The translations under genes and the position numbers were made by a program. Positions 1-64,000 of a DNA stretch of 64,000 nucleotides are shown here, in pieces. Position 1 is the stretch's first letter. Every line of letters starts with the position of its first letter. Where the stretch lies: NCBI GenBank assembly GCA_038087875.1, contig CM075992.1, positions 4,156,001 to 4,220,000 on the forward strand, in the 5' to 3' direction. The DNA is from Malacoraja senta. Lineage: Eukaryota. The notes under the pieces were generated by a model that saw only the letters and a program-made list of their open reading frames with translations, did no database searches and had not been told where the DNA came from.

Positions 1-599
1 TGTGGAGGCCAAGTCAGTGGATATTTTGAAGGCAGAGATAGATGATTAGTACGGGTGTCAGAAGTTATGGGGAGAAGGCAGGAGAATGGGGTTAGGAGGG
101 AGAGATAGATCAGCCATGTTTGAATGGTGGAGTAGACCTGATGGGCCGAATGGCCTAATTCTTCTCCTATCACATGAAGTGTGCCACTCGAATTGGTGAT
201 AACCTATCCAAAACATGGAGAAAGCTCAAGAAGCTGAACGATTACTCGCGATCACCCAACCTAGGAGGAGGAGGAAGACTGGACATTTTGGTGCCTTCCC
301 TCGCAGTGCAGAGTGTAGATTCTACTGTGGGCGGATGTTCGTGTTGAATTTCTTATAGTGTGTTGTGTCATTTTTTTCTATCTCTTTTTATTATTTGTAT
401 GGATAGTCTTCCCTGTAAAGCACTTTGGCTTTTGATTGAAATCGACTGAAAAGTGCTATATTAAAAAAAAAATTAAAAAAAATTAAAAGACCTTCCCTCC
501 ATCACGACGAGACAATGAGAAGCTCAGAATGAAGGAAGCGTACTACACATTGTGGCCTTGTTTAAAAAATAGTTCCCCCTGAACATAGAGTCATTGTCA

Positions 600-1130
600 T
601 AGAGTGATACAGCAAGGAACAGGCCCCTCGGCCCAACGTGCCCACACTAGCCAACAATGTGGCAGCTACACTAGTCCCACCTGCCTGCGTTTGGTCCATA
701 TCCCTCCAAACCTGCCCTATCCATGTACCTGTCTAACTGTTTCTTAAACATTGGGATAGTCCCAGCCTCAACTACCTCCTCCGGCAGCTCGTTCCATACA
801 CCCACCACCCTTTGTGTGAAAAAGTTACCCCTCAGATTCCTATTAAATCTTTTCCCCTTCACCTTAAACCTCTGTCCTCTGGTCCTCGATTCCCCTGCTC
901 TGGGCAAGAGACTCTGTGCATCTACCCGATCTATTCCTCTCATGATTTTGTACACCTCTATAAGATCACCCCTCACCCTCCTGCGCTCCAAGGAATAGAG
1001 ACCCAGCCTACTCAACCTCTCCCTATAGCTCACACCCTCTAGTCCTGGCAACATCATCGTAAATATTCTCTGTACCCTTTCCAGCTTGGCAACATCTTTC
1101 CGAGAATATGATGCCCAGAACTGAACACAA
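600..1130 (-). mobile_element. CR1-clade LINE 3' fragment (ORF2 C-terminus + 3' UTR)
   Basis: ORF 671-1057(-) reads ...SYRERLSRLGLYSLERRRVRGDLIEVYKIMRG...TRGQRFKV...FFTQRVVGVWNELP, the typical CR1 ORF2 C-terminal motif series. Confidence 0.9.
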
Positions 1131-1617
1131 CACAGCGATCAAAGCTGAACAAATTAAGTTGAATAACTATCAGAATAAAAAAAGATTAAATTAAAATGTG
1201 CAATATAGACTTAGAGAAGGGAGTCAATAAAAAAAAAGAAAGATATTTTATTGATCAGTATAAAGAAGTCAATATTTTGAGACCAGATGGAAATGCTCCC
1301 AGTTCAATTATTAGACATTCAATCACATCGGAATGAAATTCTAAACAACCGACATGAGGAAAGCTTATTACAACATAAAAAGCCTGCTATTGATGATAGT
1401 GTCGTGTTATATCAATGGACCTGGCAGAAGGAATGTGGTTGAGTGAATAATCACTAAGACCATGGTTGTCTGTCTCTGTAGCCTCACATCTAGAGTAATA
1501 CAGTGTGGAAACAGGCCCTTCAGCCCAACTTGCCCACGCCAACCAACATGTCCCATCTACGCTAGACCCACCTGCCTGCGTTTGGTCCATATCCCTCTAA
1601 AACCATGCTATCCATGT

Positions 1618-1739
1618 GTTAAAGAAGGAACTGCAGATGCTGGAAAATCGAAGGTACACAAAAATGCTGGAGAAACTCAGCGGGTGCAGCAGCATCTATG
1701 GAGCGAAGGAAATAGGTAACGTTTCGGGCCGAAACCCTT
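1618..1739 (-). mobile_element. Short Penelope-derived terminal-repeat insertion inside a CR1 fragment
   Basis: Flanked by 10-bp direct repeat CTATCCATGT (1608-1617, 1740-1749); same sequence family lies downstream of the GIY-YIG ORF at 35918-36120. Confidence 0.8.
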
Positions 1740-2267
1740 CTATCCATGTACCTGTTTCTTAAACGTTGCGATAGTCCCTGCCTCAACTACCTCCTCCAGC
1801 AGCTCGTTCCATACACCCAACACCCTGTGTGTGACAACGTCGCCCCTAAGATTCCTATTAAATCTTCTCCCCTTCACCTTAAACCTGTGTCCTCTGGTCC
1901 TCGATTCCCCTACTCTGGGCAAGAGACTCTGTGCATCACTGCCTCAGCTTCTTGGCTACGGAGCCAGAATTCTTGCCTTTCCTTGAACCATCTGTTAATA
2001 AGAACAAGTAATGAGAATAATTAGAAGCATAGATAATAGATGCAGGAGTAGGCCATTCGGCCCTTCGAGCCAGCACCGCCATTCAATATGATCAAGGCTG
2101 ATTGAATGGCGGAGTAGACTTGATGAGCGGAATGGCTACTTGTTTGTTTCACATGAACTTGTGAAACAAAAAGAAATTAGGAGTTTTGATAAAGACTTTG
2201 ATAAAGACTTATTATTCTCCCTATTCACTTAGTGGAGATGCAAGGAACTGCAGATGCTGGAGTCTTA

Positions 2268-3056
2268 AGTGCCTGTCCCACTTGGGAGATTTTTCAGCGG
2301 ACTGCCGGCGAGTTGCAAGTTCGTGGCACTCGCTGAAAAACCGGGAACTGGAACGGCGAGTGTCTGGAACACACACACACACACAAACACATCGCAAAGG
2401 CGGGGGCCAGGGAAAGCGGGGGAGCGCTGTCTGAAATTCACACGGTGCAAAGCCAAGGTGATACAGACACACACCGCGATGAACAGGAACGTTAAGACGG
2501 CTAGCACAGTGTACGGTAAGTCCTTTAAAAGAGGGGGGGAGGGGAGAAGGTGGAGGAGGGGGGGGGAAGAGAAGGAGTGGAGACACTTTTAAGAAGCCAG
2601 ACAACTTTTAATAAGACAGAGATACACAGCTGTGAAGTTCGGCGGGCATTTAACATTACCGGTTGGTTTTCCTGGCTTCTGAAAAATCGTGCTTACGTTT
2701 TATTTCCCCCCAATGAGCCAATGAAAATGCCCGGTCAGCAAAAGCGATTAACCAAAACTACTTACGACTACCTCGACTACCTATAACTTCATGGCGACCC
2801 CACTACAACTGCACCTACGACGACAGGATTATCAATTTTCTCCATGGCGACCAATTTTTGGTTGCAGAACCTTTTTCAACATGTTGAAAACTTTGCGGAG
2901 ACCATACTGAGGCCACGACTAGTTCCCAGAATGCGGGAACTCCTCGCGACCATGAAGGAGACTCACCAGAGACCACCAGCGAACATGTGGCGATCATGTG
3001 GTGAGCGCAGAGTCTCCTGCACTCGCCTAAAAAGTCGCCAAAGTGGGACAGGCCCT
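2268..3056. mobile_element. PIF/Harbinger-type MITE
   Basis: TIR AGTGCCTGTCCCACTT ... AAGTGGGACAGGCCCT, TTA on both flanks (2265-2267, 3057-3059); splits a Penelope-derived repeat. Confidence 0.85.
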
Positions 3057-3171
3057 TTAAGCAAAAGACAAGGTGCTGGACAAACTCAGCTTTTCTGAGC
3101 ACCGCACGGTGTCGGGACCAACTACATACGGTCCCGGCGGCATCTATGGAGGTAATGGTCTGACTGGTTTA

Positions 3172-3701
3172 AAGGCCTGTCCCACTGGCAGGCAGTTACT
3201 GGCGGTTACTGGCGGTGTAGCAGGAAGTTGGGACCGCGTGTGGACCGCCAGAGACCGCGCATGGCGCGCGGGGTCGGTCCCACGCAGACCGCCGGGACCG
3301 TATGTAGTTGGTCCCGACACCGTGCGGTGCTCGGAAAAGCTGACACTGTTCAAAAACCTCGGCCTACCGCCCAGCCGCCACCTCTTCGCCGCGAGCACCG
3401 CCTGTGCGCCGCGAGCCGTCTCCACGTCATCGCGTAGCGCGTTGCGTTGCGCGATGATGTCATCACCCGACGCCGCGCGACGTCCATTCCAGTCGGCCCG
3501 TGGGACAGGCTGTGCGGTGACCACCCGGCATACGCGCGGCAACAGCTTCCGGTAAGGTTGAACTTGCCGCCTGCTCGTGGGACGCACCCGAGCGGTGCTC
3601 CCGCGGCATACGCGCGGCGCTCCAGCGGTAGCCCCGCGTTCCCTGCTTCCGGGGACGCCGCGCTTCACCGCCAGTAACCGCCTGCCCGTGGGACAGGGCC
3701 A
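3172..3701. mobile_element. PIF/Harbinger-type MITE, CpG-rich
   Basis: ~35-bp imperfect TIR AAGGCCTGTCCCACTGGCAGGCAGTTACTGGCGG / CCGCCAGTAACCGCCTGCCCGTGGGACAGGGCCA, TTA on both flanks. Confidence 0.85.
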
Positions 3702-4674
3702 TTAGAATAAGGGCCCCAACCCAACACAATGCCTGTCCATTCCCTCTCCAGATGCTGCCTGACCTGTTGAGTCTCTTACAGCACTTTGTGGTTTGACCTA
3801 TTTATCTTATGTTACTATTATCATTAGATTTGATTGTCCCATCACACTCCTGTCCGCTATACTGCAATTTGCTCTCTGTAAGATAGACAATAGACAATAG
3901 ACAATAGGTGCAGGAGTAGGCCATTCGGCCCTTCGAGCCAGCACCGCCATTCAATGTGATCATGGCTGATCATCCCCAATCAGTACCCCGTTCCTGCCTT
4001 CTCCCCATATCCCCTGACTCCGCTATCTTTAAGAGCCCTATCTAGCTCTCTCTTGAAAGCATCCAGAGAACCGGCCTCCACCGCCCTCTGAGGCAGAGAA
4101 TTCCACAGACTCACAACTCTCTGGCAACGTTTCTGGTCAGGCTGATTGTTGTGGGGGTAGGGGGAGAAAGCTGGAAGAGAGGTGGGGAGTGAGACAAGGC
4201 CCGGCAAGTGATAGGTGAGTGCAGGTGAGGGGGGTGGGGGGGAAGGAGATAGGCATAAAGGTCAGCATGGAGGTAGGTAGGGTGAAGGACCAATTTTTGT
4301 GCTGTGTTCTAGGGTAATGTTGTTAACCCTTTAATCTAGCATGGGTAGGAGAAAGGTCAGGAAAGTAATATAGTTCATAAGTTCATGTCTTTCGAGCAGA
4401 AGTGCAGCCCATCAAGTCTACTCGACCATTCGATCATGGCTGATCTATCTCTCCCTCTCACCCCTATCCTTCTGCCTTCTCCCCGTAACCCCTGTCACCC
4501 ATACTAATCAAGAATTTGTCAATCTCTGCCTTAAAAACACCCAAATGACTTGGCCTCTACAGCCGTCTGTGGCAATGAATTCCTGAGATTCACCACCCTC
4601 TGGTAAATAAAGTCCTCCTCATCTCCGTTCTAAAGGTGCATCCTTTTATTCTGTGGCCAAGGCCTCTAGTCTTA

Positions 4675-4871
4675 AGGGCCTGTCCCACTTGGGCGTCATT
4701 TGCGCGTCACGCAGGCGGCACGTGAAGATTATGTGAATCCCCAAATCCTGGGGTGCCGCGCGTGACCGCATGTCACTGCCTCCGCCACCACGCGCCATCA
4801 CGTGTGCGTCACGATGCGTAAATGATGTCGCGTAACTGAGGCGCAAATGATGCCCAAGTGGGACTGGCCCT
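4675..4871. mobile_element. PIF/Harbinger-type MITE inserted in a CR1 fragment
   Basis: TIR AGGGCCTGTCCCACTTGGGCGTCATTTGCGC / GCGCAAATGATGCCCAAGTGGGACTGGCCCT, TTA on both flanks. Confidence 0.85.
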
Positions 4872-5541
4872 TTAGGCTCTCACACTAGTACTGTCCACAT
4901 CCACTCTATCCAGGCCTTTCACTATTCGGTAAGATCCATCTAAACTCCAGCGAGTACAGGCCCAGGGCCGTCAAAACGCCATCAGAGGAACGAAATGAGC
5001 TTTGCATTGTACAACACCACCCTCTGGTGGACAAAGAGTGGTAAATCAAATGGAAAGGACCTTGAAGAGCCCATAGCTCCCCCCGGATTTATCAACAACA
5101 GGCCCAATATATTATATATAGGCTTTAAGGAATGTCTTTAGAGGGTGGTGAATCTGTGGATTTCATTGCCACAGACGGCTGTGGAGGCCAAGTCAATGGA
5201 TATTTTTTGGACAGAGATAGATAGATTCTTGATTAGTACGGGTGTCAGAGGTTATGAGGAGAAGGCAGGAGAATGGGGTTGAGAGGGAGAGATAGATCAG
5301 CCATGATTGAATGGTGGAGTAGACCTGATAGGCCGAATGGCCTATTTCTGCTCCTATCTCTTATGAACTCACGAAGCAAAAAGAAATCAGGAATTTTTGA
5401 TAAAGACCTCTTTTAAAGAGAAATAATGAGTTATAAAAACATCTATCTGATTTGCCAATATTCTTCAGGGAAGGAAATCTGTTGTCCTCACATTAGATTT
5501 CGAAACCACTAATGTGAAGAATTCTTAATCGCCTTTTGAGC

Positions 5542-5825
5542 AGCACGGTGGCGCAGCGGTAGAGTTGCTGCCTTATAGCGCCAGAGACCCGGGTTCGATC
5601 CTGACTACGGAGTTTGTACGTTCTCCCTGTGACCGCGTGGGTTTTCTCCGGGTGCTCTGGTTTCCTCCCACACTACAAGGACGTACAGATTTGTAGGTTG
5701 ATTGACTTTGGTACAGATTGTTCCCAGTGTGTGTCGGATAGTGTTAATGTGCGGGGATCGCTGGTCGGCGCGGACTAGGTGGGCGGAAAGACCTGTTTCT
5801 GTGCTGTATCTCTAAATTAAACTGA
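5542..5825 (+). mobile_element. tRNA-derived V-type SINE (HE1-like); representative of ~20 full or partial copies in the window
   Basis: Pol III A box TGGCGCAGCGG, B box GGTTCGATCC, central GAGTTTGTACGTTCTCCC..GTGACC..GTGGGTTTTCTCCGGG domain, CR1-like 3' tail CCTGTTTC..GCTGTATCTCTAAA. Confidence 0.8.
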
Positions 5826-5918
5826 ACTCAACCCGAAACGTCACCCATTCCTTCTTGCCTGAGATGCTGCCTGTCCTGCTGAGTTACTCCAGCTTTTTGT
5901 GTCTAACTTGGGTTCCAA

Positions 5919-6248
5919 TAGCCCTGTCCCACAGTACGAGTTCATTCCAAGAGCTCTCTCGAGTTTAAAAAAAATCAAACTCGTGGTAAGCACGGAGAAT
6001 GAACGTAGCGGGTACGTCGGAGCTCGGGGACGTCTCTTAGCGGCTCGTAACGCTAACAGCAGGTACTCGGGAAGACTCACTAACGGCAGGTAAGCACGGG
6101 AAGACTCGTGAAGATTTTTCAACATGATGAAAAATGTCCACGAGAGCCCCGAGTACCGACGAGTGGCCATTACCGTAAATCTCCGAGTTCGAATCAGGGC
6201 AAACTCGGGAGAACTCTTGGAATGAACTCGTACAGTGGGACAGGGCTT
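5919..6248. mobile_element. PIF/Harbinger-type MITE (GTACGAG subfamily)
   Basis: TIR AGCCCTGTCCCACAGTACGAGTTCATTCCAAGAG / CTCTTGGAATGAACTCGTACAGTGGGACAGGGCT; alignable along its length with 23793-24116; TSD degenerate. Confidence 0.8.
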
Positions 6249-6604
6249 TACGCTTTCCTAATTGAGGGATGATCCGGGAATGCTGCCATCGCCATCCTGT
6301 GAAAAGAGAGTTAAAAGTAAAGGGCCTTTACTCAATCCTCTATGATAGTTTACAAGGAAGTCTTTATGCAGCAGCAATAAATGAACTCACGGAAACTCTT
6401 CACATTGTTCATAATGAGTGCAGTTTTGGCCCTTGTCTTATTTAGTGCAGGTTATGTTGGTGCTGGCACAATGTAATGCAGTGGGGTGAACACTGATTAT
6501 TGCCACGGGACATCAGAGCACTTTGTAAAAGCTTTCAACAGCGTTGCAAATCACCCGAAGGAACCTTTAATGGGTCTGTCTAATAAAAGGGGTCAAAGAA
6601 TACT

Positions 6605-8484
<1,880 letters not shown>

Positions 8485-8759
8485 AATCAAAGGGTGGCAC
8501 GGTGGTTCAGCGGTAGAGTTGCTGCCTTACATCGCTTGCAGCTCCGGAGACCCAGGTTCGATCCCGACTACGGGTGCTTGTCTGTACGTAGTTTGTACGT
8601 TCTCCCCGTGACTGCATATCCCTCTCTCTGGCTGTACCTTTCACTCCACTTCTCTTAACTGACTCCCTTTTTGTCTCCATTTCCTCTTTAGTCGTTGTCA
8701 CTTCTACTCTGCCATCTGTTGATCCAATCCCCCTCAACTGTATCCACCTATAACTTGTA

Positions 8760-9025
8760 TGAAGGAACTGCAGATGCTGGTTTAAACCGAAGACAGACAC
8801 AAAATGCTGGAGTAACTCAGCGGGACAGGCAGCATCTCTGGAGAGAAGGAATGGGTGACGTTTCGGGTCGAGACCCTCCTTCAGACTAGTCGAGGGAAAG
8901 GGAATCGAGAGATATAGACGATGATGTTGAGAGATAAATAACAATCAATGAAAAATATGCAAAATCCCTCCTTCTCTCTGATTCTTAGTCTGAAGAAGGG
9001 TCTCGACCTGAAACGTCACCCATCT
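8760..9025. mobile_element. Penelope-like element 3' region (minus strand) with adjacent inverted hammerhead-motif copy
   Basis: Terminal repeat 8760-8886 (-); 8890-8965 resembles the reverse complement of ~18190-18270; + strand motif CTGAAGAAGGGTCTCGACCTGAAACGTC at 8990-9017. Confidence 0.7.
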
Positions 9026-9029
9026 AACA

Positions 9030-9412
9030 GAAACAGATAAACTTCTTAAGGGATTGGACCAGCTAGATGCAGGAAAAATGTTCCCGATGTTGGGGGAGTC
9101 CAGAACCAGGGGACACAGTTTAAGAATAAAGGGAAGGCCATTTAGGACTGAGATGAAGAAAACCCTTTTTCACCCAGAGAGTTGTGAATCTGTGGAATTC
9201 TCTGCCACAGAAGGCAGTGGAGGCCGATTCACTGGATGTTTTCAAGAGAGAGTTAGATTTAGCTCTTAGGGCTAACGGAATCAAGGGATGTGGGGAGAAG
9301 GCAGGAACGGGGTACTGATTGTGGATGATCAGCCATGATCGTATTGAATGGCGGTCGGTGATGGCTTGAAGGGCCGAATGGCCTACTCCTGCACCTATTG
9401 TCTATGTTTCTA
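9030..9412 (+). mobile_element. CR1 LINE 3' fragment
   Basis: LDAGKMFPMLGESRTRGHSLRIKGRPFRTEM; 3' UTR GAAGGGCCGAATGGCCTACTCCTGCACCTATTGTCTATG. Confidence 0.88.
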
Positions 9413-9894
9413 TCAAACCACCCTCGCTCTCAAAGGACCTTCTCGAAAGCTCCTTCCTTCATCCGACGAGCTTTTTAAAGCCGGCTGGCGACTCCCAGCC
9501 ATCTATCGACCCGCAAGCAACTCTACAGGGAATGTGAACAACGTTTGCTTTGCAGAGCTGAGAGCTGGTGAGATCTGCCACCTACTTTCCTATCGGAGGT
9601 AGTGCAAGCATCCAGGTGAATAAAACTTGAACAGGTATCATCCCTGGAGAGAAGGAATGGGTGAAAAGTGACCCACTCCTTCTCTCCAGAGATGCTGCCT
9701 GTCCTGCTGAGTTACTCCAGCATTTTGTGTCCATCTTCGGTTTAAACCAGCATCTGCAGTTCCTTCCTACACATAAATAAAAGAAATTGTTTTCTCTGGG
9801 ACACTGGAGGTTGAGGGGGTGAGGTGACAGAAGAATATAAAACTATGAGAGGTTATAGATAGGGTAGACAGTCAGAACCTTTTCCCCAGGTTTT

Positions 9895-10565
9895 ATGTAG
9901 TTGTGTGCCTTGGTGCGCCTGGGGGCTCCAGTCGCGGAGCCGGCGGACTTACTCACCATCGCGGAACTGGCCAAGTTCGGAACGAGAGGAGCTGTGGTGG
10001 CGCGCTGCTGCGGCCCGACCCCGGAGATTCGGAGGCTCCAGCCGCCGGCCCGGTGGACGGTGACATCGGGAGCTCGCGGGTCCCTGGTGGGAGACCGCTT
10101 TTCGGGGCTCCCGCAACGGCGACTTCTCCCGCCCGAGTTGCGGGGTTGAGGATGACCTGGAGCGGGGCCTTGCATCGCCCGGCGCGGCTTTAAATGGCCG
10201 CGGGACTTGCTAGCGCCCGCCGGGGGCTCCAACATCAAGACCCGGAGCGTGGCCTTGCATCGCCCGGCGCGGCTTTAATGGCCGCGGGACTTGCTAGCGC
10301 CCGCCGGGGGCTCCAAAATCAAGACCCGGTGCGTGGCCTTGCATCGCCCGCCGGGGGCTTTGACTTTGACATCGGGAGGAGAATGGGGAGTGCAGGGGAG
10401 AGATAAGACTTTGCCTTCCATCACAGTGAGGAGGAGATTCACTGTGATGGATTGTATCATTGTATCATTGTATCATTGTTCCTTTTTATTTTAGTATGGC
10501 TGTATGGTAATTCAAATATCACTGTACCTGAATTGGTACATGTGACAATAAAAGACCTTTGAACC
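9895..10565 (+). mobile_element. GC/CpG-rich SINE-like element with internal 84/85-bp tandem duplication and a conserved hairpin
   Basis: Units 10166-10250 and 10251-10334 nearly identical; hairpin TCCATCACAGTGA..TCACTGTGATGGA near 10416-10452; tail CATGTGACAATAAA; related pieces at ~270-460, ~28770-29010, ~45045-45218(-). Confidence 0.55.
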
Positions 10566-12254
10566 ACTGAAATGTCAATAGGGCATAGCTTTGAGGTGTC
10601 AGAAGAGTTTAGTTTAATTTAGTTGAGTTTAGTTTATTGTCACGTGTACAGTGAAAAGCTTTAGTTGCGTGCTAACCAGCCTGCGGAAAGACAATACATG
10701 ATTACAATCGAGCCATTGACAGTGTATAGATATATGATGAGGGAATAACTTGAATAACATTTAGTGCAAGATAAAGCCAGTAAAGTTCGATTAAAGACAG
10801 CACGAGGGTCTCCAATGAGGTAGATGGCAGTTCAGCACTGCTCTCTGGTTGTGGGAGGATGGATCAGTTGCCTGATAACAGCTGGGAAGAAACTGTCCCC
10901 GACTCGACCCGAAACATCACCTATTCCTTCGCTCCATAGATGCTGCCTCACCCGCTGAGTTTCTCCGGCATTTTTGTCTGCCTCTGAATCTGGAGGAGTG
11001 TGTTTTCACACTTCTATACCTTTTGGCTGGTATTATCAGAATGTTTAAAAAAAGCAATTTGACAAGTGCATGGGTAGGGCAGGTTTGGACTGATATGGGT
11101 GCTGGGACTTGTGTAGATGGGGCCATGTGGGACGGTGTGGGCATGTTGGGACAAGGGCCTGTTTCCATGCTGTGTGACTCTGTTAGATGCTGTCTGGCCC
11201 ACTGAGTTTAGTTTAGCACAGAAACAGGCCCTTCGGCCCACCGAGTCCGTGCCAACCAGCGATCCCCACACACGAAAACTATCCTACACACACTAGGGAC
11301 AATTCACAATTTTACCAAACCTATTAACCTACAAACCTGTACGTCTTTGGAGTGTGGGAGGAAACCGGAGAAATCCCACACGGTCACGGGAGAACGTTAC
11401 AAACTCCGTACATCCGTAGTCAGGATGGAACCCGGGTCTCAGGCGCTGTAAGGCAGCAACTCTACCGCTGCTCCGCTGTGCAGCCACAAGTTCCTCCAGC
11501 ACTTTGCTCTTTCCTCAAGATTCCTGCATTTGCAGTTTCTTATGCTCCATTTTTGTATGCCTGGCCTATTTAGATGTCTAAATGCCTCTTAAACAGGAGT
11601 GAAGAGTGTTTGACTGTCACACTCACTGGGACTGCAACTATAACATCCTTATCTGTTGCTGCTTTATGGGGCATCTTAAATGCAACAACACAACAGATTA
11701 AGGTTCAATAAATGATCCAGATCTTCAGAGATGCTGCCTGACCCGCTGAGTTACTCCAGCACGTTGTGCCTTCCCAATAACATATTGGCCACAGATAGAC
11801 TGGAGTAACTCAGCGGGACAGGCAACATCTCTGGAGAGAAGGAATGGGTGACGTTTCGGGTCGAGACCCTTCTTCAGTGCAATGGAATTCTTGTTCACAC
11901 AAAGCCACAGATGGCTGTGGAGGACAAGTCATTGGGTAGTTTTAAGGCAGAGATTGACAGGTTCTTAATTAATAAGGGCACCAAAAGTTACAGGGAGAGG
12001 ATTGGAGAAAGGAGTTGAGAGGGAAAGATTGAATTGAATGGCAGAGTAGAATCGATGGGCCGAATGGCCTAATTGTGCTCCTGTAACATGTTCAGAAGTC
12101 ATAGAAGCAGAATTCAACCATTGGGGCCATTGAGCTGCAGAGATGTACAGCAGAGAAACACATTCGGCCCTTCGGCCCACTGAGTCCATGCTGTCCAAGT
12201 TGGCACATTGTGGTAATTCCATTTGCCTGCATTTGGCCCACGTTCCTCCTAAAC

Positions 12255-12490
12255 CAGGGGTTCCCAACCTTGTTCGTCCCGTTTACCCCTGGCAACTTTA
12301 AAAGCACATAACAATGTTATTCCACTTTATTTTGTGAACAACTAATGATGAACAAATACCGGTATACCAGAACCAAACACAGTCAGTCAATGAGAACAAA
12401 TATGTACAAATCCACAATCAACAAATTTACCCCCTGGGGAGGTGAAATTTACCCCCTGGTGGTAAATTTACCCCAGGTTGGGAACCCTTG
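12255..12490. mobile_element. hAT (Charlie-like) non-autonomous element
   Basis: TIR CAGGGGTTCCCAACCT / AGGTTGGGAACCCTTG; 8-bp flanks TCCTAAAC / GTCTAAAC (6/8 match, NTCTARAN-like); subterminal AAATTTACCCC repeats. Confidence 0.75.
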
Positions 12491-12808
12491 GTCTAAACCC
12501 TTCCCATCCAAATTTCGGTCCAAATGGCATTTGAAAGTTATAATTGTATCGCTTCTATAGAAAACATTTGCTTCGTTCCTATCCATGTATCAGTCCAATT
12601 GCATGACTGACAACATCTGTCTTTTCATGACTCTGCCATTATTTTGTTAGTTATTCATATTTCTGTTAATTACTTAAGGTACAAAAATAAATGCCATTGT
12701 TTGTTTAGTCTGGGTGGGGAGACAAGAGACTTGAAATGAGGAAGGGTCCCGACCCGAAACGTCACTATCTATGTTCTCCAGAGATGCCCTCCGGACCCTC
12801 TGAGTCAA

Positions 12809-13146
12809 GGGGCCTGTCCCACTGTACGAGGTAAATCAAGAGTTCTCCCGGGTTTTCCCCCGATTCGAACTCGGAGAATGTCCGTAGCGGGTCCGTAGGA
12901 GTTCGTGGACGTCTCGTAGCGTCTCGTAATGCTAACGGTGGGTACTCGGGAAACCCGGTAAACTCGTGACGTTTTTCAACCACTGTGAAAAATGTCCACG
13001 AGTAAAAAAATACTCGTGATGAAATTAAAAAAAACTTTTTACTCGTACGAGACGTCCACGGACTCCTACGGACCCGCTACGGACATTCTCCGAGTTCGAA
13101 TCAGGGGAGAACTGGTGAATTGCCCCCGTACAGTGGGACAGGGGCT
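12809..13146. mobile_element. PIF/Harbinger-type MITE (GTACGAG subfamily, largely palindromic)
   Basis: GGGGCCTGTCCCACTGTACG ... CGTACAGTGGGACAGGGGC; internal inverted arms; interrupts CTGAGT|..CTCCAGCAC of the Penelope repeat. Confidence 0.8.
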
Positions 13147-14239
13147 TTCCTCCAGCACTGTGTGTCCTTTTTTGAGACTCTGAAGGATATTATCGGAAAC
13201 CTCCTCTTCTTGCCACCAGATGGCAGTGCAAGCCCACGTTTGTCAACTTGCGGAAAGAAGGAACTGCAGATGCCGAGTTACCAAGGGAAAGACACAAAGT
13301 GCTGGAGTAACTCAGCGAGTCAGGCAGAATACCTGGAGAACGTGGAAAGCTGACGTTTCCGGCCAGGACCCTTCTTCAGACTTAAGAAGGAACCCAAATC
13401 GAAATGTTACTTTTTAATTAACTTTTATTTAGTTTAGAGATATAATGAAGAAACAGGCCATTCGGCCATTCGAGTCCATGCTGACCGTCGATCGCTGTGC
13501 ACTAGTTCTAAATGATCCTACTTTCCTATCCTGCATGCCAGGGCAATTTATCAAAGCTGATTAGCCCACAAACCTGTACGTCTGTGGAATGTGGGAGGAA
13601 ACCAGAGCACCTGGAGACAACCCACGCGGTCACAGGAAGAACGTACAAAACTCCTTACAGACAGCACCCATAGTCGGGATCGAACCCGGGTCTCTGGCGC
13701 TGGAAGGCAGCTACTCTACCGCTGCTCCTATGTGCAGCCCTGCCTATGTTTTGTCTACTACCTCCTCTGTGTAGGAAGGAACTGCAGATGCTGGTTTACA
13801 CCAAAGATTGACACAAAATGCTGGAGTAACTCAGCGGGTCAGGGAGCATCTCTGGAGAAAATGAATAGGTGCCATTTCGGTATGAACCATTTCATATCTC
13901 TTGTTTCCCTTTTCCCCCGAATCCAGTCTGAAGAAGGGTCTCGACCCGAAGCGTCACCCATTCCTTCTCTCCAGAGATGCTGCCCGTCCCGCTGAGTTAC
14001 TCCAGCATTTTGTGTCTATCTTCAATGTAAACCAGCATCTGCAGTTCCTTCCTGCACAATGCAGTAAGGTGTTATTCTGCCCATCATATGTGTGCTAGCC
14101 CATTCAAAGACGTCAACTTAGTCCTACATTTCATATTGAGACACAAGGAAGTGGAGATGCTGGTTTAAACCAAAGATGAACACAAAATGCTGGAGTAACT
14201 CAGCGGGACATGCAGCATCTCTGGAGAGAAGGAATGGGT

Positions 14240-14267
14240 GACGTTTCGGGTCGAGACCCTTCTTCAG
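14240..14267 (-). ncRNA. Minimal hammerhead ribozyme motif (Penelope-type)
   Basis: Reverse complement is CTGAAGAAGGGTCTCGACCCGAAACGTC: CUGANGA core, stem GGGTC/GACCC, GAAA, GUC triplet. Confidence 0.7.
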
Positions 14268-14278
14268 ACTGGCATTGA

Positions 14279-14306
14279 CTGAAGAAGGGTCTCGACCCGA
14301 AACGTC
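14279..14306 (+). ncRNA. Minimal hammerhead ribozyme motif (Penelope-type)
   Basis: CTGAAGAAGGGTCTCGACCCGAAACGTC; identical motif at 11850-11877(-) and 63179-63206(+). Confidence 0.7.
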
Positions 14307-14897
14307 ACCCATTCCTTCTCTCCAGAGATGCTGCCTGTCCCGCTGAGTTACTCCAGCATTTTGCGTCTATTTGCAGGTGCTCCGATGCCTAACTATCTGC
14401 TTTGGCAGCTTAATCTTTATATCCAAATGTTAGATTCTGCATGTGTTACAGGTAGCTTTAGTAATTGCGACTGGCATTTGTAAGTTCCATTGATCCGTAT
14501 CGATTGAGACAGTGGGGGGGGGGGGTGAACAGTCGGGGCCAAGGTAGTAGAATTGGATTAGCCCTTCACCTTGTGACTAATATCAAACTTCAATGTAGGA
14601 TTAATATTTGGACAGGTTCCACGATAAGTCATCACGGTGTTTTGCCTGATAGATTGAATTGGGAGAGATGTAGAACATTGCGATCAATGAACTCTAATAG
14701 ATTAATATATACGTGTGATCCTGCAGGCCAAACAAGAATGGATCTGCATTTGTATAGCACCTGTAATATTCATCTGCGACCTTGCACAAGAGCAGCAAAG
14801 CCAGTTTAATTTTTGTGAGTTTAGTTCGGGAGATACAGCACGAAAACAGGCCCTTCGGCCCACCGAGTCCGCACCGACCAGCGATCCCCGCGCACTA

Positions 14898-15126
14898 GAG
14901 GCCTGTCCCACCTGGGCGTCATTTGCTCGTCATTTATGCGACATAATTTACGCGTCACGACGCACGGCGCGCGCACTACGTTGGTGCGCATTACGCGCGC
15001 ATGGTGCGTGGTGACGTAGGCAGTGACGCGCGGTCGCGCGCGGCGCCCCGGGATTTTGGGATGTACAAAATCTTCGTGGCGCCATCTGCGTTGACGCGCA
15101 AATGACGCCCAAATAGGACAGGACCT
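14898..15126. mobile_element. PIF/Harbinger-type MITE inserted in a SINE
   Basis: GAGGCCTGTCCCACCTGGGCGTCATTTGC ... GCAAATGACGCCCAAATAGGACAGGACCT; flanks CTA/TTA; same subfamily as 4675-4871 in the opposite orientation. Confidence 0.8.
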
Positions 15127-15732
15127 TTACACTATCTTACAATTTTTCCATTTATACCAAGCCAATAAACCAACAAACCCGTACGTCTTTGGAGTGCGGG
15201 GAGGAAACCGGATGATCTTGGAGAAAACCCACGCAGGTCACGGGGAGAACTCCACACAGACAGCACCCGTAGTCGGGATCGAACCTGGGTCTCTAGTGAC
15301 GTAAGGCACCACCATGCCACACAAACACTGTATGGGACAGGTTTAGAGGGATGTGAGTCAAACACAGGCAGGGGAGACCCAGTGTAGATGGGGCATGTTG
15401 GTTGGCGTGGGCAAGTTGGGCCAAAGTTGTTTCCATGCTGTCCCTCTAAACTAAACCAACAAATCTGTCTATGACTCTATGACTAAACCACTTGCCATTG
15501 TCTAAAAGCTTTAACCACAAGCTTTGGAAGAGTGCTGAAGCGGTTTACCACGATGATGCCTGGATTAGTGGCCATCAGATACAATGTGCGGCTGGGTAGA
15601 CGTGGATTGTTTTCTCTGGAACGTCAGAGGTTATATGGAGACCTGACGGAAATATATTAAATTATGAGTGGCATAGACAGGGTAGACAGTCAGAACCTTG
15701 TACCTTGGGTGAAAACAGCTAAGAGGAGATGT

Positions 15733-16170
15733 GACAATAGACAATAGACAATAGGTGCAGGAGGAGGCCATTCGGCCCTTCGAGCCAGCACCGCCATTCA
15801 ATGTGATCATGGCTGATCATCCCCAATCAGTACCCCGTTCCTGCCTTCTCCCCATATCCCCTGACTCCGCTATCTTTAAGAGCCCTATCTAGCTCTCTCT
15901 TGAAACTATCCAGAGAACCCGCCTCCACGCCCTCTGAGGCAGAGAATTCCACAGACTCACCACTCTCTGGGTGAAAAAGTGTTTCCTCGTCTCCGTTCTA
16001 AATGGCTTACCCCTTATTCTTAAACTGTGACCCTGGTTCTGGACTCCCCCAACATCGGGAACATGCTTCCTTGCCTCTAGCCTGTCCAAGCCCTTAACAA
16101 TCTTATATGTTTCAATAAGATATCCTCTCATCCTTCTAAACTCCAGAGTGTACAAGCCCAGTCGCTTGAG
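15733..16170 (-). mobile_element. CR1 LINE 3' fragment nested in an older CR1 fragment
   Basis: KRLGLYTLEFRRMRGYLIETYKIVKGLDRLEA...FFTQRVVSLWNSLP; (TATTGTC)n tail. Confidence 0.88.
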
Positions 16171-17011
16171 GGGAAACAATACTACACAGAGAGTGGTGAG
16201 CACCTGGAACACGCTGAACATACCTATTGCCCAAAAATTAGCCTTAAGTGAGGTGTTAGGGATATTGTTAAGGCAGCGATAGATAGATTCTTGATTAGGT
16301 TATGGGGAGAAGGCAGGAGAATGGGGTTGAGAGGGATAGATTGATCAGCCGTGATTGAATGGCGGAGTAGAGTTGACGGGCCGAATGGCCTAGTTCTGCT
16401 CCTATCACTAATGAACAGATGAATCACATCTGGCTGGCAGTATAGGCAGCAACACTGCTGGCTTAAGGCTTAAAGAGCCATACGTGGTTTTAATAGACCA
16501 AAGGAAATCAGTTTTTGTGCAGCAGTTACGAAGCATGATACCCTGTTGATAACGAAATTAATTAAAATGAATTAATAATCTCGCTACCTGTCAGAGCAAT
16601 TAAAACTATGTTGGTCTTGGATAAAATAAATCCATTTTTAATATTACTTCAGGCCATTCGTCAGGTTTTCACAGTGTTCTCATATTTGGATTTCTGCCAA
16701 GAATCATGGTTTTATTACCCCGGAAGTAATAAATTCTTGAATATTTTCCTTCCTAGTTTAGCTTTCAGGTACAGCACGGAAACAGGCCTTTCGGCCCATC
16801 GGGTCCAAGCCAAGCATCGATTACCTATTCGAACTGGCACTGTGGAAGGGTCACGAGTCACGACCCAAAAGGTCAGTCGGAAGAAAGGACCCAACCTGAA
16901 ATGTCACCAACCCATGTCCTCCAGAGATGCTGCCTGTCCCGTTGAATTAGTCCAGCAGTTTTTCAGTAGCCCAGCATGCGCAGTTCCTTGATTCTCCATA
17001 CTATCCCACTT

Positions 17012-17462
17012 TAGAAACATAGAAAAATAGGTGCAGGAGGAGGCCATTCGGCCCTCGAGCCATGGCTGATCGTCCCCTATCAATAACCCGTGCCTGCCTT
17101 CTCCCCATATCCCTTGATTCCATTAGCCCCTAGAGCTCTATCTAACTCTCTCTTAAATCCATCCAGTGATTTGGCCTCCACTGCCCTCTGTGGCAGGGAA
17201 TTCCATAAATTCACAACTCTCTGGGTGAAAAAGTTTTTTCTCACCTCAGTCTTAAATGACCTCCCCTTTATTCTAAGACTGCGGCCCCTGGTTCTGGACT
17301 CGCCCAACATTGGGAACATTTTTCCTGCATCTAGCTTGTCCAGTCCTTTTATAATTTAAGATGTTTCTATAAGATCCCCCCCTCGTCCTTCTAAACTCCA
17401 GTGAATACAAGCCTAGTCTTCTCAATCTTTCCTCATATGACAGTCCCGCCATCCCAGGGATC
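17012..17462 (-). mobile_element. CR1 LINE 3' fragment
   Basis: IPGMAGLSYEERLRRLGLYSLEFRR and MFPMLGESRTRGRSLRIKG...FFTQRVVNLWNSLPQ in two frames. Confidence 0.9.
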
Positions 17463-17959
17463 TTGGCTACTCCCAACACACTAGGGGGCAATTTACAGAG
17501 GCCAATTAACCTACAAACCTGCAGGTCTTTGGGATTTGGACCTCAGACCGCAGTGATACAGCATGGAAACAGGCCCTTCGGCCCACCGAACAGTGATCAC
17601 CCCGTACACTAACACACTCCTGGACACTAAAGCACAATTTACAATTTCACCAAGCCAATTAAACTACAAATCTCTATGTCTTTGGATTGTGGGAGGAAAC
17701 GGGAGCACCCGGGGAAAACCCCACGCTGGTTGCAGGGAGAACGTACAAACTCCGCACAGACAGCACTCGCACAGATAGGATTGAACCCGGGTCTCTGGCG
17801 CAGTAACTCGAGTACACTGTACCTTTAAACTAAACTAAATTCTACCAAATATTCCACTCTGCCACCCACATACGCAGAGAGAATGAGCTGAGAATAATAG
17901 CAAATGGTATAAATCTGTAAATAAGACTCTTTTCTTTGAGAAAATGAAAGCAGTAACAT

Positions 17960-18354
17960 TAGAATCCACACTGACCTTTCTGTCCTCGGTCTCCTCCATT
18001 GTCAGAGTGAGGCTAAACGCAAATTGGAGGAACAGCATCTCATATTTCGCTTGGACAGCTTACAGCCCAGTGGCATGAATATTGATTTCTCTCACTTCAA
18101 GTAGCCCCGGCATCCCCCTCTCTCCCTATCCCTCCCCCACCCAAGTCGCACCAGCTTCTCGTTCTCACCTAACAATGGGCTGTTTCCTTTGTCATTCTTT
18201 TCGAACATCTTTCAATTAATGTTCGATATCTCTCTACATCAGCGTCTATATCTCTCGTTTACCTTATCCCGTGACTTTCAGTCTGAAGAGGGGTCTCGAC
18301 CCGAAACGTCACCCATCCCTTCTCTCCAGAGATGCTGCCTGTCCCACTGAGTAA
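17960..18354 (+). mobile_element. Penelope-like element 3' end (GIY-YIG C-terminal remnant + terminal repeat with hammerhead motif)
   Basis: 17968-18100 is homologous to the GIY-YIG ORF end at 36235-36500 (KLEEQHLIFRL..L.P.GMNIDF); hammerhead motif at 18283-18310; the repeat resumes at 21188 after the MITE. Confidence 0.8.
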
Positions 18355-21187
18355 TGCCCCTGTCCCACTTAGGCAATTTTTTAGGCTGTCGCAACATGGC
18401 CGCCGGGGGTGTCTCCCTGTATGGTCGGGAGTCGTCTCCTCAATCGCCTAAAGTATCGTAGCGTCTTTCTTGTCGCTGCTGGATTTTGAAATGTTCAAAA
18501 CTTTTTGGCGACGGTGGTTTGACGCCAATGAGCGTAGCTTGTCTTCTCCTTACGTAGATGCGGTCGAAGGTTGTTGCCAGGTTAACGTAGGTTGTCGCCA
18601 GGTGGCGTAGGTTGTCGCCAGGTGACGTAGGTTGTCGCCAGGTGACATAGGTTGTCGCCAGGTTAACGTAGGTTGTCGCCAGGTGACATAAGTTGTCGCC
18701 AGGTGATGTAGGTTGTCGCCAGGTTAACGTAGGTTGTCGCCAGGTGGCGTAGGTTGTCGCCAGGTGACGTAGGTTGTCGCCAGGTGACATAGGTTGTCGC
18801 CAGGTTAACGTAGGTTGTCGCCAGGTGACATAAGTTGTCGCCAGGTGATGTAGGTTGTCGCCAGGTTAACGTAGGTTGTCGCCAGGTGACGTAAGTTGTC
18901 GCCAGGTTAACATAGGTTGTTGCCAGGTGACGTAGGTTGTCGCCAGGTTAACATAGGTTGTCGCCAGGTGACGTAAGTTGTCGCCAGGTTAACATAGGTT
19001 GTTGCCAGGTGACGTAGGTTGTCGCCAGGATGAAGTAAGTTGTCGCCAGGTGATGTAGGTTGTCGCCAGGTGATGTAGGTTGTCGCCAGGTGACGTAGGT
19101 TGTCGCCAGGTGACGTAGGTTGTCGCCAGGTGGCGTAGGTTGTCGCCAGGTGGCGTAGGTTGTCGCCAGGTGACGTAGGTTGTCGCCAGGTTAACATAGG
19201 TTGTCGCCAGGTGACGTAGGTTGTCGCCAGGTGACGTAAGTTGTCGCCAGGATGAAGTAGGTTGTCGCCAGGTGACGTAGGTTGTCGCCAGGTGACGTAG
19301 GTTGTCGCCAGGTGACGTAGGTTGTCGCCAGGTGGCGTAGGTTGTCGCCAGGTGACGTAGGTTGTCGCCAGGTTAACATAGGTTGTCGCCAGGTGACGTA
19401 AGTTGTCGCCAGGATGAAGTAGGTTGTCGCCAGGTGACGTAAGTTGTCGCCAGGATGAAGTAGGTTGTCGCCAGGTGACGTAGGTTGTCGCCAGGTGACG
19501 TAGGTTGTCGCCAGGTGACGTAGGTTGTCGCCGGGTGACGTAGGTTGTCGCCAGGTGACGTAAGTTGTCGCCAGGATGAAGTAGGTTGTCGCCAGGTGAC
19601 GTAGGTTGTCGCCAGGTGACGTAGGTTGTCGCCAGGTGACGTAGGTTGTCGCCAGGTGACATAAGTTGTCGCCAGGATGAAGTAGGTTGTCGCCAGGTGA
19701 CGTAGGTTGTCGCCAGGTGACGTAGGTTGTCGCCAGGTGACGTAGGTTGTCGCCAGGTGACGTAGGTTGTCGCCAGGTGACGTAAGTTGTCGCCAGGATG
19801 AAGTAGGTTGTCGCCAGGTGACGTAGGTTGTCGCCAGGTGACGTAAGTTGTCGCCAGGATGAAGTAGGTTGTCGCCAGGTGACGTAGGTTGTCGCCAGGA
19901 TGAAGTAGGTTGTCGCCAGGTGACGTAGGTTGTCGCCAGGTGACGTAAGTTGTCGCCAGGATGAAGTAGGTTGTCGCCAGGTGACGTAGGTTGTCGCCAG
20001 GATGAAGTAGGTTGTCGCCAGGTGACGTAGGTTGTCGCCAGGTTAACATAGGTTGTCGCCAGGTGACGTAAGTTGTCGCCAGGATGAAGTAGGTTGTCGC
20101 CAGGTGACGTAAGTTGTCGCCAGGATGAAGTAGGTTGTCGCCAGGTGACGTAGGTTGTCGCCAGGTGACGTAGGTTGTCGCCAGGATGAAGTAGGTTGTC
20201 GCTAGGTGACGTAAGTTGTCGCCAGGATGAAGTAGGTTGTCGCCAGGTGACGTAGGTTGTTGCCAGGTTAACGTAGGTTGTCGCCAGGTGATGTAGGTTG
20301 TTGCCAGGTTAATGTAGGTTGTCGCCAGGTGACGTAAGTTGTCGCCAGGTTAACATAGGTTGTCGCCAGGTGATGTAGGTTGTCGCCAGGTGACGTAAGT
20401 TGTCGCCAGGATGAAGTAGGTTGTCGCCAGGTGACGTAGGTTGTCGCCAGGTGACGTAAGTTGTCGCCAGGATGAAGTAGGTTGTCGCCAGGTGACGTAA
20501 GTTGTCGCCAGGATGAAGTAGGTTGTCGCCAGGTGACGTAAGTTGTCGCCAGGATGAAGTAGGTTGTCGCCAGGTGACGTAAGTTGTCGCCAGGTGACGT
20601 AGGTTGTCGCCAGGTGACGTAAGTTGTCGCCAGGATGAAGTAGGTTGTCGCCAGGTGACGTAAGTTGTCGCCAGGATGAAGTAGGTTGTCGCCAGGTGAC
20701 GTAAGTTGTCGCCAGGTGACGTAGGTTGTCGCCAGGTGACGTAAGTTGTCGCCAGGATGAAGTAGGTTGTCGCCAGGTGACGTAGGTTGTCGCCAGGTGA
20801 CGTAGGTTGTCGCCAGGTGACGTAGGTTGTCGCCAGGTGACGTAGGTTGTCGCCAGGTGACGTAGGTTGTCGCCAGGTGACGTAGGTTGTCGCCAGGTGA
20901 CGTAGGTTGTCGCCAGGTTAATGTAGGTTGTCGCCAGGATGAAGTAGGGTTGTCGCCAGGTGACGTAAGTTGTCGCCAGGTGACGTAAGTTGTCGCCAGG
21001 ATGAAGTAGGTTGTCGCAGGTGACGTAGGTTGTCGCCAGGTGCCTGCCTTAGTTTTTGTTGTTGTTGAAGCATAATTCTATTTCAAATTTTATGTCGAAG
21101 GGGGGGGGGGGGTCCATTCGCCGTTTTTTCGGCGACCTGCTACGACTATGACAGTCGCCTAAAAATAGCCTAAGTGGGACAGGCCCA
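18355..21187. mobile_element. PIF/Harbinger-type MITE carrying an internal satellite
   Basis: TIR TGCCCCTGTCCCACTTAGGCAATTTTTTAGGC / GCCTAAAAATAGCCTAAGTGGGACAGGCCCA; flanks TAA/TTA; host repeat CTGAG|TTACTCCAGC continues on both sides. Confidence 0.85.
18567..21043. repeat. 20/21-bp minisatellite/satellite, ~120 units
   Basis: Unit GTAGGTTGTCGCCAGGTGAC with 21-bp variants ending GTTAAC or GATGAA. Confidence 0.97.
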
Positions 21188-22279
21188 TTACTCCAGCATG
21201 TTGTGTCTACCTTCGATTTAAACCAGCATCTGGAGTTCTTTCCTACCCACATTAGGATCTGTCTTGTGCGATTCCACTTCACAGGGCCCCAGATCAGTTG
21301 TCTACTCATTTTCTATCTCTATATACTTACAGCAGAGTAATGCACATTCCACAAGCCATTCAACCAATACTTTGCAATGACTAACAACATCATTGAAAAT
21401 ATTATTGATGTGGCAGTGTAATAGGGGAGGCATTACTGGGAATTAATAAAGCAATTCAAAAGTCATTATTCCATAATTGCTTTATTATTTATGAACTGAA
21501 GTCATAGAATTACTCACATATTGTTCTTTTTTGCTTAATATAGCTTTGCTGAATACAATCTCTTTTGTTTTAAATTAGTTGCAGAAATGGCACGATTTCC
21601 TCTGTGATTTTGTCTTGAGGGGGTATTTTAAGGTTTGGGGATTTGGGGAAACCTTGGTTTGGATTTACGGCAGATAAAGGTGATGATTTTGGGTGTTTGC
21701 GGTCAGTTAAAGCGGTCAGCCAAGGCTCAGTGTAAAACCGTCTCAACTCTTGCACCAAAGGGTCGCGAGTTCAAACCCAGCTCCAGACGCCAATTACATT
21801 TAAAAATATGTAAGTGCTGGAGTAACTCAGCCGGTCAGTCAGCATCCCTGGAGGGCATGGGGAGGTGATGTTTTGGGTCAGGACTCTTCTCAGACCTCAA
21901 ATATCTGAAGAAGGGTCACGCCCCCCCCCCCAAATTGTCACCTATCCATGAATGCTGCCTGACCTGCTGAGTTACTCCAGCACTTTGTCCAGAAGTCCTT
22001 CTTTAGTGCTTCCTTAGAGTGGCACGATGGCACAGCGGTAGTGTTGCAGCCTCACAGCGCCAGAGACCCTGGTTCGATCCTGACTACGGGTGCTGTCTTT
22101 ACGGAGTTTGCACGTCCTCCCCGTGATCACATGGGTTTCCTCTCACACTCCAAAGACGTGCAGATTTGTGGGTGAATTGGCCCCAGTGTGTAGGGTAGAG
22201 CTAGTGGGCGGGTGATCTTTGGATGGCTCGGGCTCAGTGGGCCGAAGGGCCTGTTTCCACGCTGTATCAGTAAACTAAA

Positions 22280-22572
22280 ACTTAAACTCGATTTGAAATG
22301 CAAACCCAAACCAACTAGGAGCAGACGAGGGCATTCGATCCAATTTGAGATTCCACCTACCAAGACAGATGTGTACAGCAATTTATTCTTCCCCCGTACT
22401 ATTAAAGCTTGGAATAATCTCCACCCTACTATAGTTACCCAACCAGGTGCAACTACATTTAAGGTAGCTCTTTCTTCCCAAGAACCCTTTCTGGCTTAAG
22501 TCCTCCCTCCACCACCTCCAGTATAAATTCCGGTTGGAATATTTCGGAGGACCAGGAAACCAAGAACCAAGG
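22280..22572 (+). mobile_element. Divergent CR1-group LINE 3' end
   Basis: RSRRGHSIQFEIPPTKTDVYSNLFFPRTIKAWNNL; tail (CCAAGAA)n-like. Confidence 0.6.
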
Positions 22573-23569
22573 CACCCGTTCCTTCTCCCCAGAGATGCTG
22601 CCCGTCCCGCTGAGTTACTCCAGCTTTTTGAGACTAAAATTAGAATGATGTCTGACAGAGTCGTGGGTGGGTCCTGTTAGGGGGGGGCGTCGTCTTTTGA
22701 ACAGAACACCGCTGATCCTCACCCCACAGCCTACAAACCTCCAGGTCTTTGCGCGATACTCCATCAGCTCATTTCTGTGGCTCCAAATTCCCATCAGATG
22801 CCCGGTGGATGGGAAAGGTGATAGGTGAATGTGGCCATCTTTTAAGAAGAAAATCTGCTGCAAACGCATGGAGTTCAAAGCTCAGTTGTAGTCGGAATGA
22901 TATCTGGAGACAATATCTACTGAAACAAAGTCAGCCGGTTTCAAAGCCAAGAGTTCAAAATATAATAACAAGATTTGTTCGTGACCGACAGTGTTTTTAG
23001 CGAATGTTTTCCAAGTTTAAGGAGCTCAGTTCACAGTAGGGGCTATTTATTGATGATTTGGGACTGTTCTTGCAAAGGTCAAAGAGTCAGGAAAGAACTT
23101 TGAGAGAACATCAGAGCAGTTGGATTACATTTCGGATAAAATGGCAGATGAACTCAACCAGCTCTTCCACAACCCATCACCTCGTCCACCCTGAAGGGCG
23201 AGATGTGTGGGAAATAGGCACAGTGGTGCAGCGGTAGAGTTGCTGCCTCACAGTGCCAGAGACCCCGGTTCGATCCTGACTACGGGTGCTGCCTGTATGG
23301 AGTTTGTATGCTCTCCTCGTGGCCTGCGTGGGTTTTCTCCAGGCGCACAGGTTTCCTCCCACACTCCAAAGACGTGCAGGTTTGCAGGTGAATTGGCTTG
23401 GTATCAATGTAACCTTTTCCCTAATGTTTGTAGGTGTGGGATAGTGTTGATGTGCAGACTCGGTGGGCTGAAGGGCCTGATTCTGCGCTGTCTCTCTAAA
23501 CTAAACTAAACTGTCCCAAGTTCCCCAGTCTCCACGGTAAAAACAGAAAAGAAATCTTCAATGAGGATT

Positions 23570-23769
23570 NNNNNNNNNNNNNNNNNNNNNNNNNNNNNNN
23601 NNNNNNNNNNNNNNNNNNNNNNNNNNNNNNNNNNNNNNNNNNNNNNNNNNNNNNNNNNNNNNNNNNNNNNNNNNNNNNNNNNNNNNNNNNNNNNNNNNNN
23701 NNNNNNNNNNNNNNNNNNNNNNNNNNNNNNNNNNNNNNNNNNNNNNNNNNNNNNNNNNNNNNNNNNNNN
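23570..23769. other. Assembly gap (200 N)
   Basis: Run of exactly 200 N. Confidence 0.99.
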
Positions 23770-23792
23770 ATGCTGCCCATCCCGCTGAATTA

Positions 23793-24116
23793 AGGGCCTG
23801 TCCCACTGTACGAGGTAATTCAAGAGCTCTCCCGAGTTTAAAAAAAAATCAAACTGCATGTAGAAGTAAGCATGTAGAATGTACGTCGTGGGTACGTCGG
23901 AGCTCGGGGACGTCTCTTAGCGGCTCGTAACGCTAACGGCAGGTACTCGGGAAACGCGGTAAGCTCGGGAAGATTCGTGAAGATTTTTCAACATGTTGAA
24001 AAATGTCCACGAGGGCCCCGAGTACCTACGAGCGGCCATTACCGTAATTCTCCGAGTTCAAATCAGGGGAAACTCGGGAGAACTCTTGAATTACCTCGTA
24101 CAGTGGGACAGCCCCA
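23793..24116. mobile_element. PIF/Harbinger-type MITE (GTACGAG subfamily)
   Basis: TIR AGGGCCTGTCCCACTGTACGAGGTAATTCAAGAG / CTCTTGAATTACCTCGTACAGTGGGACAGCCCCA; TTA on both flanks. Confidence 0.88.
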
Positions 24117-24889
24117 TTACTGCAGCATTATGTGTCTATCTTCGGTACTTTGGGCAGCTATGAGTGTGGGCATTGATTGCAGTGACAGGGCGAGCTTTGT
24201 GTACTATGACTGGTGCCCCCGATGACCTTGAAGTCTCCGGGATGTTTGCAGGGCTGGAATGTTTTTGTCCGCGTTAAAGCTCCCCGTACGGAGATTGGAA
24301 ACTTTCCTGTCATCAAACCCTCCCGATACCACGCCAGGGCTAGAGCTCGTAGAGTTAGACGTCATACAGCATGGAAAAGGCCCTCCGGCCCAACTTATCC
24401 ATCGTGGCCAACCTACCCCATCTAAGATACAGTGTGGCTCTGCAAGTCCCCGTCGACAAGTGATCACCCGTTTACACTAAAGATGGGCACAAAATGTTGG
24501 AGTAACTCAGCGGGACAGGCAGCATCCCTGGAGAGAAGGAATGGGTGACGTTTCAGGTCGAGACTCTTCTTCCTGCACACCCATTCACACTAGTTCTATA
24601 TTAGCCCACTTTCTCATCCATTCCCTACACATTTGGGACAATTTTACAGAGGCCAATTAACCAACAAAGCCACACATCTGTGGGATGTGGAAGGAAACCA
24701 GAGCACCTGGAGAATGCCCACGCGGTCACAGGGAGAACGTGCAAACTCCGTACAGACAGCAGCTGGAGTCAGGATTGAACTCGGGTCTCTGGCATTGTAA
24801 GGCAGCAGCTCTACCGCTGCGCTGCCGTGCCGCCCCAAAAGCAACTCGCATGTTTGGCCGATATCTACGTGTCCCGGTGAAGAAAGGTG

Positions 24890-25212
24890 CGGTCACGGCA
24901 GCGCAGCGGTAGAGTTGCTGCCTTATGGCGAATGCATCGCCGGAGACCCGGGTTCGATCCCGACTAAGGGTGCTTGTCTGTACGGAGTTTGTACGTTCTC
25001 CCCGTGACCTGCGTGGGTTTTCTCTGAGATCTTCAGTTTCCTCCCACATTCCAAAGACGTGCAGGTTTGTAGGTTAATTGGCTTGGTGTGTGTGTAAATT
25101 GTTCCTAGTGTGTGTAGGATAGTGTTAGTGTGCGGGGAACGCTGGTCGGTGTGGACCCGATGGACCGAAGAGCCTGTGTCCGTGCTGTATCTCTAACCTA
25201 AAACCAAACTAA
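24890..25212 (+). mobile_element. tRNA-derived V-type SINE, full length
   Basis: A box, B box GGTTCGATCC, central domain, CR1-like tail ending in (AAACT)-like repeats. Confidence 0.82.
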
Positions 25213-25299
25213 AAAAGGTGGACAGGCGAGGAGAGGGACGTGGGTTCGCTGGTTGGTCCACACATCCAAGGAAGGCCCTGCAGCAGCCTGGGGCTCGCC

Positions 25300-25925
25300 T
25301 GGAATCTCCTCCCGCCTAGATTACTGCAACTCCCTCTACACTGGCATCAGCCAATCTTCCCTGTCCTGCCTGCAACTGGTCCAAAACGCCGCAGCGAGAC
25401 TCCTGACGGGCACCCGAAAAAGGGACCACATCACCCCGATCCTGGCCTCTCTCCACTGGCTCCCAGTACAGTACAGAATCAATTTCAAGATCCTTCTTTA
25501 TGTTTACAAAGCCCTTAACGGGCTTGCCCCCACCTACATCGAAAGTCTGCCAAACCACCATACCACCTCCAGGCCCCTCAGGTCGGCCGACTTGGGGTTA
25601 CTGACCATCCCGCGGTCTAGGCATAAGCTCAGGGGCGACCGCGCCTTTGCGGTTGCAGCTCCTAGACTGTGGAACAGCTTCCCTCTTCCCATCAGAACTG
25701 TCCCCTCCATCGACTCTTTTAAGTCGAGACTTAAAACTCACCTTTACTCTCAAGCCTTTCCTGACGTCCTCTGAGGGAGGGCTATATGTATGTATTTATG
25801 TATGTACTTAATCTATGAACCACTGTTGTATAACGTTAGTACCTCCACCAATGTAAAGCACTTTGGCCAACGAGAGTTGTTTTTTAAATGTGCTATAGAA
25901 ATAAAAGTGACTTGACTTGACTTGG
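25300..25925 (+). mobile_element. L2-clade LINE 3' fragment
   Basis: SRLDYCNSLY...LQLVQNAAARLLTG...HITPILASLHWLPV..RINFKILL...GDRAFAVAAPRLWNSFP...FKSRLKTHL; tail GTAAAGCACTTTG...AATAAAAG(TGACT)n. Confidence 0.92.
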
Positions 25926-27604
25926 AATGGGTACCGCTGATAACAACTAGAGGATGGACTGGACTTTCAAAATGGTGCCGAAGCCTGCCGTCCCTTACAT
26001 GCAGCTTCAGTGGACTATCTCTGCACATTCTGCTAGTCGGGGATTGTGCTCAGGCGTGGCAATACTCTACTAGACTGTACGTTCAAACATAATTTCTTGT
26101 GTGTTTGTACGTGTGACTATAAAAAGCCATTGAACCATTGAACAGTGAGTGTTCCCCGGAGTGGGATATTCAGGCACTGGATTTTCGCTGGGCAGTTAGC
26201 AACAGGCCAAGGGCAAAGTTTGTTCGTGCGCCAAATAAAATTGTTGTCTCGTCAACAAATTTCAAAGTTTGTGATTTTACCGTTGGATTTTTTTTCCCCA
26301 TTGCTTCAGCATTTATTGATAATCTTCAATTGCCCCGACACTGCCTGAGTTTCCGGCCTATTTCAGAGGGAACCTTTGGGGCAGCACAGTGGCACAGTAC
26401 ATAGCCACTGCCTCACAGCGCCAGAGAGCCGGGTTCGATCCTGACCTTGGGTGCAGTTTCCACGTTCTCCGGGTGTCCACGTGGGTTTTCACCGGGTGCT
26501 GCATATTTCTCTCACATCTCTCACATGTGAATAGCTTTGGTTTCTATGCTGTTCAATCAAATCAGACAATACTATACCTAAATATAATCAAACCAAACTC
26601 AAGTGCAATAGGTGGAGTGAAGGGACAGAATATAGTTCTCAGCATTACAGCCACAGTTGGCTCAGCTGGTAGAGCTGCTGCCTCACTGCACCAGAGACCA
26701 GAGTTCGATCCTGAGCTTGGCTGCTGTCTGCGTGGAGTTGGCACGTTCTCCCTGTGACCGTGTGGGTTTCCACCGGTTTCCTCCCACATCCCAAATTGGC
26801 CCTCTGCAAATTGCCCAGCGTGTGTCAGGAGTGGATCTGAAAGTAGGATAACATAGAACCCGGGTGATCGATAGTCGGCCTGGATTCGGCCTGTTTCCAT
26901 GCGGTATCTCTCAATCAATTAATCTAACCAGACGCCGTTGGCCTGGAGTTAGTTATAGCAACACGGAGCAAGGATGGCCAATTTCCTTCCACATAGAACA
27001 TTAGTGATCCTTTAGTTTAGTTTTAGTTTTAGAGATACAATGCAGAAACAGGCTCTTCGGCCCACCAAGTCCACGCCAACCACCGATCCCCGTACACTAA
27101 CATTATCCTACACACACTCGGGACAATTTACAATCTTACCAAAGCCAATTAAATTACAAATCCGCACGTGTTTGGAGTGTGGGAAGAAACCGGAGCGCCT
27201 GGAGAAAACCCACGTGGTCACAGGGAGAACGTATATACTCTGTACAGACAGCACCCGTAGTCAGGATCGATCCTAGGTCCCTCGCCACCATGCCGTCCTG
27301 ATGGGTTTTAAATAACTATCCACTGATGCACATTTGAGACTTATTCAGTAACTTGATTTTAAATTCTCCAACTTTCCTGGTGGCATTTTGAACTCCTGTC
27401 TCTGGATCAATGATCCAGGACTCTGGATATCAATCTAGTATCTTAGATACAGTTATAAGATATAGTTAGAAGAAGGGTGTCGACCTGAAACGTCAACCAT
27501 TCCTACTCTCCAGTGATGCTGCCTGTCCCACTGAGTTACTCCAGCATTTTGTATCCATCTTCCATTCAAACCAGCATCTGCAGTTCCTACACATAGTTAA
27601 TATA

Positions 27605-28209
27605 AGGGCCTGTCCCACTTGGGTGTCATTTACACGACATCCTAAAAATTGGTTGGCACGTCGTGAGACGCGCATGGCGCGTGGTGAGGCGTGGTGGCGT
27701 GTGCAATGGCGCGGTAACCCCCAGGATTTTGCAGTGCTCAAAATCCTCGCGCGCCACCTGCGTGATGTATGCCTTGTGCATGCTGACGTACTTATGGCGT
27801 ACGCTAACGTACTGACGGCGTACGAGTAGCGCGTGGTGACGCATGGTTATGCACGGTGACGCACGAACATTGCCTATGCTAATTTATCATGCCTCACCGT
27901 GCGTCAACGTCCATAACCATGCGCCGCCCGTACGCCGTCGGCTCGCCGTTTGTGCGTCATTTGTGCGCCGCACCACGTGACCACCCGGGTATAAAGCGCG
28001 CGTAGTTTTGAACATTTTTCACTGGGAAAATCCTTGCCACGGAGATCGGACTAAGTACGAACGACATCGCAAATGGCTCCCAATAGAAGCAGGGCCCTCA
28101 AGAGCATTTGGCGCGCGACTGTCGTACTGCTAGACGATTTTCGCCCGACAGTCACTGCCGGCGTGTCGAGTAAATGACGCGCAAATGACGCCCAAGTGGT
28201 TCAGGCCCT
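27605..28209. mobile_element. PIF/Harbinger-type MITE, CpG-rich
   Basis: AGGGCCTGTCCCACTTGGGTGTCATTT ... AAATGACGCCCAAGTGGTTCAGGCCCT; flanks ATA/TTA. Confidence 0.82.
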
Positions 28210-29194
28210 TTAGTTGGTACAATATCTCCACCTGGTGTTTAGCATTGGAATTGCTGCCAGGATTAGAACGTGGCTGTCTCCACTGAAGTAAAGAACAGAC
28301 TAGAAATAAACGGGAACTGATGTGTCAAGTTCAAGTTGAAATTTATTTGCCACATGCACCATAAGGCAATGCTTTTAGGTTTAAATGAGTTTTATCAGCT
28401 TAGATTAGTTTATGGATACAGCATGGAAACAGGCCCTTCGGATTGACTGACCATTGATCACCCGTACACACTAGTTCCTCTGTCCCCTTGATTCCCTTAT
28501 CATGGGAAAAATACATTCACCCTAACATTTACAATGTTCATAAACTTACTTACAAAATTTCCCCTGTGCTGATGGAATATATTCACAGCACAATCATATT
28601 AGTTTAATTTTATTGATACGGCATGGAAAAAAGACCTTCGGCCCATCTAGTCCATGCTGACTACCGATCACCCGTTCACACTAGTTCCAGGTTATCCCAC
28701 TTCCTCGTCCACTCCCTACACATCAGGGCCAATTAACTCACACGTCTTGGGAATGTGGGAGGTTCAACTAGCCCCGACCCGGGGTCAGATTGCCCCGACC
28801 CGGGGAGCTGAGATTCCCCCCGAATGCGGGAGCTTGATCTCCCCGATTGAACTTTTTTTTCGCCTTCCATCACAGTGAGGAATGTGGAGGGGTCACTGTG
28901 GTGGATGTTTATGTTAAAATGTATTTTGTGTGTCCTGTTGCTTATTTTGGGTATGAATGACTGTATGGCAAATTATATTCCTCGTATTTTGCAAAACATA
29001 CTTGACAGTGATACTAATTGGAGAACTAGGGTGGGGATGAGCCGGGGAGATAGGGAAAGCAAGGGTTACTTGAAGTTAGAGAAATCAAAATTCACACCGC
29101 TGGGCTGTAAGGTGCCCAGAGATACACCGAAGATAGACACAAAAACCTGGAGTAACTCAGTGGGTCAGGCAGCATCTCTGGAGAAAAGGTGACC

Positions 29195-29727
29195 CCGGGA
29201 AGGACATTATAGCCATAGAGGGAGTGCAGAGAAGGTTCACCAGACTGATTCCTGGGATGTCAGGACTTTCATATGAAGAAAGACTGGATAGACTTGGCTT
29301 ATACTCGCTAGAATTTAGGAGATTGAGAGGGGATCTTATAGAAACGTACACAATTCTTATGGGGTTGGACAGGCTAGATGCAGGAAGATTGTTCCCGATG
29401 TTGGGGAAGTCCAGGACAAGGGGTCACAGCTTAAGGATAAGGGGGAAATCCTTTAAGACCGAGATGAGGAAAAACTTTTTCACACAGAGAGTGGTGAATC
29501 TCTGGAACTCTCTGCCACAGAGGGTAGTTGAGGCCAGTTCATTGGCTATATTTAAGAGGGAGTTAGATGTGGCCCTTGTGGCTAAAGGGATCAGGGGGTA
29601 TGGAGAGAAGGCAGGTACGGGATACTGAGTTGGATGATCAGCCATGATCATATTGAATGGCGGTGCAGGCTCGAAGGGCCGAATGGCCTACTCCTGCACC
29701 TATTGTCTATGTATCTATGTATCTATG
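29195..29727 (+). mobile_element. Young CR1 LINE 3' fragment with intact reading frame
   Basis: ORF 29224-29628 QRRFTRLIPGMSGLSYEERLDRLGLYSLEFRRLRGDLIETY...EKAGTGY; (TATGTATC)n tail; nearly identical to 61403-61873(-). Confidence 0.93.
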
Positions 29728-32656
29728 ATGTTTTGGATCGAGACCTTCGACCTGAATCGTCACCTATTCCCTTTCTCCAGAGATGCTGCCTGACCAGCTG
29801 AGTTACTCCAGGTTTTTATGTATATCCCTCTGAATGCCGCCTTCCTCACAGTACTTGACTCCAGCAATTTTGCTTTAAATTTCAACATCTGTAATATCTT
29901 GATCCCCAACTCGACAGATGTGCTTTGCAAGACCAACATCTGTCTGCTGGTGGCAGTGTTGCCTTGCCTGATGGCCTAGCCCCCAGCACTGCCATCACCA
30001 GGAAAGCAGCAGTACTGCAGTGAAGCCAATTAATCCCAACCCACAAGTTTATTCAGAGTAAGTGCTGGAGAAACTCAGCTGGTCAGTCAGCATCTGTGGA
30101 GGGAACGGACAGGTGACCCTTCAGATCAGGAACCTTTAATTCGCAGTCTTCAGGATCCAGCTAATCAAAGTCAAGTTTAGTGACTGTCCCGACCCGAAAC
30201 AAAACTCTTTGCATCACTTCCCTCTGGAAGGCGACTCCGGACTGTCAAAGCCGCCACAGCCAGACACAAAAACAGTTCTTAAAAACAGTCTGCAGCCTCC
30301 TTGTGCTCTGGAATTTTGTTTAATTCTACACATGTTTAAATTATAATGTTTTATTTTTAATTGTCTTACTGTATATCGTGTTGTTACTAGCGAGCAAAGC
30401 ATCAAGGCAAATTCCTTGTCTGTATACATACTTGGCTAATAAAATGTATTCAATTCAATTCAATTCAATAGACACAAAATGCTGGAGTAACTGAGCGGGA
30501 CAAAAAGTTGCTCCAGCATTTGGCGTCTATCTTCGGTTTAAACCAGCGTCCTACCTACACGGTACCTATCCGTGTTCTCCAGAGATGCTGCCTGACCCGC
30601 TGTGTCTCTTTTTGTAAACCACCATCTGTTTCGGGTCAGAACCCTACTTCAGACACTGAAAGCCGCACGTTCTACAAACCCGCATGTCTTTGGGATTAGG
30701 GAAGGAACCAGTGCAGAACGACGTGATAACAGGGAGAACGTGCAAACTCCACATAGACAGTGCCGGGGATCGGGATCGAACCTGGGTACCCTGGGGCGGT
30801 GAGGCAGCGTCTCTACCAGCTGCGCCACTGTGCTGCACCTTAATGGTAGAGGGTCCGCTTGCACCTGCACACTGCTGCAGGTTAGTTTGGTCTCGTCAGT
30901 GCTTGGCTCGTGCACAAATATGTTGAACAACCAGTGAGGTTTGTGGAACTGCATAGCGAGATGGTTTCACTTGCCCACCCACTTCTCAACGACAGCAAGC
31001 TTTGTTGTTTCCCCGTAGCTCGAGTCTCTTTGTTCCTGAGGAGGGGTGTGTACCTGCAGTGAATCTCCAGCTGTGTGGAAAAGGAACTGCGGATACTGGT
31101 TTACACTGAAGATAGACACAAAACCCTGGAGTAACTCAGCAGGACATTCTTCAGACTCAAGAAGGGTCTCGACTGTCCCACTGAGTTACTGAGTTATTCC
31201 AGCATTTTGTGTTCATCTTCCATGTAAACCGGCACCTGCAGTTCCTTCCTGGTCTTTTAAGCGCTGGAGAATACAGAGCTTCTGTCAGAGCTGGGAAAAC
31301 AAGTTAGTTTCATTGCAGGGAAAGTGGGAGAGGAATGGATAGGACTTAAAGAAGATAGACACAAATGCTGGAGTAACTCAGCGGGTCAGGCAGCTTCTCG
31401 GGAGGAAAGGTATAGGTGACATTTCGGGTTGAGATCTTTCTTCAGACTCCAGACATTGTCTCATGCGTTGACATGTTGTTTAGAAAACCATGTGGTCAAA
31501 CAAGATGGCCAGTACTAAACTATGGAAGTTTTGGAACTCATTCGCTATTCTCCTGTCCCCTGTCGTAAGACCCAGTTATCAACATTCCCTTATATATAAA
31601 TACTTTTGTCAAAGAACTTGTTCAAACAAAAAAATGCACTGCTGTGTTTTGTTTCTAATTGGTTTGACCCAAATAGACGATGATTCACATATTTCTGATA
31701 TATGAAACACCTGCTAGGCAAATATTTTACCTTGTTCAGTTTCATTTAGAGATTTGCCGTTTGATTCGGCCCACTCTTCCCCCTGATGGAGATGGGATTT
31801 TTTTTTCGTATCATCGCTCCGTCCGCGCTGTGGCCTAACATTGAAGAGGTGACGTCCTCTTGCTGGGGATCGACCTCGGGAGCTCCAACCGTGGGAAAAC
31901 TTATTCAAGCTTTTGTACCTCTTGCCTGATGGGAGAGAGGAGAAACGGGAATAACAGGGGCGTGAATAGCCTTTGACTACTCCAACAGCCTCCCAACCCC
32001 ACAGAGTCAACCAGCTAGAGGTTCGGAGGGCAGCTGAGAATCCCATCCGTGTTCCCGATTGAATTTGCCATTACAGGCGTTGTGAGGCAGCAGCACTACC
32101 AGCTGCACCACTGTGCCGCCCTGATTAGACGAAGGTGCAATGGTTAATCACTATTAAACATCTGAAGTAAAGCTGCCAAGCGGAGTGTCATCTGGAATCC
32201 TGGGGCCTTTTGGTATTTGCCTGCTAATTAAACTAGGAAAATTAGTATTATAAAATGATCGGTAATTTAAATCTATCATCTTTAATGAGGGTTAGCCTCA
32301 GTAGAAAATAACCAATATGCCGTGGGCTTGCTCCTATTGAGAAAATAGTTTGACTAATCACCACTGTGTTTATAATTAGGATCTGCAGTTTAATCAGTAT
32401 CATTTAATAGACTTTAGTGTTATTAGGAATGAGTCTCAGTGGGTTAAGTAATTTTGTGGTTACATAGTCTGTGACGCATCCACCACATACCCCACTCATT
32501 GTTGGCAACTGTCTTGCATTAGGAAGGCAACGCTGAACGAAGGACCAGGTTCTGCATTTATGTAGGGCCTTCCGTGACCTCAGTGTTTAAGAGGCCGCGT
32601 CGGCACTATTATTAATATGTATATACTGAATATACACATTGTTTACGGAGTACATA

Positions 32657-32808
32657 TACACCGAATATATACATATATGTGCCAAAGCATTATATCGTTT
32701 ACAGAGTTTTTACATATATACACACGTGTGTGTATGTATGTGTATGTGTATAAAAATTCCTGTAAACGATATAATCTTTGGCATATATACGTATATATTC
32801 GGCTTGTA
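32657..32808. repeat. AT-rich ~150-bp imperfect inverted repeat (hairpin)
   Basis: CCGAATATATAC..TGCCAAAG.ATTATATCGTTTACAG vs CTGTAAACGATATAAT.CTTTGGCATATATACGTATATATTCGG. Confidence 0.8.
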
Positions 32809-32869
32809 TCAAACTTGATTTATTCCACAAGGGAAATTGCTCTGCCAACATTCATAAAACATATCAAGA

Positions 32870-33100
32870 TACCGGAAACATGAAATTAAAGTGAAGAGTG
32901 GAAAGGCCAGGATTGGGAATGTGCAAAGATTGGGGAGGGGGGGGGTAGGGGAAGGGGCGGGGTGGTTTGGAGAGTCAGTCTACCCTACGACAACAAGGGC
33001 AGGAGTTGTACAGTTTGATAGCTACAGGGAAAAATGATCGCCTGTGGCGTTCTGTGCTGCATCTTGGCGGGACCAGTCTGTGGCTGAAGGCGCTCCTCAG
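32870..33100 (-). mobile_element. Rex1/Babar-like LINE 3' fragment
   Basis: RSAFSHRLVPPRCSTERHRRSFFPVAIKLYN. Confidence 0.7.
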
Positions 33101-33959
33101 ATCAAGTGAAACTTTAGCATAAATCTGCATTCGAAGATCGACAGGAGCAGCAGATGCTGGAATCCACAGTCCCCTTGAGTATTGAATTCCAAAACTTAGA
33201 AACACACTTGGTGAAGGAATCCCTCCTAATTCCTCTCCAAAATGGCTGGCCCTTTATTTTGAGATGGTGATCCTTGATTTAGGCACACCATTCGTGGGAA
33301 AGATTAGTTCTACATTTACTTTGTCAGACTCCTTGTACTTTTCAATGGGATTACCTTTTGGTTTTCCGGATTCAAGAGGGTTAGCATTCCCACATATAAC
33401 CAACCTGCCAAGTCAGGAATCCGTCGGATGAATCTTCAAGATACTCACTCCATTACAATTATCTCCTTCCTTGGGTACCGAGACTTGCAGTTACGTCACC
33501 TTTTATCAGGACTCTTCATCAAGGGTTTTTCCTCTTTGTGCCAATGTTGAGTGGACTGCAAGAAAACATCACCCCCTCATCTCCCATTTAGTATCAACTG
33601 CCAGGAAAAAGCACAGCCGTCAAGTACAATGTGAAGCCTGGAGGCTGAAGAAGGGTTCCAAAAAAAAAAAAGGTTCGGAACCCGAAACATCACCCACCCT
33701 TTATCTCCAGAGATGCTGCCTGACCTGTTGAGATACTCCAGCACTATCCAGTCGAGAAGATAGACCTCTTCTAAATGCAAACTCCCAGTGGGAATTAAGT
33801 TGGCAATAATCACCCAATGCTCATGTGCCAACAGCAATAAAGAGTACCCATTAGTCACAGAATTGAATAATATTTATGCTTCCTAACATTCCCCATAGAG
33901 GTTGCGTGGGTTGGAACGGTGGAAAACCTGCTCCAAGGACTTCAACCTTGATCGTTCAG

Positions 33960-34425
33960 CAATCGATTCGCTGAACACCTACGCTCAGTCCGCCTAAACC
34001 TACCTGATCCCCCATTTGCTAAACACTTTAACTCCCCCTCCCATTCCCACCCGGACCTTTCTGTCCTGGGCCTCCTCCATTGTCAGAGTGAAAACCCAGT
34101 GCAAATTGGAGGAACAGCATCTCATATTTCGCTTGGGTAAGCTCACACCCCAGCGGTATGAACATTGACCTCTAACATCAAGTGACCCTTGCTTTCCCTC
34201 CCTCTCCATCCCTCCCCCTTCCCAGTTCTCCGACCAGTCTGACTGCCCCGATTACATTTCATCTCTATTTGCTAACAATGATCTATTCCACATTTTCCTT
34301 GATCTCTCACCCCCTTTGATGTCTCGTTTTCACACCTTACACTTCCTTATCTCCGTATCTTCCAGAGTCTGAAGAAAGAGATGCTGCCTGTCCCGCTGAG
34401 TTGCTCCAGCATTTTGTACCTAACT
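33960..34425 (+). mobile_element. Penelope-like element 3' fragment (decayed GIY-YIG C-terminus)
   Basis: DRFAEHLRSV...KHFNSPSHSH.DLSVLGLLHCQS...KLEEQHLIFRLG readable from the DNA; ends in a truncated CTGAAGAA repeat. Confidence 0.8.
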
Positions 34426-35917
34426 TCAAGCTTTGACTTGCATTGCACTGCAGTCAAACCACTGAGGTCAGATCAAAATCACAATTGGCTAGGTATCAAC
34501 TATGAAATGTATATTACCGTGCCGTGCATATTCTGTAAATATTCTTCTTATTATTTTACATTTGGCATGCATTTGTACCTATTTACCTATTACCTATTTA
34601 CCAAGGTTATTTCCTATCACACTACAATTTGGATTTGAAGAAGGGACATAAGCAGGAGATGAATCCATTTATAGGTTCACGGGTTTATTTATTGTCACGT
34701 GTACAGGGATACAGTGAAATACTTGTTCTACTGTACATGCTATCCCGTCAAATCATACTATTGATGAGTACAATAGATCCTCTTCTGGAACAGCAGGCAT
34801 GATCTTGTAGCTCCCAAGTCTCTGTAAAGTCCGATCTTGGTCTAAAAGGAGATCTGTAGTTTCTTATTTCCTCCCTCTAAGGCCCGGTGTGGTGGCAGCA
34901 CTGGATGGGTGAAGCAGGGATGGGAATGGCGTCGGCTCCTTCCACCACCACTCCGTGCAGCTGTGCTCAATCCGCCCCCTCGTCCGCCCAGCTGCAGTAG
35001 GACCTCCTGCATTGCTGCTGGAGTAGGGGGCGACAGTCTAGAAAATCGAATATTCTTTGCCACCATGTTAGTATGTGTATTCATCTCCACTGCCTCCCAT
35101 TTCCTGTCTCCCATTTCCAAATGTATCAGATCCTTATTTGGACTCAGAAGGTGGCATATTCAGCCCTTTGGGATCAAGCCAGTTCCCAAAGAACCAATCC
35201 CACTTATCCCAGTCCCTTACCACTTATTTTCCCTGTACCCTTGCCTCCTTTAATTGATTGGATCTATGGAGCGATGGAAATTGGCAACGTTTCGGGTCGA
35301 AACCCTTCTTCAGACTGATCAGTCGCCTATTTCCGCCGCTCCATAGATGCTGCCTTACCCGCTGAGTTTCTCCAGCATTTTTGTCTGACCTGCAAACATT
35401 TCCATTTTCTCCAGAGATGTTGCCCGACTCGCTGAGTTACTCCAGCATTTTGTGTCTATCACGTGAAAACATCTCCTCGGGTAGTTTACAAGATCAGAAT
35501 CGAAGTGCATCGAGGTAACTTTATCTGCTTAAGTACCACTGACAGAGATCTGGGGAATCTCCCATTGCCAAGTGATGTATTAAATGCACATTTAAATGGA
35601 ATTCACAGAGCAGCAAATGGGGTCAGAATGGAGCAGAGAGGCATGGGATTTAGTTGTGTGGTACGAAGCATATAGTCAATCCAGATCTACACGGACTCCA
35701 CGTTACTATTGGAATGAATAGACGACAAGTTGTCCAAGAAGAAAACAACTCACTCAAAAGGAGGGAAGAAAATATCTCCTGATGATTCACTGATACCGAG
35801 GATAGACACAAAATGCTGGAGTAACTCAGCAGGTCAGACACCATCTCTGGAGAAAAGGAAGAGGTGATGTTTTGGGTCCAGGCCCTTCTTGATACTCAAT
35901 GATTCAATCTTACTTTA

Positions 35918-36500
35918 TGTTTAAGAAAGAACTGCAGATGCTGGAGAAATCGAAGGTAGACAAAAATGCTGGAGAAACTCAGCGGGTGAGGCAGCATCTA
36001 CGGAGCGAAGGAATCTTACTCTATGGTACACAAAAATGCTGGAGAAACTCAGCGGGTGCAGCAGCATCTATGGAGCGAAGGAAATAGGCAACGTTTCGGG
36101 CCGAAACCCTTCTTCAGACTGATTGGGGGTGGGGAGAAGAAAGGAAAAAAGGAAAAAGGCGGAGGAGGAGCCCGAGGGCTGGGGGAGGGGAGGAGACAAC
36201 CAGATGGCTGATGAAGGGGAGGGGACAGCAAGGGCTAGCAGAATTGGGAGAATTCAATGTTCAAGCCCCCAGGATGTAGACTGCCCAAGCGGAATATGAG
36301 GTGCATTTCCTCCAATTTACGGTGTTGCTCGCTGTGGCCATGGAGGAGACCCAGGACAGAGAGGTCAGATACGGAATGGGAGGGGGAGTTGAAGTGCTGA
36401 GCCACCGGGAGTTCAGGTTGGTTATTGCGGACCGACCGGATGTGTTCGGCGAAACGATCGCCAAGCCTCCGCTTGGTCTCACCGATGTAGACTATTGTCA
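35918..36500 (-). mobile_element. Penelope-like element 3' end: GIY-YIG endonuclease C-terminus followed by partially tandem terminal repeats
   Basis: VYIGETKRRLGDRFAEHIRSVRNNQPELPVAQHFNSPSHSVSDLSVLGL...RKLEEMHLIFRLGSLHPGGLNIEF; hammerhead motif CTGAAGAAGGGTTTCGGCCCGAAACGTT at 36090-36117(-). Confidence 0.9.
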
Positions 36501-37790
36501 CTTGCAGCGGCGGAGACCCAGGTTCCATCCCGACTATGGGTGCTGTCTGTACGGAGTGTGCACGTTCTCCCCGTGACCTGCGTGGGTTTTTCCGAGATCT
36601 TTGGTTTCCTCCCACACTCCAGGTTTGTGTGTTAATTGTACAGGTTTGTAGGTTAATTGGCTTGATGAATGAAAAAAATGTCTCTAGTGTGTGTAGGATA
36701 GCGTTAATGTGCGCGGACCCGGTGGGCCGAAGGGACTGTTTTCTGCGCTGTATCTCTAAACTACATTAATCTAAAGTACAGTGAAATTCTTTGTTTGTGC
36801 ATATAATCTGGTATAAAAAAAGTTCATCGAATAGTCTTATCTTCTGCTCACAGCGGCGAACCAGGCCTGCACCGCACGTGGCAGCAGGCGGCCCCACCAT
36901 CTGGGTCCCTCCTTCAATCTCGGTAGCCCTCCGCTTGGACCACTCTCGGCGCCCCTCCCCCCTCACTCTCGACATCACGGGGCCCTTTGCCTCGAATAGA
37001 TCCACAACTCCTATTGCAGAAACCTACCGCATGATGTCAATTTGCTCCTCAACTTTCACTAGGTGGGTCGACCAGAGAAATGAAAACCAAAATATCAATT
37101 GCTATGTTAAACATTTAATGATACCCCCTCAACAACTGGAAGGTAGGCTGCTGGGTGAGGAATGCTCCTAATAATCTGCATTCACCAGTTTTTGGTCAGG
37201 CTGCATTTGGCCGGTTCTCTGGATACTTTCAATAGAGAGCTAGATAGGGCTCTTACAGATAGCGGAGTCAGGGGATATGGGGAGAAGGCAGGAACGGGGT
37301 ACTAATTGGGGATGATCAGCCATGATCACATTGAATGGCGGCGCTGGCTCGAAGGGCCGAATTCGGCCCTTCGAGCCAGCACCGCCATTCAATGTGATCA
37401 TGGCTAATCTCCTGCACCTATTGTCTATTGTCTATTGGAGCACTGCATACAGTTCTGGTCACCCCACTTACCAGAAGGGTGAGGAGGCTTTGGAGAGGGT
37501 GCAGAAGAGGTTTACCGGAACGTTGAGAGGATCAAATGGTACCAAGGAGAGGTTAGACAACCCTGGATATTTTTAAAATCTGGTGTAGATGGCTGAGGGG
37601 AGACCTGATAGAAGTATATAAAATTATGAAAGTGGACAGTCAGAACCTTTTTCCCCAGAGTGGAGATATCAAAGGTGAGACGGACAATGTTTAAAGGACA
37701 TGTATGGAGACGCAAGGTTTTTTCTTTTACACAGAGGGTGGTGGGGGAGTGGAACGCAGGGCCAGGAGTGGTGGTGGAGGCAGATAAGAT

Positions 37791-38201
37791 CAAAGATCCT
37801 ATAGCGAGCAAGATAGTCCACTCGACGAAAAAGACCTAGTACGGTCATGGGCAGATTCATGGGGTAATTTTCGGCCCCATTTCCGTAACCGGCTTCTGTC
37901 TCCGCACCAAAGATCCCACAGCGGAGCAAAGATAACTAGTGCGGAGACGGAAGCCGGTTACGGAAACATCCTCGTAAAAATAAAAGTTATTTGGTTAAAA
38001 TTTTCTCCTCATTTTCAGAATTATAATTTATTAACACAAACTGTTCCCCCGCAAGGTTGATTACACTGCCAGTCGGGTCGGGTCGGGTCTGGTCCGGTTA
38101 CGGAAATGGATGAAAAAAAGGCCCACGTTCCGTTGCGTACTACACGTCAGTCCATTGCATTTAGAAGGGGTGGTCTATCTTGCTCCGCTATAGGATCTTT
38201 G
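37791..38201. mobile_element. hAT-like MITE with 8-bp TSD
   Basis: TIR CAAAGATCCTATAGCG-AGCAAGATAG / CTATCTTGCTCCGCTATAGGATCTTTG; perfect TSD GATAAGAT (37783-37790, 38202-38209); inserted in CR1. Confidence 0.85.
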
Positions 38202-40116
38202 GATAAGATAGTGGGATTCATGAAGCTTTTAGATAGCCACATGGATATGCAGGGAATGGAGGGAAATGGATTACGTGCATGGCAGATGAGATTAGTTCAT
38301 CTTGGCAGCATGGTTGGGACATTGTGTGCTGAAGGGCCTGTGGCTATGCTCTACTTTTTAATGTTCTTTGTTCAGTGTTGAAGCTGGCAACGATGAATCG
38401 ACATTGGTGTAATGCCCAGGTGTTTTAGCTTGTTTTCTCACCAGTTCTTTAACACGAAGATATCCTGAATTTAAAAAAATAATAATAACTTTACTACTTG
38501 CACAAGACTTCCCAGGATCTAATCAGGGCAGCATGGTGGCGCAGCGGTAGAGTTGCTGCCTTGCAGCGCCAGAATTCAATGTTCAAGCCCCCAGGATGTA
38601 GACTGCCCAAGCGGAATATGAGGTGCATTTCCTCCAATTTATGGTGTTGCTCGCTGTGGCCATGGAGGAGACCCAGGACAGAGAGGTCAGATACGGAATG
38701 GGAGGGGGAGTTGAAGTGCTGAGCCACCGGGAGTTCAGGTTGGTTATTGCGGACCGACCGGAGGTGTTCGGCGAAACGATCGCCAAGCCTCCGCTTGGTC
38801 TCACCGATGTAGACTATTGTCACTTGCAGCGGCGGAGACCCAGGTTCCATCCCGACTATGGGTGCTGTCTGTACGGAGTGTGCACGTTCTCCCCGTGACC
38901 TGCGTGGGTTTTCTCCGAGATCTTTGGTTTCCTCCCACACTCCAGGTTTGTGTGTTAATTGTACAGGTTTGTAGGTTAATTGACTTGATGAATGAAAAAA
39001 ATGTCTCTAGTGTGTGTAGGATAGCGTTAATGTGCACAGACCCGGTGGGCCGAAGGGACTGTTTTCCACGCTGTATCTCTAAACTACACTAATCTAAAGT
39101 ACAGTGAAATTCTTTGTTTGTGCATATAATCTGGTATAAAAAAAGTTCATCGAATAGTCTTATCTTCTGCTCACAGCGGCGAACCAGGCCTGCACCGCAC
39201 GTGGCAGCAGGCGGCCCCACCATCTGGGTCCCTCCTTCAATCTCGGTAGCCCTCCGCTTGGACCACTCTCGGCGCCCCTCCCCCCTCGCTCTCGACATCA
39301 CGGGGCCCTTTTGCCTCGAATAGGTCCACAACTCCTATTGCAGAAACCTACCGCATGATGTCAATTTGCTCCTCAACTTTCACTAGGTGGGTCGACCAGA
39401 GAAATGAAAACCAAAATATCAATTGCTATGTTAAACATTTAATGATACCCCTCAACAACTGGAAGGTATGCTACTGGAAGGTGAGGAATTCTCCTAATAA
39501 TCTGCATTCACCAGTTTTTGGTCAGGCTGCATTTGGCCGGTTCTCTGGATACTTTCAATAGAGAGCTAGATAGGGCTCTTACAGATAGCGGAGTCAGGGG
39601 ATATGGGGAGAAGGCAGGAACGGGGTACTGATTGGGGATGATCAGCCATGATCACATTGAATGGCGGCGCTGGCTCGAAGGGTCGAATTCGGCCCTTCGA
39701 GCCAGCACTGCCATTCAATGTGATCATGGCTAATCTCCTGCACCTATTGTCTATTGTCTATTGGAGCACTGCATACAGTTCTGGTCACCCCACTTACCAG
39801 AAGGGTGAGGAGGCTTTGGAGAGGGTGCAGAAGAGGTTTACCGGAACGTTGAGAGGATCAAATGGTACCAAGGAGAGGTTAGACAACCCTGGATATTTTT
39901 AAAATCTGGTGTAGATGGCTGAGGGGAGACCTGATAGAAGTATATAAAATTATGAAAGTGGACAGTCAGAACCTTTTTCCCCAGAGTGGAGATATCAAAG
40001 GTGAGACGGACAATGTTTAAAGGACATGTATGGAGAGGCAAGGTTTTTTCTTTTACACAGAGGGTGGTGGGGGAGTGGAACGCAGGGCCAGGAGTGGTGG
40101 TGGAGGCAGATAAGAT

Positions 40117-40527
40117 CAAAGATCCTATAGCGAGCAAGATAGTCCACTCGACGAAAAAGACCTAGTACGGTCATGGGCAGATTCATGGGGTAATTTCCGG
40201 CCCCATTTCCGTAACCGGCTTCCGTCTCCGCACCAAAGATCCCACAGCGGAGCAAAGATAACTAGTGCGGAGACGGAAGCCGGTTACGGAAACATCCTCG
40301 TAAAAATAAAAGTTATTTGGTTAAAATTTTCTCCTCATTTTCAGAATTATAATTTATTAACACAAACTGTTCCCCCGCAAGGTTGATTACACTGCCAGTC
40401 GGGTCGGGCCGGGTCTGGTCCGGTTACGGAAATGGATGAAAAAAAGGCCCACGTTCCGTTGCGTACTACACGTCAGTCCATTGCATTTAGAAGGGGTGGT
40501 CTATCTTGCTCCGCTATAGGATCTTTG
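40117..40527. mobile_element. hAT-like MITE (copy within the tandem duplication)
   Basis: Same TIR and GATAAGAT TSD as 37791-38201. Confidence 0.85.
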
Positions 40528-41137
40528 GATAAGATAGTGGGATTCATGAAGCTTTTAGATAGCCACATGGATATGCAGGGAATGGAGGGAAATGGATTAC
40601 GTGCATGGCAGATGAGATTAGTTCATCTTGGCAGCATGGTTGGGACATTGTGTGCCGAAGGGCCTGTGGCTATGCTCTACTTTTTAATGTTCTTTGTTCA
40701 GTGTTGAAGCTGGCAACGATGAATCGACATTGGTGTAATGCCCAGGTGTTTTAGCTTGTTTTCTCACCAGTTCTTTAACACGAAGATATCCTGAATTAAA
40801 AAAAATAATGATAACTTTACTACTTGCACAAGACTTCCCAGGGCAGCATGGTGGCGCAGCGGTAGAGTTGCTGCCTTGCAGCGCCAGAGACACGGGTTCT
40901 ATCCTGACTACAGGTGCTGTCTGTGTGGAGTTTGTACGTTCTCCCCATGACTTTGTGGGTTCCCCGCTGTCCTCCCACACTACGAAGACGTGCAGATTGG
41001 TAGGTTGACACAAAACGCTGGAGTAACTCAGCGGGACAGGCAGCATCTCTGGAGAGAAGGAATGAATGGGTGACGTTTTGGGTCGAGACTCTTCTTCAGA
41101 CAGATTGGTAGGTTAATTGGCTTCAGTGAATGGTCCC

Positions 41138-41581
41138 ACAGGGCAGAGGGCAGGTGCTATAGACCTGCACGGGAAGGTAGACGCTCCCGCCCTCACGAGT
41201 CGGGGGCAGATGGGGCTCGTCAGCCTGGGAAGGCAGTCCATCTAGGAGAGGGAAAATGCTGATTTTAAACCTCCACTGCCTTGTGGCCATATCCAGTCAT
41301 GGAAAAGGCTCCAGGAGTAAACCTCAAGAAAATCCGGAGTCGGAGCCCCTAAGGCAGTTCGTCGTTGTCTACAACCCTGCTCTGGCAGCTCCTGCGACGA
41401 CGCTGGTGCCAAACTGTAACGGCCCTGCTGTTCCTCTGGATCGATCAGCGACGTGGAGAGGGGGGACGTGCTGCATGGGCAACAGCCTGTCCTCCATATG
41501 ACATTGATTGCCCAGGCTTGCATCCGACCAGGATGCATCACCCATGGTCAATCATGACCGAAGGGGCCTACTACTTACTAC
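41138..41581 (+). mobile_element. Short non-autonomous retroelement, probably RTE-related, nested in a SINE
   Basis: TSD TGAATGGTCCC / TGAATGTTCCC (41127-41137, 41582-41592); (CTA)n-like tail; motif GGCAGTCCATCTAGGAGAGGGAAAA..CTGATTTTAAACC recalls RTE 5' UTRs. Confidence 0.6.
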
Positions 41582-43400
41582 TGAATGTTCCCTAATGTAT
41601 AGGATAGAACTAGTGTATGGGTGATTGTTGGTCAGCATGGACTCAGTGGGCCAAAGAGCCTGTTTCCACACTGTATCTCTAAACTAAACTAAATGGAACA
41701 TCATAGTGGTAGGCATGTAACAGGTCGACAAATGTGTATCTAACTATATTGGTGATGTGAATCAGCAGGCCAGGAGGAATGAGAACCACCTCTGCAGCTT
41801 ACCTTATCAAAGACATCTCACCAGGGATTCGCAGCAGTCATCTCAACAGGAATCTCATTGTTCTGAACGATTTCAAACTGAAGAGCTATTGTGCTGTGTC
41901 AGTCTCCTGAACAATAAATTTGAGGCACATTAGAGGCTAACTCTGACAGGTGAGAGTCAAGAAGCTTGGCTGACTTCAAAACCAACGCAAACACATTAAC
42001 TGCATTTTATCATGTTTCATGGAATAAATAGCATACAGTAACTTTATCTGGTTGGAGATCCATCTTCCGGTGAATCATCAAGCAACATTGATAGTGATCT
42101 TGGGCAACTTTCCATTGACAGGTTAATGACAGTCTTGCTGAGCTGCATGCAAAAAATGTTTCTCGCTGTACCTTGGTAGTGAGTCAAGAGAGTGTTTTAT
42201 TGTCATATGTCCCAGTTAGAACAGTGAAATTCTTATTTGCAGCACGGGATTAGGGGATTAGGAGGGAGAGATAGATCAGCCATGATTGAATGGTGGAGTG
42301 GACTTGATGGGCCGAATGGTGCATTGTGCTTGGATGCTCAGGGAACGTTGTATACAGCAAATGCAGCAATAACAGAGGTCCCAGCTTTAAAGCCACTGTG
42401 CTGCTCCTCAGTCCACAGGAGGGGACCATCATAACGTCAGCAGGTTTGCAGTTTAGTTTATTGTCACGTGTGCCGAGGTACAGTGGAAAGCTTGTGTTGG
42501 GTGCCAACCAGTTAGCAGAAGCACAATCCATGATTACAATCGATCCATTTACAGTGTACAGATACATGATAAGGGAATAGCGTTTAGTGCAAGATGTAGC
42601 CAGCAAAGTCGGATCAAGGATAGTCTAAGGGTCATCAAAGAGGTATCGTTCTGGTGCAAGCATGTTCCCAAGGATTGCATTGATATACAGCAACAATATT
42701 TGAAAGCTTGTGACAAAAACTGATAAATCAAACATGACAGGTGAGCTATTAAAGATGTAAAATCCACACCCTGCCAACAGCAATTAGAAATGAAATTTGC
42801 TCTTCTGACAGCATGGATTTATTTGCATAATTAAGATAGTCACAGCTGGAGCTATTTGGAGTTTGTCCTGAGGCACAATTATTTAGTTATAGTTTAGTTT
42901 CGAGATACAGTGCAAAAACAATCTCCTCAGCCCACAGTTGTTCAAGAGAGAACTGCAGATGCTGGTAAAATCAAAGGTAGAAACAAAATACTGGAGTAAC
43001 TCAGCGGGTGAGGCAGCATCTATGGAGAGAAGGAATTGGCAATGTTTTGGGTCGAGACCCTTCTGAAGATCAAAGGGAGAATGTACAAACTCCATGCAGG
43101 CAACATCCGTAGTCAGGATCGAACCTGGGTCTCTAAGGCAGCAACTCTACCGCTGCACCACCGTGCTGTCCTGGCAGAAATTGATGGAAGAATGGGATTG
43201 CTGTGAGCTAGCATAAACTGAATGACCTTTTATTCTGCCATGAGAAAATATGAAAAAAATGAAAATTCAGTTTGCAAGTTTGAATTCCTTTTAGCTGCCA
43301 AACAGTTAATTATAGTGGTAAGAAACACATCCAACGATGCCACCACTTAAATAGCCACAGTGGGATACGCCCTGGATCAAGCAAAACAGGTTTGGATTAA

Positions 43401-43580
43401 AGGTACACAAAAATGCTGGAGAAACTCAGCGGGTGCAGCAGCATCTATGGAGCGAAGGAAATAGGTAACGTTTCGGGCCGAAACCCTTCCTTCGCTCATC
43501 GATGCTGCTTGCACCCGCTGAGTTTCTCCAGCATTTTTGTGTACCTTCGATTTTCCAGCATCTGCAGTTCCTTCTTTAAC
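43401..43580. mobile_element. Fold-back Penelope-derived insertion with 15-bp TSD
   Basis: ACAGGTTTGGATTAA at 43386-43400 and 43581-43595; empty site at 46489-46503. Confidence 0.88.
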
Positions 43581-43629
43581 ACAGGTTTGGATTAAGCTTG
43601 GTTCTAACACCCTGTTTTCACACTATCTA

Positions 43630-44175
43630 TCAAGTCAAGTCAAGTCAAGTGAGTTTATTGTCATGTGTCCCTGGTAGGACAATGAAATTCTTGCTTTGCT
43701 TGAGCACAACAGAACATAGTAGGCATTTACTACAAGGCATTCTATAAATATATACACAATGGTCAATATACTGATAAAGTGCAAATAACAGTATTGGCTG
43801 GTAAAGTTCAGTGTTATGTCCGAGCCAGGTTTAATAGCCTGATGGCTGTGGGGAAGTAGCTGTTCCTGAACCTGGTCGTTGCAGTCTTCAGGCTCCTGTA
43901 CCTTCTACCTGAAGGTAGTAGGGAGATGAGTGTGTGGCCAGGATGGTGTGGGTCCTTGATGATGCTGCCAGCCTTTTTGAGGCAGCGACTGTGGTAGATC
44001 CCCTCGATGGAAGGGAGGTCAGAGCCGATGATGGACTGGGCAGTGTTTACTGCTTTTTGTAGTCTTTTCCTCTCCAGGGCACTCAAGTTGCCGAACCAAG
44101 CCACCATGCAAACCGGTCAGCATGCTCTCTTACTGTGCACCTGTAAAGTTAGAGAGAGTCCTCCTTGACAAACCG
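43630..44175 (-). mobile_element. Rex1/Babar-clade LINE 3' fragment
   Basis: VAWFGNLSALERKRLQKAVNTAQSIIG...RCLKKAGSIIKDPHHPGHTLISLLPSGRRYRSLKTATTRFRNSYFPTAIRLLN; (ACTTG)n tail. Confidence 0.88.
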
Positions 44176-44599
44176 ATGGAGTGTTCTTGCAAGTGAGTAT
44201 GCCTGTGATGGAGTGTTCTTGCAAGTGAGTTTAATATCAATGGAAAATTCCATTCTGCAGTGCAAAGATGATTTACGAGGGTGTTGCTGGGACTTGAGGG
44301 TCTGGGCAGGGTAGGACTTTATCCTTGGAGTGCAGAAGGCTGGGCAGGTGGGCTGAAGAATGGGTGATGGAATTTAATACAGAGTAATGTGAGGTGTAGC
44401 ATTTTGGGGAGTCCAACATGGGCAGAACCCACACAGTGATTGGTAGAGTTCTGGGGAGTGTTGTAGAGCAGAGGGAGCTGGGAGTGCAGGTACATAGGTA
44501 AACATCACCTATCCATGTTCTCCAGAGATGCTGACCCCTGACCCATTGAGCTATCTCAGCACTTTGTGTCTATCTGCTGTGTAGGTTTCTTTGCTTTTT

Positions 44600-46215
44600 C
44601 TGGGTGAACAACATTCTGGCAGGCAGGTTTGCCACTGCTACATGGGTAGGAGAGTATGGCGCAAGTGAAATAGGAATCGATGTGAAAGGTGAGGTGAGTA
44701 ATGGATTAAAAGTATTATATATGAATGCGCAAAGTTTAAGAAGTAAAGTGGATGAGCTTGAGGCTCAGTTAGAGATTGGTAGATATGACATTGTGGGGAT
44801 TACAGAGACATGGCTACAGGCGGATCGGGAACTGAATATTCAGGATACGTCCTATAGAAAGGACCGGCAGGTGGGCAGAGGAGGTGGGGTAGCTCTGTTG
44901 GTGAGGGATGAAATTCAGTCCCTTGCGAGGGGGAGACATAGGGACTGATGATGTAGAGTCGCTGTGGATAGAATTGAGGAATTGTAAAGGTAAGAAGACA
45001 CTAATGGGAGTTATCTACAGGCTCCCCAAACAGTAGCCTGGATATACAATACAATACAACACAATACAACACAATACAATACAAATTTATTGTCATTTGA
45101 ACCTCAAAAGAAGTTCAAATGAAATTTGGTTTCTGCAGTCATACAACAAGAAAAGAACCAAGAACCACAAACACACAATTTACACAAACATCCATCACAG
45201 TGAATCTCCTTCTCACATGTAGGGTGCAAGTTGCAGCAGGAATTACAATTGGCATGTAACAAAGGTAATGCCACTGTGGTTATGGGAGATTTCAATATGC
45301 AGGACTGTGAAAATCAGGTTGGTTCTGGACCCCAAGAAAGGGAGTTTGTAGAGAGTCTCCAAGATGGATTTTTAGAGCATCTTGTACTGGAGCCTACCAG
45401 AGAAAAGGCAATTCTGGATTTAGTGTTGTCTAATGAACCAGATTTAATAAGGGAACTCAAGGTAAAGGAACCGCTGGGAGATAGTGACCATAATATGGTA
45501 AGTTTTAAACTACAATTTGAGAGGGAGAAGGTTAAATCAGAAGTGTCAGTGTTGCAGTTGAACAAAGGGGACTATGAAGGCATGAGAGAGGAGCTAGCCA
45601 AGGTTGACTGGAAAAGGATCCTAGCAGGAATGACGGTGGAACAGCAATGGCAGGAATTTCTGGGCGAAATCAAGAAGATGCAGGATCATTTCATTCCAAA
45701 GAGGAAGAAGGATTTTAAGGGGATTAAGAAGCAATTGTGGCTGACAAGGGAAGTTAGGGATGGAAAAAAACTAAAATAAAAGGTGTATAACATAGCAAAG
45801 AGTAGCCGGAAGCCAGAGGATTGGGCAACTTTCAAAGGGCAACAGAAGGTAACAAAAAAGGCAATATGGGGTTAAAAGATGAAGTACGAGGGTAAACTGG
45901 CCAAGAATATAAAGAAGTATAGTAAAAATGTATTTAGGTATATTAATAGATTAGTAAAGACAAATGTGGGTTCCTTGAAGGCAGAAACAAGTGAAATTAT
46001 TATGAAGAACAAGGAAATGGCAGAAGAGTTGAACAGGTACTTTGGTACTGTCTTCACTAAGGAAGACACAAACAATCTCCCAGATGTACCAGAGGACAGA
46101 GGATCTAGGGAAACAGAGGATCTGAAAGAAATTTGCATTAGGTGAGAAGTAGTATTGGGTAGATTGATGGGACTGAAGGCTGATAAATCCCCAGGGCCTG
46201 ATGGTCTGAATCCTA
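44600..46215 (+). pseudogene. CR1 ORF2 N-terminal part: APE endonuclease + linker, frameshifted, interrupted at ~45045-45218
   Basis: LKVLYMNAQSLRSKVDEL..YDIVGITETWL, VVMGDFN, ILDLVL, LGDSDHN, ELNRYFGTVFTKED, ending at KSPGPDG. Confidence 0.92.
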
Positions 46216-46894
46216 GGCAGCACCCGTAGTCAGGATTGAACCTGGGTCTCTAAGGCAGCACCACCGTGCTGCCCTGGCAGAAATTGATGGAAGAATGGGA
46301 TTGCTGTGAGCTAGCATAGACTGAATGGCCTTTTATTCTGCCATGAGTAAATATGAAAAAAATGAAAATTCAGTTTGCAAGTTTGAATTCCTTTTAGCTG
46401 CCAAACAGTTAATTATAGTGGTAAGAAACACATCCAACAATGCGACCACTTAAATAGCCATAGTGGGATACGCCCTGGATCAAGCAAAACAGGTTTGGAT
46501 CAAGCTTGGTTCTAACATAAACACCTTGTTTTCACACTACCTATGACACTGCCCGAAATAGACCTGTGATGGAGTGTTCTTGCAAGTGAGTTTAATATCA
46601 ATGGAAAATTCCATTCTGCAATGCAAAGATGATTTACAAGGGTGTTGCTGGGACTTGAGGGTCCTTGGAGTGCAGAAGGCTGGGCAGGTGGGCTGAGGAA
46701 TGGGTGATGGAATTTAATACAGAGTAATGTGAGGTGTAGCATTTTGGGAAGTCCAACATGGGCAGGACCCACACAGTGAATGGTAGAGTTCTGTCGAGCA
46801 GAGGGAGCTGGGAGTGCAGGTACATAATTCCTCGAAAATTGTGTCACAAGTGGATAGGGTGGTCAATGATGGCCACAGGCAATGATGGTCCAGT

Positions 46895-47848
46895 TTTATA
46901 CTGCCATCATAGAGTCTGTCCTCACCTCCATCAAGTTCAAGTGAATTTATTGTCATGTGTCCCTGATAGGACAATGAAATTCTTGCTTTGCTTCAGCACA
47001 CAGAACATAGTAGGCATTGACTACAAACAGATCAATGTGTCCATATATCATTATATAAATATATACACACATGAATAAATAAACTGATAAAGTGCAAATA
47101 ACAGATAATGGGTTATTAACGATCAGAGTTGTGTCCGAGCTGGGTTTAATAGCCTGATGGCTGTGGGGAAGTAGCACAAAGCAAGAATTTCATTGTCCTA
47201 CCAGGGACACATGACAATAAATTCACTTGACTTGACTTGACTATTCCTGAACCTGGTTGTTGCAGTCTTCAGGCTCCTGTACCTTCTACCTGAAGGTAGC
47301 AGGGAGATGAGTGTGTGGCCAGGATGGTGTGTGTCTTTGATGATACTGACAGCCTTTTTGAGGCAGCGACTGCGATCATGGTCTGGTTTGGCTCAGCCAC
47401 CAAGCACGACATCCGGAGGCTGCAGCGAATCGTCCGATCAGCTGAGAAGGTTGTTGGCTGCAACCTTCCCCCCATTGATGAACTGTACACTACAAGGGCC
47501 AGGAAGCGAGCGGGTAAGATCATCTCTGACCCCTCTCACCTTGGCCACAAACTCTTTGAATCACTTCCCACTGAAAGGCGACTCCGGACTGTCAAAGCCA
47601 CCACAGCCAGACATAAAAACAGTTTTTGTCACGAGCAGTAGTTCTACTCAACAATCAAACTCTGTAGCCTCCTTTAGCTCTGGTATTTTATTTCATTCAC
47701 GTTTAAACTATAATGTTTTATTCTTAATGTTTTTTTCTTAATTGTTACTGTATGTCGTGTTGTTACTTGCGAGCGGAGCACCAAGGCAAATTCCTTGTAT
47801 GTGTACATACTTGGCCAAAAAACATTCATTCATTCATTCATTCATTCA
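46895..47848. mobile_element. Nested Rex1/Babar fragments (minus-strand copy 46934-47374 inside a plus-strand copy)
   Basis: IMVWFGSATKHDIRRLQRIVRSAEKVVGCNLP...IISDPSHLGHKLFESLP; (ATTC)n tail at ~47823-47848; inner copy homologous to 43630-43995. Confidence 0.8.
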
Positions 47849-50414
47849 TGAAGGCTTTTGGCATATTGACCTTCATCAGTCAGAGTAATGAACATTGTGG
47901 TTGGAAGGTCATTTTACAGTTATACAGGACATTGGTGAGGCCACATATAGTATTTGTTCAGTATTGGTCACCATGTTGTCAAGCTTGACAGGGTTCAGAG
48001 AAGACTTACCAAGATGTTAGACAAAAGTGCTGGAGAAACTCAGCGGGTGCAGCAGCATCTATGGAGCGAAGGAAATAGGCAAAGTTTTGGGCCGAAACCC
48101 TTCTTCAGACCCAGGACTCAAGGGACTGAGCTCTAGGGAGAGGTTGAGCAAGTAGTGCTTTATTCCTTGGAGCTCAGGAGGATGAGGGGTTCAGAGATAC
48201 AGGCGTATAAGAACATAAGCGGAATTGACAGGATGAATGCACAGAGTCTTTTACCCAGAGTTGGGTAATCAAGAAATAGAGGACATAGGCTTAAGGTGAG
48301 AGGGGCATTTTTATCAGGGAACTGAGGACTAGCTTTTTCACACAGAGGACTGTGGGCTTATGGACCGAGCTGCCAGTGGAGGCAATAGAGACGGGTACTA
48401 TAGCAACATTTAAAATACATTTGGAGGGGTACATCCATGGAAAGGTTTAGAAGGATAAGGGCCAAAAGTGGGCAGGTTGGACTAGTAGATGGGCATTTAT
48501 GGCCGGCATGGGCAAGTTGGGCCAAAGGGCCTGTTTCCATGCTGTATGATTCTATCACACTCCACTGTATGCTGCAGCACTAAAAAAAACTGTGCTGGAT
48601 TAACCCAGCGGGTCAGACTGCATCTCTGGAGAACATGCATAGGTGACATTTCGGACTGGGATCTGCATCTGCAGTTTCTTGTTGCTCTGTCCTACCAGAA
48701 GGTACTTTGTTTCCATTTTTTCAATTGATTAATGGGATAACAATGTTTCTAACAAGGTTCATCTCTAAACCATTGAGTTATATAGAAGGATAAAGACCCT
48801 TTGGCCCAAATCATCCATGCTGACCGAGAGGTCTTCCAAGAATCCCATTTGCCAGCATTTGGCCCATTTTTCTCGAAACCTTTACTATCCATGTACGACT
48901 TTTTATCAGCCTCTTCAGATTCCTCAGGCTGCTAGTTCCATACAATCACCATTACCTGTGCAGGTTTGAAGGTTAATCGGCCATGGTAAATTAACCTGAA
49001 TATGTGAGCAGTGGGAGAACATGGAACTGGTGTGAACAGATGATTGGTGGTCAGCATGGACTCGGTGGGACGAAGGGCCTGATTCCATGCTACAAATCCA
49101 AATGTTTCAGATTTCAGACCTACGATCTGAAAAATTAACTCTGTCTTTCTGTCGCTGCTGCCTGACATGCAGAGTGTTTTTAACCTGTGCTCAATATTAA
49201 GTATAAGCTGTGGAAACAAGATGCTGGTTTACACAAATGGACACAAAGTGCTGGAGTAACCCATCGGGACAGGCAGGCAGCATCTCTGGAGAACAAGGAT
49301 AGGTGAAGTTTTGGGTCGGGTCTGAAGAAGAGTCCTGACCAGAAACATGTTCTCCAGAGATGTTGCCTGATCTGCTGAGTTACTCCAGCACTTAATGTCC
49401 TCTCAACTACAAGCCAATGTTCACTCTAGGCATCTGGCCACGACAGTTTTCAACATGTCTGTTAATTACAGTGTAGTGCAAAGTTAGTTTGGGATTATTT
49501 GGCAAAGTTATCTCCCCTTATTCAAGAGCTGTAAAAGCTGTCAAAGGATTTGTAGACAAAGAAGAAAATTGCCTGAAGCAATCATCTGTCATCAGCTATC
49601 CGTCCAACCCCAAAATATAGTCATTCAATTATTCGATGCCAAAATAAATCAGAGCACTGATTAATTCAGCAGATTTCAATGTGGGAAAGAAAGTCTCTTA
49701 AACCTGTATTTTCCACCTATAGTTTAGTTGAGTTTAGAGATACAGTGCTGAAACAGGCCCTTCGGCCCACCGAGTCCGCACCGACCAGCGATCCCCACAC
49801 ATTAACACTATCCTACACACACTAAGGACAACTTACACTTATACCAAGCCAATTAACCTCAAACCTGTACATCTTTAGAAGGAGAAAACCGAAGATCTTG
49901 AAGAAAACCCACGCAGGTCACGGGGAGAACGTACAAACTCCGTACAGACAGCACCTGTAGTCGGGATTGAACCTGTAAGCGCTGTAAGGCAGCAAATCTA
50001 CCGCTGTGCCACCATGCCACCCCTAGAGTAGAGTCACTCAGTGTGGAAAAAGTCCTTTCGGCCCTTTTGAGTCTGTGCCACCAATTTGCAGTAATCCTGC
50101 ACCAATCCTATTTACTATCCTATCACCAACTAGATAGCAGCCCTGAGATACTATCTACCTCATTGGAGACCCTTGGACTACCATTAATCAGACTTCACTG
50201 GATATTATCTTGCCCTACACGTTATTCCCTTTATCATGTATCTGTATACTGTGGACAGCTCGATTGTAATCATGCATTGTCCCTCCACTGACTGGTCAAC
50301 ACATTAAAGCTTTTGACAATAAACTAAACCTCTTTCCACATTCCCTTCAACTTCAAGGATTTTCTCACTCACCACCTCATGGGGAGACCGGGATGCAATT
50401 TACAATTTATAATG

Positions 50415-50852
50415 CCTTCTGGCTGCATTTTTCACCCACCATCCTCATCTTTGGACACCCTGTGCATAGGGGAGAAGGTGGGGCTGAAGATGTCCTGGTT
50501 GGGTTGCTCCTGGGCCTGGCCAAGCTGGCCATCCGCCAGTCAAGGCGCCAGGCGGTGGAGGGCTCTGCCCGAGCCGGCTGCCTGCCTGCCCCTTTTCCGG
50601 GGATACGTCCGTGCCCGGGTGCGGTTAGAGAGGGAATACGCCCTGTCCAAGGGCACCCTGAGGGAGTTCCAGGACCGCAGGGTGTTGAATGTATCCTCAA
50701 TAAGGATTGTATCATAGAAGTATAGTAGGTTATTATGGATATATGTTTGTATTGTAGTATGGTGGTGGGTTCCGGCTTGTTTTATTGTAGTGTAATTATT
50801 ATTTTTTAATAATTGAATACATTTTTTGATTAAAAAAAAAATTTAAAAAAAT
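50415..50852 (+). mobile_element. Tx1/L1-clade LINE 3' fragment
   Basis: FWLHFSPTILIFGHPVHRGEGGAEDVLVGLLLGLAKLAI..SRRQAVEG...LFRGYVRARVRLEREYA; A-rich tail. Confidence 0.75.
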
Positions 50853-51829
50853 TATAATGGGCAACTAACCTATAGGCCCGGAATTTTTTGGTATGAGAGG
50901 GGAAAGTTGAGGAAGTACACACGGTCACAAGGACAACCAGCAAAGTCCACACAGGCAGCGCTGCTGGAGCTGTGAGGCAGCAGCTCCATCACCTATACCA
51001 CACGTATCAAGTCATGAATCAAGAGTGTTTAATTGTCATGTGTAATTGGGCGGCACGGTGGCGCAGCGGTAGAGTTGCTGCCTTACAGCGAATGCAGCGC
51101 CAGAGACCCGGGTTCGATCCTGACTACGGGTGCTATCTGTACGGAGTTTGTACCCACTCTATCCAGGCCTTTCACCATTCAGTACATTTTGATGAGATCC
51201 CCCCACCCCGATCATCTATCTAAACTCCAAATCAGCCCCTTGAGAAAGACCAGGCACGGCGTTGGCTTTGGGAGAATAGCACTAATCTTCTTCAGAACTG
51301 GTGCCAGGGCGCTTTATAGGTAGAGGAGAGATGGGGCAGTATCATAAGGACAGGACCACTTCCTATGTAGCACTCCGTCAACCCTGTCTCAACAGGCAGC
51401 GGATTCCAGAGTATAATCATCTCTGCTTCAAAAGGGTTTTCAAATTGTTTTCATCTATTTACCTGGGAGGTCTAGTTCTGCTGGTCTCGGCTAAAAATCT
51501 CATGACTACCTTACATTCACATTGCTCATGGGGTGGCAAGGTGGTGCAGATAACACAACTGCTGCCTCACAATCCCAGCATCCCAGCAGCCTCAAGACCC
51601 ATCTCTTCACCTCTGCATACCCTTAGTCCCATGTTCCCCTCCCCTCTGTCTTACTGCTCTATTTTGTTTTGTTTATTGCTGACTCTCAATTGTAAAGCGA
51701 CTTTGAGTCCTGAAAAGCGCTATATAAATAAAATCTATTATTATTATTATTATTCAATCCTGACCTCTGTGGTGCAGCAGCAGAGTTGCTGCCTTACAGC
51801 GCCAGAGACCCGGGTTCGAACCTGACTAA

Positions 51830-52071
51830 AGGGCCTGTCCCACTTTCACGACCTAATTCACGACTTTTTTTAACTCGTGGACATTTTTCTTCATGCTGGA
51901 AAAAAACGCCCCGTCCTACTTGATGCCACGAGTACTTACGACTAGCATCACGACCTACCTACGACCTACCTACGACCTTCCTACGACCTCGTGACGACCA
52001 TGCTGCGAGTATGAGTCAAGGGCAAACTCGGCAGAGGTCGTGAATTAGGTCGTGAAAGTGGGACAGGCCCT
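51830..52071. mobile_element. PIF/Harbinger-type MITE inserted in a SINE
   Basis: Perfect 35-bp TIR AGGGCCTGTCCCACTTTCACGACCTAATTCACGAC; flanks TAA/TAG; internal CGACCTACCTA tandem repeats. Confidence 0.9.
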
Positions 52072-53521
52072 TAGGGTGTTGTCTGTACGGTGTTTGCAAG
52101 TTCTCCCCGTGACCACGTGTACAGGTTTGGTAGATTGCTCGGCCATTGTAAAAAGTCAGTAGATTAAAAACACACAACATTGTGCAAAGTTAATTGGCTT
52201 CAGTAAAGATTGTAAGTTGTACGTATCGTGTAGGATAGTGCTAGTGTGTGGTCGGCACGGACTCGGTGGGCCGAAGGGCCTGTTTCCGCACTGTACTGTA
52301 TCTCTAAAACTAGCAGCTAGAAGCTTAAAAAAAAAAGAAAGCCCACATGCCCTGGACAGCCCAGGTGGTTGGTAGTTCAGAGTTCAGTTGGAGTTCATAG
52401 TGTTCATCGTGTTCAATAGCTCGATTGGGCGTGGTACTCAAGTGAGGCCCCATCCTCTCTGTATCAGAGCCTTGACGTTGATCAATGTGCTCAGATTCCT
52501 GGAGTGAACTGTCACGCAAACAAAGATGGGCGTAAAAGGATTCTGAGCAGTACTCGGAGTACTAGGGTGAGGTTCTGGAATTAACATGTCCTTCAAACCG
52601 TCTTGTAAAACTGCTCGGTATCACTGCTTGTGGTAACTTGCTGCCTGCTGTCGTTCTCACGTTGGACTTGTAAAACACTTCAGGACATTCTGAAATTATG
52701 AAAAACATTAGTCCTTCTTTGTATAGGTTAATTCCCAATACACAGTATCACACACCAAGCAAACAAAACCATCACTGTGCAAGAAATTCTACTTTGAGGA
52801 GGAAAGAAAGACTAAACTACACAAAACAAATAGAAATAGACCATTCTACCTATCAAGATGGTGCTGGCATTTATGTGGGACAGGCAGCATCTCTGGAAAG
52901 AAGCAATGGGTGACTTTTTGGGTCGAGACCCTTCTTCAGGCTTTGCTCTGTTCCTTTAACGTGCAAAATCTGCTTCAGGAAAGCAAAACCTCGTTGATCT
53001 CTGATGCTAAAACGCAGTCCAATTATCAACAGTAATCCCCAAGATTAAAAACAAAAGCATTTACTTTTTCCAAAAGAGCTCACGAACAGGCTTTTGTGAT
53101 TATCTGCTAAGGCTGGAAATGCTTATTGATATCATTGGGGGCAAAGAGTAAAAACATGAACTTGGAGGGTTTATTTGTGGTGATATTTTGGTCCAAGCAT
53201 CGGTCTCCAAATTCTTCAAATGTATTGACATCCGTTTTCTTTTGCTTGCTTTGATCAGCTTAAATGGCCAAGATAGGAAGGTCTTGACCCAAAACGTCAC
53301 CCATTCCTTCTCTCCAGAGATGCTGCCTGTTCCCGCTGAGTTACTCCAGCATTTTGTGTCTATCTTTGGTGTAAACCAGCATCTGCAGTTCCTTCATACA
53401 CACTGGCTATAGTATGCTGTAGGATTCTCAAACCCAGTGCTGGCCATTGAGAATACAGTACCTCAGTGCTGGAATGAGCAGAGGTGGCAACACATGTCTG
53501 TTTACCCAGTTTGCATTCATA

Positions 53522-53830
53522 CTGACTTACTTACTTACTGCATATTATGCCTCCTAGCATGTAGTGCAGCAACGAAGGTCCCCCACTCCTTGTTGATTCC
53601 TTCAGTTGCTGTTTCCGTAACATATGTGTTTTACGAGACAGGGTTGTTAGCCCTGTGCTCAACCTCCAACCTGGAGGACCAGTGGATCGCTCTTCGTCTC
53701 ACCTCTACCCTTCGACCTGTCCAGCATGGGAGACCCTAACAGGAGACGAATCTCCCGCTGGCATAGCTCTAGGGGGTCACTGAGACACACAAGTTCCCCG
53801 ACCACGACAAGGTTGCAATCCAACGGGGAG
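53522..53830 (-). mobile_element. RTE-derived short (bipartite-like) retroelement
   Basis: 14-bp TSD AGTTTGCATTCATA (53508-53521, 53831-53844); 5' end ACCTTGTCGTGGTCGGGGAACTTGTGTGTCTCAGTGA..GAGCTATGCC resembles RTE/BovB-type 5' UTR; (TAAG)n tail. Confidence 0.72.
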
Positions 53831-56800
53831 AGTTTGCATTCATAGGTTCCTTTAATTGATACGGTTCCTTCCAGTTAAAAGCTAGACTCACTCAACACCC
53901 AGTGAAACGCTGCCGATTAAATGTCAGCTACAAAAGGTGGCTAAACATATTCTCCACGTGTCAGTCTTCCCCCAGGTTAATCTCGATCAGCGATACTGAA
54001 TTTCATGTTATTTCCTATTGATGGTCTGATTTCTGCCTGCCTTCTAGGCTTGACCAGTTCTGTACACAATTTGTCAAACAGCAGCAGAGACCCGGGTTCA
54101 ATCCTGACCACAGGTGCTGTCTGTACGGAGTTTGTACGTTCTCCCCGTGACCTGGGTGGGTTTTCTCAGGATGCTCTCACACTCCAAAGACGTACAGGTT
54201 TGTAGGTTAATTGGCTTGGTAAAATTGTAAATTGTCCCTTGTGTGTGTGTAGGATAGTGTTAGTGTGCGGGGATCGTTGGTCGGCACGGTGGGCTGAAGG
54301 GCCTGTTTCCACACTGTACCTCCAAACTAAACTAAACTAAACTAGGGAAAGGACATGATTGGAGGTCCCATTGGCACCTTGGATGTTGTGGCAATCAGTT
54401 TAGTGGGGAGGGAGAATGATCGATGCCAATCAGGGAGTTATGATGGGCTGGGATTAGTTGGTGGGATCTTTGAGCATTGGGGCCACCAAGATTGTCCTTA
54501 TCTCCTGGAATCAGTTGCCTAATTGGGCTAGTCCTACCTACCTGTACCAGGCACATATAACCCCCCCCCCCCCCCCCAATCCTTTCCTATCCGTTCATGA
54601 AGAAGAAGTAGAATCATGGAGTCATAGCGTCATACAGCATGGAAACAGGCCCTTCAGCCCATTACAACCAAGATAGCCTATCTATGCTAGTCCCACCTGC
54701 CCCCATTTGATCCACATACCTCTAAACATTTCCTATCTATGTACTGTACCTATCCAAATGTATTTTCTATGTTGTTATAGTACTGCTCCCCTGGCAGTTC
54801 ATTCCATATTGAAGGCAGGAATGGGGTACTGATTGGGGATGATGAGCCATGATCACGTTGAATGGTGGTGCTGATTGGCATCGAAGGGCCAAATGGCCTA
54901 CTCCTGCATCTATTGTCTATTGTCTATAGTCAATTGTCATATACCCACCACCCGCCAAGTTAAAAAGAGCCTATTTCCATGTTCCATGATATGTTCATCG
55001 CAGTTTGATCAGTTCAAATTTTATTGTCTGCAATTTATTTTCCAACCAGTTATTATTTGCTTTTCCCTTGACTGCTATTTTGTAGGGGCGTTCTGTGCTC
55101 ATGAATCAATGGTGACAGCCAAGAGTGGTTAACCCATTGAATGGGAAGGGTTAGGGTTGTCCCATCTATCTGCAATGCAAACATTCGTGATCTGTTCTTT
55201 TCTTGTAAAACCTGCCTAATTAAACAAGGCCAACAGGCTCTCTTTGTTACCTGTGACAAGGAAGAATAGATCAACAAATGGACTGCAGTCCGATGGTAAA
55301 GTTACCGCTGAAACATGACGACTTCTGTTCAGTTTTGCACCGGCTCTTGAGATGTTTCATGAAAATTAAACCTTGCAAAGAAAATGGACATTTTGCTCAA
55401 ATAGTGTGATTTCCAAAGTGCAATTTCAACAGGGTGGCACAGTGGGGCAGCTGGCTAGCTACCATCCCCACAGCGCCAGAGACCAAGGTGCGGTCCTCAT
55501 CTCGGGTGCTGTCTGTGTGGAGTTTGCACATTCTCCCAGTTTCCTCCGGCTCCTGCGGTTTCCTCCCACGTCGCAAAGATGTGTGGGTTCGGAGGTAAAT
55601 TGCCTCTAGTGTGTAGGGAGTGGATGAGAAAGTAGGATAACTTAGAACTAGTGTGAGGAGATGATCAATGGTCAGCGTGGACTTGGTGGGACAAAGAGCC
55701 CGTTTCCATGCTCCATGTTGTGTCCAGTGCAAAACAAAGTGATTAAATATCTAGACCATAGATTGAAGTAACTATATGCTAATGGCCCAGTGCATCTGGT
55801 GAGAACCTATAATTCACGCTTTTATTGCTAACTTAAGTGGTCTTTTCAGACCTCTCCCTCATCCAAAACTCCATGGCCAACTACAATTCATGCTGCAGTC
55901 CGAAGAAGGGACCCGACCCAAAACATCACCTATCCTGTTCTCCAGAGATGCTGCCTTACCCGATGGAACAGTTTCTTCCCAGCTGTTATCAGGCAACTGA
56001 ACCATCCGAAGACCAACCAGAGAGCTGTCCTAACCTACCATTTACCTCATCGGAGTATCTTTAATCAGACTTTAGTGGTTTTTATCTTGCACTAAACAAT
56101 ATTTAGTGTATGTGTACACCGTGGATGGCCTGATTGTTATCATGTAGAGTATTTCCGCTGACTGGACAAAAAAGCTTTTCATTGTGCTTCGGATCACCCG
56201 GAAAACACCCACGCAGTCACAGGGAGAACGTACAAACTCCACACAGACAGCACCCGTAGTCAGGAACAAACCTGGGTCTGTGCCGCTGTAAGTCAGCAGC
56301 TCTACCACTGTGCCAACCAATGCGTCACCCTTTTTCGCTGGGACTGTGAGCCAGTAGCTCCGCCAACTGTGTCACTGTGCAGATTTGTTCAGCAACATAA
56401 TTTTTTCTTTGTATTCTCTTACAGAATTTGCGTGCAACTTATATACAAATTATGTTTTCAATTCACCTGCATTTATGATAATAAATTCAACTTGACTTGA
56501 TGCTGCTTGCAAAATATTAGATACGGGTGCCCGAGATATAATAGCTGTTGAAGCAGTGCTTTGTGCACAAGTTACATGTAGACTTATCTAATTGACCCTA
56601 TCTTAGTTTGGAGCCAGCCATAATGATTTCTCTTTCAGTAGCAGTGTCCTTAACGACACAACAACAATACCTCGAAATGTCGAACGCTCAGCAAAACAGT
56701 TAAAGTGCAACGTTAACAAGTTTGGACAATAAAAAACACAAAGCTTAGAATGAATCACTGGATACCTTTCAATAGAAATCTATTCACTCAAAGTTGTGAT

Positions 56801-57096
56801 CTGTAATTACTCAAGGTGTTTATGTTATTAGTCAGAGTCATACAGCATGGAAACAGGCCCTTCAGCCTGACTTACCTATGCTGGCCAAGATGCCCCATCC
56901 ACACTAGTCCCCCCCTGCCCACATTTGGCCCATATCCCGTTAAACCTTTCCTATCCATGTACCTGTCCAAATGCTTTTTGAATGTCATAGTTTCTGCCTC
57001 AACTACCTCCTCTGGCAGCTCGTTCCATACACCCACCATGGTCCGTGTAGAAAATCTTCCTATTAAATCTTTACCCTTAAACATATGTCCTCCAGG

Positions 57097-57403
57097 CTAA
57101 TCCGTGACTGCGGATGGTCAAGATAATAAATGATCTCCTTCTATTTTCTTTTCTTCTCATCTTTTCTTTTATTCTCTCTTTTCTATTTTCTATGTCTCAA
57201 CTTTCTTATTTCATTCTTTATTTTTCTTTTTCACACACTATATATCTCACATTTTTCTATTTTTCATTATCTAACTTTTTTCTTTTTCTTCTTTATTTCA
57301 AAAAATTTAAAAAATAAGAAGCTGTACATGAAAGGTATTATGAAAATATGATTGTATACAATTGTACTTACTTCTAATAAAATAAAAATAAAAAATAAAA
57401 TAA
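57097..57403 (+). mobile_element. 5'-truncated L1/Tx1-type retroinsertion (T-rich 3' UTR, AATAAA, A-rich tail) inside a CR1 fragment
   Basis: 18-bp TSD AAACATATGTCCTCCAGG (57079-57096, 57404-57421); TT|AAA site. Confidence 0.75.
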
Positions 57404-59219
57404 AAACATATGTCCTCCAGGACTCGATTCCCAATCCTAGTTAAAAGACTGTGCATTCCCCCTCGTGATTTTGTACATGTCGATAGGATTTCCCTCATCC
57501 TCCTGCGCACCAAGGAATAAAGTCCTAGTCTGCCCAGCATCTCCCTGTAGCTTACCACTCAAGTCCTGGCAACATCCTTGTAAATCTTCTCTGCGCTCTT
57601 ATCGGCTGAACAACATTCTTCCTATGAAGCATAGTTCTATGCTTCACTCAGGCATCCCTCCAGTCATGCTGGTGACTTTTTATCCTTATGCAGTGTAGCA
57701 GTGTACCTCAAAGCTCAATACAACATAGAACTGTACAGCACAGGAATGATGAAACACGGTGGCGCAGCGGTAGAGTTGCTGCCTCACAGCGCCAGAGACC
57801 CGGGTTCGATCCAGACTATGGGTGCTGTCTGTACTGAGTTTGTACGGTCCTCCCCGTGACCTGCGTGGGTTTTCTCCGGTAGCTCCAGATCCACATCCAT
57901 AGAGTGTAAATGTTCTTCTCATCGCATTCCCATTAACTCCCTCCAGAATCTTCAAATTAACTACAAACTAAAGGCATATAACAGTGTAGATACAAGGGCA
58001 GCAGAGCGGTAGAGTTGCTGCTTTACAGCAAATGCCACGCCAGAGACCCGGGTTCGATCCTGACTACGGGAGCTGTCTGTACGGAGTTGCTACGTTCTCC
58101 CCGTGACCTGCGTGAGTTTATCCGAGATCTTCGGTTTCCTCCCACACTTCAAAGACGTACAGGTTTGTAGGTTAAGTGGCTTGGTATAAGTGTAACATCC
58201 TTTGTCTGTGTAGAATAGTGTTAATGTGCACATCTCTGGTCGGTGTGGACTCGGTGGGCCGAAGGCCCTGTTTTCACGCCGTATCTCTAAAATAAACTAA
58301 AGGAATGTTCACTGTACCTTGGTACATGTGACAATAAACTAAACTCAAACTATCTACCCTTCAACAAGAAAACTTTTCCCTGTGACTTTAGCCAGCAAAA
58401 CCTGTTATATACTTTTCCCTTAGTCCTACACACGATTCTAGATAGACAATGGACAATAGACAATAGGTGCAGGAGCAGGCCATTTGGCCCTTCGAGCCAG
58501 CACCGCCATTCGATGTGATCATGGCTGATCATCCCCAATCAGTACCCCGTTCCTGCCTTCTCCCCATATCCCCGCTATCTTTAAGAGCCCTATCTAGCTC
58601 TCTCTTGAAAGCACCCAGAGAACCAGCCTCCACTGAGGCAAAGAATTCCACAGATCTGCTATCCTAGATCTTCATGGTTGATTCTCAACGGCCTAACAAC
58701 TCGAGTACTTGCAGGGATGGGTAACAACATTCATACCCCATGAACAACTGAAGTAAAATAAGATTCATCAGAAGGAATATCACCATCTATACATCATTAG
58801 CTTTAGTAGAAGTGCCTGTGGTGTTTCAAGTGAAGACAGTGTTGTATTGGAAAGCCTCCATACATTTGGCATGTGGTCATGAAAGCTTCAAAATGATGAG
58901 CGTGTTTTTTAAACAGTGCCTTAAATTATCTCACATACTCCTTCGTCAGATTTATTCAAAAGAAGGCTCCTGATCAGCTTTCACACCCAAGAGACAATAA
59001 ATCCTTGCTTCATAAATCCATAGTTACATCAAAGGAGGGTAAATTAGGAGTCCTGGGGGATCTGAGAGGTTGGAACTGTTCTGTAGATGAGAGAGGTGAG
59101 TATTTGGATATTAACAACTGAGATGAAGAATGTTTGTTCTATTCTTTAAAATTCTCTCCAATGGAGGGGACTACATGCTTTCACCGTAAAACTATGCCCA
59201 CTAGTGTTTTTTTTTCGTG

Positions 59220-59522
59220 TTTAGAGATACAGCGCGGAAACAGGCCCTTCAGCTCACCGAGTCCGCACCAACCAGCGATCCCCGCACTTTAACACTTTCC
59301 GACACACACACTAGGGACAATTCACTTTTCTACCAAGCCAATTAACCTACAAACCTGTACGTCTTTGGAGTGTGGGAGGAAACCGAAGATCCCGGAGAAA
59401 ACCCACGCAGGTCACGGGGAGAACGTAAAACTCCGTACAGACCACACCCGTAATCAGGATCGAACCTGGGTCTCTGGCGCTGTAAGCGCTGTAAGGCAGC
59501 AAATCTCTCGCTGCACCACCGT
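59220..59522 (-). mobile_element. tRNA-derived V-type SINE, full length
   Basis: Reverse complement has A box, B box GGTTCGATCC, central domain and CR1-like tail. Confidence 0.82.
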
Positions 59523-60174
59523 ACAGCCTTTATAGTCCTTAATATCTCCACCCTGGGGAAAAAGGTTCTGACTCTCAGCCTATATTTTGTTTTGCACTAC
59601 ATGAGCTTATTTTTTGTAATTGAAATTTTTTTGTTAATTATATTTTCTATTGAGCATTGGGCTCACAAACCTGTTATGCTGCTGCAAGTAAGAATTCATT
59701 TTAGTACATATGACAAATAAACTCTCTTGATTCTCTCTATAAGACCATAGACAAAGGCGTGGAATTACGCCATTCGGCCCATCGAGTCTACTCCACCATT
59801 CAATCATGGCTGATCTATTTTTTCCCTCAACCCCATTCTCCTGCCTTCTCCCCGTAACCTTTGAAGCCCGTACTAATCAATAACCTATCCATCCCTGCTT
59901 TAAAAATACCCAAAGACTTGGCCTCCACAGCCGTCTGTGGAAATTCCACAGATTCACTACCCTCTGGCTAAAGAAATTCCTCCTCCTCCATTCTAATGCT
60001 ACATCCTTTTATTTTGAGGCTGTGCCCTCTAGTTCCAGACTCTCCCATTATTGGAAACATCCTCTCCACATCCTTCTAAACTTCAGCGAGTACAGGTCCA
60101 TAGCTCCTCATATGTTGACCCAATCATCCCTGGGATCATTCTCGTACACCGCCTCTCTTGACCCTACCTATGCC

Positions 60175-60458
60175 TCACCTAATTTAGAAACTTCTATCAG
60201 GTCACCCCTCAATCTCTGACATTTCAGAGAAGACAAACCAAGTTTGTCCAAACTCTCCTTGTAGCTAATGCCTTCTACTCCAGGCACCATTTGGATAAAC
60301 CTTTTCTGTACCCTCTCCAAAGCTTCCACATGCTTCCTATAATGGGATGACCAGAACTGCGTGAAATACTCCAAATACAGCCAAACCAAAGTGTTACAAA
60401 GTTGCATCATGCCTTCCTGACCTAGACACTTAATGCCCCGACCAATAAAGGCAAGTAA
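60175..60458 (-). mobile_element. Old CR1 fragment
   Basis: LEYFTQFWSSHYRKHVEALERVQKRFIQMVPG..SYKESLDKLGL..L..RLRGDLIEV. Confidence 0.85.
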
Positions 60459-61402
60459 TTTGGGTGGCACTGTGGTGCAGGGATAGGGTTGCTGCCTTAC
60501 AGCGCTAGAGACCCAGGTTCAATCCTGACTACGGGTGCTTGTCTGTACAGAGTTTGTACGTTCTTCCCGTGACCTGCGTTGGTTTGCTCCGAGATCTCTG
60601 GTTTCTTCCCAACACTCCAAAGACGTTACAGATTTATATGTTAATTGGCTTGGTATAATTGTAAATTGTCCCAAGTGTGTGTAGGATAGCGTAAGTGTGC
60701 GGGGATCACTGGTCGGCCTGGACTTTGTGGGCTGAAGGGCCTGTTTCCCTGCTGTATCTCAAAACTAGACCTACCATACTCCTTCTTTACCATTCCATCT
60801 ACTGGTGTTGCTATTCCTTAGGTTGAGAAAGGCTGAAAGCAGAAAGGTTACAAAACGTAACTTCACCCATCCCTTCTCTCCAGAGATGCTGCCTGTCCCG
60901 CTGAGTTACTCCAGCATTTTGTGTCTATCTTTGGTGTAAGCCAGCATCTGCAGTTTCCTCCTAGACAAAATATCAAGACACTGACAAACCTTAGGGATTC
61001 ATATTAGACCTTTTCTGTTGCCAAGATGTGAGAAAGACAAACATCCGATTTAATAACGCTTCTCGTGTAAAGTGGTTGTTGAAAGTGTTGCACAAACACA
61101 GGAATGTAACCACAGGCATTGTTTATTTCCTCGCCATCTACTTTTTAACCTGATAGCAAATGAAGATGCCTCTAGCTCCATGTTCAACTTGTACAAAAAT
61201 AACCTGCTTTCTGTTATAATCTACAGATATAAATCTGTGGAGTTTGGCATACTAGGATTGGCAAGATTTGCTTCTATTTTTGTTCGCTGCAGAGATTCCC
61301 CCAACTCGTGCGGCATGACAATGCAGGGCGATAGTTGCCACAAAAAAAACAAAAGCAACATGTTTGCTGGAGTTCAGTGAGATTATTTAGTTTAGTTTAG
61401 AG

Positions 61403-61873
61403 ATACATAGATACATAGATACATAGAAAATAGGTGCAGGAGTAGGCCATTCGGCCCTTCGAGCCTGCACCGCCATTCAATATGATCATGGCTGATCATC
61501 CAACTCAGTATCCCGTACCTGCCTTCTCTCCATACCCCCTGATCCCCTTAGCCACAAGGGCCACATCTAACTCCCTCTTAAATATAGCCAATGAACTGGC
61601 CTCAACTACCCTCTGTGGCAGAGAGTTCCAGAGATTCACCACTCTCTGTGTGAAAAAGTTTTTCCTCATCTCGGTCTTAAAGGATTTCCCCCTTATCCTT
61701 AAGCTGTGACCCCTTGTCCTGGACTTCCCCAACATCGGGAACAATCTTCCTGCGTCTAGCCTGTCCAACCCCATAAGAATTTTGTACGTTTCTATAAGAT
61801 CCCCTCTCAATCTCCTAAATTCTAGCAAGTATAAGCCAAGTCTATCCAGTCTTTCTTCATATCAAAGTCCTGA
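61403..61873 (-). mobile_element. Young CR1 LINE 3' fragment nested in a SINE tail
   Basis: LEFRRLRGDLIETYKILMGLDRLDAGRLFPMLGKSRTRGHSL...EKAGTGY; the SINE resumes at ~61875. Confidence 0.93.
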
Positions 61874-62756
61874 CTGCACGGAAACAGCCCCTTCAGCCCA
61901 CCGAGTCCGCGCCGACCAGCGATCCCCGCACATCAACACCATCCTACACACACTGGGGACAATTTTACAATTTTCACACCAAGCCAATTAACCCTAAAAC
62001 CTGCACGTCTTTGGAGTGTGGGGGGAAACCGAAGATCTCGGAGAAAACCCCACGCCGTCATGGGGAGAACGTACAAACTCTGTGCAGACAGCACCCGTGG
62101 TCGGGATCGAACCCGGGTCTCTGGCGCTGTAAGCGTTGTAAGGCAGCAACTCTACCGCTGCGTCACCATGCTGCCACCCTTCGAAGAGTTACGAAAAATC
62201 AAAATTCAAAATAATACTAATATATTTGGCATATTCACTCTGCTGCATCACTAGAATTCATTCACAATTCAGACTCACTAGCATGGATAGGGTAGACAGT
62301 CAGAACATTTTTCCCGGGACGGAAAAAAATTAAATACTAGAGTACATATCTTTAAGGTGAGAGGGGCAAAGTTTAAAGGAGATTTAAGAACCAACCTTTT
62401 TTTTAAGGAACACAAAGGGTGGCGAGTGCCTGGAACATGCTGCCGGGGTCAGTGTTGGACTTTTGGATAGGCACATGGTTATGGAGGGGATGGAGGGATA
62501 TGGATTATGTGTAGGTAGATAAGAGATGGTTGGCATCATGTTCAGTACAAATATTGTGGGCCGAAGGGACTGTTTTTATACTGTACTGTTCCAAGTACCA
62601 GTGTCTAATTGGAGGCTTTCTTTGAAAAGAAGGGGCCTTGTCATGGTAACATTTACACCTTTCATTTCTTCTCCAATCAGTGAAAGTCCTGCAAAATGGT
62701 GGCACTGTTCTGAAGTAGCAAATATGATATGTAAAACAGCACGATACATGCAGCCA

Positions 62757-62892
62757 TGTGTTTAAGAAGGAACTGCAGATGCTGGAAAATCGAAGGTAGA
62801 CAAAAATGCTGGAGAAGCTCAGCGGGCGAGGCAGCATCTATGGAGCGAAGGAAATAGGCAACGTTTCGGGTCGAAGCCCTTCTTCAGACTCA
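62757..62892 (-). mobile_element. Solo Penelope-derived terminal repeat with hammerhead motif and 13-bp TSD
   Basis: ATACATGCAGCCA at 62744-62756 and 62893-62905; motif CTGAAGAAGGGCTTCGACCCGAAACGTT at 62860-62887(-). Confidence 0.82.
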
Positions 62893-63178
62893 ATACATGC
62901 AGCCAAGTAGTTGTTAGTGACATTGATAGGGGGGGTAAATTTCAGCCTTATCGGCAAATGGTGCCAAGGCCACTTTTGCATCCTTGAGAGTGCAGAGTGA
63001 AGAATAGTTTAATCACCTCAATGTTGAACGCAATACATCTGACAATGCGGCACTTATGGAGTCCATATGCAGAAAGGAACTGCAGATGCTGGTTGAAACC
63101 GAAGATAGACACACAATGCTGGAGTAACTCAATGGGACAGGCAGCCTCTCTGGAGAGAAGGGATGGGTTGAGGCGTAT

Positions 63179-63206
63179 CTGAAGAAGGGTCTCGACCCGA
63201 AACGTC
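63179..63206 (+). ncRNA. Minimal hammerhead ribozyme motif (Penelope-type)
   Basis: CTGAAGAAGGGTCTCGACCCGAAACGTC within an inverted terminal-repeat pair (~63073-63260). Confidence 0.7.
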
Positions 63207-64000
63207 ACCCATTCCTTCTCTCCAGACATGCTGCCTGTGTTATTCAGGCATTTTGTATCTACCTATGGAGTCCAGCTCTGTACAATCAGTCTAAATGTTT
63301 GCGCTTATTGTTGGAATGTAAAAAACCTTTGTGTGAACTCCCCACTGAGCTAAATTTCGCACCTCAAGCATTGTGCAATATTCGTTTTAGCGTTGGATCT
63401 GACGAACCAAACAATTTATCTCCTGGTGGCACAAGGAAGATGAAGCTGGCATAGAGAGGAGCGGCTAATCTTTTGGAAATAGTTGAACATTTGGGCGGCA
63501 GCGGTAGAGTTGCTGCCTCACAGCGCCATAGACCCGGGTTCGATCCCGACTACGGGTGCAGTCTGTACGGAGTTCGTTCCTTCTCCCCGTGACCTGCCTG
63601 TGTTTTCTCTGAGATTTTCAGTTTCCTCCCACACTCCGAAGACGTACAGGGTTGTAGGTAAATTGGCGTGGTATAAAAGTTAATTGCCCTTAATGTGTGT
63701 AGGATAGTGTTAATGTGTGGCGATTGCTGGTCAGTGCAGACTCGGTGGGGCCGAATGGCCTGTTTCCGCGCTGTTTCTGGAGACTAAACTCAACCCATAA
63801 TATCACACAGCAGCGTTTCACTGATTTATTCTATTACTGAACAATTCATAAGGATAAAGTTCTATCTCAACGGCATACAGCTGAGGGTTTGTGATCCAAT
63901 CTAAAGTGTTGTGGTGAGGAAGCTTGATTGCCTGATGCACATTGGCAGACAAAAAACATATGGTCTTTTAAAAGTACTTCAAGGAAGCCATTTTAAGTGG

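What the first reader, a model, noticed from the sequence alone, without database searches (positions are those of the whole stretch)
18355..21187. A 2.5-kb satellite born inside a Harbinger-type MITE
Seen: the 20/21-bp array (18567-21043) is enclosed by matching TIRs at 18355 and 21187, and the interrupted host repeat (…CCCACTGAG|TTACTCCAGC…) rejoins across the element. Without the array the MITE would be ~350 bp. The unit's reverse complement (GTCACCTGGCGACAACCTAC) resembles the short internal repeats CGACCTACCTA of the MITE at 51830-52071 and CGACTACC of 2268-3056. Inference: a subterminal (possibly transposase-partner binding) motif has amplified to ~120 copies, a snapshot of TE-to-satellite transition.
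Basis: partly seen in the sequence, partly recalled or inferred. Interest (0 to 1): 0.7.

Follow-up and report, generated by a model that had tools for sequence, protein, structure and literature searches.

The report
Minisatellite inside a non-autonomous DNA transposon
A short jumping-DNA element carries a 2.5-kb run of a 20-base motif that belongs to its own widespread family and has recently been re-amplified here, a clear new example of a known route from transposons to tandem repeats.

Summary
A 2,833-bp element (18355-21187; TIRs 24/27, flanks TAA/TTA) interrupts a host repeat and encloses 122 units of 20-22 bp; its arms total 353 bp. The unit comes from the element's own lineage: left arm plus first units are colinear with element 2268-3056 (0/500 shuffles), and the unit's GTCGCC core is the motif repeated in both arms. 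It was not born at this locus. In contigs of 4/4 runs (one matching the flank exactly, three about 6-7% diverged), unit-like DNA sits next to the same right end in other copies. Its summed depth is 1,900-5,500 times single copy, against at most about 400 from this array; these depths are rough. The array looks far younger than its arms (19 mutational steps versus about 90-120 expected if static), with block duplications and polarity: a minisatellite (VNTR) turning over in place. Harbinger membership is likely but untested (no transposase, imperfect TSD). Protein binding, length polymorphism, spanning long reads and escape from the element are untested. Tandem-repeat-carrying MITEs are well described; this is a new member.

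The parts
18201..18351 (+). Host interspersed repeat (SINE/LINE-tail-like), upstream part; left boundary approximate
   Evidence: about 35 window hits per base near 18301-18354; blast hits; loose-end consensus
18352..18354 (+). Left target-site copy (TAA; one mismatch to the right copy)
18355..18381 (+). Left TIR (24/27 to the right TIR; its 10-nt core is shared by 10 elements of the window)
18355..18560 (+). Left arm, 206 bp, colinear with the reverse complement of element 2268-3056; holds repeated GTCGC/TCGCC motifs
   Evidence: score 53 without TIR and units, 0/500 shuffles
18484..18500 (.). AT-rich internal palindrome, also found in 7 of the other 9 elements
18561..21040 (+). Minisatellite: 122 units of 20-22 bp, 19 variants (A 40, B 24, C 20); first unit degenerate; tandem 7-unit block duplication at 18582-18865; BC dimers; polarity
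21041..21117 (+). Subfamily-specific spacer (AT-rich, then poly-G at 21100-21112); absent from other family copies in which a unit joins the right end directly
   Evidence: tables 2, 4, 5
21118..21160 (+). Right subterminal region: TCGCC...GGCGA hairpin and GTCGCC motif; other copies carry an extra 10-bp motif repeat here
   Evidence: table 7
21161..21187 (-). Right TIR
21188..21190 (+). Right target-site copy (TTA, the host repeat's own triplet)
21191..21246 (+). Host repeat, downstream part (tail); right boundary approximate
   Evidence: loose ends at 21232-21246
2268..3056 (-). Related 789-bp TIR element (TTA/TTA) with degenerate, unamplified homologues of the unit near 2760-2850

Best explanation
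A non-coding cut-and-paste element of a large family, probably PIF/Harbinger type, inserted into the TTA of a host retro-repeat tail (shown: TIRs, TWA flanks, rejoining host; inferred: superfamily, mobilisation in trans). The family already carried a few degenerate, head-to-tail GTCGCC-containing motifs inside its ends (shown by homology to 2268-3056 and by contigs of four organisms). In this copy, and possibly in other copies of its subfamily, that motif run expanded to about 120 units and keeps turning over in place by slippage and unequal exchange or conversion. That would duplicate blocks and dimers and purge most point mutations (patterns shown; mechanism inferred from general minisatellite biology). 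It is best read as a neutral, transposon-borne VNTR; no function is needed.
For: Anatomy. Homology: left arm + 4 units vs 2268-3056 scores 78 vs 26+-3.6, 0/500; 3 A units score 36, 0/500. GTCGC occurs 5 times vs 0.14 expected and TCGCC 5 vs 0.21 in the arms; TCGCC 7 vs 0.49 in 2268-3056; the other eight elements repeat other motifs. Family-wide unit: 10 of the 15 joint rows shown link unit positions 21012-18 to 21118-25, one of them in 4/4 runs; 15-19 contigs per run share an indel at 21044 and 12-16 at 21038; unit-bin depth 1,924-5,491x vs an upper bound of about 407x from this locus. In-place turnover: 19 steps link 18 variants (0.8% of 2,480 bp) vs 87-124 private changes expected if static at 3.5-5%; arm pieces differ from paralogues by a median 9.5% (27 pieces); BC pairs 17 vs 3.9 expected; a 7-unit block of six variants is repeated back to back; C-type units 1 of 24 and CpG-decayed units 13 of 22 lie in units 1-34 (p 0.002, cut chosen after viewing).
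Against: No transposase or Myb/SANT hit in 23 of 37 long ORFs scanned. The TSD is imperfect and both ends start with T, whereas PIF/Harbinger TIRs usually start with A or G. The single-unit ungapped test is not above shuffles; the first four units alone reach only 24/500. The tool warns that depth is no copy number; joints have only 20-30 letters on the short side, and the three pieces crossing unit-to-spacer have 17-24 unit letters, below the tool's 31-letter bridging rule. My simulation misplaces depth between bins (more in bin 2 than bin 1, the reverse of what was seen), so only its upper bound is used. Motif enrichment was scored against a CpG-poor background. The longest repeated block (8 units) was exceeded by some shuffles (max 11). 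Arm divergence may partly reflect subfamily differences rather than time since insertion.
Confidence: 0.72

Rival explanations
1. A whole subfamily carries long arrays and transposes with them, so this array was largely inherited from a donor copy, not grown here.
For: Unit-bin depth divided by spacer-bin depth is 121, 108, 82 and 64 in the four runs, near this copy's 122 units; the spacer is at about 24-38x single copy. Fixed variant order inside MITE arrays has precedent in DTC84.
Against: The depth ratio can equally come from thousands of short copies with one or two units, and the depth profile (bin 1 above bin 2) fits short unit-plus-end matches. The TSD mismatch and private changes in both TIRs against the contig consensus suggest an old insertion, while the array has very few private changes.
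Confidence: 0.15
2. An independent satellite or minisatellite was captured by, or inserted into, the element (the miDNA4-type model).
For: The right junction is abrupt and followed by an unrelated spacer; capture of a pre-existing repeat is proposed for miDNA4 (passage); free arrays elsewhere cannot be excluded with contigs.
Against: The left junction is gradual and colinear with the motif region of 2268-3056; the unit core equals the arms' motif; other copies run from a unit straight into the terminal hairpin; no second array in the window (one 2-mismatch hit of the 16-nt core).
Confidence: 0.06
3. The array is real but its length and part of its variation are assembly artefacts.
For: No listed piece spans the stretch laid, and the matching contig breaks in the host tail at 21217; two singleton variants are 1-base indels in runs, typical of long-read error (general knowledge); another 1.9-kb simple repeat lies at 6609-8484.
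Against: A non-periodic order of 19 variants, with polarity and multi-base variants, is not what collapse or looping produces; the unique flank matches an independent contig with 0 differences in 574 bp (that run may be the window's source).
Confidence: 0.04
4. The array is kept or driven by protein binding: each unit is a site for the family's Myb/SANT-like helper or for a host factor.
For: The Harbinger3_DR Myb-like protein binds a 9-bp subterminal motif (passage in PMC9710019); each element group in the window repeats its own CG-containing motif; the GTCGCC core is intact in most units (its CpG in 117 of 122) while the other half of the unit varies (its CpG in 77 of 122); MITE-amplified E2F sites are bound in vivo in Brassica (passage in PMC5950925).
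Against: No cognate protein was found or tested; uneven variation along the unit can come from a few old variants being amplified; neutral turnover explains everything seen.
Confidence: 0.08

Closest known systems
miDNA4 MITE of Xenopus tropicalis (Scalvenzi and Pollet 2014; seen only as passages in reviews PMC9659126 and PMC12628747)
   Same: Vertebrate MITE with an internal repeat present as a monomer or as arrays of variable copy number; proposed route to satellite DNA.
   Different: Tc1/mariner, not a TWA/Harbinger type; its authors propose capture of a pre-existing repeat, whereas here the unit matches the element's own motif.
Xstir repeats in the Xmix MITE of Xenopus (Hikosaka and Kawahara 2004; passages)
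   Same: Tandem repeats derived from internal MITE sequence; MITE, array and composite forms.
   Different: Free arrays are documented there; none is shown here. Different element family.
DTC84 / pearl-type tandem-repeat-containing elements of bivalves (PMC3879986; abstract and Discussion read)
   Same: Flanks act as a cassette for internal repeats; ordered variants; variable copy number.
   Different: About 160-bp units, up to about five copies, AA TSD, possibly Helitron-like; here 20-bp units in 122 copies and TWA flanks.
BrickBuilt MITE of Porphyromonas gingivalis (PMC4596501; abstract read)
   Same: 23-nt minisatellite between leader and tail with inverted ends.
   Different: Bacterial, 19 copies per genome, unrelated sequence.
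PIF/Harbinger non-autonomous elements, e.g. relatives of zebrafish Harbinger3_DR (passages in PMC4482050, PMC9710019, PMC9179366)
   Same: 3-bp TWA-type target, short TIRs, repeated subterminal motifs.
   Different: No autonomous partner identified; imperfect TSD; T-starting ends; 'Harbinger' does not occur in the two TE-to-satellite reviews searched (0 occurrences).

Membership tests
PIF/Harbinger superfamily (non-autonomous member) | 3-bp TWA target site duplication | tested here: inconclusive
   TAA/TTA here; perfect TTA/TTA in 4 of the 8 paired elements; the host's own triplet is TTA. Definition from PMC4482050.
PIF/Harbinger superfamily (non-autonomous member) | Short TIRs (mostly under 60 bp) | tested here: met
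   27-bp TIR, 24/27.
PIF/Harbinger superfamily (non-autonomous member) | First TIR base usually A or G | tested here: not met
   Both ends start with T; 11 of the 14 ends of the other seven paired elements start with A or G. A tendency, not a rule.
PIF/Harbinger superfamily (non-autonomous member) | Ends shared with an autonomous element encoding a DDE transposase and a Myb/SANT protein | not testable with these tools
   No genome held; none in 23 of 37 ORFs; no TE library available; the PHIS supplement lists TIR lengths, so its zero motif hits are uninformative.
NuwaII (PHIS) | Target C|TNA|G | tested here: not met
   The target is G|TTA|C against the definition.
MITE | Non-coding, short, TIRs, high copy number | tested here: met
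   Arms 353 bp; right end at thousands of times single-copy depth with contigs running into different flanks. This copy itself, at 2.8 kb, is above MITE size.
Tandem-repeat-containing MITE | The same unit occurs inside other copies of the family | tested here: met
   Joints and junction contigs in 4/4 runs, with short overlaps as caveat.
Tandem-repeat-containing MITE | Unit number varies between copies | tested here: inconclusive
   Contigs do not span arrays; 2268-3056 has only degenerate homologues.
Minisatellite / VNTR | Head-to-tail units of about 10-100 bp in an array of kb size with interspersed variants (definition from general knowledge) | tested here: met
Minisatellite / VNTR | Length polymorphism between alleles | not testable with these tools
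   Only contigs were available.
Classical satellite DNA | Very long arrays, free of element ends (definition from general knowledge) | tested here: not met
   2.5 kb with both ends present; other loci not testable.

The most novel reading that the evidence does not exclude
The unit is the binding site of the family's Myb/SANT helper protein, and a subfamily of some tens of copies, conserved across several related species, each carries about 100 such sites. The transposon's own recognition motif would then have become a dispersed, mobile minisatellite family able to titrate its transposition machinery or host factors, in elements that also home to one TIR-like site of a host retro-repeat.
Probability: 0.12. 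Interest if true: 0.62.

Novelty: new member of a known kind. Interest (0 to 1): 0.3.

Why it matters
It is a tidy natural case in which the source motif, unamplified relatives and the amplified array are all visible, so the origin of a minisatellite from a transposon's own subterminal motif can be traced and dated. If many copies carry arrays, the family offers replicated loci for testing which features trigger expansion, and a set of hypervariable markers. It does not change the known picture that MITEs seed tandem repeats.

Tried and rejected
Whole genome: none held, so no census of copies. Metagenome scans with a unit pattern and a TIR pattern: 0 and 0 hits. Viral contigs, 15-nt TIR pattern: 28 single matches, none with a unit, no blast hit to the arms at E<1e-3; 3 of 28 have the 10-nt core in both orientations at one mismatch; taken as chance. 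Coding role: the array has open frames on the minus strand; the FATC hit (E 3e-8) has 0 stretches passing alone and is a repeat-summing artefact. RNA families: none at gathering score in the window. My recalled idea that the host repeat holds a hammerhead ribozyme (Penelope-like) got no support in two E-value scans. G-quadruplex: no three-tier motif in the array; a weak stacked hairpin is predicted on the + strand (-20.3 kcal/mol per 121 nt, no shuffle control). Empty-site test in relatives failed: their orthologous contigs end in or near the host tail at 21203-21270. The loose-end consensus before 21106 is only marginally unit-like (45/1000 shuffles) and is not used. Earlier findings: nothing by sequence, place or vertebrate words. 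Sinzelle 2008 is not held. A recalled precedent of an Arabidopsis Harbinger MITE with a minisatellite of E2F sites could not be confirmed: the only hit was a retracted paper, not read.

Full report
Observation. The window is repeat-rich eukaryotic DNA (CpG o/e 0.55 outside the element). Its host repeat recalls those of skates and rays; this is from memory and untested. The element runs 18355-21187 (2,833 bp). Its ends match at 24 of 27 positions and are flanked by TAA and TTA. TRF reports a 20-bp period, 121.8 copies, 89% matches; parsing gives 122 units, 19 variants, 18561-21040, leaving 353 bp of arms. The interrupted host repeat rejoins: the flanks joined hit many window copies, and in all 4 runs laid, 397-631 contigs matching from 21188 carry the host's upstream part in place of the TIR. 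Outside the array the 16-nt unit core has one 2-mismatch hit in the window.

Kind of element. Ten elements in the window share the same 10-nt TIR core. Four of the eight with paired ends have perfect TTA/TTA flanks. TWA duplication and short TIRs define PIF/Harbinger in PMC4482050 (passages). Against a firm assignment: this copy's TSD is imperfect, both its ends begin with T, no transposase or Myb/SANT domain was found in 23 of 37 ORFs of at least 130 aa, no genome is held, and the paper's supplement gives TIR lengths, not sequences. It works like a non-autonomous Harbinger; membership is likely, not shown.

Where the unit comes from. The left arm without TIR aligns to the reverse complement of element 2268-3056 (score 53, 0/500 shuffles), and the alignment continues through the first units (78, 0/500); three A units alone score 36 (0/500) at the same place. 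In a second test over ten targets, multi-unit stretches matched 2268-3056 (0/200, 0/200), the element's own arms (0/200, 2/200) and 51830-52071 (1/200, 0/200); the other seven were weaker (best 4/200). Each element group repeats its own CG-containing 5-mer. The arms here repeat GTCGC (5 vs 0.14) and TCGCC (5 vs 0.21), as does 2268-3056 (TCGCC 7 vs 0.49); this is the core of the unit (background is CpG-poor). That such motifs bind the element's Myb-like protein is shown for zebrafish Harbinger3_DR (passage in PMC9710019) and only inferred here.

Other copies. One search listed 21 runs from seven coded organisms, all kept as contigs; I laid 4 of them on 20981-21790 (last three units, right arm, flank). 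X15 matches the unique flank with 0 differences in 574 bp and may be the window's source. X1, X16 and X2 differ by 7.3, 6.5 and 6.1%. Relative to single-copy depth, the two unit bins average 5,491, 3,750, 1,924 and 3,013x, while simulated unitigs of this locus give at most about 407x. The simulation misplaces depth between bins, and the tool warns that depth is no copy number, so only orders of magnitude count. Ten of 15 joint rows shown (66 in all) link a unit at 21012-18 directly to 21118-25, one row in 4/4 runs. Other copies thus have the unit beside the same right end without this copy's spacer. 15-19 contigs per run share an indel at 21044 and 12-16 one at 21038, so the spacer subfamily has multiple copies (about 24-38x). 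The short sides are only 20-30 letters. The unit is therefore an old family part, not an invention of this locus. Whether it sits in many short or tens of long arrays is open: unit/spacer depth ratios of 64-121 fit the second reading, the bin profile the first. Orthologous contigs of relatives end in or near the host tail, so the age of the insertion was not obtained.

History of the array. Arm pieces differ from paralogues by a median 9.5% (range 5-13%; 27 of the 28 arm pieces shown, one left out by a slip; they are the longest of about 89,000). Both TIRs carry private changes against the contig consensus. A static array would hold about 87-124 private changes; only 19 steps link the 18 non-edge variants. 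BC dimers are enriched (17 vs 3.9), a 7-unit block of six variants is repeated back to back (the longest block length alone is not beyond shuffles), and variants are polarised (C-type 1 of 24, CpG-decayed 13 of 22 in units 1-34; p about 0.002, cut chosen post hoc). This is the pattern of a minisatellite turning over in place by slippage and unequal exchange (mechanism from general knowledge). Two singleton indels may be sequencing errors.

Comparison. Tandem repeats inside MITEs are established: Xstir/Xmix and miDNA4 in Xenopus (passages in PMC9659126 and PMC12628747), DTC84 (abstract and Discussion of PMC3879986), BrickBuilt (abstract of PMC4596501). I found no description of a Harbinger-type case: 0 occurrences of 'Harbinger' in the two reviews, and nothing matching in the search listings. 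The library lacks most subscription papers and no Repbase or Dfam comparison was possible, so this is weak. Supplements of the reviews were not read.

Verdict. Real, correctly described, and more informative than a lone array because source motif and relatives are visible. It is a transposon-borne minisatellite of a known kind, not evidence of a new satellite being born at this spot. Interest 0.3.

Noticed in passing
window 12809-13146, 18355-21187, 23793-24116: Three of eight paired-TIR elements (3 of 10 with the two delimited later) sit at the same TTA of the host repeat's tail; 30 intact such sites among 1,785 TWA sites, binomial p 3e-4 for n=8, post hoc, one case degraded. X15 record 15 shows another copy running 22 bases into the same tail. 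Possible target hot spot.
   Followed up: partly
window 18338-18347: The host tail just upstream of the insertion site contains the same 10-nt core as the TIR (9 exact-type copies in the window). Chance or a cue for targeting; unexplained.
   Followed up: no
window 2268-3056, 3172-3701, 4675-4871, 5919-6248, 12809-13146, 14898-15126, 23793-24116, 27605-28209, 51830-52071: Nine more elements share the TIR core but repeat group-specific CG-containing motifs; 7 of them have an internal AT-rich palindrome like 18484-18500.
   Followed up: partly
window 3592-3638, 6053-6107, 27782-27824, 51950-51989: Small internal tandem repeats (2-3.6 copies of 11-29 bp) inside four of these elements: internal duplication is common in this element group.
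   Followed up: no
window 6609-8484: A 1.9-kb (AC)n-type array, 923 copies, 84% matches; unusually long.
   Followed up: no
window 44550-45779: Broken LINE-type endonuclease fragments (Exo_endo_phos, Exo_endo_phos_2).
   Followed up: no
window 23570-23769: 200-base N gap directly upstream of the element at 23793.
   Followed up: no
window 10154-10350: 84-bp GC-rich tandem repeat, 2.3 copies, 95% matches.
   Followed up: no
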